Of a stretch of 64,000 nt of DNA, positions 1 through 64,000 are shown one piece after another (within the stretch, counting starts at the first letter, position 1; each line of letters opens with the position of its first letter). The notes below the pieces were generated by a model. The model did not search any database. It saw only the letters and a list, made by a program, of their open reading frames with translations, and had not been told where the DNA came from. The position numbers were made by a program, and so were the translations under genes. This stretch comes from Saprospiraceae bacterium (lineage in GTDB: Bacteria; Bacteroidota; Bacteroidia; Chitinophagales; Saprospiraceae). The stretch spans positions 1,262 to 65,261 of the forward strand of contig JBDTWI010000008.1 of NCBI GenBank assembly GCA_040006775.1, read 5' to 3'.

Positions 1-2121
1 CATACTTTTTCTCAAGATTAAAGTCTATATTGTTCATTGACGAATATATTTCAATGCTTTCAGGTAAATAAATCCAAGCACTTTCATCTTGAAAAACCTG
101 AATTGAAATAGAATGAATGGTATCAAGCTTAAGGAGATCAATATTTGCATCCAAATTTTTTCCATTGTCAAACCCCAACCATTCAGATCCTGAAAACTTA
201 TTAGGGCTCGCATCTATTCCATTTATTAATACCCTAGACCCTCCTCCTCCATACTTTAATGAAGGACTTTGACTTATATTAATTTTTTTGCCAACAGACT
301 TGTGTTTATTAAAAGCAATACTTATTGAACGTCCAAGTGTATTGTCATTGAGTTGAAACCAGGCTTTGAAATTTTTATCTTTATCAAGTAAAATACTGTC
401 AACACTTAAGTATTCTTGATTTATGCCATCCTCTTTACTATCTGTTTCAATTAAAATTCTTCCATTTAAAGGTGGCTTGTTGAAAACAAGATACTGACTA
501 TCTGAGCTTACTCGTGTGCTGTAATTCAAATCCAGATAAGCATTAGAAAGGTTTATATTTTGAGATTTAAACCATGCAAACTGTGAATTTAATCTGTTTA
601 AAAACTCTTTATAATCTCTCATTGCTGGCACTGACCAATTGACTTCAGCCAAGGCCATCGCCCTAGGAAAGGCCATATATAAAACCTGTTCCGGACTACT
701 TATATATTCCGTCCAAACATTTGCCTGAGCACCTATAATATACTTTTGAAATTCAACGGCTAGATCTTCCGGAATAGGATTAAATGAATATACTTTTTCT
801 AAAGAAGTATAACCACCAATTGCAAGAGGCTCTAGACTAGAAGTGGATTGGTAATGGTCGAAATAACAATAGGCTCCGGGTGTCATAATCACATCATGTC
901 TTTGTTTTGCAGCTTGAATTCCGCCATCAAATCCTCTCCAGGACATAACTACTGCATTTTGAGAAAGACCTCCTTCAAGAATTTCATCCCAACCAACTAG
1001 GACCTTATTCTTTTTGGATAAATAAAGATCCATTTGTCGAATAAAATAACTTTGAACATCTTCATAAGTTTTAAGTTTTTGGCGACGCATAACCTTGGTA
1101 CATTCTTCACTTTTTTTCCATTCCTCTTTGAGTACTTCATCTCCTCCAACATGAATATATTTTCCTGGAAATAAATCGCATACTTCATCCAGTATATCTT
1201 TCATAAAATTGAGCGTAGTATCTGTTGGACAAAGTACATTGTTGGAAACACCCCAAGTCGTCGCGACCTCATATGGACCTGCATTACAACCAAATTGAGG
1301 ATATGCTGCCAATAGTGCTGCTGAATGTCCTGGCATTTCAATTTCAGGAATTATTTCAATAAATTTATCTTTAGCATATTGCACAATATCGACAATCTCT
1401 TCCTGAGTATAAAAACCACCATATTCGGTTTTGTCATATTGAATCGGATAAGATCCATAAGCTCCAATAAGCGTTTCTTTTCTAATGGATCCAATCTCAG
1501 TAAGTAATGGATATTTTTTTATTTCAATTCTCCATCCTTGATCATCTGTAAGATGCCAATGAAATTTATTGAATTTGTATCGCGCCAATAAATCTATATA
1601 CTCTTTGATAAAAGAAACAGGGAAAAAGTGTCTGCTTACATCGAGATGCATACCTCTATAAGGAAATCTAGAATAATCTTCGATAACTAAAAATGGAACA
1701 CTTGATTTTTGTGTTGGTTCCGAAAGTTGTATAAGTGATTGAAGTGCATAAAATATTCCTTGTGATTCCTGAGCATTAATTAATATTCCATTTTTTGTGA
1801 TGTTGATAGAATAATAATCTGGTTTTCGATCTGTATATTGATTTGAAAGTATGATCGCTTTTACTTTCCCAAATTTGGGAGACTTTGATTCAATGACCTT
1901 TATATTTGATAAGGATAATTGTTGTTTGTACTGTTCAGTAAGCTGTTTTAATTCGGGATTATTTTTTTGTATTATTATTTGTCTGATTTCTGACAATTTC
2001 AGGTTGCCTGGTGCAGCCCTTACGTTAACCGGAATTGGAATAATTTGTATTTGATTTGGGTTTTGAGCTGAGCTTTTTAGTCCAATACAAATTATAAAAA
2101 AAACTAATTTAAATATTTTCA
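1..2121 (-). CDS. GH20 beta-N-acetylhexosaminidase (C-terminus lies beyond the window edge; frame broken 9 codons after the ATG)
   Basis: Own minus-strand translation gives signal peptide MKIFKLVF.., then RGMHLDVSRHF, KFHWHLTDDQGWR, IHVGGDEV (GH20 Asp-Glu pair) and VMSWRG. The frame stays open to nt 1, so it is absent from the ORF track. The ATG at 2119-2121 is out of phase with the body because of the A7 run at 2096-2102. Confidence 0.8.
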
Positions 2122-2243
2122 TGGATTTGTTATTAAATCGATCACAAAACAACGAAATATTCGATTAATTGTTATTTCAAAATAATGATTGGGGATTATT
2201 TTTAAAACTTTATACCTTCGCATTGATTAATTAAAAGAAAACT

Positions 2244-2849
2244 ATGTTCACAATAAATATTTATCTGAAGTTTGCACTAATTGCCATTGGTCTACTTGGT
2301 GGTTCAATATTGTGGTATGCTTATGGATTCTGGTACTCCTTTCCTTTTTTATTGACGGGCATAATACTCTTGCTGAGCTACATTTTATTAGGAACTGTTC
2401 AATCAGCCTCTCAACTCATGCAGAATACGGATTTCCATGGTTGCGAGAAAAGATTAAATTTAAGTTTAAATCCTAAGTGGCTTTATGTTACTAACCGAGC
2501 TTATTATTACTTGATCAAAGGTTCAGTTGCAGTTCAAATTGGAAATAAAGATGATGCAGAAATATGGTTCTCAAAAGCACAAGCACTCAAACTTCCTTCT
2601 GACAACGAACGCGCAATGATTCTTATTCAAATGATCAATATTCAAATTAATAAAAATCAGTGGACGCAGGCTAATAATTCGTATAGAGAATTAAAAAAAT
2701 TAAAACTGACTACAAATATTTTTAAAGAGCAAATGGATATGCTCGACAATGTTTTCAAACAACAGGGTAAGGCTAAGATGTCAGGACAGATGGACCAAAG
2801 ATCCATGTTCAGACCTGGAGGAAAGAGAAAAATGCCACGAATGAGATAA
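2244..2849 (+). CDS. hypothetical membrane protein (N-terminal TM helices, helical TPR-like C-half, polybasic tail)
   Basis: 201-aa ORF with hydrophobic segments LKFALIAIGLLGGSILWYAY and FPFLLTGIILLLSYILLG and C-terminal RPGGKRKMPRMR. No catalytic motif recognised. Confidence 0.55.
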   Translation: MFTINIYLKFALIAIGLLGGSILWYAYGFWYSFPFLLTGIILLLSYILLGTVQSASQLMQNTDFHGCEKRLNLSLNPKWLYVTNRAYYYLIKGSVAVQIGNKDDAEIWFSKAQALKLPSDNERAMILIQMINIQINKNQWTQANNSYRELKKLKLTTNIFKEQMDMLDNVFKQQGKAKMSGQMDQRSMFRPGGKRKMPRMR

Positions 2850-2965
2850 TTTATTTTTAATTAATGGCGAATAGTCATTTTTGAAATTATATTGAATATA
2901 ATTATTGAAAATGCAATTTAGATCTTAATCAAAAAGTCATACTTTAGTTATTAGAATAAGCCATT

Positions 2966-4786
2966 GTGACAAACGAAGAATTTAAATTACTTTCTCCTAC
3001 ACTACCAACCGATCCCGGAGTATATAGATTCATTAATTCCAGAAACATTATTCTATATGTAGGTAAGGCTAAAAATCTTAGAAATAGATTGAATTCTTAT
3101 TTTGGCGAGAAGAGTTATGTAACCGGTAAAACCAAAACACTTACTAAATTAGCAACGCGAATTGAATACACAGTTGTAGAGACTGAACACGATGCTTTAT
3201 TGTTGGAGGCTAATTTAATTAAAGCCAATCAACCGAGATATAATGTCATGCTAAAGGATGGCAAAACCTATACGTACATTATTATCCGCAATGAAGATTT
3301 TCCAAGAGTGTATTTTACTAGAAAAGTTATCAAAGATGGATCGACTTATTTCGGTCCATATACTTCAAAGTTTAGGGTTGAGACCATTCTGGATTTAATT
3401 AGGCTACTTTTTCCAATACGTTCCTGTACACTAAATCTTGATCCGGCGCATATTGCAAAAAGCAATTATAAAGTTTGTCTGGAATACCACATTAAAAAAT
3501 GTAATGGTCCTTGTGAAAAATTGGAAAGTGTTCAGGAATATAAGGAGAGAATTGATCAAATAAAGAATATACTACGTGGTCATTTTAAACCTGTTAAAGA
3601 TTTTATTCAATTTCAAATGAAACGATTTTCAGAGGATTTGAATTTTGAACGCGCACAAGAATGGAAGATCAAGTTGTCTGCCTTTGAGGATTACCAAAGT
3701 AAATCAACCATTGTGAGTACAACAATAAAAGATGTTGATGTCTTTAGCTTAGTAAGTGATGAGGAAATTTGTTATATAAATTATTTAAAAGTCATTCATG
3801 GAGCCATACATCAGACCATTACTATTGAAGCAGAAAAAAACCTGGATGAAGAACCAGAAGTAATATTATCCTTGGCAATAGAAAAAATTCGAAAACAATT
3901 CAAAAGTGTGGCTAATGAAGTAATTGTACAATTTCCTAATCTCCTTGTTGAACCAGGAATTGAAATTACAGTTCCCAGAATTGGTGACAAGAAAAAACTA
4001 TTGGAGCTCTCTGAAAAAAACGCACAGTATTTCAAATTGCAAAGGCAGAGAGAAATTATGAATAGGACAAAGCGAATTACACCTGCAGAAAGAATCCTAA
4101 CAAAATTGAAAGAAGATCTACAGATGAATGACATACCTCTTCATATTGAATGTTTCGACAATTCAAATATTCAAGGAACACATCCTGTTGCCGCTTGTGT
4201 TGTATTTCGAAATGCAAAACCTTTTAAAAAAGATTACAGACATTTTAATATTAAATCAGTTGAAGGTCCAAATGATTTTGCCTCCATGGAAGAAGTAGTT
4301 TATCGAAGATATAAACGAATGCAAGAGGAAGAACAAAGTTTACCACAACTTATAATCATTGATGGAGGAAAAGGACAGCTTTCTTCGGCAATGAAGTCCA
4401 TTGACCTTTTGAACCTAAGAGATAAAATAAGCGTCATTGGAATTGCTAAAAAATTAGAGGAAATTTACTTTCCGGAAGATCCAATTCCTTTGCACATCAA
4501 TAAGAAATCAGAATCCTTAAAGCTCATCCAACAATTGAGAAATGAGGCACATAGATTTGGAATTGGCTTTCATAGAGATAAAAGATCTAAATCTATGCTA
4601 AAATCTGAATTGGATGGAATAAAAGGTATTGGAGATAAAACAAAAACGAAATTATTAATGCAATTAGGTTCATTTCAACGAATAAAAAATTCTACAGAAT
4701 TAGAATTACAAGCAATAATTGGCAATCACCTCACCAGAAAGCTCATTGACTACTTTAAAATTGAACCAGCTAAGGAGGGAGAATAA
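2966..4786 (+). CDS. uvrC: excinuclease ABC subunit C
   Basis: 606 aa. GIY-YIG N-terminus (PGVYRF..ILYVGKAKNLRNRL..Y), central UvrC/endonuclease V-like region (IECFDNSNIQG) and a C-terminal helix-hairpin-helix region. GTG start in the track. Confidence 0.95.
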   Translation: MTNEEFKLLSPTLPTDPGVYRFINSRNIILYVGKAKNLRNRLNSYFGEKSYVTGKTKTLTKLATRIEYTVVETEHDALLLEANLIKANQPRYNVMLKDGKTYTYIIIRNEDFPRVYFTRKVIKDGSTYFGPYTSKFRVETILDLIRLLFPIRSCTLNLDPAHIAKSNYKVCLEYHIKKCNGPCEKLESVQEYKERIDQIKNILRGHFKPVKDFIQFQMKRFSEDLNFERAQEWKIKLSAFEDYQSKSTIVSTTIKDVDVFSLVSDEEICYINYLKVIHGAIHQTITIEAEKNLDEEPEVILSLAIEKIRKQFKSVANEVIVQFPNLLVEPGIEITVPRIGDKKKLLELSEKNAQYFKLQRQREIMNRTKRITPAERILTKLKEDLQMNDIPLHIECFDNSNIQGTHPVAACVVFRNAKPFKKDYRHFNIKSVEGPNDFASMEEVVYRRYKRMQEEEQSLPQLIIIDGGKGQLSSAMKSIDLLNLRDKISVIGIAKKLEEIYFPEDPIPLHINKKSESLKLIQQLRNEAHRFGIGFHRDKRSKSMLKSELDGIKGIGDKTKTKLLMQLGSFQRIKNSTELELQAIIGNHLTRKLIDYFKIEPAKEGE

Positions 4787-4829
4787 CCGGTAGAGAGGAG
4801 TATTAATTCTGCTATTTTTAGCCTCTTGG

Positions 4830-4861
4830 TTTGAAAATCAGACGCTGTTGACTTACCTTTG
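4830..4861 (+). promoter_or_regulatory. candidate Bacteroidota-type promoter (TTTG -33 / TAccTTTG -7) for the ppiD-like gene
   Basis: TTTG at 4830-4833 and TACCTTTG at 4854-4861 with a 20-nt spacer, 80 nt upstream of the ATG at 4941. Confidence 0.4.
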
Positions 4862-4940
4862 CAAAACTTTTTTAAAAAGTAAAATTTCTGAATTTTTTTT
4901 ACATATATAATTGATAATCAATTAACTAAGTTTCTTCAAA

Positions 4941-7070
4941 ATGGGATTAATAACAAGTATTAGAAAACGCCTTTGGATTGTGACCATATTAATGGCTTTG
5001 GCCTTATTAGGCTTTATAGTTATGGATATGACATCAGGTAAGTCTTCCTGGTTTTTTAGTAATCGTGAAAATGTTGCATCGGTTGCTGGTCAAAACATAA
5101 GCTGGAAGGAATTTCAACAAACTGAAAGTATACTTTATCGAAACGCTACAGATGTAGATTACTTTGGTAGAAAAGAATACGTTTGGAATCAATTGGTAGA
5201 AAAAGCCATACTTGAAAAAGAAGCTTCTAAAAATGGTTTAGCGATAAGTGATGCGGAGCTCAAAGAACTTGAATTTGGAAATGACCTTTCTCCGATTATT
5301 CAAAGAAATTTTAGAGACCCAAATACAGGACAGATTGCACGTGAACAGTTAAATCAATTTCAAACTGGTGTTGAAGCGAATTCCTTACCAAAAGAAGCAA
5401 TTGATTTTTGGAAGGTTCAAGAAAAAGAAATTATAAAAGACAGACTCCAATCTAAAATTACTGGACTAGTAAAAGGTGCCTTGTTCATGCCGAATTTCAT
5501 GGTTGAGAGACATTTTCTAGAGAGCAATCAAAAAATCAACTTCTTATTTACACGAATTGCATACAACCTAATCAAGGATGAAGAAATAGGTGCAGTTACA
5601 GATGAAGACATTAGTGCTTATATTAAAAATAAAGCTGATGCATTTACCAACGACGAAGAATCAAGAGATATCCAATACTGTATGATCGATGTCATACCAA
5701 CTTCTGAGGATTCTAATTCTATTGCAAAATTGGTAGCTGACAAAGTTGAAGGATTTAGAAATACAACTAAAGATTCATTATACATAGTTACCAATCTTGG
5801 CAAATGGGACGAAACTTATATTAAGTATGCTAATATTCCAGATGCAATTAAGGATACAATTATCACATTTAGCGTGGGTGATGTGCTGGGACCCTATATT
5901 AACAAGGGAGAATTTTGTATTACAAAAATTATCGCAAAGAAAATCTTAGCGGATTCTGTCAAATCCAGACACATACTAAGAAGAGTTACAACTAGACAAG
6001 AATATCAGGATGCAGTTAGGTTGTTGGATAGTATTAAAACGGTGATTGAAACCGGTAAAGGAAGATTTGATTCTCTTGCAATGAAATTTAGTCAAGATCC
6101 TGGTTCAGGAATTAAAGGAGGTGATATTGGATTTGCCTCTCAGGGTATGATGGTTAAAGAAATTAATAACAAATTATTCTTTACTGGAGTAAAAGGTAAA
6201 CTTTCAATATTTGCTTCTCAATTTGGTTTGCACTTGTTGGAAATTACAGACGAGAAATACATTCTTAACCAAACAGCTATGCAAATTGGTACAATTAGTG
6301 AAACCATTATGCCTGGTGATGAAATTCTTAATACCAAACTAGAGGAAGCTCAAAAACTTGTGGAAGAACATCCTAAGTTAGAAAGTTTGAATAAAGCCAT
6401 ATTGGATGGTAAGACTTATGTAATGAATTATGCAGGTGAAATAAAAGCGAATGATTACAAATTAAAGAAGTTAGGTGAGGAAGGCAATGCTACATCAAGA
6501 GAAATAATTCGTTGGGCTTTCGAAGCTAAGACAAAAGTAGGAATGGTTTCTCCTGAGGTTTATTCTGTTCAAGATGGCGTGAAGAAATATACAAATAAAT
6601 ATGTCATTGCAGGTGTTGCAGCAATTAATCCCAAAGGTTTATTAAAGCCAGCAGCCGCAAGAGAGCGTGTTGAAGAAGAAATAAAGAAAGAGAAAAAATT
6701 TGCTTACATTAAAAAAGTTATCGGACCAGTTAATGAATTGAAAGCAGAATATGGTGAGTTCAAATCTCAAGTAGATACTGCAATTGAAACAACTACTAAT
6801 GGTCAACAAGTTCCTCATTATGGTCTTGAACCGGATGTTGTAACTTATGCATTCAAATTGGCTCCAGGTCAGGTAGGTGGACCTTATAAAGGTGATGGGG
6901 GAGCTTATATTCTCCAATTAACAAGTAAAACGGATCCAGGTGTTGCAGCTAATTTAGAAACTTTTAAAAGGTTTTATAAACATCCTGCTGTGAATACAAT
7001 ACCAACTTATTTGATGCAAGGGCTTAAGAAGTCTTACAAACTTAAAGACAACAGAACTACTTTCTATTAG
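4941..7070 (+). CDS. ppiD: PpiD-like membrane-anchored periplasmic chaperone / parvulin-type peptidyl-prolyl isomerase
   Basis: 709 aa. N-terminal TM anchor (LWIVTILMALALLGFIVM), SurA_N-like helical region, and a parvulin domain (SRHILRRV..FSQDPGSGIKGGDIGFASQGMMVKE). Confidence 0.8.
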   Translation: MGLITSIRKRLWIVTILMALALLGFIVMDMTSGKSSWFFSNRENVASVAGQNISWKEFQQTESILYRNATDVDYFGRKEYVWNQLVEKAILEKEASKNGLAISDAELKELEFGNDLSPIIQRNFRDPNTGQIAREQLNQFQTGVEANSLPKEAIDFWKVQEKEIIKDRLQSKITGLVKGALFMPNFMVERHFLESNQKINFLFTRIAYNLIKDEEIGAVTDEDISAYIKNKADAFTNDEESRDIQYCMIDVIPTSEDSNSIAKLVADKVEGFRNTTKDSLYIVTNLGKWDETYIKYANIPDAIKDTIITFSVGDVLGPYINKGEFCITKIIAKKILADSVKSRHILRRVTTRQEYQDAVRLLDSIKTVIETGKGRFDSLAMKFSQDPGSGIKGGDIGFASQGMMVKEINNKLFFTGVKGKLSIFASQFGLHLLEITDEKYILNQTAMQIGTISETIMPGDEILNTKLEEAQKLVEEHPKLESLNKAILDGKTYVMNYAGEIKANDYKLKKLGEEGNATSREIIRWAFEAKTKVGMVSPEVYSVQDGVKKYTNKYVIAGVAAINPKGLLKPAAARERVEEEIKKEKKFAYIKKVIGPVNELKAEYGEFKSQVDTAIETTTNGQQVPHYGLEPDVVTYAFKLAPGQVGGPYKGDGGAYILQLTSKTDPGVAANLETFKRFYKHPAVNTIPTYLMQGLKKSYKLKDNRTTFY

Positions 7071-7093
7071 TAGATCAAAATATTTACTTGTAC

Positions 7094-7150
7094 AATCAAA
7101 TCAGTCTATGTTTTTATTAAATAAACATGGACTGATTTGATTCTCTTTTC
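7094..7150 (+). terminator. rho-independent terminator after the ppiD-like gene
   Basis: 20-bp stem with one mismatch: AATCAAATCAGTCTATGTTT (7094-7113) pairs with AAACATGGACTGATTTGATT (7123-7142). Followed by CTCTTTTC. Confidence 0.6.
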
Positions 7151-7529
7151 ACCTTATAATTTATCTTCTGTAATTAGGATATAGTCTATTCTGGACTTAT
7201 TTCAATTTGATTTTTAATAATTCACTTCTATAATTTCTATCCTTTAGATGATTATTCAATTAGTGGTTTTATTTTTTATGATCAACAATTCTATAGGAAT
7301 ACATAAGATTTAAATAATTAAGTATTCAAGACATTTAAATCAAGCAATTAGAGAAGCCATTTAACTAATCAAGATAGAATTAATAATTTTAACTCTTTTG
7401 GGATAACTTAGCTTAAGGAGAAGGCTGCCAATTTCTATTCAGGGAAGAAACATTCATATTGCTCTAATTGCTAAAAACCTGCTATTTTTACCACAGAGTA
7501 TCCATTTTATCAAATCAAAAGAATTACAA

Positions 7530-9206
7530 ATGACTGAAGTATCATCAATTGGAAAGCATCCTAAGGCATTATTTGTCCTGTTTTTTACAGAAATGTGGGA
7601 GAGATTTGCCTACTACCTAATGGTAGGAATTTTATTGATCTATTTAACTGATGCTACTACAGGTGGTAAAGGTTTATCTGGAAAGATTGGCGCTGATATC
7701 GTTGGAAGTTTTATCGCTTTAGTTTACCTGACTCCATTTATTGGAGGTCTTATCGCCGATAGATACCTTGGTTATATCAAATCCATATTTATTGGTGGAT
7801 CACTCATGGCAGCGGGATATTTAGGACTATCCTTGCCGGGAGATACTGCGATGTTTGTTTCATTGACCTGTATCATTATTGGAAATGGTTTTTTCAAACC
7901 TAATATTTCAACTTTACTTGGAAATATATACAACAGAGAAGATCTCAAACCTTTAAAAGATAATGCCTATAACATTTTTTATATGGGTATAAATATAGGT
8001 GCATTCGTGTGCAACTTTGTTGCTGCTTATTTGCGAAATGCTTATGGATGGGGATATGCATTTGGTGCTGCTGGAGTTGGTTTAATCATTGGATTAATTA
8101 TTCTTAGTACTTCATTAAAGAATAGAGAAATTTCTGAAGCAAATATCAAGAAGCCCATTCAACCTGAGGATATGCCTTTGGGTCAGATTTTTAAAACAGT
8201 TTTTTTACCGGCAATAATTGCAGCAATACTTGGATGGATATTACCATTAAAAATATTTGGTTCAACAATTATGGGAACCCAAGCAAATGATGCATTTATT
8301 TTTGCCTGTCTACCCATTATTGCATTTTATATTTCACTATGGATTAAGGCAACAGGTCAAGACAAAAAAGGAATTGGCGCATTACTTTTCATTTTCGCAA
8401 TTTCTGTTGCCTTCTGGACCATATACAATCAAAACGCAACGGGTCTAACTCTTTGGGCGGAAAAACACACAGATAGAGAAGCATCAGCAACTACAGCAGA
8501 AATAACAGGAGCTATTTTTCCTATGCAAAGGGTCACGGATACACTTAGAATGGTGAACAAACTTGATCCTTTTATGAGAGAAGTCAAGGATAATGAAGGA
8601 AAGGTAGTTCAGGAGATGGGACCTGATCCATATTTTGTAAATGTTCCAAAAGAAAATTGGCCAAACGGAAAAGATCTAAAACTAACCAATACGGAATTGT
8701 TTCAATCCATAAACCCACTTTTCATTGTCGTGTTGACCTTATTTTTTGTACCATTTTTTAGTTGGCTGCGCAAGAGAAATAAAGAACCTACCACCATGTC
8801 CAAGTTTGGAATGGCCTTATTTATCTCGGGACTTTCAGCTTTAGTTATGGTATTTGCAATACTTTCTGTGCCTTCGATTTATACACATAAGGCTTCTGCT
8901 GGTTGGCTTTGGTTGACCTATTTTATTTTTACAATCAGCGAAATATTCCTGAGTCCAATGGGTCTCTCCCTTGTTTCTAAGTTAGCTCCTGCAAGACTTA
9001 CAGCTCTAATGATGGGAGGATTTTTCTTATCTACTTCAATCGGTGGAAAGATTGCAGGTGTAATGACAAGTTTCTGGGATGATTTTACAGATAAAAAAAT
9101 GTTCTTCCTGATCCTTGTAATTGCCGCGTTTATAGGTGGAATACTCATTTTCACACGTATAAAATCCTTAAACCAAATTGTAAAAGAGAAGACCGGATTT
9201 GAATGA
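7530..9206 (+). CDS. POT/PTR2-family proton-dependent di-/tripeptide transporter
   Basis: 558 aa, multi-TM. Signature N-terminus FFTEMWERFAYYLMVGILLIYL, then GGLIADRYLG and FKPNISTLLG. Confidence 0.9.
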   Translation: MTEVSSIGKHPKALFVLFFTEMWERFAYYLMVGILLIYLTDATTGGKGLSGKIGADIVGSFIALVYLTPFIGGLIADRYLGYIKSIFIGGSLMAAGYLGLSLPGDTAMFVSLTCIIIGNGFFKPNISTLLGNIYNREDLKPLKDNAYNIFYMGINIGAFVCNFVAAYLRNAYGWGYAFGAAGVGLIIGLIILSTSLKNREISEANIKKPIQPEDMPLGQIFKTVFLPAIIAAILGWILPLKIFGSTIMGTQANDAFIFACLPIIAFYISLWIKATGQDKKGIGALLFIFAISVAFWTIYNQNATGLTLWAEKHTDREASATTAEITGAIFPMQRVTDTLRMVNKLDPFMREVKDNEGKVVQEMGPDPYFVNVPKENWPNGKDLKLTNTELFQSINPLFIVVLTLFFVPFFSWLRKRNKEPTTMSKFGMALFISGLSALVMVFAILSVPSIYTHKASAGWLWLTYFIFTISEIFLSPMGLSLVSKLAPARLTALMMGGFFLSTSIGGKIAGVMTSFWDDFTDKKMFFLILVIAAFIGGILIFTRIKSLNQIVKEKTGFE

Positions 9207-9310
9207 TGTTAGAAATCTGAAAGTTTTGATTTATTGCTAAGAGAATTGACTTTCTGTGAACTTATCATTTAAGAAAGACTAGATATTATTATTTTTAACT
9301 GATGTAAAAT

Positions 9311-9340
9311 TTCAATTGAATATAAATATTTTCAATTGAA
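9311..9340. promoter_or_regulatory. two perfect 10-bp palindromes TTCAATTGAA spaced 20 bp centre to centre (candidate operator)
   Basis: TTCAATTGAA at 9311-9320 and 9331-9340, in the intergenic region upstream of the thioredoxin-like gene. A TATTTTTG -7-like box lies at 9477-9484. Confidence 0.3.
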
Positions 9341-9502
9341 ACATTTAGTATGATTTGTTTGATAATGACTTACAGCGATTCATTAGGCATTCAATTTTCT
9401 ATAGTTTCTGTCAAAGGATTTTTCCTTAAGCCAAATTTTTAACATTTGTTTAAAATATTCGGGGATCTATTCTTTATATTTTTGCGTTTAAAAGCTTAAA
9501 TT

Positions 9503-10963
9503 GTGCAAATAAAAATACATCATATTCACTCCTTGCTTACAAGAGGTTTATTCCTAAGTATGCTGCTTTTCATTCTAAATTTTGAGCTAGTTCATGCTCA
9601 AAAGGACAGTTGCAACATTCGTTTTTATATTGAGGGAATGAGTGCTGGAAAAGTTACTTTGATTGGTGCTTTCGCAGATCAGAATTATCTCGCCGATTCA
9701 ACGATAGCCAATGACAAAGGTTATTTTGAATTCAAAAGAAAGAAACCACTCAAACCGGGATATTTTTATATCATCTTGCCTGATTATACGAACATTCATA
9801 TGATTGTGGATAAGGATCAGGATTTTAGTATTCATACAAAAAAATCAGATCTCTTCAAAGCCGCATTAGTTGAAGGTTCAATAGACAATGAATTGTTGTA
9901 TCAGTCCATCAAAATGCAATTGCATCAGGAAATTGTTGCAGATTCAGTAAGCAAATTAATGAGTGGAAAAGAAAAAACAGATCCAATTTATGTCTCTTGT
10001 AAAAATGAATTAGATAAATTGGCAACAGAGAGAAAAGATCATCTTGCAATGATCGAAAAAGATTACCCAAACAGTTTTTATACCAAATTTAAACTCTCAG
10101 GACAGAATCCAGAACCCATTGATATAAGAAAGAAAAACGGCGATCTCGACACTACCCGTCAATTGGAATTATTCAGAGCACAATTCTGGGATAATGTAGA
10201 TATGTCCGATGAGAGATTGTTGTACACTCCTGTAATTGCCAACAAACTCAAAACATTTATAAATGATCTCACCTTACAGAATCCGGATTCAATTATAAGA
10301 CAGGCAGATTTTATCATTCAGAAGTCTTTAGTTAATCTGGAGATGTTTAAATTCATAAGCAATTGGTTGGTCATCAAATATCAACCAACCAAGACAGCAG
10401 TAATGGATGGGGAGGCGGTTTTTGTTCATGTAATTGACAAGTACTTTACCAAAGAATATGCGAGTTGGTACAATGATAAAGAACTCGCAGATGTAAGAAA
10501 AAAGGCTTCCGAAATGCAAGCCAGTTTGCTCAATAGAAAGGGACCAGATGTCATCTCTACAGATCAGTTTGGTCAGACCAAATCCATTTACGAAATTCAA
10601 ACGCCATACATCGTCGTATACATGTATGACACCAAATGCGAACATTGTCAAAAAGAAACTCCTTTGTTGCGTCAATTTTACGACCAATGGAAATCTAAAG
10701 GATTGCAAGTATTCGCAATTGTATTGAATTCCACAGAACAAGAATGGAAAGATTTTATTGCTTTAAATAGAATGCAAGATTGGGTCAACGTAAGAGACCC
10801 AACCAATCGAACAATTTATGGAAAATATTTCGTCGACATTACACCGGAAATCTATATCCTGAACAAGGAGAGAAAAATAATCGGAAAGAATCTTAAAGTT
10901 GATCAGATTTCAAGTATCATCGAAAGAGATATGCAGAAAAATAACACAGAAATAAAAAGATAG
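9503..10963 (+). CDS. secreted TlpA/thioredoxin-like thiol-disulfide oxidoreductase with a long N-terminal accessory domain
   Basis: 486 aa. Signal peptide, then a C-terminal thioredoxin fold with the CxxC motif (YDTKCEHCQKETP) and a VFAIVLNS..WVNVRDP pattern. GTG start in the track. Confidence 0.75.
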   Translation: MQIKIHHIHSLLTRGLFLSMLLFILNFELVHAQKDSCNIRFYIEGMSAGKVTLIGAFADQNYLADSTIANDKGYFEFKRKKPLKPGYFYIILPDYTNIHMIVDKDQDFSIHTKKSDLFKAALVEGSIDNELLYQSIKMQLHQEIVADSVSKLMSGKEKTDPIYVSCKNELDKLATERKDHLAMIEKDYPNSFYTKFKLSGQNPEPIDIRKKNGDLDTTRQLELFRAQFWDNVDMSDERLLYTPVIANKLKTFINDLTLQNPDSIIRQADFIIQKSLVNLEMFKFISNWLVIKYQPTKTAVMDGEAVFVHVIDKYFTKEYASWYNDKELADVRKKASEMQASLLNRKGPDVISTDQFGQTKSIYEIQTPYIVVYMYDTKCEHCQKETPLLRQFYDQWKSKGLQVFAIVLNSTEQEWKDFIALNRMQDWVNVRDPTNRTIYGKYFVDITPEIYILNKERKIIGKNLKVDQISSIIERDMQKNNTEIKR

Positions 10964-10994
10964 AATTTATTTTTTTATAAAGTGGACACATGAT

Positions 10995-11023
10995 GTAAAT
11001 CAACTTTCGAGTTATTGATTTAC
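10995..11023. terminator. hairpin between convergent genes (possible terminator)
   Basis: GTAAATCAA (10995-11003) pairs with TTGATTTAC (11015-11023), with an 11-nt loop. There is no clean T-run, so the call is weak. Confidence 0.3.
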
Positions 11024-11186
11024 TCTTAATTTACTCATTATCTCTTAGAAGTTTTTCTTAAGCAGAACATAGAAAATAAAATATCATTAATCGTAAAATA
11101 ATTATCAAACTAATTAAGCTAGTGCTTTTTTAATATAAATATTTTAAAGTTAACAAAGTTGAATTTAAAATATCTAATTTACAAAG

Positions 11187-12362
11187 TCACTTTGGAAATA
11201 AATTAGAGTTAAATTTGAATAAATTTATCTCTTGTAATTTATTATGAATTGAAGTTGAATTTTTCTCATTAAAGAGTTCAGTATTAATATAATTTGAGAA
11301 TACTTCTCCTTGTAAATATTTTAATATTTCTAAATATTTTATTTCATCCTGTTTATTATTATCAATAATATTTTTGAGCACGAAAAGAATTAATTGTTCA
11401 CTATTAAAACATTTTTTCATTTCTTCACAGACCGTATAAAAAATATATTTTTTATCCTGATAAAATTTATCAGTAAGTTTCATTTTAATGAAATAATAAA
11501 TATAATCGTAAATAAATTTATCATCTTTAGTATTGCCTATTAATTCTAGCATAGTAGTGTAGTAATTACATTCAAACCATTTTTGCATATTTGCTCTAAA
11601 ATAACTTAAATCAGATGCATTATTTCGATTAGTTAAATAAGTTGTTGCATTGCTGAATTTCCACAAATCAAAATCAACAAATTGCCCTTGTTTTGCTCTT
11701 AACATATCAAAATCTTTTATCCAGTTAAATAATTCTATTTCTATGTTTTGAATCAATTCAAGCTTGTAGTATGCAACACCGTTATCAAACGGCCAATGAT
11801 TAGTTTTGAGTAAAAAATAATTCACTGCGTTAAGATCGTGTGGCCTTAAAGAATAAATAGTAGTATCAATTTTATGATCATTAAAATAGTTATAGTCAAA
11901 TTTTAATATATTGTAGTAATACGAAAATAAATCTATCTTATTTTTTTTTAGTTGTTGAATATACTTTATATGATTTATATTTCTCAGAGCTATTAATATT
12001 TCAAATGTCTTTTCACCTGGTAAACATAAATTTAAATTTTTATAATAAAATTTACCCCAACTATTGAGAAAAAAGAAGGAGTAGTTGGCATATAAATTAT
12101 GTATTTCTTCAAAACTAATAAATTCACATGAGTCATACAATTCCCTTATTAGATAATCTATAGAATCTTCTTGATTGAAGTAAAAGACTTTTTCATAGTC
12201 TACAGGAATTACCATTTCATTACAAATGGTAATTGAATCAATCGTTGTTGCTCTATTGAAACTATTGTTAAATACTTTATCTATCCTTTGAATTATATTT
12301 CCTGTACAATTTAATTGATAATAAAGAATAAAAAAAGTAGTCATTATAGATCGAATTATCAT
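11187..12362 (-). CDS. orphan hypothetical protein (very A+T-rich, rich in N/Y/F/K/I)
   Basis: 391-aa uninterrupted ORF in an A+T-rich stretch where random ORFs of this length are unlikely. No motif recognised. Confidence 0.55.
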   Translation of the reverse strand: MIIRSIMTTFFILYYQLNCTGNIIQRIDKVFNNSFNRATTIDSITICNEMVIPVDYEKVFYFNQEDSIDYLIRELYDSCEFISFEEIHNLYANYSFFFLNSWGKFYYKNLNLCLPGEKTFEILIALRNINHIKYIQQLKKNKIDLFSYYYNILKFDYNYFNDHKIDTTIYSLRPHDLNAVNYFLLKTNHWPFDNGVAYYKLELIQNIEIELFNWIKDFDMLRAKQGQFVDFDLWKFSNATTYLTNRNNASDLSYFRANMQKWFECNYYTTMLELIGNTKDDKFIYDYIYYFIKMKLTDKFYQDKKYIFYTVCEEMKKCFNSEQLILFVLKNIIDNNKQDEIKYLEILKYLQGEVFSNYINTELFNEKNSTSIHNKLQEINLFKFNSNLFPK

Positions 12363-12796
12363 GATATGAAATTTATTACTACTGTTTTCCTTGTATTAAT
12401 ATTCTGTTTTCTTTAGGTTTCAATTGTGGGTCAAAAGACCAATCAAAGCGATTAATATCCCGATATATAATAATCTTCTTTCAACAACTTAATTCTTCGT
12501 ATACTGTTCCTGCGATGACCACTACAGACCTTAGCAAATTAACCCCCTAAATTGTCGATGAAGATTATCTATATTCTGTGGAGAAGAAGTCATATAACAA
12601 ATGTAATACTTTAATTTAATTATGTCATTAAAACAGATTCATTATAATCTTTGTTTTGGCGTAAAAGATCTTTCAAACATTCATCGCGGTTGATATTTTT
12701 TAATTCTGCAGATGAATCAGAAGGTTTAAATAATTACAGCTCTTTGGGATTAGGATGATTACATACTTAGAATCTAAAATAAATTTCAAGTATAAA

Positions 12797-12888
12797 AAAT
12801 AAAGCCGACTCCCATAGCTTTGGAATCGGCTTTTTGCGAAAAATATCTAAATCAGTACATTTAATTTGTTCGTCTGGAATTAATTTCC
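12797..12888 (+). repeat. about 91-nt direct repeat, copy 1 (contains a terminator-like hairpin)
   Basis: AAAGCCGACTCCCATAGCTTTGGAATCGGCTTTTTGCGAAAAATATCTAAATCAGTACATTTAATTTGTTCGTCTGGAATTAATTTCC. It matches 18369-18459 with about 7 substitutions and 1 indel by eye. Confidence 0.85.
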
Positions 12889-12932
12889 TTAATTTCGACT
12901 AAAAAATATTTCCAATCGGTATTCAAAATTAT

Positions 12933-12940
12933 TATATTTG
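12933..12940 (+). promoter_or_regulatory. TAnnTTTG -7 box upstream of BNR paralogue A
   Basis: TATATTTG lies 25 nt upstream of the ATG at 12965. This argues against the TTG start at 12944 used in the ORF track. Confidence 0.35.
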
Positions 12941-12964
12941 TAATTGGAACGAAAAATACCATAT

Positions 12965-15247
12965 ATGCGCAATCCAATAATACTAATCTTGTTGTTTATC
13001 CTACCTTCGATAATAAGTTCACAGAACCAATGGAAATCGACCTTAACAGAACCTTATTTTGAAGTTGATGATATAGCTATACTTAAGGATAACAGCTATT
13101 ATTTGAGCCTTAGGAAAACACATGAAATATTTGTATCAAGAGATAGTGGAGCCAGTTGGAAAGTCCTTGCACCATTTGAGGATAAATTTACTAATATTGC
13201 TTCGAAAAGCCTTGATATAGTTAACGATGAATTGTTAATAACTCATTATACCCGTAAGAATAAAACTATACTGTATAAACCAGGAAGTTATGAAAATCTG
13301 ATAAAACAAAAATCTGGTATTTCTCTGAATCAAAATTATACCAGAATCGATAAGGAGGGTAATTTATTCTCAGTTGAGGGGGATCATATTTATCCTATTA
13401 ATTCAGACTTCAAAGTAGATAGAAAAAATCCAATATTAGTTGCCTCTTATATACAAGAGTCCTTTCTGTACACCACAGAGAATAACTATGTCGTACTCCG
13501 TAATTTTTCTACTAAAGATACCTTCAGAATATTGAAATTTAATTCTAAAACTGGAGAATACAAATTGCATTCTATGTTTTTTGATGACATTCGACCTGAG
13601 GATATTGTTATATCAGAGAATGGATCAATAGTGTATCGTATAGGAACAAATCGTGTTCTTTATGCACAATTTAAGGACCCATTTTCTTATAGGCAAGCAT
13701 CAATTGATAGCACTGGTGAAATTGAATATATTTATTCTCTTCAATTATCAGCTAATGGTGAAATTTTTATATTAAGCAATTCGGGAATTTATATGACCAA
13801 TGGAATTCATCTAGATCAATGGGTCAAATGTTATAAGATGAGTAAGGACTTATCTTTTCCTGATGACAATGACTTTAACAATTATTTTTATTTCAAAGAT
13901 TCTCTATCAGCAATTATTTCATATGGAACTATATGTGGTGCATCGAGAGTGTTTTGTTTTTCTCCAAAATTTAATCAGTGGAAAGATGTTGAATTGGATA
14001 TACATCTTGAAAATATCATCGATCTAAAGGCTGACAAGGAGGGAAGGCTCTATGGATTTCGACCATGTGATTCTTGGTTAAAGACAAGGTATGTTATAAG
14101 TGAAGATCAAGGCAAGACTTGGAGATATTTGAAGCTCTATGGCTATGATGTAAATGGGCTTGCTATAAACAAAGAAGGCAACGCAGTTGCAATTATACTG
14201 AATAAAGAAGTATTCATTCACAATCCTTCTACTAATAGCTGGGATAATATCCTTACGAGCAGTGTTATAAAACCCAATGTTATGGTTTATCACTGTTATG
14301 CTCTCGGAAAAGATCTGATTCTGGAAGGAATAGTTTCTAGTTTTTCTCCACAAAAGCAAATTTACTATTATTCTGAAGACGCCGGTAAAAGCTGGCAAAT
14401 TACTAGTGCTCCAGTAAAATTGATAGATGGCATTTTTCCAAGCATGGAAACACTGGTAGACCAGGAAGGAAATTGGTTGATTTATAATTCAATATTTAAT
14501 CATGGTGAATCTTTTGACGTAATGATTTCATCTGATAAAGGAAAGACATGGAATCTAGATCCAAGGTTTAATCAGTTTAGAGAGATTAATGAAGTCCTTA
14601 AGTTAAATGATGGTCGTTTTCTGGTCTCTGCAAAAGGCAATCCATTAATGTACAATGAAGACTTCAAACTTTTCATACTTGATGACAAAATAAATGGAAC
14701 TCAATTATTATTTCAAGATTTGTATAAATCAACATACTCTCTTAAAATCTATTTAAATGGTTCAGTGATAGGATACAATGATATATTAGATGGATTAGAC
14801 CAAAATCTGCTCTTAGTATCTGAGAAAGATAGTTCATTTCAATATACTAAAAGTTATTCAGGACTTGGACACAGTCCAGATGATTCATGGCTTATCAAAT
14901 CAGCAGTAGTAGGTAAAGACAATCAGATTTTTCTGAGTCTAGCGATGGATGGAATTTATACAAATACTACAGATTTATCCATTAATGTTAAGAATCCAAA
15001 ATCAGACAAAGGCTTGACATTGAATTCTAATTTCTCTAATGATTTAATCATACTCAAGGATGAAGATAGAAACTTAAATAAGTATACAGAATATTCCATA
15101 TTCAACAACTTGGGATGTGTTCTTTCAAAAGGAAAGTTACCATTTGGTGGAATCATTTCTATAAGCAATCTAAGTATTGGAGTTTATCATTTAGTTGTAT
15201 TAGATAAAAATCAAAATTCCAAATATTTTAAATTTGTAAAGTATTAG
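12965..15247 (+). CDS. BNR/Asp-box repeat beta-propeller protein with T9SS C-terminal sorting domain (paralogue A)
   Basis: Signal peptide MRNPIILILLFILPSIISSQ. Four Asp-boxes (SRDSGASW, SEDQGKTW, SEDAGKSW, SSDKGKTW). The C-terminal roughly 80 aa (..GVYHLVVLDKNQNSKYFKFVKY) resembles a T9SS CTD. Start moved to the ATG that parallels paralogue B. Confidence 0.8.
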   Translation: MRNPIILILLFILPSIISSQNQWKSTLTEPYFEVDDIAILKDNSYYLSLRKTHEIFVSRDSGASWKVLAPFEDKFTNIASKSLDIVNDELLITHYTRKNKTILYKPGSYENLIKQKSGISLNQNYTRIDKEGNLFSVEGDHIYPINSDFKVDRKNPILVASYIQESFLYTTENNYVVLRNFSTKDTFRILKFNSKTGEYKLHSMFFDDIRPEDIVISENGSIVYRIGTNRVLYAQFKDPFSYRQASIDSTGEIEYIYSLQLSANGEIFILSNSGIYMTNGIHLDQWVKCYKMSKDLSFPDDNDFNNYFYFKDSLSAIISYGTICGASRVFCFSPKFNQWKDVELDIHLENIIDLKADKEGRLYGFRPCDSWLKTRYVISEDQGKTWRYLKLYGYDVNGLAINKEGNAVAIILNKEVFIHNPSTNSWDNILTSSVIKPNVMVYHCYALGKDLILEGIVSSFSPQKQIYYYSEDAGKSWQITSAPVKLIDGIFPSMETLVDQEGNWLIYNSIFNHGESFDVMISSDKGKTWNLDPRFNQFREINEVLKLNDGRFLVSAKGNPLMYNEDFKLFILDDKINGTQLLFQDLYKSTYSLKIYLNGSVIGYNDILDGLDQNLLLVSEKDSSFQYTKSYSGLGHSPDDSWLIKSAVVGKDNQIFLSLAMDGIYTNTTDLSINVKNPKSDKGLTLNSNFSNDLIILKDEDRNLNKYTEYSIFNNLGCVLSKGKLPFGGIISISNLSIGVYHLVVLDKNQNSKYFKFVKY

Positions 15248-15308
15248 AATCTGATTTTCAGTTTAAAAATAAAATATGTTTTTATATTATTTATAATTAT
15301 ACATTATT

Positions 15309-15974
15309 ATGAATCAACCAACCAACCAAATTTTTAAAAGACAAGTAAGCCTATCAAAAGGAGATTTCATTCATTTTTCAATTGTTCCATTTATTTTTCT
15401 TGTTTTAGGATTAAATAATTTTATTAAGAAAGATTATAAACCTGAAAGCAAATTAAAATTTGAAAATAGTCAACCATATTTTTATCCGAATGTGGCATGT
15501 ACGCGCCATGATGTAGATCCTTGCGCTTATATTAGTAATGGAGCATTTGCGTACGCATTGGTGGCAGAATTAAACTCTGTGGTCATGGGATGTCCACCAC
15601 CAACGCAATGCTCACCCCAATGCTGCATAAGCTATTTTAATACAAATTTATTAACTTCTTACCTTATCAATAGTCAGTATATTAATCCATGGATCTATTG
15701 TGACTCTAGGGAGGATTGTTATCCTTATGATTGTGGTAGCTTTGGAACCATGTGTAATTACGCAGACGTTGCACTTCAGGATTTAATGTTGATTTCTGCA
15801 AGATCCTCTGCTTTAGCCAATAGACCGTATTGTGGAAATCAGCTCGCACTTATTAAAGATATTTATTTCTACATTATCGACTTTGGAGAAGAATGCACCT
15901 ATATTGGTGATTGTTATAATTTAGAGATATATATTCATGTAGACTATTATTCTTGTACCTGTAACGATCATTAA
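15309..15974 (+). CDS. Cys-rich membrane-anchored/secreted hypothetical protein
   Basis: 221 aa. One N-terminal hydrophobic helix (FIHFSIVPFIFLVLGLNNFI), then about 160 residues containing 15 Cys. The stop is only 5 nt before the start of paralogue B. Confidence 0.7.
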   Translation: MNQPTNQIFKRQVSLSKGDFIHFSIVPFIFLVLGLNNFIKKDYKPESKLKFENSQPYFYPNVACTRHDVDPCAYISNGAFAYALVAELNSVVMGCPPPTQCSPQCCISYFNTNLLTSYLINSQYINPWIYCDSREDCYPYDCGSFGTMCNYADVALQDLMLISARSSALANRPYCGNQLALIKDIYFYIIDFGEECTYIGDCYNLEIYIHVDYYSCTCNDH

Positions 15975-15979
15975 TAGAT

Positions 15980-18256
15980 ATGCGTAATCCATTTACTTTT
16001 GTCTTCTTTCTAATGTTGCTTTCGACTATTACATCACAGAACCAATGGAAGTCAACCTTAACAGAACCTTACTTTGAAGTTGATGATATAGCAATACTTA
16101 AGGATAATAGCTATTATTTGAGCCTTAGGAAAACACATGAAATATTTGAATCTAGGGATAGTGGAGTAAGTTGGAAAGCTTTGGGGCCATTTGAAACTAA
16201 GTATTCAAATTATTCTTTGAAAAGTCTAGAACTTGTTAATGACGAATTGGTGGTAATTAATTATCCAAATTCCCGTGGAACTGAACTCTATAATTTAGGA
16301 AATGAAAGTAAGTTGATAAAACAAAAAGCTGGAGTCTTTCTGGTACCAAAATTCACGAAGATTGATAAAGAAGGTAACTTATTTTATGTTGAGGGTGATA
16401 ATATTTTTCCAATTAATTTAAATTTAGAATTAGAAAGATTTAATAAAATTATATCAACGTCTTACTTATTGCAGACCTTTATGTACAACACAGAGAATAA
16501 TTATATTGTAGCTCGTAATTTTTCTTCAAAGGATACATTTAGAATAGTGAAATTTAATTCAAAAACGGGGGAATTCAAATTGCATTCTATGTTTTTTGAC
16601 GATATCCGACCTGAGGATATTGTTGTGTCAGAGAATGGATCAGTTGTGTATCGAGCATCTTCGAATCGTATCTTATGTGCTAGATTTGATAATCCTTTTT
16701 CTTATAAAGAGGAATACTTAGAAAGTAATGGAGAACCAAAATATATCAATTCAATTCAATTAACAGCTTCTGGAGAGGTATTTATTTTGACTAACTCGGG
16801 AATATTTATGACAGATGGAATTCAAATAAATAAATGGTTCAAATGCTTTCAAATGAGCCAAAACCTCCCCTTGTCAGATGAAAATGACGTTAGCTATCAT
16901 TATTGCTTCAAAGACTCCTTATCTGCAATTATCTCCTATGAAACTATATGTGGCGCATCAAGAGTGTATTCTTTTTCCCCCAAATTTAAACAATGGAAAG
17001 AGGTTGAATTAGATATACATCTTGAAAATATAATTGACCTAAAGGCTGATAAGGAGGGTAGACTCTATGGATTCCGACCGTGTGATACATGGCAAAAGAC
17101 AAGGTATGTTATAAGCGAAAACCAAGGTAAAACTTGGAGATATCTGAAACTCTTCGGCTATGAGGTGAATGGGCTTGCTATAAACAATGAAGGCAATGCC
17201 GTTGCAATTATACTTAATAAGGAAGTATTCATTCACAATCCTTCTACGAATACTTGGGATAATATCCTTACAAGCAGTGTAATAAAACCAAACGTCAAAG
17301 TTTATCACTGTTATGCTATCGGAAAAGATCTGATACTGGAAGGAATAATAGAAGGTGTTTCTCCACAGAATATAAACTTTTATTCTGAAGATGATGGCAA
17401 AAGCTGGCAAACTACTACAACACCTGCAAAGCGCATTGATCAAACTTTCCCAAGTATGGAAACGTTGGTTGATCAGCAAGGAAATTGGTTGATTTATAAT
17501 TCAAAGTTTAATTATGGTGAACCTTTTGAGGTGATGATTTCATCTGATAAAGGCAAAACTTGGAAGACCGATCCAAGATTTAGTCAATTGAGAGATATTA
17601 ATGAAGTGATCAAGCTAAATGATGGGCGGTTTCTTGTCTCAGCTCGAGGCAATCCACTGAAATATAATAATGAGTACAAAGTTTTTATTCTTAATAATGC
17701 AGCTGAACTAGATGTAATAAGCCCTGATTTTGATAAAAAATCTTACTCTATGAAATCTCTTTCATCTGGTTCAATTATTGGATACTCAGAATTAACATCT
17801 GGACTAGACCAACCTTTAATTTTATTCACAATGAACGATAGTTCATTCCAATATACTTACAGTTACACTGGGCTCGGTCACAGTCCAGATGATTCATGGT
17901 TGATTAAATCAGCAGTAGTAGGTAAAGACAATCAGATTTTTTTAAGTCTAGCAATGGATGGAATTTATACAAATACAACAGATTTATCTATTAATGTTAA
18001 GAATCCAAAATTAGACAAAGGCTTGAAATTGAATTATAACTTCTCCAATGATTTAATCATACTCAAGGATGAAGATGGAAACTTAAATAAGTATGCAGAA
18101 TATTCTATATTCAACAACTTGGGATGCATACTTTCAAAAGGAAAGTTACCATTTGGTGGGATCATTTCATTAAGCAATCTAAGTGTTGGAGTTTACCATT
18201 TAGTTGTATTTGATAAAAATCAAAATTCCAAATACTTTAAATTTGTAAAGTATTAG
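15980..18256 (+). CDS. BNR/Asp-box repeat beta-propeller protein with T9SS C-terminal sorting domain (paralogue B)
   Basis: 758 aa, collinear with paralogue A. Asp-boxes SRDSGVSW, SENQGKTW, SEDDGKSW and SSDKGKTW. The C-terminal tail is near-identical to A. Confidence 0.85.
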   Translation: MRNPFTFVFFLMLLSTITSQNQWKSTLTEPYFEVDDIAILKDNSYYLSLRKTHEIFESRDSGVSWKALGPFETKYSNYSLKSLELVNDELVVINYPNSRGTELYNLGNESKLIKQKAGVFLVPKFTKIDKEGNLFYVEGDNIFPINLNLELERFNKIISTSYLLQTFMYNTENNYIVARNFSSKDTFRIVKFNSKTGEFKLHSMFFDDIRPEDIVVSENGSVVYRASSNRILCARFDNPFSYKEEYLESNGEPKYINSIQLTASGEVFILTNSGIFMTDGIQINKWFKCFQMSQNLPLSDENDVSYHYCFKDSLSAIISYETICGASRVYSFSPKFKQWKEVELDIHLENIIDLKADKEGRLYGFRPCDTWQKTRYVISENQGKTWRYLKLFGYEVNGLAINNEGNAVAIILNKEVFIHNPSTNTWDNILTSSVIKPNVKVYHCYAIGKDLILEGIIEGVSPQNINFYSEDDGKSWQTTTTPAKRIDQTFPSMETLVDQQGNWLIYNSKFNYGEPFEVMISSDKGKTWKTDPRFSQLRDINEVIKLNDGRFLVSARGNPLKYNNEYKVFILNNAAELDVISPDFDKKSYSMKSLSSGSIIGYSELTSGLDQPLILFTMNDSSFQYTYSYTGLGHSPDDSWLIKSAVVGKDNQIFLSLAMDGIYTNTTDLSINVKNPKLDKGLKLNYNFSNDLIILKDEDGNLNKYAEYSIFNNLGCILSKGKLPFGGIISLSNLSVGVYHLVVFDKNQNSKYFKFVKY

Positions 18257-18260
18257 AATG

Positions 18261-18364
18261 GTTTTCTAAGCACTAATACCGCAATGATTTGCAACTTAGT
18301 CCAATGACCAAAATTGAATTTTTGATCAAATCATTACGAGCATAAAATATAATTCCAATCGGTA
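18261..18364 (+). repeat. dispersed intergenic repeat (family also present inverted at 29479-29632)
   Basis: The reverse complement begins TACCGATTGGAATT.. and shares CGTAATGATTTGAT, AAATTCAAT, TTGG.ACT.A..TG.AAATCATT and CTTAGA.AAC blocks, in the same order, with 29479-29632. Confidence 0.7.
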
Positions 18365-18368
18365 CATA

Positions 18369-18459
18369 AAATAAAGCCGATCCCCATACCTTTGGAATCG
18401 GCTTCTTGCAAAAAATATCTAAATCAGTACATTTAATTTGCTCTTCTGGAATTAATTCC
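18369..18459 (+). repeat. about 91-nt direct repeat, copy 2
   Basis: Aligned by eye with 12797-12888 in the same orientation. Confidence 0.85.
18374..18404. terminator. bidirectional rho-independent terminator between convergent BNR-B and HYR adhesin genes
   Basis: AAGCCGATCCC..GGAATCGGCTT stem with an A-rich 5' flank and T-rich 3' flank. It sits between the stop codons at 18256 (+) and 18468 (-). Confidence 0.65.
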
Positions 18460-18467
18460 AATCGAAG

Positions 18468-21400
18468 TTAATGCATTACACTTATCTTTTTAAGATTTCT
18501 AATACCATTGTTTGTTTCCGTAACAAATAAATAAATTCCATCTTTCCAGTCACTAATATCTAGTTGTGCAGATTCTGTAAAGTTCATTTGAAGAATTTGT
18601 TTTCCTTCATAATTATAAACATGTAGCGAATTTACTAGCTTAGTTGTTGACAAAATGGAGATATAATTATTTGCAGGATTAGGTAAGATCTCAATGGAAT
18701 TAATTTCTGAACTTCCGATTTCTTTATCCCTTTCTAATAAATCTGTATTGTTATAAGAACTTTCAGCTAACTCCTTTGGATTAATTGGTTTCGAAATTGA
18801 ATTTGTCTTATCCGGTCCTAAATTATTTTTACTGATGTTTATACAGTAATCTTCAACCTCACCATATCCAATTGAGCAACACGGATTCCCAGGATAAGAA
18901 CCATAGGACATCGATACTCTCATTCTTGTATTGATCATTGGACATTGACAATTCCATGGTAAAGTAATATTTCCACATAAGGTTGAACTGCCGTTTCCAT
19001 AAGCAACCAATTCATCCTGATCGTAGAAATCTCCGTCTCCATTATAATCTATCCACACTTTCCAATATACCGTATAAGCAATAGTGCTAAATCCCGGGGT
19101 CAAGCATAAGTTATAAGATTTACCCCATTTAAGTTCTCCACAAGGTGAAGGATAATAAACGTATCCATTACTTGGTCCGGTAGTATTATTTATGTTTGAT
19201 AAACTTACGTTTTTTATCCAGAGACTACCACAACTTTGAGCTTTTGAATCACAGTATTTATTTCCACTGCATTTTACTGTCACATTAAAACTGCAGGTAT
19301 CTTTATAGTTACCCTGGGTTGCTACATAACTAACCTTTGTAGTTCCACATTTAAATAGTGATCCTGAATAAGGTCCTTCGATCTGTTTAAGTGTATAGCA
19401 TGGAATTTCACAAATAAACTCTCTATACGTGTTGGTATACTGATCATTCCATGTACCATCAGGTAAGATCTCAACATAATCCTGATCTCCATTGGCATTA
19501 TTTGGTTGGCCTGGATACCAATTAATGAAATTCGTATTTGAATTATCTACCCATTCAAATAATCCTTCAACATTCGAATCATGCAAACCTATGTAAGCAG
19601 TCGCTCCCATTAATTTGCTCGCGATATAATTATTTTCAGCTTGACTATTTATTACAGCAAGATTTGCACCAATACTTTTACAATAGTTGTTTGCTTCATT
19701 CCAAGTTGCAGTGGTCAGTGAGCAGAAATACTGACTACCATTGTAAGTTCCCATGTATATAAAACCTTTCAATGAATCCTTACAATTTCCACAAGTTGTA
19801 ACCTTGGGTGTATACCAACTAACATAAGCCCCAGGAAGATTGGGATCAGTTCTTTCTACAACAATATCCGAAGGACATTCAAGACTCAAACCACTACCTA
19901 TAACATTAATTTTAAAGGAGTGTGTAATGTAATTTCCACATTCGTCTTTTGCAGTATAAACTACAACTGTAGTACCAGTTGGAAAGGTTTGACCCGGAGT
20001 ATAATTGCTTGTTATCTGTACAAAAGAACTACAATTGTCTATAGCAGTTGGTGGAGTCCAATAGACTATTTTTTCACAAGCTCCATATGCTTGTACAGTG
20101 ATATCCGGTGGACAATAACTCCATACCGGTGGAATTTTATCTAACAACTCAATCAATTGATTGCATACAACATATTTCTTTGGATCATTCGGATCAGCAG
20201 CTCTCCATATTCGGATAAATCTTTTTGCATTTGGACAATAAGAATAAACATTGAGTAAGGAGTCCCGATAGCTAATGATGGGAACAGGACATGTTGGATC
20301 TGAAGGATTACCTGTAGCTGTACCAGATACATTAGTTCCACAGTGTTCTGCAGGACAGCCCTTATAATCAGGAGGACAAATTATTTTTGGAATACCATTG
20401 CAACAAGTATTGATAACTGTGATTGTAAAGCTGTGTTGAATCGTATTGTTACATCCATCATTGGCGGTATAAATAATTGTAGTAACACCAACAGGGAATG
20501 CAGTACCCGGAGTATAATTTGAAATAAGATTAATAGTTTGACTGCAATTGTCAGTAAGTTGAGGGACCTGCCATTGGACAGTTGCTTTACAATCAAGCGT
20601 ATTTGTATTAACAGTTATGTTTGTAGGACAAGAAGTAAAGACCGGAGGTGAATCATCTTTTAATTCAACGTACTGTGTACAGCTTGAAAAAATTAATGGA
20701 TTATTCGGATCCGTAGCTTTCCATTTTCTAAAAATTAATTTTGAGCCAGGACAAGAGAAATTAATTACACTGTCTGAATAAGTCAGAATAGGAGTTCCAC
20801 AACCAATTTGAGATTTGGTTGCTATAGCTTGACCAGTAATGTTAGGATCCGTAGAGCTTCCAGGGCAAGATGAATAGTTAAGAGGACATTGTAGAATTGG
20901 AGGATTTGAACAGCAGGTACTCACAGTAATTTGAAAGGATGCGCTTGCGGTATTTCCGCAAACATCAGTTACAGTATAAACTACTATGGTAGTTCCTTCT
21001 GAGAATTGAGAACCTGGCTGGTGTGAAGAGACAAGAGTTGGTTTGCCACATTGATCATTTCCAATAGGAAGAACCCATTGTACAGTTGCCTTGCAATCCA
21101 AACCTGGACTAACTGTAATGTTTGAAGGGACATTGCTGATTGTAGGAGCTTGGGTATCTTTTAATTCAATTTCTTGTTTGCAACTTGCGTTCAATGTGGA
21201 ATCAAAAGGGTCAAATGCTTTCCATGTTCGAATTAAATGAATTGCTCCGAGACAAGGACCGGAAGAAATTATGGAATCAGTATATTTAACTATTGGACTC
21301 GAACAGAAAGGTCCTCCGGGCATAACAATTGGGTTGCCTGTTGTGGAAGGAACTAGACTATCTGTAGGGCAGCCGGAAAAATTAGATGGACAGGTTAGGA

Positions 21401-22052
21401 TTGGATTGTTCTTACAACAGTTTCCGATCACTGTAATGGTAAAACTACATTGGCTTATATTATTACAGAGGTCACTCGCTGTATAGGTAATAGTAGTTAT
21501 TCCAATTGGAAAAGCATCCCCACTGATATGACTGACAGTAAGAAAAAGTTTACCACAGTTGTCACTAACATTTGGTGCAATCCAGGACACATTGGCTTTG
21601 CAGTTTGGTCCAGATGAAACGGTTAAGTTTGCGGGACAATTGCTAATTACTGGAGCAATGGTGTCTGAGAGTTCAATGATTTGAGTACAGGAGGAATTCA
21701 GAAGATTGTTCTGAGGATCAGTTGCAATCCACACCCGCATTAATTTAATTGCACCGGGACAAGTACCTAAATTAAGGGTGTCATCATAAAAACTTATGAT
21801 TGGAAAGGAGCAATCCGGTCCTCCGGGTTCGCCAGTTGCAAATCCAGTATTCGAGGGCAATAAGGACGCACTCGGACAGGCAGCAAATTTGGGAGGACAA
21901 TGAATTATAGGATTTGAATTACAAATGCTTGGTTTCAATAGACCAAGTAAATGTCTAATTCTAAGCTGTCCTTGCGCTTGATAAGAGAAGCAAAGCAAAA
22001 GGAGTAAAAAAATGGCTTTTTGAGCGTTCAGGGAGTTAAGTTTATTCATCAC
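18468..22052 (-). CDS. large T9SS-secreted adhesin-like protein: 4 tandem Cys-rich+HYR modules, C-type lectin domain, HYR-like segment, GEVED domain, T9SS CTD
   Basis: 1194 aa with a signal peptide. A roughly 170-aa module repeats 4 times (..CP.N.TV....C.A.V.W..P...DNCG..F..G.T...YTA.D.CGN....F.ITV). C-type lectin signature WNEANNYCKSIGANLAVINS..EWVDNS..NW..GQPNN..DYVEI..GTWND..C. GYGEVEDYC is present. The C-terminal ILPNPANNYISI..GIYLFV.. tail fits a T9SS CTD. Confidence 0.85.
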   Translation of the reverse strand: MMNKLNSLNAQKAIFLLLLLCFSYQAQGQLRIRHLLGLLKPSICNSNPIIHCPPKFAACPSASLLPSNTGFATGEPGGPDCSFPIISFYDDTLNLGTCPGAIKLMRVWIATDPQNNLLNSSCTQIIELSDTIAPVISNCPANLTVSSGPNCKANVSWIAPNVSDNCGKLFLTVSHISGDAFPIGITTITYTASDLCNNISQCSFTITVIGNCCKNNPILTCPSNFSGCPTDSLVPSTTGNPIVMPGGPFCSSPIVKYTDSIISSGPCLGAIHLIRTWKAFDPFDSTLNASCKQEIELKDTQAPTISNVPSNITVSPGLDCKATVQWVLPIGNDQCGKPTLVSSHQPGSQFSEGTTIVVYTVTDVCGNTASASFQITVSTCCSNPPILQCPLNYSSCPGSSTDPNITGQAIATKSQIGCGTPILTYSDSVINFSCPGSKLIFRKWKATDPNNPLIFSSCTQYVELKDDSPPVFTSCPTNITVNTNTLDCKATVQWQVPQLTDNCSQTINLISNYTPGTAFPVGVTTIIYTANDGCNNTIQHSFTITVINTCCNGIPKIICPPDYKGCPAEHCGTNVSGTATGNPSDPTCPVPIISYRDSLLNVYSYCPNAKRFIRIWRAADPNDPKKYVVCNQLIELLDKIPPVWSYCPPDITVQAYGACEKIVYWTPPTAIDNCSSFVQITSNYTPGQTFPTGTTVVVYTAKDECGNYITHSFKINVIGSGLSLECPSDIVVERTDPNLPGAYVSWYTPKVTTCGNCKDSLKGFIYMGTYNGSQYFCSLTTATWNEANNYCKSIGANLAVINSQAENNYIASKLMGATAYIGLHDSNVEGLFEWVDNSNTNFINWYPGQPNNANGDQDYVEILPDGTWNDQYTNTYREFICEIPCYTLKQIEGPYSGSLFKCGTTKVSYVATQGNYKDTCSFNVTVKCSGNKYCDSKAQSCGSLWIKNVSLSNINNTTGPSNGYVYYPSPCGELKWGKSYNLCLTPGFSTIAYTVYWKVWIDYNGDGDFYDQDELVAYGNGSSTLCGNITLPWNCQCPMINTRMRVSMSYGSYPGNPCCSIGYGEVEDYCINISKNNLGPDKTNSISKPINPKELAESSYNNTDLLERDKEIGSSEINSIEILPNPANNYISILSTTKLVNSLHVYNYEGKQILQMNFTESAQLDISDWKDGIYLFVTETNNGIRNLKKISVMH
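19896..21932 (-). repeat. four diverged intragenic tandem repeats of about 510 bp (Cys-rich linker + HYR domain modules)
   Basis: Protein residues about 41-210, 211-378, 379-548 and 549-719 align with each other by eye. Coordinates come from counting residues. Confidence 0.7.
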
Positions 22053-22191
22053 TATTTATTTATTTAAAATACAAGTAATAAAAAACAAACCCTTTGGTGA
22101 GATACCAAGAATTATCCTGAATTGAAATTCGGCTTAAAAGTAGTTAAGATTAGTCAACTAGTCTAATTTTAATATTATTTTAACTTAAATC

Positions 22192-22213
22192 TAATACGAA
22201 GTTGTTCGTATTA
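22192..22213. promoter_or_regulatory. perfect inverted repeat TAATACGAA-N4-TTCGTATTA, candidate BlaI-family operator
   Basis: 9-bp arms with a 4-bp spacer. It overlaps the TTG (-33-like) element 22 nt upstream of the -7 box of the blaI-like gene. Confidence 0.45.
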
Positions 22214-22226
22214 AACGAGTTTAGAT

Positions 22227-22234
22227 TATATTTG
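22227..22234 (+). promoter_or_regulatory. TAnnTTTG -7 box of the blaI-like operon
   Basis: TATATTTG lies 27 nt upstream of the ATG at 22261. Confidence 0.4.
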
Positions 22235-22260
22235 CCTTGTTAACTTATCATATATAAACA

Positions 22261-22647
22261 ATGTCTGAAAGCCTACTTAAACCAACTAACTCTGAAATGG
22301 AGATTTTGCAAGTCTTCTGGAAGCAAGGCGCATCTACGGTTAAAGATATCAACACCGTTCTCAATGAGAAAAAGGCAAGAGGCTATACAACCACTTTGAA
22401 GATCATGCAAATCATGGCAGACAAAGGATTATTAAACAGGATTCCCCAGGGTAAACTCCACATCTATAATTCAGCGTTCACTGAAGAGGACATAAAGTCA
22501 AGAATGGTGGACAGTCTAATAGAACAGGTTTTTGAGGGTGCTGCCATGGATATGGTTATGCAAGCATTAGGTAATTATTCTCCCTCAGCAAGTGAGATAT
22601 CTGAATTAAAGGAATTGCTGGCAAGGATGGAGCAGGTTAAAAAATAA
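22261..22647 (+). CDS. BlaI/MecI/CopY-family winged-helix transcriptional repressor
   Basis: 128 aa. The N-terminus is TNSEMEILQVFWKQGASTVKDI..GYTTTLKIMQIMADKGLL, typical of the penicillinase-repressor family. It sits directly upstream of an M56 peptidase gene. Confidence 0.85.
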   Translation: MSESLLKPTNSEMEILQVFWKQGASTVKDINTVLNEKKARGYTTTLKIMQIMADKGLLNRIPQGKLHIYNSAFTEEDIKSRMVDSLIEQVFEGAAMDMVMQALGNYSPSASEISELKELLARMEQVKK

Positions 22648-22672
22648 TTTAGATGTAGAATAAGAAGGTATA

Positions 22673-24139
22673 ATGAAAAAAATATTAGAGAACATCAATA
22701 TTCAAGATTTTCAAGAATATATTGCTTTAAGCATTATACAAAGTCTATGGATTGGTTCTTTACTGGTAATTGTCCTTTTGTTGTTAGAATTATTTAGGCC
22801 TTCACTTTCGATTTCAAATCTTCATAAGTATTATAAGTATTCATTATTCACTATTCTTCTTTGTTCTTTATTCGTTAATTCTTCTTTTTTAATTTCAGAT
22901 TCCCTAGATGTATTGACCTTTTTTGATATTCAGTTTAGTTCAAAATTGATTCATTGGTTAAGTATATTTTGGCTTATTGGAGGAATTTGTTACTTGACTA
23001 AATTGACGATAGCCCAACACTACATTAATAAAATTGTCAGACAAGGGAAGGATAAATTTCCAGAGGACTGGATATTACTTTTGAATAAGTCTAAGCAAAA
23101 AATAGCTTATTTAAAAGACGTTAGCTTTTTGTTTTCAGATAGAATACATTCTGCTTTCGTAACTGGAATCATCAAACCAATTTTTGTAATACCTTTAAGT
23201 TGGATCAATAACTTAACTCATGAAGAAGCTGAATTTATTCTAATTCATGAAATTGCACATTTAAAAGCCAAAGATCAGTACATCAATATCGTTTGTAATT
23301 TTACAGAAATAATTTTGTTTTATAATCCCGCGGTACATTTTATTATAAAACGAATTCGTTTTCAAAGGGAATTATGTGCAGACCAAATGGTCATAAAGCA
23401 TATCTCAAAGCCTTTAGCTTATGCCTCATTGTTGGTAAAAATTGGAGAGAACCCACAACTAAAACCTATAGTTGCATTTAGTTCTATTAAAAATCAACTA
23501 GGCTTAAGAGTAAAGAGTATACTGCAATTAGAAACTCATTCAAATAAAAACCTGCAGGGTTTCTTATATCCAATATTTATAGGTATACTCACTTTGATTC
23601 TAATGAATAACATGCCAAATCAAGTGCAGACAGAATTAGCTCAAACAAATCCAATTAATTTAGCCCAAGCTAAAGTTAAAAAAGAAATTGCAAGTGTAAT
23701 AAATAAAAGGGAAAATAGGACTGAAAAAAAATCTTCAAGGAATCCAATAATTAAGAAACAGAGAGATGCCTTTAAAGATAAAAAACACCCACAACTGAAA
23801 ATTAACGAGCTTGATTTGGCAGAAAATTCAGAACCGCTCATTGTTATTAAAGATGAATTCAACGCTTCAGGAGATCCTATGCAATTCATGAAAGAGGTCG
23901 ATTTTACCATGTCTAAATCTTTAGTAAATAAAATAAAGCCAAGTGAATACGGGGGTAGTTCATCGAGACTCACTAGCATATTCAAGGATCGCAATTATAT
24001 TTTTGATAAAGATGGTAAGCATAGAGTTTATCCACAACAAAAATTATATAAATACTTTTTAATAAAAGATCCTCGAAATACATTCTTAAGTTATTCCTTC
24101 AGTTTGCAAAGTATAAATCAATTTTCAACCATAAATTAA
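22673..24139 (+). CDS. BlaR1-like M56-family membrane zinc metalloprotease / signal transducer (no recognisable beta-lactam sensor domain)
   Basis: 488 aa. N-terminal TM helices and an HExxH motif in LIHEIAHLKAKD. The C-terminal region of about 180 aa is K/E/N-rich. Confidence 0.8.
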   Translation: MKKILENINIQDFQEYIALSIIQSLWIGSLLVIVLLLLELFRPSLSISNLHKYYKYSLFTILLCSLFVNSSFLISDSLDVLTFFDIQFSSKLIHWLSIFWLIGGICYLTKLTIAQHYINKIVRQGKDKFPEDWILLLNKSKQKIAYLKDVSFLFSDRIHSAFVTGIIKPIFVIPLSWINNLTHEEAEFILIHEIAHLKAKDQYINIVCNFTEIILFYNPAVHFIIKRIRFQRELCADQMVIKHISKPLAYASLLVKIGENPQLKPIVAFSSIKNQLGLRVKSILQLETHSNKNLQGFLYPIFIGILTLILMNNMPNQVQTELAQTNPINLAQAKVKKEIASVINKRENRTEKKSSRNPIIKKQRDAFKDKKHPQLKINELDLAENSEPLIVIKDEFNASGDPMQFMKEVDFTMSKSLVNKIKPSEYGGSSSRLTSIFKDRNYIFDKDGKHRVYPQQKLYKYFLIKDPRNTFLSYSFSLQSINQFSTIN

Positions 24140-24151
24140 AATAGTTCAATT

Positions 24152-25072
24152 ATGAAAAAGTTATTGTTATTTACTTTATTGTTTGTTTCTGCACAATCAG
24201 TTTTTTCTCAAGATAAATCAAAGTCAGAGAGCAAACAAAGAACTAAAATCATTATTGAAAATGCCGGAAGTTCAGAAGATAAATCTTTAATAAATGAAGA
24301 TCACAATATACAAATTGAGAATGCAATTGAGGACTTCCCACATTTTTCAAAAGAATGTCACAATGCTAATTTAGAGGATGGAGGCAATCGTGCAATGTTA
24401 GGAGTTAGGGTTAGAAACGCAAGTGGCAATAATGGCGCGAGTATAACTGATATAATAGAAGGCTCCGGAGCACAAAAAGCCGGTCTTATGGAAGGTGACC
24501 TAATACTTAAGGTGGGCAAGAAAAAAGTAACAAATTCTGATGAATTGATTGAAGCCTTGTCACAAAAAGAACCTAATGATCGAGTTAAATTGAAAATTTT
24601 AAGAAATGGAGAGACCATTGTTAAGGAAGTAGAATTGTCAAAGCCTGCAACTAAGCAATGCAAAGTCAACTGTATAGGTGTTGGTCAAAATAAAGAGAAA
24701 GCAGAGCTCGAAGAATTGAAAGCTTCGGAATTGGAACAGGAAAGAAAAGCAATGAATGAAAAGGAAACGATAATAATAAAAGAAAAATCAGAGGAAAGCA
24801 CCCAAAAAAGAAACAGAAGTTTTAGCGTAAATTATTTGTCAGGCAATCCTAATCCAAACTCCGGTCTAATGTCCATAGTTTATAAAGGAGACAAGGAGCC
24901 CTTTACTATTAGAGTAGTAGATCTGAATGGTAAGGAATTATTTAAAGATGCTGTTGAAGATAATTCAGGGGTATACAAGAAGGAAATTGAAGTAGAAAGA
25001 GCAGCAGGTACAGTCTTAATCCAGGTAAAACAAGGCAAAAACACGAATACTGCCAAAATAATTATTCAGTAA
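24152..25072 (+). CDS. secreted PDZ-domain protein with T9SS C-terminal sorting domain
   Basis: 306 aa. Signal peptide MKKLLLFTLLFVSAQSVFSQ. PDZ core GVRVRN..GASITDIIEGSGAQKAGLMEGDLILKVGKKKV. A charged coiled segment follows. The C-terminal NPNPNSGLMSIVY..IRVVDLNGKELF.. tail fits a T9SS CTD. The gene starts 12 nt after the blaR1-like stop. Confidence 0.75.
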   Translation: MKKLLLFTLLFVSAQSVFSQDKSKSESKQRTKIIIENAGSSEDKSLINEDHNIQIENAIEDFPHFSKECHNANLEDGGNRAMLGVRVRNASGNNGASITDIIEGSGAQKAGLMEGDLILKVGKKKVTNSDELIEALSQKEPNDRVKLKILRNGETIVKEVELSKPATKQCKVNCIGVGQNKEKAELEELKASELEQERKAMNEKETIIIKEKSEESTQKRNRSFSVNYLSGNPNPNSGLMSIVYKGDKEPFTIRVVDLNGKELFKDAVEDNSGVYKKEIEVERAAGTVLIQVKQGKNTNTAKIIIQ

Positions 25073-25207
25073 TAACAGAAACTAGAAATAATTACTGAAA
25101 TAAATTAGTCAATAAGTCCGGAACTTTAGAAAAGCTTTATATGTTTGATAGCTAATACTTTTAAAGGTATTATTTAAACTTCAAACTATAAACAAAAATC
25201 TATAAAA

Positions 25208-26224
25208 ATGAGACTTACAGCTTTTTCAAGAATTCTAATCGTAGCACTCATTCTGGGAGGAATATTTTTAGCAATAAGAAAGTTCCAACCACAACTACTA
25301 GAAAATTTAAGCAAAACAGAAAAGACAGAATCTACAACTTCAGAGAGCACAGAGCCAACTAGTACAACTGGAGATAAAACTGGAAAAGAAGCTAAAGCTT
25401 CTAATGTTCCTGATAACAGACCCGTTTTTAGTTATACAGCCCCTGAACCTATAAATGGTAAACTTAGAGGTGTTGTAGAATTAGGAGCTGCAGGTTTCAA
25501 TTCATTTATAGTACTATCAGATGACCAAAAAAGATGGAAACTTGAAAAGTCTGAATTTGGATCCAGCTTAGTTTATGAGAATATGGCAACAGATATGGAT
25601 ATAAGATCCGGCTTAAAAAACTATATCGCTAAGATGTTAGATTTTGGAGTAAAAGGTAAGGATATACATTTCGTTGTAAGCTCAGGTGCAAAGAATGAGC
25701 CTTCTGTAGTTAAAATATCTAAGAATCTTAAGGATCTCGGGTACTTTGTCAATGAGGTTACTCCTCAACAAGAAGGTACTTACGGTTTAAATTGTGCTAT
25801 ACCTTCAGTTTTAGAATCTGAATCCTTTATGGTTGATATTGGTTCGGGAAATACTAAGATTTCGTATTCTAATATGGGAAAAGTCAGTGCCTTCGAATCC
25901 TATGGATCGAAGTATTTTCAAAAAAACATAGCTGAAGACCTTGTTTATAAAGAAGTAAGATCTGTAGTATCACAAATTCCCTCTTCAAATAGAAAAACTT
26001 GTTTTATTATTGGAGGTATTCCTTTTGAACTTGCAAAGCAAGTTAGAGATGGAAAGGAGAGGTATACAGTTCTTATGGCGCCAAAGGATTATTCAATTAG
26101 TGGAGACAAACAAAGAGCTGGTGTAAATATCTATAAAGCAGTCTATGATGAGACAGGATGTAAAATATTCGTATTCGATTGGGATGCAAATTTTACCATA
26201 GGATTTTTACTTGGATTAAAGTAA
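25208..26224 (+). CDS. membrane-anchored ASKHA-fold protein, Ppx/GppA-like with degenerate phosphate-1 motif
   Basis: 338 aa. TM anchor (ILIVALILGGIFLAI) and an S/T/E-rich linker. The ordered motifs GVVELGAAGFNSFIV, HFVVSSGAKNE, VTPQQEGTYG and VDIGSGNTKIS resemble the Ppx/GppA N-terminal domains. Confidence 0.5.
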   Translation: MRLTAFSRILIVALILGGIFLAIRKFQPQLLENLSKTEKTESTTSESTEPTSTTGDKTGKEAKASNVPDNRPVFSYTAPEPINGKLRGVVELGAAGFNSFIVLSDDQKRWKLEKSEFGSSLVYENMATDMDIRSGLKNYIAKMLDFGVKGKDIHFVVSSGAKNEPSVVKISKNLKDLGYFVNEVTPQQEGTYGLNCAIPSVLESESFMVDIGSGNTKISYSNMGKVSAFESYGSKYFQKNIAEDLVYKEVRSVVSQIPSSNRKTCFIIGGIPFELAKQVRDGKERYTVLMAPKDYSISGDKQRAGVNIYKAVYDETGCKIFVFDWDANFTIGFLLGLK

Positions 26225-26240
26225 TATTCTATGCATTCCA

Positions 26241-26278
26241 AAAAAATAAGCCTTGACATGAGTTGAGGCTTTTTTTTA
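26241..26278 (+). terminator. rho-independent terminator after the ASKHA-like gene
   Basis: AAGCCT (26248-26253) pairs with AGGCTT (26266-26271). An A-run precedes the stem and a T8 run follows it. Confidence 0.5.
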
Positions 26279-26427
26279 TTAAATCATTAATATACAATAG
26301 ATTAAATTTTTATTCATCCGTTATAAAAGTATAGATGAATTAATAATTCTATAAATAGACTAAAAAAACTCTATTAAATTTTTTTAATAAATTATTAATA
26401 TGATCTTTACATGAAATTATATTCTGA

Positions 26428-26940
26428 ATGGATAATGTCATACTTTCAAAAGATATGAATTGGGAACTTGTTGAAGTTTTTGAAAAGAATTTTCAACTTA
26501 AAAAAGCCATTAATAAAAATGTGCATGGATTGTTTGCCAATAAAAATTTTAAAGAGGGTGAAACAATTATTAATTTTAGAACCAAGAATATCGTATCAAA
26601 GCCAACTTATCTAACTGTACAGTTAGAAGATCAAAAGCATTTTAGTTTGGATCCCGACTTTTTACAATACATGAATCACAGTTGTGATCCAAATATTTTC
26701 ATGGATACTACGGAATTAAAGTTAGTAACATTAAGGCCAATATCTAAAGATGAAGAGCTGAATTTTTTCTATCCATCTACAGAGTGGGAGATGGAACAAG
26801 CTTTTATCTGCAATTGCGGCTCAAAGGAATGTCATACTTTTATTTCAGGAGCTGGTGCATTGAAATTAGAAGTTCTCAATAAATATAGACTCAACGAATT
26901 TATAAAACGTAAACTGCGTGAGGCCGGGAAGTCTATTTGA
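26428..26940 (+). CDS. stand-alone SET-domain methyltransferase
   Basis: 170 aa. GLFANKNFKEGETI, NHSCDPN, DEELNFFY (catalytic Tyr position) and a post-SET-like CNCGSKEC. Confidence 0.85.
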   Translation: MDNVILSKDMNWELVEVFEKNFQLKKAINKNVHGLFANKNFKEGETIINFRTKNIVSKPTYLTVQLEDQKHFSLDPDFLQYMNHSCDPNIFMDTTELKLVTLRPISKDEELNFFYPSTEWEMEQAFICNCGSKECHTFISGAGALKLEVLNKYRLNEFIKRKLREAGKSI

Positions 26941-28009
26941 AGGATATCATATTTGGGTAATTGCCCCATCGGTTGAAAGTGACGATCCCAACATCAACTA
27001 CTATTATGACTTTGATCAGAGCATTCAGGAATATACTAAAGTATTCGAAGAACTGTCATTAAGCTGGACTTGGCAAATTATTCGATTGGATAATTATCAA
27101 AAAATAATAGAGGAAATTAAAGGAGATGCACAATTAAGAAAGGTACTTGTATTGAATTTATGTGATGGAGATGAGGTAAACCAAGCACCTGGAATTAGTG
27201 TTATCCGAGAACTTGAGTTACATAGATTAAACTATACCGGGTCTAAAGAATTTTTTTACGAAGTGACCACTTCAAAAATTCCAATGAAAAAAGTATTTGA
27301 TGATTCCAAAATAAATACACCGATATGGGAAGTCCTTGCTGAAGATGGAAGCAGTATTCCCGGAATTTTTGAACGATTAGGTTCGCCAATAATTATTAAG
27401 CCATCAGTCTCAGGTGGAAGTATGGGAGTTGGAATAACAAATGTCGTTGAAACAGAAGTGGATTGTAAAAAGGTACTGGATAAAATTAAGGAAGGTTATC
27501 GAGGCTGGAATCTGTTGATAGATGGAATTATTGCAGAAAGATTTATTCCAGGAAGAGAATTTACAACGCTTATCGTTGGCAGCTATACAAATCCATCGGA
27601 ACTAATTTATTATTCACCCATAGAAAGAGTATTCAATAAAACACTACCGGCTACCGAACAGTTTCTTTCTTTTGATAGGCTCTGGGAAACTTATGATGAA
27701 GAATCTTCCTTAGGTGAGAATGAATATTTATTTCAATACCATCCACCGGAAAAGAATTTGAATGAACAAATAAAAAAATTAAGTATAGATAGCTACATTG
27801 CACTGCGGGGAACTGGATACACTCGAATTGACATAAGAATGGATTCAAATGATAAGACCATGTATGTATTGGAGGCCAATGCGCAATGCGGATTAAGCGA
27901 GGATGAAAATTATACCTCTATAGGAGCGATATTAAGAGTAAACAATAAAAAATTTAGTGAATTGATTTCTGAGATTATGAACGAAGCAATAATTCGTAAA
28001 GCATCATGA
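26918..28009 (+). CDS. ATP-grasp ligase, D-Ala-D-Ala-ligase-like
   Basis: 363 aa. NLCDGDE..GISVIRELELHRLNYTG, IIIKPSVSGGSMGV, AERFIPGREFTTLIVG and GYTRIDIRMD..MYVLEANAQCG. GTG start overlaps the SET gene by 23 nt. Confidence 0.8.
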   Translation: MRPGSLFEGYHIWVIAPSVESDDPNINYYYDFDQSIQEYTKVFEELSLSWTWQIIRLDNYQKIIEEIKGDAQLRKVLVLNLCDGDEVNQAPGISVIRELELHRLNYTGSKEFFYEVTTSKIPMKKVFDDSKINTPIWEVLAEDGSSIPGIFERLGSPIIIKPSVSGGSMGVGITNVVETEVDCKKVLDKIKEGYRGWNLLIDGIIAERFIPGREFTTLIVGSYTNPSELIYYSPIERVFNKTLPATEQFLSFDRLWETYDEESSLGENEYLFQYHPPEKNLNEQIKKLSIDSYIALRGTGYTRIDIRMDSNDKTMYVLEANAQCGLSEDENYTSIGAILRVNNKKFSELISEIMNEAIIRKAS

Positions 28010-29478
28010 AGGTATGTATACTACAACCGGATTATGGGAGTTCTTCAATAGACTATAAGAACTATGATCCAAAACGAAACTTAACAGACTTACTACCGGA
28101 AGATGAAGTACATCATGTTTTTTTAAATAAACTGACTACTTATAGCCAGATTAAAGAATTGTCAAATCAAAACTTTGACATTTTTGTAAATCTCTGTGAA
28201 GGATATTTGGAATGGGATATCCCATCAATTGATGTCATAAATTCTTTAGAATTACTTAATCTACCTTATACCGGTCCAAGTAGCAAACTCTATGATCCGC
28301 CTAAGGATCTTATGAAATATGTATCCTACTGTGAAGGGATAAAGACCCCGCTTTACTATAAGGTATCTGATAAATATCAAATTGCTGATATAGAGTCTAT
28401 TTTGAATTATCCAATGTTTGTCAAACCACTTAAAGCAGGAGATAGTCTTGGAATTGATTTGAACTCAAGATGTACCAATTCAAATGAATTAGAAGAAAAG
28501 CTAAATCAGTTGTTGAAAGATTATGATGACGTATTGGTTGAAGAATGTATTGACGGAAGAGAATTTACTGTTTTGGTTGCTTCTAATCCACAATTGGAGA
28601 AAGAGTGTGTTAGTTTCTCTCCTGTTGAATACATTTTTCCAAAAGGCTATAGTTACAAAACATATTCTTTAAAGACTTCTGAGCTCCATCCGGAATCAAA
28701 TAGGATCTGTAACGACCTTGAATTAGAACTGGGTCTGAGAGATGCAGCTGAAAGAATTTTTAAAGCATTCAATGGGATTGGATATGCGAGATTGGATTTT
28801 AGAATTAATGATCAAAGGGAGATATATTTTCTGGAGATCAATTTTACCTGTTCCGTTTTTTATAATAAAGGTTATGAAGGTTCCGCGGATTATGTGTTAG
28901 AATTTGATGGTATCGGCCAAGCCGGATTTCTTAAATTAATTATTGCAGAAGGAATTGCGAGACATAAATCTAAACAAAAGGTTTATGAAATGAAGGGCAA
29001 CGCAATAAGTGGATTTGGTATTTATTCTAAGACAGATATTAGAAAAGGGCAGATAATTTTCAGAGGAGAAGAGAAAGGACACAGATTAGTTACAAAGAGA
29101 CATGTAAGAAAGAACTGGAATCAGGAAGACAAAAGATATTTTGCACAATATGCATATCCAATCAGTGAACAAGTCTATGCACTGTGGGATGATGATCCAA
29201 TGGAATGGGCACCTCAGAATCACAGTTGTTCTCCGAATACACATTATGATGGATTAAATGTACTTGCTTCACGTACAATTCGCAAAGGTGAAGAGCTGAC
29301 CTTAGACTATTCAAGTTTTTTAGATGATCAAGCAGAGCGCTTCCAATGCAAATGCGGTAGTCCTGAATGTAAAAAGATTATTAAAGGAAATAAGCTAAAT
29401 TCCGTAACGGAAAGAGAAATTAATCAAGCTAAACCAAGGGTTAAAAAATCTTATGTTACATCAATTTCAGAGAAGTAA
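28006..29478 (+). CDS. ATP-grasp ligase fused to a C-terminal SET-domain methyltransferase
   Basis: 490 aa. The N-terminal two-thirds is paralogous to the preceding gene (NLCEGY..VINSLELLNLPYTG, MFVKPLKAGDSLGI, VEECIDGREFTVLV, GYARLDFRIN..IYFLEINFTCS). The C-terminal part is a SET domain (GFGIYS..GQII, NHSCSPN, GEELTLDY, CKCGSPEC). ATGA overlap with the upstream gene. Confidence 0.85.
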   Translation: MKVCILQPDYGSSSIDYKNYDPKRNLTDLLPEDEVHHVFLNKLTTYSQIKELSNQNFDIFVNLCEGYLEWDIPSIDVINSLELLNLPYTGPSSKLYDPPKDLMKYVSYCEGIKTPLYYKVSDKYQIADIESILNYPMFVKPLKAGDSLGIDLNSRCTNSNELEEKLNQLLKDYDDVLVEECIDGREFTVLVASNPQLEKECVSFSPVEYIFPKGYSYKTYSLKTSELHPESNRICNDLELELGLRDAAERIFKAFNGIGYARLDFRINDQREIYFLEINFTCSVFYNKGYEGSADYVLEFDGIGQAGFLKLIIAEGIARHKSKQKVYEMKGNAISGFGIYSKTDIRKGQIIFRGEEKGHRLVTKRHVRKNWNQEDKRYFAQYAYPISEQVYALWDDDPMEWAPQNHSCSPNTHYDGLNVLASRTIRKGEELTLDYSSFLDDQAERFQCKCGSPECKKIIKGNKLNSVTEREINQAKPRVKKSYVTSISEK

Positions 29479-29632
29479 TACCGATTGGAATTAATTTTAA
29501 TTCAAAATAGGATATTATTTCCAACCGAGTATGATACACGTAATGATTTGATTGGAAATTCAATATAGTTATTGGGACTTATTTGTGAATCATTAATGTA
29601 TAAAATTATTGGGAATTTGATTCTTAGATAAC
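29479..29632 (-). repeat. dispersed intergenic repeat, inverted copy of the 18261-18364 family
   Basis: It starts with TACCGATTGGAATTA immediately after the stop codon and shares ordered blocks with the reverse complement of 18261-18364. It contains an internal insertion. Confidence 0.65.
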
Positions 29633-29657
29633 ATTTCAAAGGATACATTATATTAAT

Positions 29658-29805
29658 GGCTTATTGAAGTTTCCAGCTTCAATTCATAGGTAACCGAAAT
29701 GTTTTTGTCATCATTTTTGCAAATTCATTCAATAATCTTGATTATCGAAGTTTGAAATTGCGATGCTTTATCTAGAATGTGTAATTCTGGGTGAATCATA
29801 GTTGA
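29658..29805 (+). repeat. composite intergenic repeat: 57-bp hairpin block plus one unit related to the 102-bp tandem repeat
   Basis: GGCTTATTGAAGTTTCCAGCTTCAATTCATAGGTAACCGAAATGTTTTTGTCATCAT (29658-29714) is nearly identical to 32290-32346. GCGATGC..TCTAGAAT.TGTAATTC..ATCATAGTT (about 29747-29805) matches the tandem-array unit. Confidence 0.75.
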
Positions 29806-29903
29806 ATACATCTTGCCAAATTATTAAGCTTATCGGTAATTAGCTTATGATACAACTTCTTCAAATTAGATATTCTGTTATCTTTGACTAAAGTAATTTA
29901 GAT

Positions 29904-30128
29904 ATGACTAGAAATACACTGATCAATAATATTTCAGCTCTTGTTCAAAGTATTGAAAATGAAGACTTTTTACAATCTTTATATGAACTTTTAAAAAATC
30001 ATAAAACGATTAAGCCCGGAGAACTATGGAATAGTCTTACCCAAGATCAAAAAGACCAAGTTTTAAAGGCATTTGAAGATTCTGAAAATGAAGAAAATTT
30101 AATTCCGGAGGAAAAAATATTTAAATAA
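29904..30128 (+). CDS. small acidic helical hypothetical protein (antitoxin-like; weak)
   Basis: 74-aa ORF embedded in repeat-rich non-coding DNA. Its size and charge pattern resemble small addiction-module components, but no partner gene is present. Confidence 0.4.
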   Translation: MTRNTLINNISALVQSIENEDFLQSLYELLKNHKTIKPGELWNSLTQDQKDQVLKAFEDSENEENLIPEEKIFK

Positions 30129-30210
30129 CCAATGTATTAGAAAAAATATAATTTCGGAAATCTTTTCAAATAGAAAAACCAACCAGTGCGAAGAATTAGA
30201 CTGAAATGAA

Positions 30211-30292
30211 TTTCTGAAATTCATAGTTCGTGAATTGTCAAATAAATCATACTTGTCAAGCTTTAGCATGAGTTCAAACAATAATCAGCGGC
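30211..30292 (+). repeat. partial copy of the 102-bp repeat unit
   Basis: AAATCATACTTGTCAAGCTTTAGCATGAGTTCAAACAAT matches the unit segment AAATCATACCTGTCAAGCTTTAGCATGAGTTCAGACAAT. Confidence 0.7.
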
Positions 30293-30386
30293 TAACATGT
30301 TATATCATATAGCAGTCGAAGTCATTGAACTTACTTTGTAGAGTTTCTTTAATCTAATTTGATTGGTTAAGCAGTTACTTAATAAC

Positions 30387-31916
30387 CTACTTTATAAATT
30401 TCCCACCTGCGAATGCACCATTAATACTTTTGATCTGAAAGAAATATATTCCGGATGATAAATCATCACAATCAATCATCACTTCGGAAGAATAATTCGC
30501 AATCTTCTCATATTTATGAATGCGACCAGTGATATCATATAAACCCAAATAGCTTTCAACTTCCAATGGATGAGGAAAAAGAATATTTAAATGATCCGTT
30601 ATTGGATTCGGATAATAAACTAAACTTGAACTAAAGTCAAATTCGTCAATCTGAGAAGTAAGGAACTTAATCGTACTCTCACAAGGATAGGGTTCATCAA
30701 TTCGAAAGTGTGGGAAGTTAGGAATGGAACTATGATTCAAGAATGGTAATTGAATGGCTTGTTGCACGAATTCACAGGCAGTTCCTTTATTGTTTGGATG
30801 CATAATTACATTCATACACGTCTGCTGATAATTACTAACCATATATATTCTGCAGTCTGGACCAAGGACCATTGGTCCGAATCTGGTTTTTCTTTTAAGT
30901 CCTGGATCACAGCTTACATTGTTGGTTGAGGCAACAAAGACCTCCGAAGATTTAATGTCAGAAGCTGTAATATCATATTGAAAAAGATCAACGCGGGTGC
31001 TTACATAAACATAACGATTATCAGGACTAAAACACACACCACATATTCCAGGTTCCAGTGTATCAATAACCGATATCTTTCTGTAATTAGAAAATATGCC
31101 TAATTCTCTATCAAAGTCCATTAATTCTAATCCAAATTTACTAGAATAATAAGCATAATGCTTTCCATTTGGACTAAAGCTAGCAAATTCTAAATCTCCA
31201 TCTTTAAAATATTCTCCTATTTTTTGCTGTTTATATTTAATAGTGTCAGCACTATTATTAATAATAAAGAATAAATTATCTTGATCTTTTCGAATAATTA
31301 TCCACCAACCCAAATCATTCTTCATTTTAACAGCTGTCATGGATCCGGTAGGCAAGGTATCTTTAAGTATTGGTTCATTCTTAAAAAGAACTGTAAATAA
31401 ATTACTTGAGTCAGAGTAGATTAATTCAGTTAAAAGTACATGAGGAGAATAAAGAAATTTTTTTCCTATTACTGTTTCTAAACTTAAGTAGAAGTAATTA
31501 GTTTTGCTAGTTAATTTTGGAAGTATAATCCCACCTTGAGGAATTTCGAGACCACTAGGATATAACAAACCTTCTTTAATGCAATTTTCATAATAGTCAT
31601 TAATAGGGTTCAAACTATCACTTCCTGGTATTTTATTATTGTCAGAATCTAATAAATAACACCCATCAGTATAGAAGATAATTTCTCCATTCTTATCACA
31701 TATAGAAGCATTGTGTGAATTCATGTAATAAGGCTTATGATTAATAATTATCTTAACTTCTCCATTGTTAAAATCAAGATCCATTCCGCCAAAGTAGGAC
31801 TTATTGTAAGGTGTTCCATCAGGACTTCCCAGCATCCATCGATAATCTTCTTTCTGAGCAATTGTAGTTAATGACAAACTCAAGAATAATAAAATATAAC
31901 TTAGATGTTTATGCAT
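30387..31916 (-). CDS. T9SS-secreted hypothetical protein (beta-rich, possibly propeller-like)
   Basis: Signal peptide MHKHLSYILLFLSLSLTTIAQ starts at the internal ATG 31914-31916; the track start at 31967 adds 17 non-signal residues. The C-terminal YYPNPITDHLNI..GIYFFQIKS.. tail fits a T9SS CTD. Confidence 0.75.
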   Translation of the reverse strand: MHKHLSYILLFLSLSLTTIAQKEDYRWMLGSPDGTPYNKSYFGGMDLDFNNGEVKIIINHKPYYMNSHNASICDKNGEIIFYTDGCYLLDSDNNKIPGSDSLNPINDYYENCIKEGLLYPSGLEIPQGGIILPKLTSKTNYFYLSLETVIGKKFLYSPHVLLTELIYSDSSNLFTVLFKNEPILKDTLPTGSMTAVKMKNDLGWWIIIRKDQDNLFFIINNSADTIKYKQQKIGEYFKDGDLEFASFSPNGKHYAYYSSKFGLELMDFDRELGIFSNYRKISVIDTLEPGICGVCFSPDNRYVYVSTRVDLFQYDITASDIKSSEVFVASTNNVSCDPGLKRKTRFGPMVLGPDCRIYMVSNYQQTCMNVIMHPNNKGTACEFVQQAIQLPFLNHSSIPNFPHFRIDEPYPCESTIKFLTSQIDEFDFSSSLVYYPNPITDHLNILFPHPLEVESYLGLYDITGRIHKYEKIANYSSEVMIDCDDLSSGIYFFQIKSINGAFAGGKFIK

Positions 31917-32289
31917 AATTTGAAATAAAATGGGTGTACACATCGATGTTCTTCTTGTCTGCAACAAATAATTTAACCTAAAGATAAGTTAGAAAAATTG
32001 TTAATTTATCAATTTAAGATTTTAACCAAATGTAACAAGTTAAAATAGCAATGCAAAATGTCTATTTTTTCAAGAACGTATAAATTTTAAATCTACTATT
32101 GCAATTTGAACTATTGTCTATTGCCATGCTATTTATTGTCACCATTTTTGCAAATGATACAAATTTGAAATAATATTTTACCTAAAATTAACTGGTATCA
32201 TACCGACAGGCATTGATTCTTTATAAGCTTATTACATGGATATATATGTCTCGTCGGTATTTCATGCAAAAATGCCGCCAAAAAAAGCT

Positions 32290-32346
32290 GGCTTATTGAA
32301 GCTTCTAGCTTCAATTCATAGGTAACCGAAATGTTTTTGTCATCAT
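32290..32346 (+). repeat. 57-bp hairpin block, second copy
   Basis: GGCTTATTGAAGCTTCTAGCTTCAATTCATAGGTAACCGAAATGTTTTTGTCATCAT. It contains the perfect 9-bp stem ATTGAAGCT/AGCTTCAAT. Confidence 0.8.
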
Positions 32347-32370
32347 GTTGACCTGATCGGCTGATCGTCG

Positions 32371-32707
32371 CAGTTTATAACTGCGATGCAATACACCTAG
32401 AATTTGTAATTCTAAATGAATCATAACCCATCATAAAATCACACAAATCATAGTTCAGACAATGAACTTCGATGCGATATCTCTAGAATTTGTAATTCAT
32501 AATCATAGTTTGTCATATAATCATTCAAATCATACCTGTAAAGCTTTAGCATGAGTTCAGACAATGAACTTCGATGTGATATCTCTAGAATTCGTAATTC
32601 AAAATCATAGTTTGTCATATAATCATTCAAATCATACCTGTCAAGCTTTAGCATGAGTTCAGACAATGAACTTCGATGCGATATCTCTAGAATTTGTAAT
32701 TCAAAAT
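32371..32707 (+). repeat. tandem array of a 102-bp unit (about 2.5 well-conserved copies from 32453, plus one degenerate leading copy)
   Basis: GTTCAGACAATGAACTTCGATG recurs at 32453, 32555 and 32657, an exact 102-nt period. The units differ by a few substitutions. Confidence 0.9.
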
Positions 32708-33005
32708 GCATTACTTAAAAAGTATGAATTAGAAGCCGTCTCAATCTCTGACCATCAAGAATAAATAAATGAACAATCCAAATTTTCAAATTGAAGAAAC
32801 ATAGATTCAAGCTGAATTTTGAAATAGTAATTGAAATCTCTAATTTAAATTTTAAATGAACACTCTGAAATGAATTTCATAAGATATTCCTTCTACGAAG
32901 TTTCGCGAAATAAGCGTCTTGCCATCACAAATGTCAGAATTGAGTTCGTTTTGCCTAATCGGTCTAAACTATAGTTTTTACTACTAAAATTGAAGCGTCT
33001 CGGCT

Positions 33006-33013
33006 TATATTTG
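33006..33013 (+). promoter_or_regulatory. TAnnTTTG -7 box upstream of nuoA
   Basis: TATATTTG lies 20 nt upstream of the nuoA ATG. No well-spaced -33 TTG was seen. Confidence 0.35.
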
Positions 33014-33032
33014 CGACGAATTCAGATTCGCT

Positions 33033-33422
33033 ATGACCAATCAGCATTTGCCTTTCGACTACATTCCTATAATTATTCAGTTTCTCGTAGCTGCAGGCTT
33101 TGTTGTAGTAACTTTGTTGGGAACCCATTTACTTGGCCCAAAGGCGAAAGGCAAGCGGCATGATGCGAGCTTTGAATGTGGTCTGGATAGCGTTGGTAAT
33201 GCACGCAATCCCTTCTCTGTCAAGTACTTCATGACCGCCATTCTTTTTGTTTTGTTTGACGTTGAAATCATTTTTCTTTACCCATGGGCAGTGAATTTTA
33301 AGGCCTTGGGATGGTTTGGATATATTGAAATTATCATCTTTTTAGCGCTTTTCATGGCTGGATTCTATTACGTTCTAAGAAAAGGAGTGCTAAATTGGGA
33401 TACACGAGAAGACAATGACTAA
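33033..33422 (+). CDS. nuoA: NADH-quinone oxidoreductase subunit A
   Basis: 129 aa, three TM helices, ND3-family pattern (FECG.., FDVEIIFLYPWA). First gene of the nuo cluster. Confidence 0.9.
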   Translation: MTNQHLPFDYIPIIIQFLVAAGFVVVTLLGTHLLGPKAKGKRHDASFECGLDSVGNARNPFSVKYFMTAILFVLFDVEIIFLYPWAVNFKALGWFGYIEIIIFLALFMAGFYYVLRKGVLNWDTREDND

Positions 33423-33445
33423 GGTATTAATAATTAATTTATCAC

Positions 33446-33991
33446 ATGAGTAGTCAAGTTACAATTACAGAAGCACCTCCAGGAATAGAAGGACAGGGTT
33501 TTTTTGCTACAAAATTGGATCAGGTTGTAGGATTGGCCCGAAAGAATAGCATATGGCCTCTGCCTTTTGCGACTTCTTGTTGTGGTATTGAATTTATGTC
33601 TACCATGTCCTCACATTATGACTTGGCAAGATTCGGCTCTGAAAGATTGAGTTTTACTCCTAGACAGGCGGATTTATTAATGGTTATGGGTACGATTGCA
33701 AAAAAAATGGGTCCGGTCCTCCGTCAGGTATACGAACAAATGGCTGAACCAAGATGGGTAATCGCTGTAGGTGCCTGTGCGTCAAGTGGAGGAATTTTTG
33801 ATACTTATAGTGTTCTTCAGGGAATTGACTTAATCATCCCTGTAGATGTATACGTTCCTGGTTGTCCACCAAGACCTGAACAAATTATTGATGGTGTTAT
33901 GCGCATTCAGGACTTAATAGGTAAAGAAAGTATTCGAAGAAGAAACTCTGATGAGTATAAGCAATTGATGGAAGAATATATGATTCGTTAA
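33446..33991 (+). CDS. nuoB: NADH-quinone oxidoreductase subunit B
   Basis: 181 aa. N2-cluster cysteines in CCGIEF, GACASSGG and PGCPPRPE. Confidence 0.95.
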   Translation: MSSQVTITEAPPGIEGQGFFATKLDQVVGLARKNSIWPLPFATSCCGIEFMSTMSSHYDLARFGSERLSFTPRQADLLMVMGTIAKKMGPVLRQVYEQMAEPRWVIAVGACASSGGIFDTYSVLQGIDLIIPVDVYVPGCPPRPEQIIDGVMRIQDLIGKESIRRRNSDEYKQLMEEYMIR

Positions 33992-33992
33992 T

Positions 33993-34496
33993 ATGGTTGT
34001 CAATCACGAAGATATTATTAGCCACATTAAGGATAATGTAGGAGATGTACTAAAGGTCATACCTGATGATTATGGTGTATTAATTGCTGAAGTTTCTGTG
34101 CATCAAGTGTATAAATTAATAAGTTTTCTATTTAAAGATCTGAACTATAAGTTCAACATTTTAGTCGATTTATGTGGGGTACATTATCCGGATAGAAAAG
34201 GAGAAGAACTTGGAGTAGTTTATCATATTCAAAGTATGTCATTGCGAACAAGAATCAGGCTAAAAGTTTTTGTTCCAATAGAAAAACCTGAAGTTCCATC
34301 ACTAACTGGAATATATGCTGCTGCAAACTGGATGGAAAGAGAAACTTATGATTTCTACGGAATACTTTTTCTAGGACATCCAAATTTGGTAAGAATCCTT
34401 AATATGGATGAAATGATTGATTTTCCAATGAGAAAAGAATTTCCATTGGAAGATCCTAAAAGAAGAGACAAAGAAGATTTTCATTTTGGAAGATAA
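33993..34496 (+). CDS. nuoC: NADH-quinone oxidoreductase subunit C
   Basis: 167 aa, 30-kDa subunit pattern (ANWMERETYDFYGILFLGHPN). Not fused to nuoD. Confidence 0.9.
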   Translation: MVVNHEDIISHIKDNVGDVLKVIPDDYGVLIAEVSVHQVYKLISFLFKDLNYKFNILVDLCGVHYPDRKGEELGVVYHIQSMSLRTRIRLKVFVPIEKPEVPSLTGIYAAANWMERETYDFYGILFLGHPNLVRILNMDEMIDFPMRKEFPLEDPKRRDKEDFHFGR

Positions 34497-34499
34497 ACA

Positions 34500-35726
34500 A
34501 TGAGAACTAACTTAGAATATAAAGCAGAATTTTTGAATCCGGATATGCCGGACATTCCATATACAACACTAAATCTTGGACCAACACATCCTGCGACACA
34601 TGGAATATTTCAAAATATTCTAAAGATGGATGGGGAGAGAATTGTAAGTGGTGAACAAACCATTGGTTATATTCATCGGGCATTTGAAAAAATTGCCGAA
34701 CGCCGACCTTTTTATCAAATTACTCCACTCACTGATCGCTTAAATTATTGTTCTGCGCCTATTAATAACATTGGTTGGCATCTGACAGTTGAAAAGTTAT
34801 TAAAAGTAAGCGTTCCTAAACGGGTTGACTACATGAGAGTGCTGGTTATGGAATTGGCAAGAGTTACCGATCATTTAATCTGCAACAGTATACTTGGTGT
34901 AGATACAGGAGCTTTGACGGGATTCACCTATGTCTATCAATTTAGGGAAAAGGTTTATGAAATTTATGAAGAAATCTGTGGAGCACGATTGACTACAAAC
35001 ATGGGAAGAGTTGGTGGATTTGAAAGAGACTTTTCACCAAAAGTTTTTGAGCTTACGCGTAAATTTTTGGCAGAATTTCCAAAAATCTGGAGGCAATTCG
35101 AAAGCCTTTTATCAAGAAACAGAATTTTCATGGACAGGACCATGAAAACCGGACCTATAAGCGTTGAACGCGCACTTAATTATGGATTTACAGGGCCAAA
35201 TCTTCGCGCTGCAGGAATTGACTATGATCTCAGAGTTGCAGATCCTTATTGTTCCTACGAGGACTTTAAGTTTGATATACCTGTTGGAACTACAGGGGAC
35301 ACTTATGATCGATTTGTAGTAAGAAATGAAGAAATCTGGCAGAGTTTATCTATAATTGAGCAGGCACTTCAAAAAATAGAAGCCTGTGAACCAGGAGTAT
35401 ACCATGCCGATTCAGATCGTTATTATCTTCCACCAAAGCAAGAAGTATATCGGAATATGGAAGCTTTAATCTATCACTTTAAAATAGTAATGGGCGAAAT
35501 TGAAGCACCTGTCGGTGAAGTTTATAAAGCAGTTGAAGGTGCAAATGGAGAACTGGGATTCTATTTGATTAGTGATGGAGGTAGAACCCCATATAGATTG
35601 CATTTCAGAAGACCGAGTTTTATTTATTATCAAGCATTTCCTGAAATGGTGCAGGGACAAATGTTGTCTGATGCCATTGTGGTAATGAGTAGTATGAATG
35701 TTATCGCAGGGGAATTAGATGCGTAA
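34500..35726 (+). CDS. nuoD: NADH-quinone oxidoreductase subunit D
   Basis: 408 aa, 49-kDa subunit (LNLGPTHPATHG, GYIHRAFEK, RLHFRRPSF). Confidence 0.95.
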   Translation: MRTNLEYKAEFLNPDMPDIPYTTLNLGPTHPATHGIFQNILKMDGERIVSGEQTIGYIHRAFEKIAERRPFYQITPLTDRLNYCSAPINNIGWHLTVEKLLKVSVPKRVDYMRVLVMELARVTDHLICNSILGVDTGALTGFTYVYQFREKVYEIYEEICGARLTTNMGRVGGFERDFSPKVFELTRKFLAEFPKIWRQFESLLSRNRIFMDRTMKTGPISVERALNYGFTGPNLRAAGIDYDLRVADPYCSYEDFKFDIPVGTTGDTYDRFVVRNEEIWQSLSIIEQALQKIEACEPGVYHADSDRYYLPPKQEVYRNMEALIYHFKIVMGEIEAPVGEVYKAVEGANGELGFYLISDGGRTPYRLHFRRPSFIYYQAFPEMVQGQMLSDAIVVMSSMNVIAGELDA

Positions 35727-35780
35727 TTAAAGAATAAAGTGTAAGAAATTAATATTAATAAAAAGTAAGAAAAATTAGCA

Positions 35781-36272
35781 ATGTCAGTTTTATCTGCATC
35801 AACAATACAAGAGATTCAAAAGATCAAAACAAGATATCCTGAAGGAAGGCATAAGTCTGCACTTTTACCTGCACTTCACCTTGCACAAGCGGAATGTGGT
35901 TGGTTGCCGGTAGAAACTATGAATCAGGTAGCGGATGTTTTAGACCTCCAACCGATTGAGGTTTATGAAGTAGCTACTTTCTATACTATGTTTCATGTAA
36001 AACCAGTAGGCAAATATGTATTGGAAGTTTGCAGAACTGGTCCTTGTTGTAATATAGGTGCAGAAGAACTAATACAATATATTGAAGAGAAGTTGGGAAT
36101 TCAGGTTGGTCAAACAACAGAAGATAAATTATTTACTTTAAAAACTGTTGAATGCCTTGCATCATGTGGTTCAGGTCCAGTACTACAGATCGGTCCTGAA
36201 TACATATATCATGAGAATCTCACAAAAGAAAGCATAGATTTTTTAATTGCAGAGCTAAAGACCAAAGCCTGA
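35781..36272 (+). CDS. nuoE: NADH-quinone oxidoreductase subunit E
   Basis: 163 aa, 24-kDa 2Fe-2S subunit (CRTGPCC .. ECLASCGSGP). Confidence 0.9.
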   Translation: MSVLSASTIQEIQKIKTRYPEGRHKSALLPALHLAQAECGWLPVETMNQVADVLDLQPIEVYEVATFYTMFHVKPVGKYVLEVCRTGPCCNIGAEELIQYIEEKLGIQVGQTTEDKLFTLKTVECLASCGSGPVLQIGPEYIYHENLTKESIDFLIAELKTKA

Positions 36273-36275
36273 TTT

Positions 36276-37610
36276 ATGTCCAAAAAAATTCTACTCGAAC
36301 ATATCAATGTATCAGGGATAAATACCTTAGAAGTATTTGTACAACATGGAGGTTATCAATCTGTAAAAAAAGCCTTATCCATGAGTACTGATGAAGTGCT
36401 CGAAGAAGTTAAAAAATCCGGATTGCGAGGTCGTGGAGGAGCAGGATTTCCAACAGGAATGAAATGGTCTTTTTTAGATAAAAAATCGGATAAGCCGCGA
36501 TACTTGGTTTGCAATGCGGATGAATCTGAACCGGGAACATTCAAGGACAGATTTTTAATGGAAAAAATACCTCATGCACTAATTGAAGGGATGATTACCT
36601 CGTCTTATACACTTGGTGCAAACACTTCTTATATCTACGTTAGAGGTGAAATGATGCACGCCATAAGAATCTTAGAACAGGCTATACAAGAAGCTTACAA
36701 AGCAGGGTATTTAGGTAAAAACATATTGGGTTCAAATTATTCGCTTGATTTATATGTACATCCAGGAGGAGGAGCTTATATCTGTGGTGAAGAAACCGCA
36801 CTTTTGGAATCACTGGAAGGTAAAAGAGGAAATCCAAGAAACAAACCACCATTTCCTGCAGTTTGGGGACTTTATGGTTGTCCAACGGTAGTGAATAATG
36901 TAGAGACCATTGCAGACATTCCATGGATTGTGAATCATGGAGGAGATGCTTATGCTGCAATCGGTATTGGAAAAAGTACAGGAACAAAATTAATCTCAGC
37001 CTGCGGCAATATAAATAAGCCGGGAGTATATGAAATAGAATTGGGAATAACGGTTGAAGATTTTATTTACAGTGATCAGTATTGTGGTGGAATTCCCAAC
37101 GGAAAGAAACTTAAAGCAGTTGTTGCGGGAGGAAGTTCAGTACCTATTCTTCCATCAGAATTGATTCTAAAAACTGCAACAGGTGAACCAAGATTAATGA
37201 CTTATGAATCTCTTGGCGATGGAGGATTTGTTAGCGGTACGATGTTGGGCTCGGGTGGTTTTATAGTTTATGATGAAGACCAATGTATTGTTCGCAATCT
37301 TTGGAATTTTACAAGATTTTATCATCATGAATCTTGTGGTCAGTGCAGTCCTTGTAGAGAAGGAACCGGATGGATGGAAAAAGTATTGCACCGAATAGAG
37401 AATGGTCATGGAAAAATGTCAGATATAGATTTGTTAGTGGATATTGCCAAAAAAATTGAAGGCAAAACGATTTGTCCTTTAGGTGAAGCTGCTGCCTGGC
37501 CTGTTGCAAGTGCAATAAGACATTTCAGAGCTGAATTTGAAGAACATGTAATAAACCCGGAATCATGTTGTAAAAAACATTTGCACGGGCAATTGGAGCA
37601 CGCACATTAG
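36276..37610 (+). CDS. nuoF: NADH-quinone oxidoreductase subunit F
   Basis: 444 aa. GLRGRGGAGFPTGMKW (FMN/NADH site), CNADESEPGTFKDR and ESCGQCSPCREG (N3 cluster). Confidence 0.95.
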   Translation: MSKKILLEHINVSGINTLEVFVQHGGYQSVKKALSMSTDEVLEEVKKSGLRGRGGAGFPTGMKWSFLDKKSDKPRYLVCNADESEPGTFKDRFLMEKIPHALIEGMITSSYTLGANTSYIYVRGEMMHAIRILEQAIQEAYKAGYLGKNILGSNYSLDLYVHPGGGAYICGEETALLESLEGKRGNPRNKPPFPAVWGLYGCPTVVNNVETIADIPWIVNHGGDAYAAIGIGKSTGTKLISACGNINKPGVYEIELGITVEDFIYSDQYCGGIPNGKKLKAVVAGGSSVPILPSELILKTATGEPRLMTYESLGDGGFVSGTMLGSGGFIVYDEDQCIVRNLWNFTRFYHHESCGQCSPCREGTGWMEKVLHRIENGHGKMSDIDLLVDIAKKIEGKTICPLGEAAAWPVASAIRHFRAEFEEHVINPESCCKKHLHGQLEHAH

Positions 37611-37692
37611 TAATAAACAATTTAGAATTGCTAATGCAATATAAATTGAAAATTTTGATGTTAGAGAATTTAAGAATATTGAATTAAAGGTA

Positions 37693-38661
37693 ATGAGTGA
37701 TTTATTAAAAGTAACCATTGACGGAAATAGTATTGAAGTAGCTCAGGGCACTACTATACTACAAGCGGCAAGACTGATTGGAGTGAATTATCCTCCTGCA
37801 ATGTGCTATTATACTCCACTAAAAGAGACTGGGGGAAAATGCAGAGTTTGTTTGGTTAAAGTTACTCAGGGAAGCGAAGCGAATCCAAGACCAATGCCTA
37901 AATTGGTAGCAAGTTGTTTGACAAGAGTAGAACATGGAATGGTTGTTGAAAATGAAACTTCTCCTGAAGTTTTAGAAGCTAGAAAAGGAGTAGTTGAATT
38001 TTTATTAATTAATCATCCATTGGATTGTCCAATTTGTGATCAGGCTGGTGAGTGTGATCTTCAGAATCTTTCCTATGAACATGGTACTGAAGCGACACGT
38101 TACGAAGAAGAAAGGCGTGAGTTTGATAAAATTGATATTGGTGAGAATATACAGTTGCACATGACTAGATGCATACTGTGTTATAGATGTGTATACACTG
38201 CGGATCAGTTGACAAATTCAAGAGTCCATGGAGTTTTGAATAGAGGTGATGTATCTGAAATCGGCACTTATATTCAGAATTCAATACAGAATGATTTTTC
38301 AGGAAATATTATCGATGTCTGTCCGGTCGGTGCACTGACAGATAAAAAATATAGATTCAAGCAACGAGTTTGGTTTTCGAAACCATTTAATGCTGAAAGA
38401 GCATGTCCAAAGTGTTCAGGTGAAGTTATTCTTTGGATAAAAAATAATGAGGTCATTCGTGTGACAGCAAGAAAAGACAAATTTGGAGAAGTAGAAAAAT
38501 TTATTTGTAATGATTGTCGATTTGATCACAAGAATTTGAATGATTGGAATGTTGGAGAAGCGAGAGACATGGACAAAGATTCAGTAATTACAGCTAATAA
38601 ATATCATGAATCAGTTCATTCACCAGCAATTAATGTTGATGCTAAATTTGTTTCAGAATGA
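37693..38661 (+). CDS. nuoG: NADH-quinone oxidoreductase subunit G, short form (Fe-S N-terminal module only)
   Basis: 322 aa. A 2Fe-2S ferredoxin-like start (CYYT..GKCRVCLV), HPLDCPICDQAGECDLQ and CILCYRCV. It ends before any molybdopterin-like domain. Confidence 0.85.
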   Translation: MSDLLKVTIDGNSIEVAQGTTILQAARLIGVNYPPAMCYYTPLKETGGKCRVCLVKVTQGSEANPRPMPKLVASCLTRVEHGMVVENETSPEVLEARKGVVEFLLINHPLDCPICDQAGECDLQNLSYEHGTEATRYEEERREFDKIDIGENIQLHMTRCILCYRCVYTADQLTNSRVHGVLNRGDVSEIGTYIQNSIQNDFSGNIIDVCPVGALTDKKYRFKQRVWFSKPFNAERACPKCSGEVILWIKNNEVIRVTARKDKFGEVEKFICNDCRFDHKNLNDWNVGEARDMDKDSVITANKYHESVHSPAINVDAKFVSE

Positions 38662-39677
38662 GTTGGATAATTCTTAAACTAATTTTCATATCAGTGATAT
38701 TTGGAATCTCACTTTTTGTAGCAATGTATTCCACTTATGCAGAAAGAAAAATAGCTGCATTTCTACAAGATAGAATTGGACCAAACAGAGCAGGGCCTTT
38801 TGGTTTATTACAACCATTAGCAGACGGAGTAAAATTATTCTTCAAAGAAGAATTTATACCTAATAAAGCAGACAGATGGTTGTTTTTAATGGGACCTGGG
38901 TTTTTTATGGTAACAGCATTGATGACAAGTGCAGTGATTCCATTTGGACCAGATATAATGGTTGATGGTAAACCATTTTCACTTCAAGCAACAGACATCA
39001 ACGTTGGTTTATTGTATATTTTTGGTGTGGTATCTCTAGGAGTTTACGGAATCCTAATTGGAGGTTGGGCATCAAACAATAAATTTTCTCTACTAGGTGC
39101 AATTCGCGCAGCATCACAGAATATAAGTTATGAATTGGCGATGGGCTTGTCCATTGTTGCCTTGGTGATGATGACTTCTTCTTTGTCTATTAAAGAAATA
39201 GTAGATCAGCAGGCAGGTTGGCATTGGAACATTTTTTATCAACCATTGGGCTTTTTAATATTTTTAATTTGTGCATTTGCTGAAACAAATCGCGCCCCTT
39301 TTGATCTACCTGAATGTGAAACAGAATTGGTCGGAGGTTATCATACAGAGTATTCTTCGATGAAGCTAGGATTTTATTTATTTGCTGAATACATCAACAT
39401 GTTTGTAAGCAGTGCAATATTAGCAACCTTATTTTTCGGAGGATATCATTTTCCAGGAGTATCTTCAATGGAACCGGGTATTTTGAAAACTTCTTTGTGC
39501 GTTGCAGTAATGTTTGGAAAAATATTCTTTTTTATATTTTTCTTTATGTGGGTAAGATGGACCCTTCCTAGATTTCGATTTGATCAACTGATGAATTTGG
39601 GTTGGAGAGTATTAATACCTTTAGCAGTAATTAATTTATTAATAACAGGTTTAGTGATTTTATATAAAATGATGTAA
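38658..39677 (+). CDS. nuoH: NADH-quinone oxidoreductase subunit H
   Basis: 339 aa, ND1 family (AERKIAAFLQDRIGPNR, ETNRAPFDLPE.E.ELV.GY..EYS). ATGA overlap with nuoG. Confidence 0.95.
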   Translation: MSWIILKLIFISVIFGISLFVAMYSTYAERKIAAFLQDRIGPNRAGPFGLLQPLADGVKLFFKEEFIPNKADRWLFLMGPGFFMVTALMTSAVIPFGPDIMVDGKPFSLQATDINVGLLYIFGVVSLGVYGILIGGWASNNKFSLLGAIRAASQNISYELAMGLSIVALVMMTSSLSIKEIVDQQAGWHWNIFYQPLGFLIFLICAFAETNRAPFDLPECETELVGGYHTEYSSMKLGFYLFAEYINMFVSSAILATLFFGGYHFPGVSSMEPGILKTSLCVAVMFGKIFFFIFFFMWVRWTLPRFRFDQLMNLGWRVLIPLAVINLLITGLVILYKMM

Positions 39678-39683
39678 CTAACT

Positions 39684-40196
39684 ATGAGTATAGTAAGATT
39701 GACAGATAGAATTAAAGTGATGGAACGCAAACCTATGAATTTCATGGAGCGTATTTATCTTCCTGCTATTTTAAAAGGCATGGGTATTACTATAAGTCAT
39801 TTTTTTAAGAAAAAAGCTACCATCTCTTATCCTGAACAAAAAAGACCAATGAGTGAAGTCTTCAGGGGATTGCACATCTTAAAGAGAGATGAAAATGGAG
39901 CAGAAAGATGCACAGCTTGTGGCTTATGTGCTTTGGCATGTCCTGCTGAAGCAATAAGTATGACAGCTGCGGAAAGAAAAAAAGGGGAAGAATTATTGTA
40001 TCGAGAAGAAAAATACGCAGCGATATATGAAATCAATATGCTGCGATGCATTTTTTGTGGATTATGCGAAGAGGCATGTCCTAAGGCAGCAATTTTTATG
40101 CAGAATGATAAGATGGCTGCAGCAAGTTATGAAAGAGAAGAATTCATTTATGGAAAGGATCGATTAGTTGAACCATTTTTACAATCGAAAATATGA
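39684..40196 (+). CDS. nuoI: NADH-quinone oxidoreductase subunit I
   Basis: 170 aa. Two 4Fe-4S motifs, CTACGLCALACP and CIFCGLCEEACP. Confidence 0.95.
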   Translation: MSIVRLTDRIKVMERKPMNFMERIYLPAILKGMGITISHFFKKKATISYPEQKRPMSEVFRGLHILKRDENGAERCTACGLCALACPAEAISMTAAERKKGEELLYREEKYAAIYEINMLRCIFCGLCEEACPKAAIFMQNDKMAAASYEREEFIYGKDRLVEPFLQSKI

Positions 40197-40699
40197 TTGA
40201 CAAGGTATTTTATTTTCTATCCATAGCCACTGTTATAAGTGCAACTCTTGTAGTGGTTAGCAAACATCCAATAAAAAGTGTTTTATTTCTGGTATTGACT
40301 TTCTTTTTAATTTCTGCACACTATGTACTCTTGAACGCGCAATTCCTGGCAATGGTTAACATTGTAGTTTATGCAGGAGCCATAATGGTACTTTTTTTAT
40401 TTGTAATAATGTTTTTAAATTTGAACAAAGAGATCGAACAACACAAAAGTTTAATCCCCTGGTTTATAGCAATAATAAGTGGTGGTTGTTTTTTACTGAT
40501 TACCATGTCTGCCTTAAGTAAAACTGAATTGATTAGCTCTGTTGAACATTCATCAAGCCTGGGATTGGTTGAAAATTTAGGTAATGTTCTTTATAAGGAA
40601 TATTTATTGCCGATGGAATTAAGTGCAGTGCTGTTCTTAATTGCTATGGCAGGTGTAGTATTGTTAAGTAGGAAAGAAAAAATTGTAGATACAAAATAA
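40193..40699 (+). CDS. nuoJ: NADH-quinone oxidoreductase subunit J
   Basis: 168 aa, ND6-like hydrophobic protein at the expected operon position. Overlaps nuoI by 4 nt. Confidence 0.85.
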   Translation: MIDKVFYFLSIATVISATLVVVSKHPIKSVLFLVLTFFLISAHYVLLNAQFLAMVNIVVYAGAIMVLFLFVIMFLNLNKEIEQHKSLIPWFIAIISGGCFLLITMSALSKTELISSVEHSSSLGLVENLGNVLYKEYLLPMELSAVLFLIAMAGVVLLSRKEKIVDTK

Positions 40700-40703
40700 G
40701 ATT

Positions 40704-41036
40704 ATGGAAACAGCTTCTCCTGAAATTTTTTCTAGCATTCCTCTAACGCACTATATTCTGCTAAGTACTACCTTATTCGTAATAGGACTTATTGGAGTTA
40801 TGGTTAGAAAAAACATTATTATAGTTTTTATGTGCATTGAAATTATGCTAAATGCTGCAAATTTAATGTTGACTGCAACATCTGTTTATTACAACAATCC
40901 AGGAGGACAAATAATGGTATTTTTTACAATGACTGTTGCAGCCGCAGAAGTTGCAGTTGGATTGGCAATAATAGTAATGGCATTCAAGAATTTGAATACC
41001 ACCAATATTGACTTATTTAATAAACTAAAAGGATAA
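40704..41036 (+). CDS. nuoK: NADH-quinone oxidoreductase subunit K
   Basis: 110 aa, ND4L-like, three TM helices (IEIMLNAANL..AAAEVAVGLAI). Confidence 0.9.
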   Translation: METASPEIFSSIPLTHYILLSTTLFVIGLIGVMVRKNIIIVFMCIEIMLNAANLMLTATSVYYNNPGGQIMVFFTMTVAAAEVAVGLAIIVMAFKNLNTTNIDLFNKLKG

Positions 41037-41050
41037 TACAAGGCAAAAAA

Positions 41051-42940
41051 ATGAATCCTGAAATACTCATTCATCTCATTATTTGGCCGACATTCATAGG
41101 CTTCATCATTAATGGATTATTTGGCAGTATGTTGTCAAAAACTGCAAGTGGAATAATTGCTTGTGCTGGTCCCTTAATTGGATTTTTAGCAACACTTTAT
41201 CTTTACTTGACTAATCCATTGTTAGAAGCAATTAACTATTCTTATTATAATTGGTTCTCGATTGGTTTAGCCAATCCCGTAAACTTCAGTATATACATTG
41301 ATCATCTTACCATATTAATGTTGTTTATCGTAACCGGAGTTGGTACTTTAATTCATGTTTATTCCATTGGATATATGCATGAGGATAAAGGATTCAGTAG
41401 GTTTTTTGCCTATCTTAATCTTTTTCTATTTTCAATGCTCTTATTGATTACTGGATCTAATTTGATTTTGTTGTTTGCAGGATGGGAAGGAGTTGGATTG
41501 TGTTCGTTTCTTCTTATTGGATTTTGGTTTAAAAATCCCGAATATAATAAGGCTGCCAGAAAAGCTTTTGTAATGAATAGGATTGGTGACCTTGGATTTA
41601 TTTTAGGAATCTTTTTATTGGCAATAAAATTTAATTCTGTAGACATTGTAAAAATTCAAGGAAGTTTTGCAAATCTTTCAATGAATGATCCTAGTATTAT
41701 CTTGATAACAATTTTATTATTTATTGGAGTTTGTGGTAAATCTGCTCAAATTCCATTATTCACATGGTTGCCTGATGCTATGGCAGGTCCAACCCCGGTT
41801 TCTGCACTAATACATGCAGCAACTATGGTTACTGCCGGTATTTATTTAGTGGCAAGGATGAATATACTTTTCAGTCTTGCTCCTTTTACATTAAATGTAA
41901 TATTGTTTGTTGGTGTAGCTACAGCAATTATTGCTGCTACTATTGCACTGAAACAAAATGATATTAAAAAAGTACTTGCTTATTCAACTGTAAGTCAATT
42001 GGGATATATGGCCTCTGCTTTAGGTGTAGCTGCATATTCGACCGCCATTTTTCATGTCATGACTCATGCTTTTTTTAAAGCTTTGTTGTTCTTAAGTGCG
42101 GGAAGCGTTATTCATGGATTACATGGGGAACAGGACATTAAGAATATGGGTGGCCTTAAGAAAAAAATGTTCTGGACACATCTAGTTTTTTTAATTGGAA
42201 CACTAGCCATAACGGGCTGTCCTCCTTTTGCTGGTTTCTTTTCAAAGGATGAAATATTAAGTTCAGTATACAGCTGGAATTTTTGGGCTTTTGTTGGTTT
42301 GTCTTTTGCAAGCATATGTACAGCTTGGTATATGTTTAGATTATACTTTAGCACTTTTCATGGAGAATTCAGAGGGGATAAGCATGTATGGAATCATGTA
42401 CATGAATCTTCATGGATCATGTTGTTCCCACTTGTAGTTTTAGCAATTTTATCTATTCTTGGAGGATTTGCCGGTATGCCGGAAATATTGTCTGAAAGAC
42501 ATTTTCTACATGATTTTCTTAAATATAATGTTGTTGATCACACCCATCATGTAAATCATTTTTTCGAATATTGTTTATGGTCCGTAACAGTTCTTGCATT
42601 GGCTATAATTGTTTGGTTAACATACAATAGATACGCTAAATCAAGCAAAGAAAAATTCGAATTAGAACCAACAGGATTCTCTAAATTATTTGCAAATAAA
42701 TATTACTTAGACGAAATCTTTGCCAACATATTTACAAATCCATTGAAAAGATTAGGTTCTTGGTTTAAAAATACTTTCGATTCCAAAGTAATTGACATTT
42801 TGGTGCAACTACCTGGAAATACATTAGATAAAGCAAGTATAGAATTGAAACCAATTCAATCTGGCAATATAAGTTGGTATATCATTAGTATCCTTGTCGG
42901 ATTAATATTTTTTGCAATTCTATTTTTAGTAAAATTATAA
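41051..42940 (+). CDS. nuoL: NADH-quinone oxidoreductase subunit L
   Basis: 629 aa, ND5/antiporter-like (GWEGVGLCSFLLIGFW, KSAQIPLFTWLPDAMAGPTPVSALIHAATMV). Confidence 0.95.
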   Translation: MNPEILIHLIIWPTFIGFIINGLFGSMLSKTASGIIACAGPLIGFLATLYLYLTNPLLEAINYSYYNWFSIGLANPVNFSIYIDHLTILMLFIVTGVGTLIHVYSIGYMHEDKGFSRFFAYLNLFLFSMLLLITGSNLILLFAGWEGVGLCSFLLIGFWFKNPEYNKAARKAFVMNRIGDLGFILGIFLLAIKFNSVDIVKIQGSFANLSMNDPSIILITILLFIGVCGKSAQIPLFTWLPDAMAGPTPVSALIHAATMVTAGIYLVARMNILFSLAPFTLNVILFVGVATAIIAATIALKQNDIKKVLAYSTVSQLGYMASALGVAAYSTAIFHVMTHAFFKALLFLSAGSVIHGLHGEQDIKNMGGLKKKMFWTHLVFLIGTLAITGCPPFAGFFSKDEILSSVYSWNFWAFVGLSFASICTAWYMFRLYFSTFHGEFRGDKHVWNHVHESSWIMLFPLVVLAILSILGGFAGMPEILSERHFLHDFLKYNVVDHTHHVNHFFEYCLWSVTVLALAIIVWLTYNRYAKSSKEKFELEPTGFSKLFANKYYLDEIFANIFTNPLKRLGSWFKNTFDSKVIDILVQLPGNTLDKASIELKPIQSGNISWYIISILVGLIFFAILFLVKL

Positions 42941-42945
42941 TCAGC

Positions 42946-44397
42946 ATGGATTCTATACTATCTCTAATTTTATTTCCTTTATTCTTTGCATTGCTGATTG
43001 CTTTTCTAAATAAAAAATATGCTGCAGGAATTGCTTTAACAGGATCTGGTCTAAGTTTATTTTATTTTTTGTACTTGTTAAGTGGTTTTAAAAACAGTTT
43101 AAAAGTACTGAATGAATTTTCAATTCCATGGATTCCCGGAATTGAAGCAGAGTTGCATTTTGGGCTTGATTCATTGTCGATTTTCATGTTGCTTTTAACT
43201 TGTTTAGTATTTCCAATTGGAATACTCGCATCCATGAAGTACGAGGAACACCGAAGTAAATCCTATTACATATTGCTGCTCATTGGTTTAACCGCTTTAC
43301 TTGGATTCTTTAGTGCTCAAAATGATATTACTTTTTACGTATTTTTTGAATTGGCACTCATCCCTTTCTATTTTATAATATTGATGTACGGTGGTTCGAA
43401 TCGGAAGAAAGCGGTATTTAAATTTTTAATGTTTACTGTATTCGGAAGCTTCTTAATGTTAGCAGCAATAATTTACTTCCACTCATTAACTGGAATCAAC
43501 AAAACATCGGATTGGGCCATGTTATATGATATGGAAATAAGTCTATCTGCCCAAACCTGGATTCTTGCTGGAATTTTCATTGCATTTGCAATCAAATCTC
43601 CATTGTTTCCATTTCATACCTGGCAGGCTGATTTGTATTCAGAAGGTGATAGACCTACAATAATTATTATAGCAGCAGTATTGTCCAAAATGGGATTGTT
43701 TGGTCTGTTGAGATTTTTCAATGTTGTTGATGATGCAATACTTCATTATCAGATGCCATTAATTATATTATGTCTGATTGGAATAATTTATGCCGCTCTG
43801 GTTGCCTGGAGACAATCTTCAATGAGCAGATTGTTGGCTTATTCATCTCTTTCACATATGGGAATGATTGCAGCCGGAATACTGACAGCAAGTATATCAG
43901 GATTACAAGGATCTATATTTCAAATGCTTTCACATGGAATTGTTGCTGCGGGATTATTTTTTATAGTTGATTTAATAATGTTTAGAACCAATAATTCTAG
44001 TATTTATGGAAGCGCAGGAATTGCAAGTACTCAACCAAAACTTGCAACTTATTTCTTCTTACTTTGCTTAGCTTCAGTTGGTCTCCCACTAACTAGTGGT
44101 TTCATTGGTGAATTTGATATATTATTGGGCTTGGCAAATACAAATATTTATTTGTCTGCAATTGCGGGATTAAGCTTAATTTTTGGTGCAATTTATACTT
44201 TAAGGTTTTATCAGAAATCTATGTTTGGTGAAATGATTGAATCAAATAATGAATGGGCACCAATCACATTGAATGAAGATTATGTGCTTATAATTTTAGT
44301 GATACTAGTTTTAGCTTTTGGTTTTTTCCCTTCTTCCTGGTTAGACTTAGCAGATCAGGCAACTGCAAGTTTTGTTCATTTAAAATCTAAGATTTAA
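42946..44397 (+). CDS. nuoM: NADH-quinone oxidoreductase subunit M
   Basis: 483 aa, ND4-like (AIKSPLFPFHTWQADLYSEG, LAYSSLSHMG). Confidence 0.9.
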   Translation: MDSILSLILFPLFFALLIAFLNKKYAAGIALTGSGLSLFYFLYLLSGFKNSLKVLNEFSIPWIPGIEAELHFGLDSLSIFMLLLTCLVFPIGILASMKYEEHRSKSYYILLLIGLTALLGFFSAQNDITFYVFFELALIPFYFIILMYGGSNRKKAVFKFLMFTVFGSFLMLAAIIYFHSLTGINKTSDWAMLYDMEISLSAQTWILAGIFIAFAIKSPLFPFHTWQADLYSEGDRPTIIIIAAVLSKMGLFGLLRFFNVVDDAILHYQMPLIILCLIGIIYAALVAWRQSSMSRLLAYSSLSHMGMIAAGILTASISGLQGSIFQMLSHGIVAAGLFFIVDLIMFRTNNSSIYGSAGIASTQPKLATYFFLLCLASVGLPLTSGFIGEFDILLGLANTNIYLSAIAGLSLIFGAIYTLRFYQKSMFGEMIESNNEWAPITLNEDYVLIILVILVLAFGFFPSSWLDLADQATASFVHLKSKI

Positions 44398-44402
44398 TAC
44401 CT

Positions 44403-45761
44403 ATGCTGTCTATAGTAATATTAACCATATTTGCAACAGTTGTTCTTTATCTGGGTTTTTTGAAGAATAGGAACATCATAATCCCTATTGCATTGTTTGC
44501 TGTTTTATTAGCAGCATATTGCTTATTAAGTAACCAAAATCTATGGAATAATTGGTTCATGAATATGATGGAAATTAAAGATTCATCTAAAGCTTTCAGC
44601 CTATTAATTTTATTTACCGCCGCTTGCATTATCCCTTTTCTAAATGTATTCAAAAAAAGAGGTAGTGAAGAATTGGCTGACTTTTCAGGAATACTTTTGT
44701 ACTCATTAATTGGTGGAATAATGATGGTCAGTTATTCAGATCTAATAATCTTATTTCTAGGCTTAGAAATTTTGTCCATTGCAATGTATATTTTGGCCGG
44801 AGCAGACAGAAAAAAGATAAGTTCAAGTGAAGCGAGCATGAAATATTTTATAATAGGTGCGTTTGCAAGTGCAATTCTTTTATTTGGAATTTCCTTATAC
44901 TACGCAAGCTCGGGATCATTTAGATTAGACGTTACTGTTGTTCATTCATCCGCATTGCTCAATTTAAGTTATTTATTAATTTTTTGTGGCTTAGCTTTTA
45001 AAATTGCCTTGGTGCCTTTTCATTTCTGGGCACCGGATGTTTATCAAGGAACGCCAACAATATTTACAGCTACAATGGCAACCATCGTAAAAATTTCTGC
45101 TTTTGGTGCGCTCTATCAATTCATTAGAATCTGTGGAGCAAACATGTCAGAATGGTTGTATTGGTTATTGAGTTTTGTAGCAATATTGTCAATATTTTTG
45201 GCCAACATAATGGCCATTAGTCAACACAGTGTAAAAAGATTATTAGCCTATTCAGGAATTGCACAAGCAGGTTTTATCTTAATTGGACTTTTGCAATTTC
45301 AACCAGACAAAACTTGGATAATCTTGTATTACCTTGTCGCATATACCTTAGCATCACTTGCTTGCTTTTTTGCTTGTCATTTCATTGAAGTCAAAAATGG
45401 TAATGATGATCACTCTGCATTTAAAGGCTTGTATTACAGCAATCCATTTCTGGCAATAGTATTGAGTATCGCATTAATATCTTTAAGTGGAGGGCCTTTA
45501 ACAGCGGGCTTTATGGCAAAATTATTTGTACTTACTAATGCAGCACAGATTGGAAATATTGCATTGGTTGTCTTTGCTCTAATATTGGCAGTAATTTCTC
45601 TATACTATTATTTTAGAATAATTAATTTGATGTTCACACGAACAAATATTGAACATTCCTGGCAAGTCGATATGCCATACAAAGGATTATTGGCCTTGTT
45701 ATCCATTGGAACATTAGTAGCTGGTATTGCACCATATCTTCTGGTAAATTTATTAAAATAG
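44403..45761 (+). CDS. nuoN: NADH-quinone oxidoreductase subunit N
   Basis: 452 aa, ND2-like (FKIALVPFHFWAPDVYQGTPT, LLAYSGIAQAG). Last gene of the cluster. Confidence 0.9.
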   Translation: MLSIVILTIFATVVLYLGFLKNRNIIIPIALFAVLLAAYCLLSNQNLWNNWFMNMMEIKDSSKAFSLLILFTAACIIPFLNVFKKRGSEELADFSGILLYSLIGGIMMVSYSDLIILFLGLEILSIAMYILAGADRKKISSSEASMKYFIIGAFASAILLFGISLYYASSGSFRLDVTVVHSSALLNLSYLLIFCGLAFKIALVPFHFWAPDVYQGTPTIFTATMATIVKISAFGALYQFIRICGANMSEWLYWLLSFVAILSIFLANIMAISQHSVKRLLAYSGIAQAGFILIGLLQFQPDKTWIILYYLVAYTLASLACFFACHFIEVKNGNDDHSAFKGLYYSNPFLAIVLSIALISLSGGPLTAGFMAKLFVLTNAAQIGNIALVVFALILAVISLYYYFRIINLMFTRTNIEHSWQVDMPYKGLLALLSIGTLVAGIAPYLLVNLLK

Positions 45762-46015
45762 AAGAGAAATTTTATAGTTCTATTATTTTTTTCCATCACT
45801 TTTATAAATATTTTCAATGAAGCAAGTGGCTACTATTGGATTTTATTTTCAATCGAATTTACCATTCAATGCAATTTATTTTCAATTTTGTTGATTGAAC
45901 TATTTTTCAATTCATTACGATTACACTTTTCGATATGAAATATTTGTTTTCTACAATTTCTATAAGTGAGTATTGAGAAGAGTAAATAATAGTAGTATAG
46001 CCCTATCTTTGTAGT

Positions 46016-47164
46016 ATGTTATTTAGTGAAGAAAAAGATTCTGTTCAAGAGAAATTGTCTTATCCAAAAGGACTATGGCGTGATCAACTTATAGGACAGG
46101 ATCAGTTGCTCATTCAGATAAGTATAATACTTGAAGCTAAGCAATTTCCACATTGTTCCATAGTGTCTGGTTTAGCTGGTAATGAGCAGTTGTTAGTTGG
46201 TTTGCATATTGCACAATCTTTATTGTGTATTTCAGAAGACAAACCTTGTGGAGTATGTTCTGGTTGTTATAAATCAAATAAGTTAATACATCCTGATCTT
46301 CACTTTTCATTTCCTGTTGTGGGAGCAGCGGAAGAAGCAGTCAATCACTATGAACAATTTCGTGAAGCTGTTCAAAAAAATCCCTATTTAAATGTTCAAG
46401 ATTGGCTGGTAAATTCTGAAAATGAAAACAAGCAAGCAAACATAAGTGTTAAGGAAGCCCGAAGTATTGTAGATCGTTTGTATTTCAAACCATTTGAAGC
46501 AAATTGTACCGTATTAATATTATGGTTACCTGAATATTTGGGAAAAGAATCAAATATCTTACTTAAACTATTGGAAGAACCTCCAGGTAATGCTTTTATT
46601 ATTATGGTTACAGAAGACATAAATTCAATACTTTCAACAGTTAAATCAAGAGCACAGGAATTTAGATTAAAGCCTGTAACAGAAGAATTGCTTTCTGAAT
46701 TTCTAATTAAGACCAAGGGAATTAATAAGTCAAAGGCCAAGGAATTTGCAATTGCATCTGAAGGCAATATTTCAAGTTGCTTAAACTGGCTAGAAGAGGA
46801 GAATGTAAAGTTTCTTGAATTGATTCGGCAAATGTTTCAGAAGGCATATCTACAAGACCCTCAGGGCTATTTAGAATGGATTGAGCAAGTGGCTGAATTG
46901 AAAAAAGATGAGCAAAAGCAATTATTTAGTTTTTTAACCAGCATCTTAAGCCTTTGCATTAGAGCTAAGGCAGATAGTTTGGAGCACACAGCAGACGTAG
47001 AAATATGGAATTATGCCACTAAAATTTCCTCAAAACTAAGCATCGAAGCGATCGAAAATATTGCTGATCTAGCCGACGATTGCAGTTTTGGAATACAAAG
47101 AAATGCAAATCTACGTATCTTGCTCCTTGATTATTTGATTAAACTTTCGACTTTTATACGATAA
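46016..47164 (+). CDS. holB: DNA polymerase III subunit delta-prime
   Basis: 382 aa. Degenerate P-loop (GLAGNEQ), Zn-module cysteines (CGVCSGC) and LLKLLEEPPGNAFIIMVT. A TATCTTTG box at 46004-46011 lies just upstream, so the leader may be very short. Confidence 0.8.
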   Translation: MLFSEEKDSVQEKLSYPKGLWRDQLIGQDQLLIQISIILEAKQFPHCSIVSGLAGNEQLLVGLHIAQSLLCISEDKPCGVCSGCYKSNKLIHPDLHFSFPVVGAAEEAVNHYEQFREAVQKNPYLNVQDWLVNSENENKQANISVKEARSIVDRLYFKPFEANCTVLILWLPEYLGKESNILLKLLEEPPGNAFIIMVTEDINSILSTVKSRAQEFRLKPVTEELLSEFLIKTKGINKSKAKEFAIASEGNISSCLNWLEEENVKFLELIRQMFQKAYLQDPQGYLEWIEQVAELKKDEQKQLFSFLTSILSLCIRAKADSLEHTADVEIWNYATKISSKLSIEAIENIADLADDCSFGIQRNANLRILLLDYLIKLSTFIR

Positions 47165-47183
47165 GTCGATTAAAAAATATAGT

Positions 47184-48506
47184 ATGGGTTGTTCAGGTTG
47201 TAGTACCGGAGGTTCTGGTACACCTACTGGTTGTGGTGATAAAGGCCATTGTAGTAGTGGAGGATGTAATAAGCTTAATACCTTCGATTGGCTTACAGTA
47301 ATGGATCTTGAGGATCCTATATCCTATCAATTTTCAGAAATTAGCTTTAAAAATGGTGCTCGAAAGACCTTTTTTAGAATGGTGGATCATCATCTCTATA
47401 CTACTGGAGATTTGGTGGTTGTAGATCTAGGAACTGGCAATTGGGACGTCGGACGCATTGCCTTAATGGGGGATCTTGTGCGACTTCAAATGAAAAAGAA
47501 GAATTTTAAAGAAGATCGAATTACAGGAGAAATAATAAGAAGAGCTAACAACAGGGATATCGAACGAATGACAGAATCCCGTAATCTTGAAAAGCCAGGA
47601 CTTATTCGGGCGAGAGTAATTGCTAGGAACTTAGGACTCGATATGAAAGTTGGTGACGTGGAATATCAAGCAGATCAAAAAAAAGCCACATTTTATTACA
47701 CCGCAGACGGCTGGGTTGATTTTAGAGAATTAGTCAAACAATATGCTAAAGACTTTAAAGTCAAAATTGAAATGAGACAGATCGGCTCACGTCAAGAATC
47801 TGCACGAATTGGTGGAATTGGAAGTTGTGGAAGAGAATTGTGTTGTTCCACATGGCTAACTGATTTCAAAACTGTGAGTACAACTGCTGCCAGATATCAA
47901 AACATTGCGATTAACCAATCCAAACTTTCCGGACAATGTGGAAGATTAAAATGCTGTCTTAATTATGAATTAGACATGTATATTGAAGAATTGGAAAAGT
48001 ATCCTAATGACGTAGAGTACCTTAAAGCGAGAAATGGAAGTGCTAGCTTAGTTAAAGTTGATATCTTCAAAGGAAAACTTTATTACTTGTACGAGCCTCA
48101 TAAAGGAAGAAGTACGGTAATGCCACTTTCACCTGAGGAAGTAAGAAGAATTAAAGCCATGAATGATAAGGGCCAAATGCCAGACGATATCATCGCAACG
48201 GAAGAACCACAGGTGGAATTAAAGAAAGAAGAGCAGTATTTTGATGTCACAGGAGCCGTTGAACTTCCGGATGAAAAGAAGAAGAAGAAGAAGAAGAAAA
48301 GACCTCAACAGAATAATCCGAACAGAAGTCCTATAAATAATGACCCGGGTCCAAAAAATACAATCCCGGCCAAACCTACTGTCGAAAATAAAGAACCAAC
48401 TAAGCCAAGAAGTTCGGAAAATCCAGATCCAAATCCAGAAACGAATGTTCAAAATAAAGATGAACAGAGAAATAAAAATAATCGTTGGTATAATAAAAAG
48501 AAGTAA
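47184..48506 (+). CDS. PSP1-domain protein (RicT/YaaT-like) with Cys/Gly-rich N-terminus and low-complexity basic tail
   Basis: 440 aa. PSP1 core (..SCGRELCCSTWL..GQCGRLKCCLNYE). N-terminal MGCSGCSTGG..CGDKGHCSSGGC. C-terminal K8 and P/N/K-rich tail. The holB-PSP1 adjacency matches the order known from Bacillus holB-yaaT. Confidence 0.85.
   Translation: MGCSGCSTGGSGTPTGCGDKGHCSSGGCNKLNTFDWLTVMDLEDPISYQFSEISFKNGARKTFFRMVDHHLYTTGDLVVVDLGTGNWDVGRIALMGDLVRLQMKKKNFKEDRITGEIIRRANNRDIERMTESRNLEKPGLIRARVIARNLGLDMKVGDVEYQADQKKATFYYTADGWVDFRELVKQYAKDFKVKIEMRQIGSRQESARIGGIGSCGRELCCSTWLTDFKTVSTTAARYQNIAINQSKLSGQCGRLKCCLNYELDMYIEELEKYPNDVEYLKARNGSASLVKVDIFKGKLYYLYEPHKGRSTVMPLSPEEVRRIKAMNDKGQMPDDIIATEEPQVELKKEEQYFDVTGAVELPDEKKKKKKKKRPQQNNPNRSPINNDPGPKNTIPAKPTVENKEPTKPRSSENPDPNPETNVQNKDEQRNKNNRWYNKKK
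48276..48296 (+). repeat. (AAG)7 trinucleotide microsatellite inside the PSP1 gene tail
   Basis: Seven AAG codons followed by AAA encode K8. Confidence 0.9.
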
Positions 48507-48596
48507 GCTAGTGTTTGCTATTTACTCCTTATAACATCAATATTGTGTTATACCGAAATTAGTAAGAGGAGATAAAAGACATTTAAAGATTTCATT

Positions 48597-49319
48597 ATGA
48601 ATCTTAAGTTTATTTTTAAGATATTTATTTTTATGGATATTCTCTTCCAATCAAATAGTTTCCTAATAGCTCAAGCTAATTATTTAAAATACAATTCCCT
48701 GTTAAATGAAGTTGTAGATCCAAATGGGAAAGTAAATTATCAAAAGTTAAAGACAAGAGAAAAATCACTGTTCGAAATCTCAAAAGAACTAAGAACAATA
48801 AAAAATATTGATTCCTGGTCTAAGCCTGATCAATTGGCCTATTGGATCAATTTGTATAATTTACAAATATTGATCGCCCTAACAGAACATTATAAGGTAA
48901 AAAGTATATTAGATATTGAAAATGGAAAAATCTGGGACCTTAAAAAAATAGAGGTAATGGGAACAGCCTATTCATTGAACGAAATAGAAAATGAAATCAT
49001 TAGAAAAAAATTTAAAGAAGCTCGGATTCATTTTGCAATAAATTGTGGTGCAGAGTCATGTCCACCTTTAATGAATAGAAGCTACACTGGAAAAAATCTT
49101 GAAGAACAATTAAATCAAAGAACAAGGGCATTTATAAACAATCCTAAAAATATAGTGTCAATGAATCATACAATAAAGGTGTCAAAAATATTTGACTGGT
49201 TCAAAGATGATTTCGGCAATTTACTCGATTTTATAAATCTTTATTCTGACCATAAATATATTGGTGGCACCAAAGTTGAATATCTGGATTATTCCTGGAA
49301 TTTAAACGAAAAGAAATAA
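48597..49319 (+). CDS. DUF547-family protein (secreted)
   Basis: 240 aa. N-terminal hydrophobic signal. The pattern WINLYNL...L....V.SI.DI and RIHFAINCGAESCPPL is characteristic of DUF547. Confidence 0.7.
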   Translation: MNLKFIFKIFIFMDILFQSNSFLIAQANYLKYNSLLNEVVDPNGKVNYQKLKTREKSLFEISKELRTIKNIDSWSKPDQLAYWINLYNLQILIALTEHYKVKSILDIENGKIWDLKKIEVMGTAYSLNEIENEIIRKKFKEARIHFAINCGAESCPPLMNRSYTGKNLEEQLNQRTRAFINNPKNIVSMNHTIKVSKIFDWFKDDFGNLLDFINLYSDHKYIGGTKVEYLDYSWNLNEKK

Positions 49320-50651
49320 ATGAAAGTCGTAATTATTGGAAATGGAATAGCCGGAACTAATGCTGCGAGATTCATTAGGAAAAAATCAAATAATGAAATT
49401 GTAATGATTTCATCAGAATCTGAATATCCTTATTCCAGAACAGCCTTGATGTATATCTATATGGGGCATATGAAATGGGAACACACCAAATTGTATGAGG
49501 ATAATTTTTGGGATAAAAACAGAATAACTAGAATTTATGATCATGTCAATTCAGTTGATTTTAACAACAAGAATTTAAATTTAAAAAGTGGTACTACAAT
49601 CAATTATGACAAGCTGATTATAGCATCAGGTTCAAAGTCTAATTTTATAGGCTGGCCCGGTCAAAATTTAAAGGGTGTTCAGGGATTATATGGATTACAG
49701 GATCTTCAATTAATGCAAGAAAGAACATACAAAGATGTCAAGCATGCTGTAGTTGTTGGGGGTGGATTAATTGGTGTAGAGATGGCTGAAATGTTACATA
49801 GTAAAGGAATACAAGTTACATTTCTTGTTCGAGAAAAAGGATTTTGGAATCATATTCTGCCAGCAGAGGAATCAAATATGATAGATCGTCATTTACTGTC
49901 TCATGGAATTGATTTGAGATTAGTTGAAGAACTTAAGGAGATTAAAGGAACAGATTGCGTTTCAAGTATTATAACTGGAAGTGGACAAGAAATAAAATGT
50001 GATTTTGTTGGTCTAACAATTGGTGTAAGCCCTAACATTAATTTTGTTTCTGATTCGGAACTATCAACAAATAAAGGAATATTGGTAGATGAGTTTCTTC
50101 AAACTAATCTTGAAGATGTTTATGCAATTGGTGACTGTGCAGAAATGCGAAATCCAAATCTAGGACGAAAAGCAATTGAAGCAGTTTGGTATACTGGAAG
50201 AATTATGGGCCAAACTGTCGCTGAAACTATTTGCGGGAAGAAGAAGAATTACAATCCTGGAATATGGTTTAATTCTGCAAAATTTTTTGATATTGAATAT
50301 CAAGTATATGGCTATGTTCCTGTTGAAGATGCAAATACAGGAAGTCTATATTGGGAGCATTCTAAAAAGAACTGTTCTATTCGATTGGTTTATGATCTCA
50401 GCACAAAAAATATATTGGGATTTAATCTAATGGGAATTCGTTACAGACATGAAGTCTGCGAAAGATGGATTAAAGAAGCTACATCACTTGAGAAAGTGCT
50501 TGAGAATCTTTCTTTGGCAAATTTTGATCCTGAATTTTTTGACGAATATGAATTGGAACTAGTTCAACAGTATAATAATCTTAACCATCGAAATGTTAAA
50601 CTAAAGAAAAGTAGGAATTTAAACTTTGTTTATAATTTTTTAAATAAGTAA
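49320..50651 (+). CDS. FAD/NAD(P)-binding pyridine-nucleotide-disulfide-oxidoreductase-family protein
   Basis: 443 aa. Two Rossmann motifs (VVIIGNGIAGTNAA and VVVGGGLIGVEMAE) plus AIGDCAE. The ATG directly abuts the upstream TAA. Confidence 0.8.
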   Translation: MKVVIIGNGIAGTNAARFIRKKSNNEIVMISSESEYPYSRTALMYIYMGHMKWEHTKLYEDNFWDKNRITRIYDHVNSVDFNNKNLNLKSGTTINYDKLIIASGSKSNFIGWPGQNLKGVQGLYGLQDLQLMQERTYKDVKHAVVVGGGLIGVEMAEMLHSKGIQVTFLVREKGFWNHILPAEESNMIDRHLLSHGIDLRLVEELKEIKGTDCVSSIITGSGQEIKCDFVGLTIGVSPNINFVSDSELSTNKGILVDEFLQTNLEDVYAIGDCAEMRNPNLGRKAIEAVWYTGRIMGQTVAETICGKKKNYNPGIWFNSAKFFDIEYQVYGYVPVEDANTGSLYWEHSKKNCSIRLVYDLSTKNILGFNLMGIRYRHEVCERWIKEATSLEKVLENLSLANFDPEFFDEYELELVQQYNNLNHRNVKLKKSRNLNFVYNFLNK

Positions 50652-50664
50652 AACCAATAAACTA

Positions 50665-52035
50665 ATGGAAATGACTGATCAAAATTCAATTTCAATAAGT
50701 AATCATGAATTTACTTCCTTATTGAATTGGAAGAAAAAGTTATCCTTGGTATTACTACTTATCGGAAGCATAATTCAGCTCTACTATTGGTTTGGAAATC
50801 TTCAAGAAGATCCAATTTTATTTTTATGGATAAGTATGAGTTTATTAGCTATGGGTAGTATTCTCTATACTTATGATTTATATCATGGGAAAAGTTTAGG
50901 AATAAAAAATAATGGAATATGGCAGAGTTCATTGACAAGCAGAGGAGTTATTGGATGGAGTTTAGGGATAATTTTTACAGCCTTTTATATTGTACTCTAC
51001 TGGTTTCCTGAATATCTTGGATTTACGGAATCAGGTAAAAATTCAGGATTAATTAGACTCTTTGACCCACTCTCATACTTTTTAAAGAATCAGCCTGCAA
51101 GTCAATGGTTTGTTTATGGTGTTTTGTATACTTTCATCATTGTTTTATTGGGAGTAAAATTCATTTATAAATATCGACACAATAGATATCAACAAATAAG
51201 AACCATTTCGATAATTTTTTTTCAGAGCATAATTGCTTTTTTGTTACCGGAGATATTAATAAGTTTAAATCTACCTTTTAATGATTTCAAAAATATTTGG
51301 CCATTAAATTATTATTTCTTTTTCAACTGGCACATAGATGAATTGATTCATAATGGGACTTTTGGATTATTTATTTTGTATTGGGGTATTGCATCGACAA
51401 TTATTTTCACACCGATCCTTACTTATTTTTTTGGAAAAAGATGGTATTGTTCTTGGGTATGTGGTTGCGGTGGACTGGCGGAAACAGCAGGTGATTCTTT
51501 TCGTCAACTGTCAGATAAATCAATTAGTTCTTGGAAAGTTGAAAGAATACTTATTCATTCCATATTAGTTTTTGTAGTTCTTATGACTGCTATGGTTTTG
51601 TATACGCGATTTACAGGCAAGGCAAATTTATTTTTTCTGGATAGTTATTTTTTAAGTAAGTGGTATGGCTTCCTTATTGGTTCTGCATTCTCAGGTGTAA
51701 TAGGTGTTGGTTTTTATCCACTAATGGGAAGTAGAGTTTGGTGTAGATTTGGTTGTCCTATGGCTGCATATTTGGGAATATTGCAAAAGACAAAATCAAA
51801 ATTTAGAATAACAACGAATGGAGGACAGTGTATTTCCTGTGGCAACTGTAGTACCTATTGTGAAATGGGTATTGATGTCAAATCTTATGCACAGCGAGGT
51901 CAGGACATTGTACGTGCAAGCTGTGTAGGCTGTGGAATTTGTTCTGCGGTTTGCCCTAGAGGAGTGTTAAGACTTGAAAACGGATCAGTCGATATTGATC
52001 AACGAACAATTAAGACAAGAACAATTATAGACTAG
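50665..52035 (+). CDS. integral-membrane polyferredoxin (NapH/MauN-like 4Fe-4S protein)
   Basis: 456 aa with multiple TM helices. Membrane-proximal Cys motifs (RWYCSWVCGCGG and RVWCRFGCPMAAY). C-terminal 2x[4Fe-4S] motifs (CISCGNCSTYC and CVGCGICSAVCP). Confidence 0.75.
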   Translation: MEMTDQNSISISNHEFTSLLNWKKKLSLVLLLIGSIIQLYYWFGNLQEDPILFLWISMSLLAMGSILYTYDLYHGKSLGIKNNGIWQSSLTSRGVIGWSLGIIFTAFYIVLYWFPEYLGFTESGKNSGLIRLFDPLSYFLKNQPASQWFVYGVLYTFIIVLLGVKFIYKYRHNRYQQIRTISIIFFQSIIAFLLPEILISLNLPFNDFKNIWPLNYYFFFNWHIDELIHNGTFGLFILYWGIASTIIFTPILTYFFGKRWYCSWVCGCGGLAETAGDSFRQLSDKSISSWKVERILIHSILVFVVLMTAMVLYTRFTGKANLFFLDSYFLSKWYGFLIGSAFSGVIGVGFYPLMGSRVWCRFGCPMAAYLGILQKTKSKFRITTNGGQCISCGNCSTYCEMGIDVKSYAQRGQDIVRASCVGCGICSAVCPRGVLRLENGSVDIDQRTIKTRTIID

Positions 52036-52218
52036 TCTGTTGAATCACTAAGTAATTATAGAAAATGCATTTAAAGAAATATGGACTTTCTTTCCTATTT
52101 AATTATTTTAATCCTATTTCTAATAAATTACTTTCAATACCAAAATTTATTTTTTCCTAAATTTCCTATCCTAAAGTTTAAAAATAATCATTCAATATAA
52201 AAATACTAATTCAATGTT

Positions 52219-52920
52219 ATGAATGCACTAATCACAGGATCGAGTAAAGGTATTGGACTAGCTATCGCAAGAAAATTTGCTTCAGAAGGTATTAATTTAA
52301 TTTTATGTTCTAGAAATATTATTGAATTAGAATCTGTTCGAAGTGAATTACTGGAAATCAATTCTAATATTGAAGTACTGTGTTTTGCCAGCGACCTTTC
52401 AACAGCCAATGGTGTTAAAACCCTAGCTGATTTTGTAAAATCAAATGGTTCGTCCTTAAATATTCTTGTAAATAACGCCGGTGTCTATTTATCTGGAAAT
52501 ATTACACAAGAAAATGACGGACTTTTGGAGAAAATGATGAATACAAATTTGTATTCTGCATATTATTTAACCATCGACCTATTAGATTTGATAAAGTCTT
52601 CTAGCCCTTCTTATATTTTTAATATGTGCAGTATTGCTGGAATAAATACTTACCCGAATGGTAGCTTGTATTGTATAAGCAAATTTGCGATGAATGGATT
52701 CAGCAAGTGCCTTCGCGAAGAATTAAAAAAAGATAAGGTAAAAGTGTGTACCATTTATCCTGGAGCAACCTGGTCCGATTCATGGAAAGGTGCAGAAATT
52801 CCTATCTCTAGAATTATGGAAGCTAATGATATTGCAGAAGCCATTTCTTGTTGTTTAAAGATGAGTTCTTCAGCAGTTGTTGAAGAAATTGTAATGAGAC
52901 CACAATTGGGTGATTTATGA
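52219..52920 (+). CDS. short-chain dehydrogenase/reductase (classical SDR)
   Basis: 233 aa. TGSSKGIGLAIA (TGxxxGxG), NNAG and the YxxxK motif as YCISK. Confidence 0.85.
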   Translation: MNALITGSSKGIGLAIARKFASEGINLILCSRNIIELESVRSELLEINSNIEVLCFASDLSTANGVKTLADFVKSNGSSLNILVNNAGVYLSGNITQENDGLLEKMMNTNLYSAYYLTIDLLDLIKSSSPSYIFNMCSIAGINTYPNGSLYCISKFAMNGFSKCLREELKKDKVKVCTIYPGATWSDSWKGAEIPISRIMEANDIAEAISCCLKMSSSAVVEEIVMRPQLGDL

Positions 52921-53585
52921 AAAATAAATTAGTTTCAATTCCATATTTATCGGAACAATTCAGCGAGGAACAAATGCTCACTAAGGCAAAATATTTTTTT
53001 ACTGATATGAATAAACGAAGATCAGTGAGAGAATTTTCTTCTAAACCAGTTTCACTTGAATTAATTCAACAACTTGTATTAACAGCCGGTACGGCACCGT
53101 CCGGCGCAAACAAACAGCCATGGACATTTTGTATAGTTACAAATCCTGAAATTAAAACTCAAATCAAAATAGCTGCAGAACAAGAGGAATTTAAAGCGTA
53201 TAATGGCGGTATGCCTGAAGAATGGTTAGAAGACTTAAGCTATCTTGGAACAGATTGGCATAAGGATTTTCTTGAAATTGCACCGGTACTAATAGTTGTT
53301 TTTCGCAAACCCTATGATTTAGTAGATGGATTTAAAAAAAAGAATTATTATGTACAAGAATCAGTTGGACTCGCTTGCGGATTGCTACTGTCAGCAATAC
53401 ATCAGGCTGGACTTGTTGCGCTAACACATACTCCGAGTCCTATGAATTTTTTGCAAGAAATATTAGCCCGACCTGAGAACGAAAAACCATTCTTGCTCAT
53501 TCCTATTGGATTTCCTGCAGAAAATTGCACAGTACCTGACATCTCTCGAAAAACATTTCAGGAAGTATCTGTTATTTATTCTTGA
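52917..53585 (+). CDS. nitroreductase-superfamily flavoprotein of the iodotyrosine deiodinase (IYD) subgroup
   Basis: 222 aa. NKRRSVREF, TAGTAPSGANKQPWTF, EQEEFKAY, DWHKDFLEIAPVLIVVF, KKKNYYVQESVGLACGLLL and TVPD..RK line up block by block with mammalian IYD as I recall it. ATGA overlap with the SDR gene. Confidence 0.75.
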   Translation: MKNKLVSIPYLSEQFSEEQMLTKAKYFFTDMNKRRSVREFSSKPVSLELIQQLVLTAGTAPSGANKQPWTFCIVTNPEIKTQIKIAAEQEEFKAYNGGMPEEWLEDLSYLGTDWHKDFLEIAPVLIVVFRKPYDLVDGFKKKNYYVQESVGLACGLLLSAIHQAGLVALTHTPSPMNFLQEILARPENEKPFLLIPIGFPAENCTVPDISRKTFQEVSVIYS

Positions 53586-53588
53586 AAC

Positions 53589-54488
53589 ATGAAGTTAGAA
53601 TTTAATAGAGATTTTTTAGGTCATTCTTCTTCAATATATTGTTTGGAAAAGGGACTCAATGAAGATGAGTTTTTTAGTGCGGGTAGTGACAAAAAAATTG
53701 TGCAGTGGAACCTAAATGAAAACATTGGAAAGCAAATTGCTCTAACAGATGATGTAATTTTTTCTATGGCAATAGATCATTCACAGAATGTATTATTTTG
53801 TGGAAGTGAAAAAGGCTATCTCTATAGAATTAATCTAAATGGAGAGCTTAGTGCAAGAATGATCAAGTTTCACACAAAACCAATTTATGGTCTTCAATTG
53901 GTAAAAAATAGTTTGTTTGTTGTATCCGGAGACGGTATACTTTCGGAATTTGACACCAAAGAATTTACTTGTTTAAATGCAACCAAAATATTTTCTAAAG
54001 GCTTGCGATGCCTAGTATATTACATGGAGGAAGAATATATAATTATTGGCGCACAACTTGGAATGTTGTTTAAATATGATTTAAAAAATAAACAAGTTAT
54101 TCAAGTTGCTCAAATTAGTTCAAAAAAAACAATATTTTCATTGGCTATTGATAAGATTGCCAAAGTATTAATTGTAGGAGGAATGGATGCCTTATTAAGA
54201 GTATATGAGCTCAATGATTTTATAGAAAAAAATGTTTCGATCAATGCTCATTGGTTTACAATAAATGATCTCTTAGTCTTGGATAAGCAGCAATTGTTGA
54301 TAAGCGCAAGCAGAGATAAGAAAATAAGAATTTGGAAATTGTCTGACCTAGAACTATTGAAAGAATTTTCAATTCCTAAATTTCCGGGACATTCTCATTC
54401 TGTGAATAAATTACTTTGGTTGGATTCATCAAATAGCTTACTTTCGGCCTCCGATGACAGAACAATAAAGTGCTGGCAGATAAATTGA
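53589..54488 (+). CDS. WD40-repeat beta-propeller protein
   Basis: 299 aa. GH..(I/V)..L repeats ending in WD-like dipeptides (GHSSSIYCL..VQWNL, SRDKKIRIWKL, GHSHSVNKL..SDDRTIKCWQI). Confidence 0.75.
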   Translation: MKLEFNRDFLGHSSSIYCLEKGLNEDEFFSAGSDKKIVQWNLNENIGKQIALTDDVIFSMAIDHSQNVLFCGSEKGYLYRINLNGELSARMIKFHTKPIYGLQLVKNSLFVVSGDGILSEFDTKEFTCLNATKIFSKGLRCLVYYMEEEYIIIGAQLGMLFKYDLKNKQVIQVAQISSKKTIFSLAIDKIAKVLIVGGMDALLRVYELNDFIEKNVSINAHWFTINDLLVLDKQQLLISASRDKKIRIWKLSDLELLKEFSIPKFPGHSHSVNKLLWLDSSNSLLSASDDRTIKCWQIN

Positions 54489-54489
54489 T

Positions 54490-55026
54490 ATGATATTAAG
54501 CGATTTTAAAATTCTAGAAGCTATTAATAAGGGTGAAATTGTTGTGGATCCATTCAGAAAGGAATGTCTGGGAACCAATAGCTATGATGTGCATCTTGGA
54601 AAAACATTGGCAGTGTACATAGACGATGTTTTGGATGCCAAAAAACACAATCGAATTGATTACTTTGCTATTCCAGAGGAAGGATTTATTCTTTTACCAG
54701 GCACGCTTTATCTGGGAGTTACAGAAGAATATACGGAAACGCACAATTCAGTACCATTTCTTGAAGGTAAATCTAGTGTTGGAAGATTGGGAATAGATAT
54801 ACACGCAACTGCAGGAAAAGGAGATGTGGGATTTTGTAATTATTGGACCTTGGAAATTAGTTGTGTTAAGCCTGTTCGAATTTATGCAGGAATGCCTATA
54901 GGACAATTAATTTATTTTGCAGTAGAAGGAGATATAATTAATATGTACAATAAAAAATCATCGGCCAAATACAATGAAAAAATTGCAGTACCGGTTGAAA
55001 GCATGATGTGGAAAAATAAGTTCTGA
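54490..55026 (+). CDS. dcd: dCTP deaminase
   Basis: 178 aa. MILSD..I......GEI.V.P, TNSYDVHLG, GKSSVGRLGI and IGQL.F. Confidence 0.85.
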   Translation: MILSDFKILEAINKGEIVVDPFRKECLGTNSYDVHLGKTLAVYIDDVLDAKKHNRIDYFAIPEEGFILLPGTLYLGVTEEYTETHNSVPFLEGKSSVGRLGIDIHATAGKGDVGFCNYWTLEISCVKPVRIYAGMPIGQLIYFAVEGDIINMYNKKSSAKYNEKIAVPVESMMWKNKF

Positions 55027-55143
55027 TTTTAACCTCCTATATTTCTAAGTTATTCTTGATTATATTGGTGATCATAATGCACAAATTGGATCATTTAAAT
55101 TTTTTATAAAAAATTATTTCAGCAATAGATGTATAATTATTGA

Positions 55144-55196
55144 TTTGACAATTCAAACTAAAATAGAGTTCTTAGAATTGTCAAAAATATTTTTTA
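55144..55196 (+). terminator. candidate terminator of the SDR-IYD-WD40-dcd operon
   Basis: Perfect 11-bp stem: TTTGACAATTC (55144-55154) pairs with GAATTGTCAAA (55175-55185). The loop is 20 nt and TTTTTT follows 4 nt after the stem. Confidence 0.4.
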
Positions 55197-55603
55197 TTCT
55201 AATGAAATTGCTACTAAGATAGATGGGTAACATTGTATTCATCAAGTAAAGTTATAAATTTCAGCAAAAGCATAAGAACGAAATGTTAAATAAACCAATA
55301 CTTCAAATTGGAACCATATTTAGTAATTGATTTTAATTAGCCTTTCGTCTTTTAGAAGCATTTTAAATTAATCCCAAAATTGTCATTTGAAGTGACAATT
55401 TTGTCCTACAGGCCGACGAAATCATTGTTTTACAATGACTTGTCGGGATTAACCCTGACATTGAAAATGTAAGAAAAAATTATTTATAAAAATAAATAAC
55501 ACCTTCATTTTCAATCGTCAGCCAAAGGCAAAAAAGTCTAATGACTTTTTGGGTTAATATATTAGTTTTGCATTCCTTTTAAAGGAAAAGTATTTGTTTT
55601 GAT

Positions 55604-56677
55604 ATGGAAATTGTAAAGAAATTAGAAGCAGTGTATGATCGATATCAGTTTTTGGAGGAAAGACTTGCAAATCCTGAAGTTTTAAGCAATCTGACTGAGT
55701 ATAAGAAAATAAGCAAAGAATATAAAGACCTTGAAGCCGTTGTTGGGAGTTATCTAGAGTTGAAAAAAATTCTCCAACGAATGGAATCTGCCAAGGAAAT
55801 GCTTCATTCTGAAGACGCAGAAATGAAGGAATTTGCAGAAGTAGAACTAGCGGATCTTAACACAGAATCCGCTGCCATTGAAGAAATTTTAAAAGTTCAA
55901 CTTATTCCTAAAGATCCCGAAGATAGTAAAGATGTCATTTTTGAAATTCGCTCTGGCACAGGTGGTGATGAAGCTAGTTTGTTTGCAGGAGATCTGTTTC
56001 GCATGTATACCCGTTACTTCGAAACTCAAAGTTGGACTTATGAAGTAGTATTAGAAAGTCAAGGTAGCGCTGGTGGATACAACAAGGTAGTAATTGATGT
56101 AAATGGAACGGATGTCTATGGTAAACTAAAATTTGAATCAGGAGCTCATAGAGTTCAGCGTGTTCCAAATACAGAAGCGTCTGGGCGAATTCATACTTCA
56201 GCTGCCACAGTGGTAGTCATGCCTAAGTTAGAAATGGAAGACATTAACATCAATAAAGCGGATCTAAGAGTGGATACTTTTAGATCAAGTGGTGCCGGTG
56301 GTCAACATGTCAACAAAACTGAATCCGGAGTTCGCTTTACCCATCTTCCAACAGGTGCAGTAGCTGAAAGTACAGATAGCAGAAGCCAGCATAAGAATAG
56401 AGAAATTGCCATGGGAAGACTTATACAGAAGATAAAAGATTCTCAAGTTGAAGAGTATGAAACCAACGTAGCTGCACATCGAAGATCTTTAGTTGGATCC
56501 GGGGATCGCTCTGACAAAATTAGGACATATAACTTTCCTCAAAATAGGATGACTGATCACAGAATAAATTTCACTTCATACAATCTTACAGATATAATGA
56601 ATGGAAATATTGAAGATATAATTGAAGCACTGAGGGTTGCAGAAAATATGGAACGCATGAAATCAGGGGAGGAGTAA
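55604..56677 (+). CDS. prfA: peptide chain release factor 1
   Basis: 357 aa. GGQ motif (SGAGGQHVNKTES) and an RF1-type PxT loop (RVQRVPNTEASGRIHTS). Confidence 0.95.
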   Translation: MEIVKKLEAVYDRYQFLEERLANPEVLSNLTEYKKISKEYKDLEAVVGSYLELKKILQRMESAKEMLHSEDAEMKEFAEVELADLNTESAAIEEILKVQLIPKDPEDSKDVIFEIRSGTGGDEASLFAGDLFRMYTRYFETQSWTYEVVLESQGSAGGYNKVVIDVNGTDVYGKLKFESGAHRVQRVPNTEASGRIHTSAATVVVMPKLEMEDININKADLRVDTFRSSGAGGQHVNKTESGVRFTHLPTGAVAESTDSRSQHKNREIAMGRLIQKIKDSQVEEYETNVAAHRRSLVGSGDRSDKIRTYNFPQNRMTDHRINFTSYNLTDIMNGNIEDIIEALRVAENMERMKSGEE

Positions 56678-56777
56678 TTACTAATGAAATTTCAGCACAC
56701 TAGTTTAAAAATCTTGAGAACTATTCAAAGCGTTATGTATACAATTAAGCTTTAAGAATAATTCAATTACTTATTAT

Positions 56778-57497
56778 CTATTTACAATTATTGTAGTCTT
56801 TGATTACTGGAGCAATATATTCTTTCATTCTATTGCTGTCAATTACCTTACTAATAAATTTTGATAGCCCTTTTTTCTTACCGGTATCTAAAGGAGAAAT
56901 ACCGTACTTTCCAGATTCATAATCTGCTAGTACAGACGGGCAATCTGCAATTAGTTTTTTAATGTCTACGTCAGTAATATTTTTTAGTTTCCCATCATTC
57001 TGTTGCAACAATACATAATTGTTCATGGCCTCTTCTTTCATAGCTCTGTAATCTTCTGTTGAACCTACATAGACATTCGGTGGAGCATCATAATAATGAT
57101 AGATACTAAGTTTTCCAGATTCAATTACTTTCATAAAATATAAAGTAGATGCCATTTTCAAACTGATAGAACTCATATCAGAGAATGGTTTGCTCATATA
57201 ATTTACTCCTAAATCGCTCAACATATAAGCCTTAATATCTTCAGGTCCATATTTTTCAAATTCTTTGTTTTTTGGAGTTTTAGATAGGGTAAGCCATTTT
57301 GAATCTTCCATAAATCTGATTTTGGATTGGAATAACCATGGAGAAGATTCATTGGCATAAACCCTTATAATTCCTTTTTTTGATTGGCCATCAGAAGTAA
57401 TGATTTCACCTTGGTGATCAAATTCTCCTAATTTTGGTTGAGAAAAAATAGAAGGCACATTGAATATTAATAAAAAAACTACAAGGTAATTTTTCAT
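56778..57497 (-). CDS. secreted hypothetical protein
   Basis: 239 aa. Signal peptide MKNYLVVFLLIFNVPSIFSQ. No motif recognised. Confidence 0.6.
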   Translation of the reverse strand: MKNYLVVFLLIFNVPSIFSQPKLGEFDHQGEIITSDGQSKKGIIRVYANESSPWLFQSKIRFMEDSKWLTLSKTPKNKEFEKYGPEDIKAYMLSDLGVNYMSKPFSDMSSISLKMASTLYFMKVIESGKLSIYHYYDAPPNVYVGSTEDYRAMKEEAMNNYVLLQQNDGKLKNITDVDIKKLIADCPSVLADYESGKYGISPLDTGKKKGLSKFISKVIDSNRMKEYIAPVIKDYNNCK

Positions 57498-57579
57498 TTG
57501 CTTTAATTATTTGAAATAAATGATAATAATTAAACTAAAAGTACGGAATAGACAGAATAAGGTCTCTTAAATAATTTTG

Positions 57580-58572
57580 TTATGGATTATAAGACTCCTT
57601 AATCCATCGTTTAGTGATCTTTTGACCATTACTTTCAATTCTTAAGAAATACATACCACTCTTATATGAACTAACTGGAAGGTCAAATCTGTTGTTGAAC
57701 GAACTAATAATTCCATGCTCTATTACCTGTCCCATAATATTTAAAATATAGTATGCACCATCTAGTGGTCTTGATAATTGAACACTCAAATCAGTTCGAA
57801 CAGGATTCGTAAGAACTTTAACATCAGAAGCAATTAAATCAGTTGTCGAAGTAGTAACATCAAATTTATTTCCAGAGTTTAATACTTCTTTAGTCGTTAC
57901 ATCCTGAATCCAAACCAAGACATAAGTTTCATTTTCTACCCAAGATGATGAAACTGTATAATTATAACTAAGAGAAACGGTTGAACCGTTATCAGCTAAA
58001 TTAATTGGATCGCCACTAACTGCAGTTAAAAATTTTCTGAAAACATCATAATGAATTTTTTCACCATTTCCAGTTGTCTGATTGCGTACTTTTTCAGCAA
58101 TAACCGCAAAGACTCTATACGTACTTGTTGGTTTTATTCCAACGGTTTTAACATCAACATTTACCGTTCTAGTATTGGTGCCAATTTCTTTTACAACAAT
58201 TTCAACAGGAGATGTTTTATTCAATTCTGCTTCGATGGTTGCTGCTTTTATTTGAGAAGCTGCTTTTTTAGAAAGTCCATTAATTACTACGGTAGGAGTA
58301 CTAGTAACTCCGAGATTGTTTGTTCTTTCATCATTTTCAGTTTTATTGGCTTGATAGAATACACATGATGTGTATGGAAATTTAGGATGAATCGTTAAAT
58401 GATGATATTTTCCTTCATAAGGTGTCAATACAGAATAAAATCCTGGATTGGAGCTTGCGCAAACGCTACAATTCGAATTGGTAACATGCTCTAAAAAAAT
58501 ATATCTCTTAGCCTGACCGTTAGAAAATGTAAAAAAACCGCTTAAGATTGTTAAAAGTAAAACTCTCTTCAT
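57580..58572 (-). CDS. T9SS-secreted protein with an Omp28-like/thioredoxin-like N-terminal region
   Basis: Signal peptide MKRVLLLTILSGFFTFSNGQ starts at the ATG 58570-58572. FLEHVTNSNCSVCAS is present. The C-terminal ..YYILNIMGQ..SGMYFLRIESNGQ.. tail fits a T9SS CTD. The track start at 58596 is a TTG lying inside the -7 box. Confidence 0.7.
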   Translation of the reverse strand: MKRVLLLTILSGFFTFSNGQAKRYIFLEHVTNSNCSVCASSNPGFYSVLTPYEGKYHHLTIHPKFPYTSCVFYQANKTENDERTNNLGVTSTPTVVINGLSKKAASQIKAATIEAELNKTSPVEIVVKEIGTNTRTVNVDVKTVGIKPTSTYRVFAVIAEKVRNQTTGNGEKIHYDVFRKFLTAVSGDPINLADNGSTVSLSYNYTVSSSWVENETYVLVWIQDVTTKEVLNSGNKFDVTTSTTDLIASDVKVLTNPVRTDLSVQLSRPLDGAYYILNIMGQVIEHGIISSFNNRFDLPVSSYKSGMYFLRIESNGQKITKRWIKESYNP

Positions 58573-58593
58573 AGTTGATGATTTGTAGTTTTG

Positions 58594-58601
58594 CAAAGAT
58601 A
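58594..58601 (-). promoter_or_regulatory. TAnnTTTG -7 box (minus strand) for the 57580-58572 gene
   Basis: The minus strand reads TATCTTTG, 21 nt upstream of the ATG at 58572. Confidence 0.4.
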
Positions 58602-58710
58602 GTATATATAGACCTTTACTTTTTAATATTTAACATATTAAATTATTATTTAATATAAATGTTTAATTAATTTACAAGTTGTTTATTAAGTTACTGATTT
58701 TAAGCATTTT

Positions 58711-61700
58711 ATGCGAATAATTGGGACAATCTTTCTGTCCGCAATGTTCCTTTCTGCTTTTGCGCAATCAGGAGCTTTTAGAGAGCTTAAATTGGCTAAT
58801 AGTCCAGTGATATCCTTAGGAGATACAAACTGGATTTATCCTTCAAGTTTACGCATTATTGATTTAAAGACTGGTCAATACTATGATTCAACTGCTTTTT
58901 CATTGTTTGATTCAGAACTTAGACTCGATACCAGTATAATAAAAGACAGCATTTTAATAAAATTTAGCATTATACCTTATCTAATAAACAAGTATTTTTT
59001 TGTTTATGACTCGAGCGATCATCGAGAAGCTCTGCCACCGGAATATGCTTTACTAAATAAAAATAAAAGCAATTCCAACCCGGACTGGTGGGATAATCCA
59101 AGTATGGAATATGCCGGAAATTATACTAGAGGCTTAAGTCTTGGAAACAATCAATCCCTTATACTGAACTCAGGTTTAAATCTTGAAATGATTGGTGATT
59201 TAGGAGATAATATTAAAATTAAAGGGGCAATTACAGATAACCAAATTCCCATTCAACCTGAGGGTAACACAAGACAGATTCAAGAATTTGATCGCCTGTA
59301 TTTGGAAATAAAAAAAAATAATACAAGCCTTACTGCTGGAGATATTGATCTTAACAGACCTCGTGGTTATTTTCAGAACTATTTTAAAAAATCTTTAGGT
59401 GGATTAATCCAATTTCAACAAAATTTAGGGCAGTGGAAAATTCAACAACAAGGATCAGTTGGAATCTCAAAAGGGAAATTCAATAGAATGACAATACCTA
59501 TTGTAAATGCCAACCAAGGTCCTTATCGGTTGCGTGGAAGGGATGGTGAGAATTTTATAATAGTTATTGCAGCAAGTGAAAAAGTTTTTTTAGATGGAAT
59601 TCTACTTACTCGAGGTGATGATGCTGATTATATTATGGATTATAATATCGGTGAAATCAGATTTACACCAAGAAAACTTGTTACTGACCAGATGAGATTA
59701 ATTGTTGAATTCGAATATACTGATCAAAATTACCTAAGGTCTTTAATAACTTACAATGCTTCTGCCTCTAAAAATAATTGGAATGCTTACCTTAATTATT
59801 ATAGAGAAAACGACAGTAAAAAACCTTCAATTGCAAATGATTTGGATTCATTGGAGCAAAATATATTGGCAGAGAGTGGGGACATTCAAAATTCAGCAAT
59901 TAGTAGCCGCATCTCAAAAGCAGGTTCAAGTTATCGACCGGATAGAATTTATTATATTGCTAAGGATACCATTGTTGTTCAGCAGGGAATGCAAATTCCA
60001 AAGCAATACTTTTCCTATCAAGAAAGGTCTGATTCCAATTCTCTTCAAATAGTATTTACAGAAATTGGAGCCAATAAAGGAGAGTATCAATTAATTCAAA
60101 GCAATGCCAATGGAAGAGTTTATAAATGGGTTGGAGTAGATCCGATTACACTCCAACCTCTTGGCTCTTATGCTCCATTCAGAATTCTTGTTGCTCCAAG
60201 AAATCAACAATTGGTTTCCTTAGGTTTACAATATAAAACCAATGACCCAGATAAGTTTTCATTCAGTTTGGAAAGTTCAATTTCCAATTTGGATAAGAAC
60301 AGATTATCAAAACTAAATGATGCTGATAATATTGGAACTGCCGGAATTTTAGCTGCTACAGCACCTATCCTCAAATGGAAAAAAATTAAGTGGAGAAATT
60401 CTGGAAGCATGGAAATAAATGACAAGAAATTTGTTGCATTAAATCCATACCGAAATGCAGAATTTAACCGAGATTGGAATATTGAATCCCAAACTGGATT
60501 CAATGATCGTTTGCTCAATTTGAAATCAGAAGTATTTTTCAATACTAAAATATCTAGTCATATACAATTTAGTCAGTTTACAAGAGATAAGGATTTTAAA
60601 GGGAATAAATACACAAGCGGTTTTCAACGTTCAGATTCTACTTCAAATTTCAGAGTAAAGTTTGATTATTTGAAGACAGATTGGAATACTCAGACAACAG
60701 AATATTTAAGACCAGGAATATTTTATGTAAGGGACATTAAGAAGGTGATACAAATTGGTTTGTCAGCAGAACAAGAGAAGAACAAGAGAAGGGATACCAA
60801 ATCTGATAGCCTTCTTTCAAGTAGTTTTGATTTCGTAATTTATAATGCCTTTGTAAAATTTCAGAAAAAGGAAACACGGATATACAAACTTGACTGGAAA
60901 AGAAGAATTGATTTTAGTGTGGACAGCAATACATTTAATTCTTTCAGTATTTCTGATGAATACACACTAAACAATTTAATTAATAATTCAAAGTCAGGAA
61001 CTTGGGATTTTAAACTGACAGCAAGAAATGTTGAATACAGCGATAAAAAGTTGAATGACAGCATTGGACAATATTATTTCCTGGGTCAATTAGACCATAT
61101 TCTAAATTTGAAAAAAAATGCACTTCGAATAAAAACCTTGTATACAGTTCAATCCGGTGCAGAACCACGCGCTGAATATATATTTGAAGAGAGAAGAGCC
61201 GGAGATGGGGATTATATTTATATAGATTTTAATCATGATGGAATAAGACAATCCGGGGAATACGTTTATGCACCTGATATCGATACTGCGAGATTCGTAC
61301 GCATACAACTTTTTAATTCTGAATATATACAGACTTATCAAAGTGCAGTTAGCTCAGTTATTGGAATTGATTTCGGAAGACTGTTCAATTCAAAGAACAA
61401 TACAGGAATATGGAATAAATTTTCTTATGAATCCATCCTCAAATTTAGTAATAAAATATCACCGAATTCATCTTTACTGGAAAGATTGAATCCATTCTCA
61501 AATTATGCTAAAGACAAAATATTAATTGGATTTCAAAAGAATATTAGTCAGCAGTTGTTTTTTAACAGAGCAAATCCAATTTTTGAAATTAACACGAGTT
61601 TTATTATTAATGGAAATCAGCAAGTTCTTATTTCTGGAATTGAAACAAGACAAAAGGAGGAAAAAAATTTAAGATCAAGATGGACCTTAAAGAATAAATT

Positions 61701-62175
61701 AGATTTGAATCTTTTTATTTCTCAACAAAATGAAGAAAGAAATTTGGAATTCTACAACTTACAAAATTATTCCATTCGATCCTATTTTATTGATTTATCT
61801 TTTACTTATCGATTCAATCGGGATTGGCGGAATCAACTTGGTATGAAATTAAAAAATTCAGCAGAAAGGAAATTTACTTTTGAATCAGCCAAGACCATTG
61901 AGTGTTATACCTTATCACAATTTGCATTAAGAAAAAATTTTTCAACTAGACTAGAACTGCGATATATCAATATTAATTACTTAGGTACTCGAGGAAGTGC
62001 TGTTGAATATGTAATGCTGGATGGATTAAAAGATGGCAATAATATTACTGGTGAATTTACTTTCGATTTCAATATTTCCAAATTGATTCTTGCACAATTT
62101 AGTTATACTTTGAGAAAAGCAGCAGATTCCGGAGCTATTAGTACAGGTAGAGCAAGTATCCGAGCAAATTTCTAA
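58711..62175 (+). CDS. large hypothetical outer-membrane-type protein
   Basis: 1154 aa. Signal peptide MRIIGTIFLSAMFLSAFAQ. Long stretches of alternating beta-like pattern and a C-terminal ..SIRANF ending in Phe, as in many OM beta-barrels. No family recognised. Confidence 0.6.
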   Translation: MRIIGTIFLSAMFLSAFAQSGAFRELKLANSPVISLGDTNWIYPSSLRIIDLKTGQYYDSTAFSLFDSELRLDTSIIKDSILIKFSIIPYLINKYFFVYDSSDHREALPPEYALLNKNKSNSNPDWWDNPSMEYAGNYTRGLSLGNNQSLILNSGLNLEMIGDLGDNIKIKGAITDNQIPIQPEGNTRQIQEFDRLYLEIKKNNTSLTAGDIDLNRPRGYFQNYFKKSLGGLIQFQQNLGQWKIQQQGSVGISKGKFNRMTIPIVNANQGPYRLRGRDGENFIIVIAASEKVFLDGILLTRGDDADYIMDYNIGEIRFTPRKLVTDQMRLIVEFEYTDQNYLRSLITYNASASKNNWNAYLNYYRENDSKKPSIANDLDSLEQNILAESGDIQNSAISSRISKAGSSYRPDRIYYIAKDTIVVQQGMQIPKQYFSYQERSDSNSLQIVFTEIGANKGEYQLIQSNANGRVYKWVGVDPITLQPLGSYAPFRILVAPRNQQLVSLGLQYKTNDPDKFSFSLESSISNLDKNRLSKLNDADNIGTAGILAATAPILKWKKIKWRNSGSMEINDKKFVALNPYRNAEFNRDWNIESQTGFNDRLLNLKSEVFFNTKISSHIQFSQFTRDKDFKGNKYTSGFQRSDSTSNFRVKFDYLKTDWNTQTTEYLRPGIFYVRDIKKVIQIGLSAEQEKNKRRDTKSDSLLSSSFDFVIYNAFVKFQKKETRIYKLDWKRRIDFSVDSNTFNSFSISDEYTLNNLINNSKSGTWDFKLTARNVEYSDKKLNDSIGQYYFLGQLDHILNLKKNALRIKTLYTVQSGAEPRAEYIFEERRAGDGDYIYIDFNHDGIRQSGEYVYAPDIDTARFVRIQLFNSEYIQTYQSAVSSVIGIDFGRLFNSKNNTGIWNKFSYESILKFSNKISPNSSLLERLNPFSNYAKDKILIGFQKNISQQLFFNRANPIFEINTSFIINGNQQVLISGIETRQKEEKNLRSRWTLKNKLDLNLFISQQNEERNLEFYNLQNYSIRSYFIDLSFTYRFNRDWRNQLGMKLKNSAERKFTFESAKTIECYTLSQFALRKNFSTRLELRYININYLGTRGSAVEYVMLDGLKDGNNITGEFTFDFNISKLILAQFSYTLRKAADSGAISTGRASIRANF

Positions 62176-62235
62176 ACAACAATCAATTGTGTTTGAGTAT
62201 TAAAACTTATTTGCCCTCGATTTGTTTTTTGATAA

Positions 62236-63123
62236 ATGAGTATAATGAATTTGCGAGAAGTAGAAAAAATATATAATCCGCCTCATCCACATATGGTAGG
62301 TGATGGTTTTAGAGTACATAATTTTATTCCTGGAATTCCAGAATTAAGTATGTCAAGAATGGATCCATATATTATGTTGGATTACAATTCTAAGTTTAAT
62401 TTTCCCGCATCTAATACACCTAAAGGAGTTGGAGTTCATCCACACAGAGGTTTTGAAACAATAACAATTGCTTATCATGGACGAATTGCTCATCACGATA
62501 GTTATGGAAATTCAGGAATCATACATGAAGGTGAAGTCCAATGGATGACCGCTGCATCAGGTATTTTACATAAAGAATATCATGAGGAGGAATTTAGTAA
62601 GAGTGGTGGTGATTTTCAAATGGTCCAACTGTGGTTGAATCTTCCTGCTAAGTATAAAATGACTGAGCCTAAATACCAAAACATAACGAAGGAAAGTATT
62701 CCTAAAATTCTTACTTCAAACAATCAAGTTGAAATAGAATTAATCGCAGGTAATTTTTTAGAACACAAAGGTCCAGCTTATACTTTTACACCGGTTAACT
62801 TAATGAATATAAAGTTGAATGCTGGTGCTGAAATAGATTTGAATTATCCTGAAGATTTCAATACCTGTATGCTTGTTATTGAAGGGGAAATTGTAATCAA
62901 TAATTTGGAAAAAGCAAAGCTTGATCAACTGGTACTTATGAAAAATCATGGTCAAAATTTTTCAATTAAGTCAGAGCAAGCTTCTACAATATTATTATTG
63001 AGTGCTCAACCAATTAACGAACCAATTGCTTCTCACGGACCCTTTGTAATGAATACTCGCGAAGAACTTATTCAAGCGTTTAATGATTTTCAAGAAGGAA
63101 AATTTGGAGTCTTAGTGGACTAA
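62236..63123 (+). CDS. pirin-family cupin protein
   Basis: 295 aa. HPHRGFETITIAYHG..HHDS metal-binding pattern and a bicupin length. Confidence 0.9.
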   Translation: MSIMNLREVEKIYNPPHPHMVGDGFRVHNFIPGIPELSMSRMDPYIMLDYNSKFNFPASNTPKGVGVHPHRGFETITIAYHGRIAHHDSYGNSGIIHEGEVQWMTAASGILHKEYHEEEFSKSGGDFQMVQLWLNLPAKYKMTEPKYQNITKESIPKILTSNNQVEIELIAGNFLEHKGPAYTFTPVNLMNIKLNAGAEIDLNYPEDFNTCMLVIEGEIVINNLEKAKLDQLVLMKNHGQNFSIKSEQASTILLLSAQPINEPIASHGPFVMNTREELIQAFNDFQEGKFGVLVD

Positions 63124-63124
63124 T

Positions 63125-63775
63125 TTAATTAGGTATTTCTAAATTGCTTATTTGTTCTGAAATCGTTTCAAATGAATCAAATGAATAATTTAATTTAGTA
63201 AAATGATCAAGCACTCTAGGAAGCGTATATTCGAGATTTTTCCATGCCTTTAAACTATCGTGAAAAACTAATATTGATCCTGGTTTAGTGTTTTTAATTA
63301 CATTATTTAGGCATATTTCAGGCTTGATGAAGGGATCAAAATCTCCACTTAAGACATCCCACATTACAATTTGATAATAATTTTTAAGTATTTTAAATTG
63401 TGCAGGTGTGATTCGACCATATGGAGGTCTGAAAAAATTTGTAGGAACCAAACTTGCTCCTTTGTGGACATTTTCTAAATATTCTCCTGTATTAGTGCTC
63501 CAACCTGAAAGATGATTAAATGTATGGCTTCCTATAAAGTGTCCATTTAATTTTAGTTTATTAAATAGCTCCGGATACTTAATAATATTATCGCCTACGC
63601 AGAAAAAACTTGCCTTTGCCTTATAACGATCTAATTGATCTAATACCCAGGGAGTAACTTCAGGAATTGGTCCATCATCAAAAGTCAAAAATATACTTGA
63701 TTTCGAATCTTTTACATGCCACAACAGCTGAGGCATAAGTTGCTGAATAAACTTTGGGGTAAAACTGAAATACAT
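63125..63775 (-). CDS. polysaccharide deacetylase (NodB homology domain)
   Basis: 216 aa. FLTFDDGP, GSHTFNH and LVFHD motifs. Its stop codon is 1 nt from the convergent pirin stop. Confidence 0.85.
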   Translation of the reverse strand: MYFSFTPKFIQQLMPQLLWHVKDSKSSIFLTFDDGPIPEVTPWVLDQLDRYKAKASFFCVGDNIIKYPELFNKLKLNGHFIGSHTFNHLSGWSTNTGEYLENVHKGASLVPTNFFRPPYGRITPAQFKILKNYYQIVMWDVLSGDFDPFIKPEICLNNVIKNTKPGSILVFHDSLKAWKNLEYTLPRVLDHFTKLNYSFDSFETISEQISNLEIPN

Positions 63776-63871
63776 TAATAACTGATTGGATTAAGTATGC
63801 TACTTTTGAACCCTAAAAGTACTTTTAACTAAGTTAATCAAGAAATTAAACTTAGTTTTATAGATAAGTAA

Positions 63872-64000
<129 letters not shown>

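What the first reader, a model, noticed from the sequence alone, without database searches (positions are those of the whole stretch)
26428..29478. Three-gene SET-domain / ATP-grasp ligase operon with the same domain pair present both split and fused
Seen: three same-strand genes have overlapping boundaries. The GTG at 26918 lies 23 nt inside gene 1, and there is an ATGA overlap at 28006. A terminator hairpin and a roughly 200-bp A+T-rich spacer isolate them upstream, and non-coding repeats isolate them downstream. Gene 1 is a minimal 170-aa SET domain (NHSCDPN, EELNFFY, CNCGSKEC). Gene 2 is a Ddl-like ATP-grasp (NLCDGDE..YTG, IIIKPSVSGGSMGV, ERFIPGREFT, GYTRIDIRMD..YVLEANAQCG). Gene 3 is a paralogous ATP-grasp fused to a second SET domain (NHSCSPN, GEELTLDY, CKCGSPEC). 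Established: SET domains are SAM-dependent, mostly protein-lysine, methyltransferases and are sporadic in bacteria. Ddl/RimK-type ATP-grasp enzymes form amide bonds between a carboxylate and an amine, including amino-acid tails on proteins. Inference: this is a dedicated ligate-and-methylate pathway acting on a protein, a peptide or an amine-bearing metabolite. The split-plus-fused duplication suggests a hetero-oligomer or two sequential rounds. The operon encodes no substrate peptide, transporter or regulator, so the target cannot be deduced from this window. I cannot tell from sequence alone whether this architecture has already been described.
Basis: partly seen in the sequence, partly recalled or inferred. 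Interest (0 to 1): 0.7.

Follow-up and report, generated by a model that had tools for sequence, protein, structure and literature searches.

The report
SET plus ATP-grasp enzyme cassette
Three tightly packed genes in a Saprospiraceae chromosome encode two amide-bond ligases and two methyltransferases that travel together, and are often fused, in hundreds of bacterial species. They most likely build and methylate an unknown small amino-acid-derived molecule rather than modify histone-like proteins.

Summary
ORFs 26428-26940 (SET, 170 aa), 26918-28009 (ATP-grasp, 363 aa) and 28006-29478 (ATP-grasp+SET, 490 aa) overlap by 23 nt and 4 nt and follow a strong terminator.

The trio is a conserved unit. 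The same order occurs in 73 of 83 related loci, with different neighbours in different families. All three genes occur fused elsewhere: g2+g3, g3+g1-like SET, and larger combinations, including in an alga.

Both ligase domains keep the ATP/Mg residues and a Ddl fold. They lack the D-Ala triad and score far below the Ddl family cut-offs. Both SET domains keep the NHS, catalytic Tyr and four-Cys zinc motifs.

The new point concerns gene 1. Its closest solved relative, by sequence and by fold, is BurB, a SET enzyme that S-methylates free methionine, not a histone methyltransferase. An Acidobacteriota sub-clade pairs the fusion with an ABC exporter.

I therefore favour a small-molecule or short-peptide "ligate and methylate" pathway (about 0.5) over protein modification (about 0.25). 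The substrate remains unknown. I found no published characterisation. It is a new variant of known kinds, of moderate-to-good interest.

The parts
26248..26281 (+). Intrinsic-terminator-like hairpin plus T-run that ends the upstream 338-aa gene and insulates the cassette
   Evidence: 10-bp stem with 4 GC pairs, followed by TTTTTTATTA. Sequence read.
26225..26427 (+). 203-nt A+T-rich leader or promoter region of the cassette. No riboswitch and no small ORF were found.
   Evidence: No Rfam match near a gathering score. No ORF of 18 aa or more. No exact Bacteroidota -7 box TAnnTTTG. A semi-conserved ATATCTTTnCAT-like element lies about 25 nt before the ATG in related loci.
26428..26940 (+). g1: stand-alone minimal SET-domain methyltransferase (170 aa), BurB-like
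   Evidence: Pfam SET 1.8e-11. Best solved-structure match by sequence is BurB 9l4t, E 1.8e-11. AF2 model pLDDT 90.6. Best fold match is BurB 9l4v, E 2.3e-10, TM 0.67/0.71, against about 0.5 for histone SETs. Invariant residues in 43 homologues: Y61 L62 T63 Q65, N83 H84, C86, Y115, C128 C130 C135.
26918..28009 (+). g2: Ddl-fold ATP-grasp ligase (363 aa) with no SET domain. GTG start overlaps g1 by 23 nt.
   Evidence: Pfam Dala_Dala_lig_C 1.4e-12. NCBIfam Ddl models score 80 bits or less against cut-offs of 243 or more. A profile of 15 orthologues hits only Ddl structures at the top. Invariant motifs: NLCDGDE, K161, SGGS, E207, E214, R303-D305-R307, E319-N321.
28006..29478 (+). g3: Ddl-fold ATP-grasp ligase (about residues 1-325) fused to a second SET methyltransferase (about residues 326-465). 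ATGA overlap with g2.
   Evidence: Pfam Dala_Dala_lig_C 3.1e-21 and SET 1.1e-11. AF2 model pLDDT 87.8, pTM 0.85. The 50 top-ranked Foldseek matches listed are all Ddl or D-Ala-D-Lac ligases, TMt 0.65-0.79. Invariant residues: K140, E179 E180, E186, K223, R262 D264 R266, E277 N279, H406 C408, Y435, C448 C450 C455. 100% identical to a protein of a Saprospiraceae MAG.

Best explanation
The three genes form one autonomous, chromosomally inherited operon. It encodes a four-module enzyme set: two Ddl-fold ATP-grasp ligases (g2 and the N-terminal part of g3) and two SAM-dependent SET methyltransferases (g1 and the C-terminal part of g3). The proteins probably work as a physical complex.

Proposed mechanism (inferred, not shown):
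1. Each ligase domain uses ATP/Mg to turn the carboxylate of a small amino-acid-like substrate into an acyl phosphate. An amine then captures it, as in D-Ala-D-Ala ligase and the L-amino-acid ligases. This gives a di- or tripeptide-like molecule.
2. The BurB-like g1 methylates a side-chain heteroatom (S or N) of a free amino-acid building block.
3. The SET domain tethered to g3 methylates the ligated product in cis.

The product would be a methylated amino-acid conjugate, possibly carrying a sulfonium or quaternary ammonium group. It would be kept as a solute or released. In some other lineages a dedicated ABC exporter is encoded next door.

Shown here: the operon structure, conserved synteny, gene fusions, intact catalytic motifs, the Ddl fold, and BurB as nearest characterised relative. 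Inferred: small-molecule substrates, the order of steps, and the nature of the product.
For: **Functional unit**
- Start and stop codons overlap.
- g1-g2-g3 is kept in 73 of 83 loci, although neighbours differ between Saprospiraceae and Chitinophagaceae.
- Fusions exist for g2+g3 (P0011; L092 with g1 upstream), for g3+g1-like SET (35-41% identical to g1), and for more modules (P0277; Mesostigma P0258).

**Active enzymes**
- Catalytic residues are invariant in both ligases and both SETs.

**Small-molecule leaning**
- The g3 ligase model matches only Ddl-type small-substrate ligases at the top (TMt up to 0.79). The g2 profile does likewise, followed by PurD and BacD-type amino-acid ligases.
- The closest solved relative of g1 by sequence (E 1.8e-11) and by fold (TM 0.67-0.71) is BurB. 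BurB methylates free methionine and binds it through main-chain atoms (PMC12542666). g1 and BurB share the T-x-Q strand and the Y-x-S-T-E segment that line the BurB substrate site.
- The cassette and its leader encode no substrate protein or precursor peptide.
- Three independent Acidobacteriota-type loci place the grasp-SET-SET fusion next to orthologous MsbA/HlyB-like ABC exporters (43-58% identical).
- About 39 Chitinophagaceae loci have a transmembrane-only ABC_membrane_3 gene about 100 nt after g3.
Against: - No substrate or product has been identified, and no experiment exists.
- Most characterised SET enzymes methylate proteins.
- g1 is only 25-30% identical to BurB, below the 40% used in the DMSP field to call homologues (PMC11306096).
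- The window's own cassette has no adjacent transporter.
- The exporter link holds in only 3 of 7 grasp-SET-SET loci examined.
- The ABC_membrane_3 adjacency could be inherited synteny within one family, since MnmG and YbeY are conserved there too.
- One locus has a JmjC/Cupin_8 gene directly upstream. That enzyme class also acts on proteins.
- g3 is very strongly conserved (about 62% identity between families). This would also fit a conserved macromolecular target.
Confidence: 0.5

Rival explanations
1. Protein or peptide-tail modification system. The ATP-grasp ligases add amino acids to a side chain or C-terminus of a conserved cellular protein, as RimK does on ribosomal protein S6 or TTL/TTLL enzymes do on tubulin. 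The SET domains then methylate lysines on the same target.
For: SET enzymes are mostly protein-lysine methyltransferases, and both SETs keep the canonical NHS, Tyr and post-SET zinc motifs. After BurB, the next-best matches are KMT2, ASH1L and SETD2. Eukaryotic TTLL12 also joins a SET-like domain to an ATP-grasp (TTL) domain (PMC3520985). g3 is conserved at about 62% identity across families. A JmjC/Cupin_8 gene sits directly upstream in one Bryobacteraceae locus.
Against: No conserved candidate target gene accompanies the cassette in any clade. The ligases have the Ddl fold. They show no TTL hit and only a sub-threshold RimK hit (25.9 bits against a cut-off of 143). The nearest characterised SET acts on a free amino acid. 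Association with ABC exporters fits a released product better.
Confidence: 0.25
2. S-methylmethionine or DMSP-type sulfonium pathway. g1 is a functional BurB equivalent that converts Met to S-methylmethionine, and the ligases then conjugate the product.
For: BurB is the top hit of g1 in sequence and in fold, has the same size (172 against 170 aa), and aligns over its full length. Motifs around the substrate site are shared.
Against: Identity is only 25-30%. None of the downstream DMSP genes known from Burkholderia and Streptomyces (SMM decarboxylase, aminotransferase, aldehyde dehydrogenase) lies next to the cassette. BurB's Asn-to-Leu change in the NHS motif is not shared, and BurB's SAM contacts Arg133 and His138 are Gln and Asn in g1. 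Known DMSP routes need no ATP-grasp ligase. This is a special case of the best explanation, not an alternative to it.
Confidence: 0.12
3. Ordinary cell-wall D-Ala-D-Ala ligases, or inactive pseudo-enzymes as proposed for TTLL12, that lie beside SET genes by chance.
For: The best Pfam, PDB and Foldseek matches of the ligase parts are Ddl enzymes.
Against: On the general Ddl models (TIGR01205, NF002378) the two proteins score 65-86 bits against cut-offs of 243-246. The D-Ala-binding triad E15/S150/Y216 is not conserved, although the ATP/Mg residues are. The conserved order in 73 of 83 loci and repeated fusion to SET domains exclude a chance neighbourhood. Invariant catalytic residues argue against pseudo-enzymes.
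Confidence: 0.03

Closest known systems
BurB (Burkholderia thailandensis SET-domain methionine S-methyltransferase; PDB 9l4t and 9l4v; PMC12542666)
   Same: It is a minimal stand-alone SET protein of about 170 aa with a post-SET CxCx4C motif. It is the best solved match of g1 by sequence (E 1.8e-11, g1 residues 37-146) and by fold (Foldseek E 2.3e-10, TM 0.67/0.71, 166 columns). The two share the T-x-Q strand and the Y-x-S-T-E segment at the substrate site.
   Different: Identity is only 25-30%. g1 keeps the canonical NHS Asn, which is Leu in BurB. Several BurB SAM contacts differ in g1. BurB sits in the malleicyprol/DMSP cluster with BurI, BurD and BurE and no ATP-grasp ligase, whereas g1 is always paired with two Ddl-like ligases. 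The substrate of g1 is unknown.
D-Ala-D-Ala ligase (Ddl/VanA family) and the related L-amino-acid ligases (BacD/YwfE, BL00235)
   Same: The three-domain ATP-grasp fold is shared (TMt 0.65-0.79). The ATP/Mg and acyl-phosphate residues are conserved: in g3, K140, E179/E180, E186, K223, R262, D264, E277 and N279 correspond to DdlB K144, E180, E187, K215, R255, D257, E270 and N272.
   Different: Scores are far below the curated Ddl cut-offs. The E15/S150/Y216 D-Ala triad and the N-terminal GGxSxE loop are absent, replaced by a family-specific NLC(D/E)G motif. The ligases are fused or operon-linked to SET methyltransferases.
TTLL12 (eukaryotic SET-like + tubulin-tyrosine-ligase-like protein; PMC3520985)
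   Same: A single polypeptide combines a SET-type domain with an ATP-grasp-superfamily ligase domain.
   Different: The domain order is reversed: SET-like is N-terminal in TTLL12 and C-terminal in g3. The ligase is TTL-type, not Ddl-type, and g2/g3 give no TTL Pfam hit. TTLL12 is reported to lack both activities, whereas the catalytic residues here are invariant. The resemblance is an analogy, not shown homology of architecture.
RimK / LysX-type protein-tail ATP-grasp ligases
   Same: They belong to the ATP-grasp superfamily and form amide bonds through an acyl phosphate. This is the model for the protein-modification rival.
   Different: Only a weak partial hit is found: TIGR00768, 25.9 bits against a cut-off of 143. 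The fold search ranks Ddl enzymes first. No S6-like or carrier-protein gene is nearby.
Ngg-type osmolyte synthesis (N-acetylglutaminylglutamine amide), where a tailoring domain is fused to an ATP-grasp dipeptide ligase (recalled from memory, not tested here)
   Same: The concept is the same: a tailoring enzyme fused to an amino-acid ligase makes a small modified dipeptide.
   Different: The tailoring domain is an acetyltransferase, not a SET methyltransferase. No sequence relationship was tested.

Membership tests
SET-domain SAM-dependent methyltransferases (Pfam PF00856, class V) | Significant match to the SET profile above the gathering score | tested here: met
   g1 scores 44.8 bits and the g3 C-terminal part 45.5 bits, against a cut-off of 22.4.
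SET-domain SAM-dependent methyltransferases (Pfam PF00856, class V) | NHS motif, catalytic Tyr (ELxxxY), and a four-Cys post-SET zinc site | tested here: met
   g1: N83 H84 (S85 at least 90% conserved), Y115, and C86/C128/C130/C135 are invariant in 43 sequences. g3: H406, C408, Y435, C448, C450 and C455 are invariant in 47 sequences.
SET-domain SAM-dependent methyltransferases (Pfam PF00856, class V) | SAM-dependent methyl transfer demonstrated | not testable with these tools
   Needs an enzyme assay.
BurB-type methionine S-methyltransferase | Closest characterised relative by sequence and by structure | tested here: met
   BurB is the top PDB hit by sequence (E 1.8e-11; next is KMT2B at 5e-7) and by fold (E 2.3e-10, TM 0.67-0.71; next is MLL4 at 4e-7, TM 0.51).
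BurB-type methionine S-methyltransferase | Orthologue-level identity (the DMSP field uses at least 40% identity and at least 70% coverage) | tested here: not met
   25% identity in the Foldseek alignment and about 30% in the HMMER alignment. The threshold is quoted from PMC11306096.
BurB-type methionine S-methyltransferase | Clustered with an SMM decarboxylase, aminotransferase and aldehyde dehydrogenase (BurI/D/E) | tested here: not met
   None of these domains is found in the genes flanking the cassette or in the related loci.
D-alanine-D-alanine ligase (Ddl) | Ddl-type three-domain ATP-grasp fold with the ATP/Mg-binding residues | tested here: met
   Foldseek TMt 0.65-0.79 to many Ddl structures. 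The equivalents of K144, E180, E187, K215, R255, D257, E270 and N272 are conserved.
D-alanine-D-alanine ligase (Ddl) | Score above the curated NCBIfam Ddl cut-offs | tested here: not met
   g2 scores 80.5 and g3 75.7 bits on NF002378 (cut-off 243). g2 scores 65.3 and g3 86.4 bits on TIGR01205 (cut-off 245.65).
D-alanine-D-alanine ligase (Ddl) | D-Ala-binding triad E15/S150/Y216 and the N-terminal GGxSxE loop | tested here: not met
   In the alignment with E. coli DdlB, the Y216 position is Thr in g3, the S150 position is Asp, and there is no GGxSxE loop.
TTLL12 / TTL-family ligases | TTL-type ATP-grasp domain (PF03133) with an N-terminal SET-like domain | tested here: not met
   No TTL family is found at E of 0.01 or better for g2 or g3. 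SET is C-terminal in g3.
RiPP graspetide (microviridin-like) clusters | A precursor peptide gene next to a RimK/MdnC-like ATP-grasp ligase | tested here: not met
   The 203-nt leader holds no ORF of 18 aa or more. The small ORFs downstream are not conserved, and the 74-aa ORF is absent from the closest relative. The ligases are Ddl-like.
Known anti-phage defence systems (PADLOC) | Match to any PADLOC model | tested here: not met
   No hits for g1, g2, g3 or the flanking ORFs.

The most novel reading that the evidence does not exclude
The cassette is the core of an undescribed and widespread biosynthetic route, present in at least hundreds of species of soil and freshwater Bacteroidota and Acidobacteriota and in some algae. 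In this route SET-domain enzymes act on small molecules, and together with Ddl-like ligases they make a new class of methylated (sulfonium or quaternary ammonium) di- or tripeptide metabolite, such as an osmolyte, signal or antimetabolite. This would show that free-amino-acid methylation by SET domains, known so far from BurB and its Streptomyces homologue MSMT, is a broad bacterial theme. It could also mark the prokaryotic origin of the eukaryotic SET + ATP-grasp combination.
Probability: 0.3. Interest if true: 0.75.

Novelty: new variant of a known kind. Interest (0 to 1): 0.58.

Why it matters
SET domains are textbook chromatin enzymes, and their roles in free-living bacteria are largely unknown. 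This cassette gives a conserved and genetically compact system: three genes, no accessory genes needed, and present in cultured Terrimonas and Ferruginibacter strains.

- If the product is a small molecule, it would reveal new methylated peptide chemistry in abundant soil and water bacteria. It would also extend the recently discovered BurB-type small-molecule SET activity.
- If the target is a protein, it would be a bacterial counterpart of the tubulin-type "add a residue and methylate" logic.

Either way, the current automatic name, "protein-lysine N-methyltransferase", is unsupported and may be wrong.

Tried and rejected
- **Literature.** Eight full-text searches were run: SET domain with ATP-grasp, with amidoligase, and with D-alanine-D-alanine ligase; bacterial SET domain; two BurB queries; TTLL12. 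None found a paper describing a bacterial SET + Ddl-like operon. The Iyer et al. 2009 amidoligase survey, where it might be mentioned, is not held. I cannot exclude a passing mention there or in Aravind et al. 2011.
- **DsyGD.** My recollection that the DMSP enzyme DsyGD contains an ATP-grasp domain was checked and not supported.
- **MR_MLE gene.** An MR_MLE (enolase-superfamily) gene directly upstream of the fusion in L090/L091 looked like a dipeptide epimerase clue. The protein carries a Tat-type signal peptide, so I discounted it.
- **Kynureninase.** It lies directly upstream of g2-g3 in the g1-less loci L001, L005 and L007. This is confined to one sub-clade and is probably inherited synteny.
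- **ABC_membrane_3.** The gene that follows g3 in many Chitinophagaceae has no homologue in this window. It is only marginally similar to the Acidobacteriota ABC exporters (E 0.007).
- **Negative searches.** No riboswitch or known RNA in the leader. No defence-system match. No plasmid copy.
- **74-aa ORF.** The downstream ORF was considered as a substrate and rejected, because it is absent from the closest relative.
- **Genome scan.** The 21-sequence alignment A1 was too diverse for the scan, so a narrower one was used.
- **Structure predictions.** No coordinates are returned, so pocket geometry and the interface between the ligase and SET domains in g3 could not be inspected.


Full report
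**1. Observation**

- g1, 26428-26940, 170 aa
- g2, 26918-28009, 363 aa, GTG start
- g3, 28006-29478, 490 aa

The GTG lies 23 nt inside g1, whose TGA is at 26938-26940. No other in-frame start codon follows it before the conserved N-terminus of the g2 family. g2 and g3 share an ATGA overlap at 28006-28009.

Pfam assigns SET to g1 (1.8e-11), Dala_Dala_lig_C to g2 (1.4e-12), and both Dala_Dala_lig_C (3.1e-21) and SET (1.1e-11) to g3.

Upstream there is a terminator hairpin (10-bp stem plus T-run, 26248-26271), followed by a 203-nt A+T-rich leader.

The downstream "non-coding repeats" look weak when 29440-30420 is examined alone. They are real when the wider region is considered. Segments 29657-29717 and 30244-30282 recur at 92-96% identity in a repeat-rich spacer at 32289-32757 that contains a 102-nt tandem array.

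The region has the same G+C content as the rest of the window. The window is ordinary chromosome: a nuo operon, DNA polymerase III delta', a SurA-like PPIase and type-IX-secretion cargo proteins. g3 is 100% identical to a protein of a Saprospiraceae MAG.

**2. Is it a unit?**

Yes. A scan of one genome per bacterial species found at least 582 stretches encoding a relative of g3. I analysed 83 loci: the best 80 from that scan plus three fetched earlier, all from Chitinophagales or Saprospiraceae.

| Loci | Arrangement |
|---|---|
| 73 | g1-g2-g3, same order and strand |
| 3 | cut by contig ends |
| 5 | g2-g3 only |
| 2 | g3 only |

The flanking genes differ between the Saprospiraceae context (BlaR, PDZ protein, 338-aa gene, cassette, T9SS cargo) and the Chitinophagaceae context (PIF1-type helicase, CHU_C protein, cassette, ABC_membrane_3, MnmG, YbeY). 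The trio therefore moves as a block.

The genes are also found fused:
- g2+g3 as one 844-aa protein, with a g1-like gene directly upstream (P0011, L092).
- g3 plus a C-terminal second SET that is more similar to g1 (35-41% identity) than to the g3 SET. These are about 645-aa proteins from Acidobacteriota and others.
- Ligase-SET-SET-ligase in P0277.
- Four g1-like SETs plus ligase-SET in a 1415-aa protein of the green alga Mesostigma viride.

An exhaustive profile-free search found 217 clusters (at 50% identity) with E below 1e-30.

**3. Are the enzymes intact, and what are they like?**

*Ligases.* Residues that bind ATP and Mg in E. coli DdlB are invariant in both families. In g3, K140, E179/E180, E186, K223, R262, D264, E277 and N279 correspond to DdlB K144, E180, E187, K215, R255, D257, E270 and N272.

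The D-Ala-specific triad E15/S150/Y216 and the GGxSxE loop are not conserved. They are replaced by a family motif, NLC(D/E)G. NCBIfam Ddl models score 65-86 bits against cut-offs of 243-246.

A confident AlphaFold model of g3 (pLDDT 87.8, pTM 0.85) matches Ddl and D-Ala-D-Lac ligases throughout the 50 top-ranked matches listed (TMt 0.65-0.79, 17-20% identity). A profile of g2 orthologues does the same, followed by PurD and BacD-type amino-acid ligases. These are Ddl-fold ligases with different substrates, not cell-wall Ddl.

*SET domains.* Both keep the NHS motif, the catalytic Tyr and a four-Cys post-SET zinc site, invariant across 43 sequences for g1 and 47 for g3.

*BurB.* The unexpected result concerns g1. 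Its best solved relative is BurB (PDB 9l4t and 9l4v), E 1.8e-11 over g1 residues 37-146. Histone methyltransferases match only the C-terminal half, at about 5e-7. The g1 model (pLDDT 90.6) also finds BurB first (E 2.3e-10, TM 0.67/0.71, 166 columns), ahead of MLL4, ASH1L and SETD2 (E at least 4e-7, TM about 0.5-0.6).

BurB is a 172-aa SET protein that S-methylates free L-methionine to S-methylmethionine. It binds the amino acid through main-chain atoms (PMC12542666). g1 and BurB share the T-x-Q strand and the Y-x-S-T-E segment that line that site. Identity is only 25-30%, so g1 is not a BurB orthologue.

**4. Context clues to the substrate**

- The leader has no riboswitch and no small ORF.
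- The 74-aa ORF downstream is missing from the closest relative.
- There is no defence-system match and no plasmid copy.
- In the Acidobacteriota-type clade, three loci with otherwise unrelated surroundings place the ligase-SET-SET gene next to orthologous (43-58% identical) MsbA/HlyB-like ABC exporters carrying a C-terminal cNMP-binding domain. Four other loci lack the exporter.
- About 39 Chitinophagaceae loci have a transmembrane-only ABC_membrane_3 gene about 100 nt after g3. This window has no such gene.
- One locus has a JmjC/Cupin_8 gene abutting the fusion.
- An MR_MLE gene upstream in another locus carries a Tat signal and was discounted.

**5. Interpretation**

The functional coupling of ligation and methylation is well supported. 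The evidence is the conserved synteny, the fusions in every pairwise combination, and the invariant active sites.

On the nature of the substrate, I favour a small amino-acid-derived molecule or short peptide (about 0.5), for these reasons:
- the Ddl fold of both ligases;
- BurB as the nearest characterised SET;
- the absence of any co-inherited target or precursor gene;
- the recurrent exporter neighbours.

A protein-tail modification system on the RimK or TTLL12 model remains a serious rival (about 0.25). An S-methylmethionine-based variant is a special case of the favoured model (about 0.12). Ordinary Ddl or pseudo-enzymes are effectively excluded.

The order of steps, the identity of the methylated atom and the product are all inference.

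**6. Novelty**

Both superfamilies are known. The fused architecture is visible in public databases under the automatic name "SET domain-containing protein-lysine N-methyltransferase". I found no paper in the held library that describes or characterises a bacterial SET + Ddl-like cassette. The one survey likely to mention it is not held.

I rate it a new variant of known kinds: uncharacterised, widespread and experimentally tractable.

Noticed in passing
window 29657-29717, 30244-30282, 32289-32757: A family of non-coding repeats flanks the T9SS-cargo gene at 30387-31967. It includes a 102-nt tandem array (3 copies, 32452-32757), a 43-nt sub-repeat (4 copies, 32379-32711), and dispersed copies at 92-96% identity just downstream of g3. 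There is no Rfam match within the part scanned (26100-30450). Its function is unknown; it could be a MITE-like or REP-like element or an sRNA family.
   Followed up: partly
window 29904-30128: A 74-aa acidic ORF is preceded by an exact Bacteroidota -7 promoter box (TATCTTTG at 29879). It is absent from the closest relative, where g3 is followed after 58 nt by the T9SS gene. The roughly 900-nt stretch looks like an insertion.
   Followed up: partly
window 25208-26224: The upstream 338-aa gene has an N-terminal membrane anchor and a DIGSGNTK motif reminiscent of actin-like (ASKHA) or Ppx/GppA-type phosphatases. It has no Pfam or NCBIfam hit. It is 76% identical in the related Saprospiraceae locus L004.
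   Followed up: no
window 26225-26427; related loci (alignment A7): The g1 leader has no exact TAnnTTTG box, although many other genes in the window have one 20-25 nt before the start codon. Across families there is a semi-conserved TTTATAnATATCTTTnCAT element about 25 nt upstream of g1. Chitinophagaceae also have TTAATTATTCACATTTA about 90 nt upstream. These may be a promoter and an operator.
   Followed up: partly
P0258 (Mesostigma viride, EukProt) and P0386 (6220 aa, EukProt): Eukaryotic proteins carry the same ligase-SET module. The algal protein has four tandem g1-like SET domains in front of it. This suggests transfer between bacteria and algae.
   Followed up: partly
L085, L087, L088, L094: In Acidobacteriota-type loci the ligase-SET-SET gene is repeatedly next to proteins with cyclic-nucleotide-binding domains: ABC exporters with a C-terminal cNMP domain, and a HEAT-repeat cNMP protein. 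This hints at regulation by cyclic nucleotides.
   Followed up: partly
L001, L005, L007: Loci that lack g1 have a kynureninase gene 20-40 nt upstream of g2-g3 on the same strand. This is probably lineage synteny with the kynurenine/NAD pathway, but it was not tested.
   Followed up: partly
L026 6728-7903: In one nanopore-derived Chitinophagaceae MAG the g2 orthologue is split into two ORFs (202 and 143 aa). This is either a frameshift error or a pseudogene.
   Followed up: no
window 22261-24139: A BlaI-type repressor (Penicillinase_R) and a BlaR1/M56 sensor-peptidase pair lie upstream, followed by a PDZ protein with a T9SS sorting tail. The order is kept in the related locus L004.
   Followed up: no
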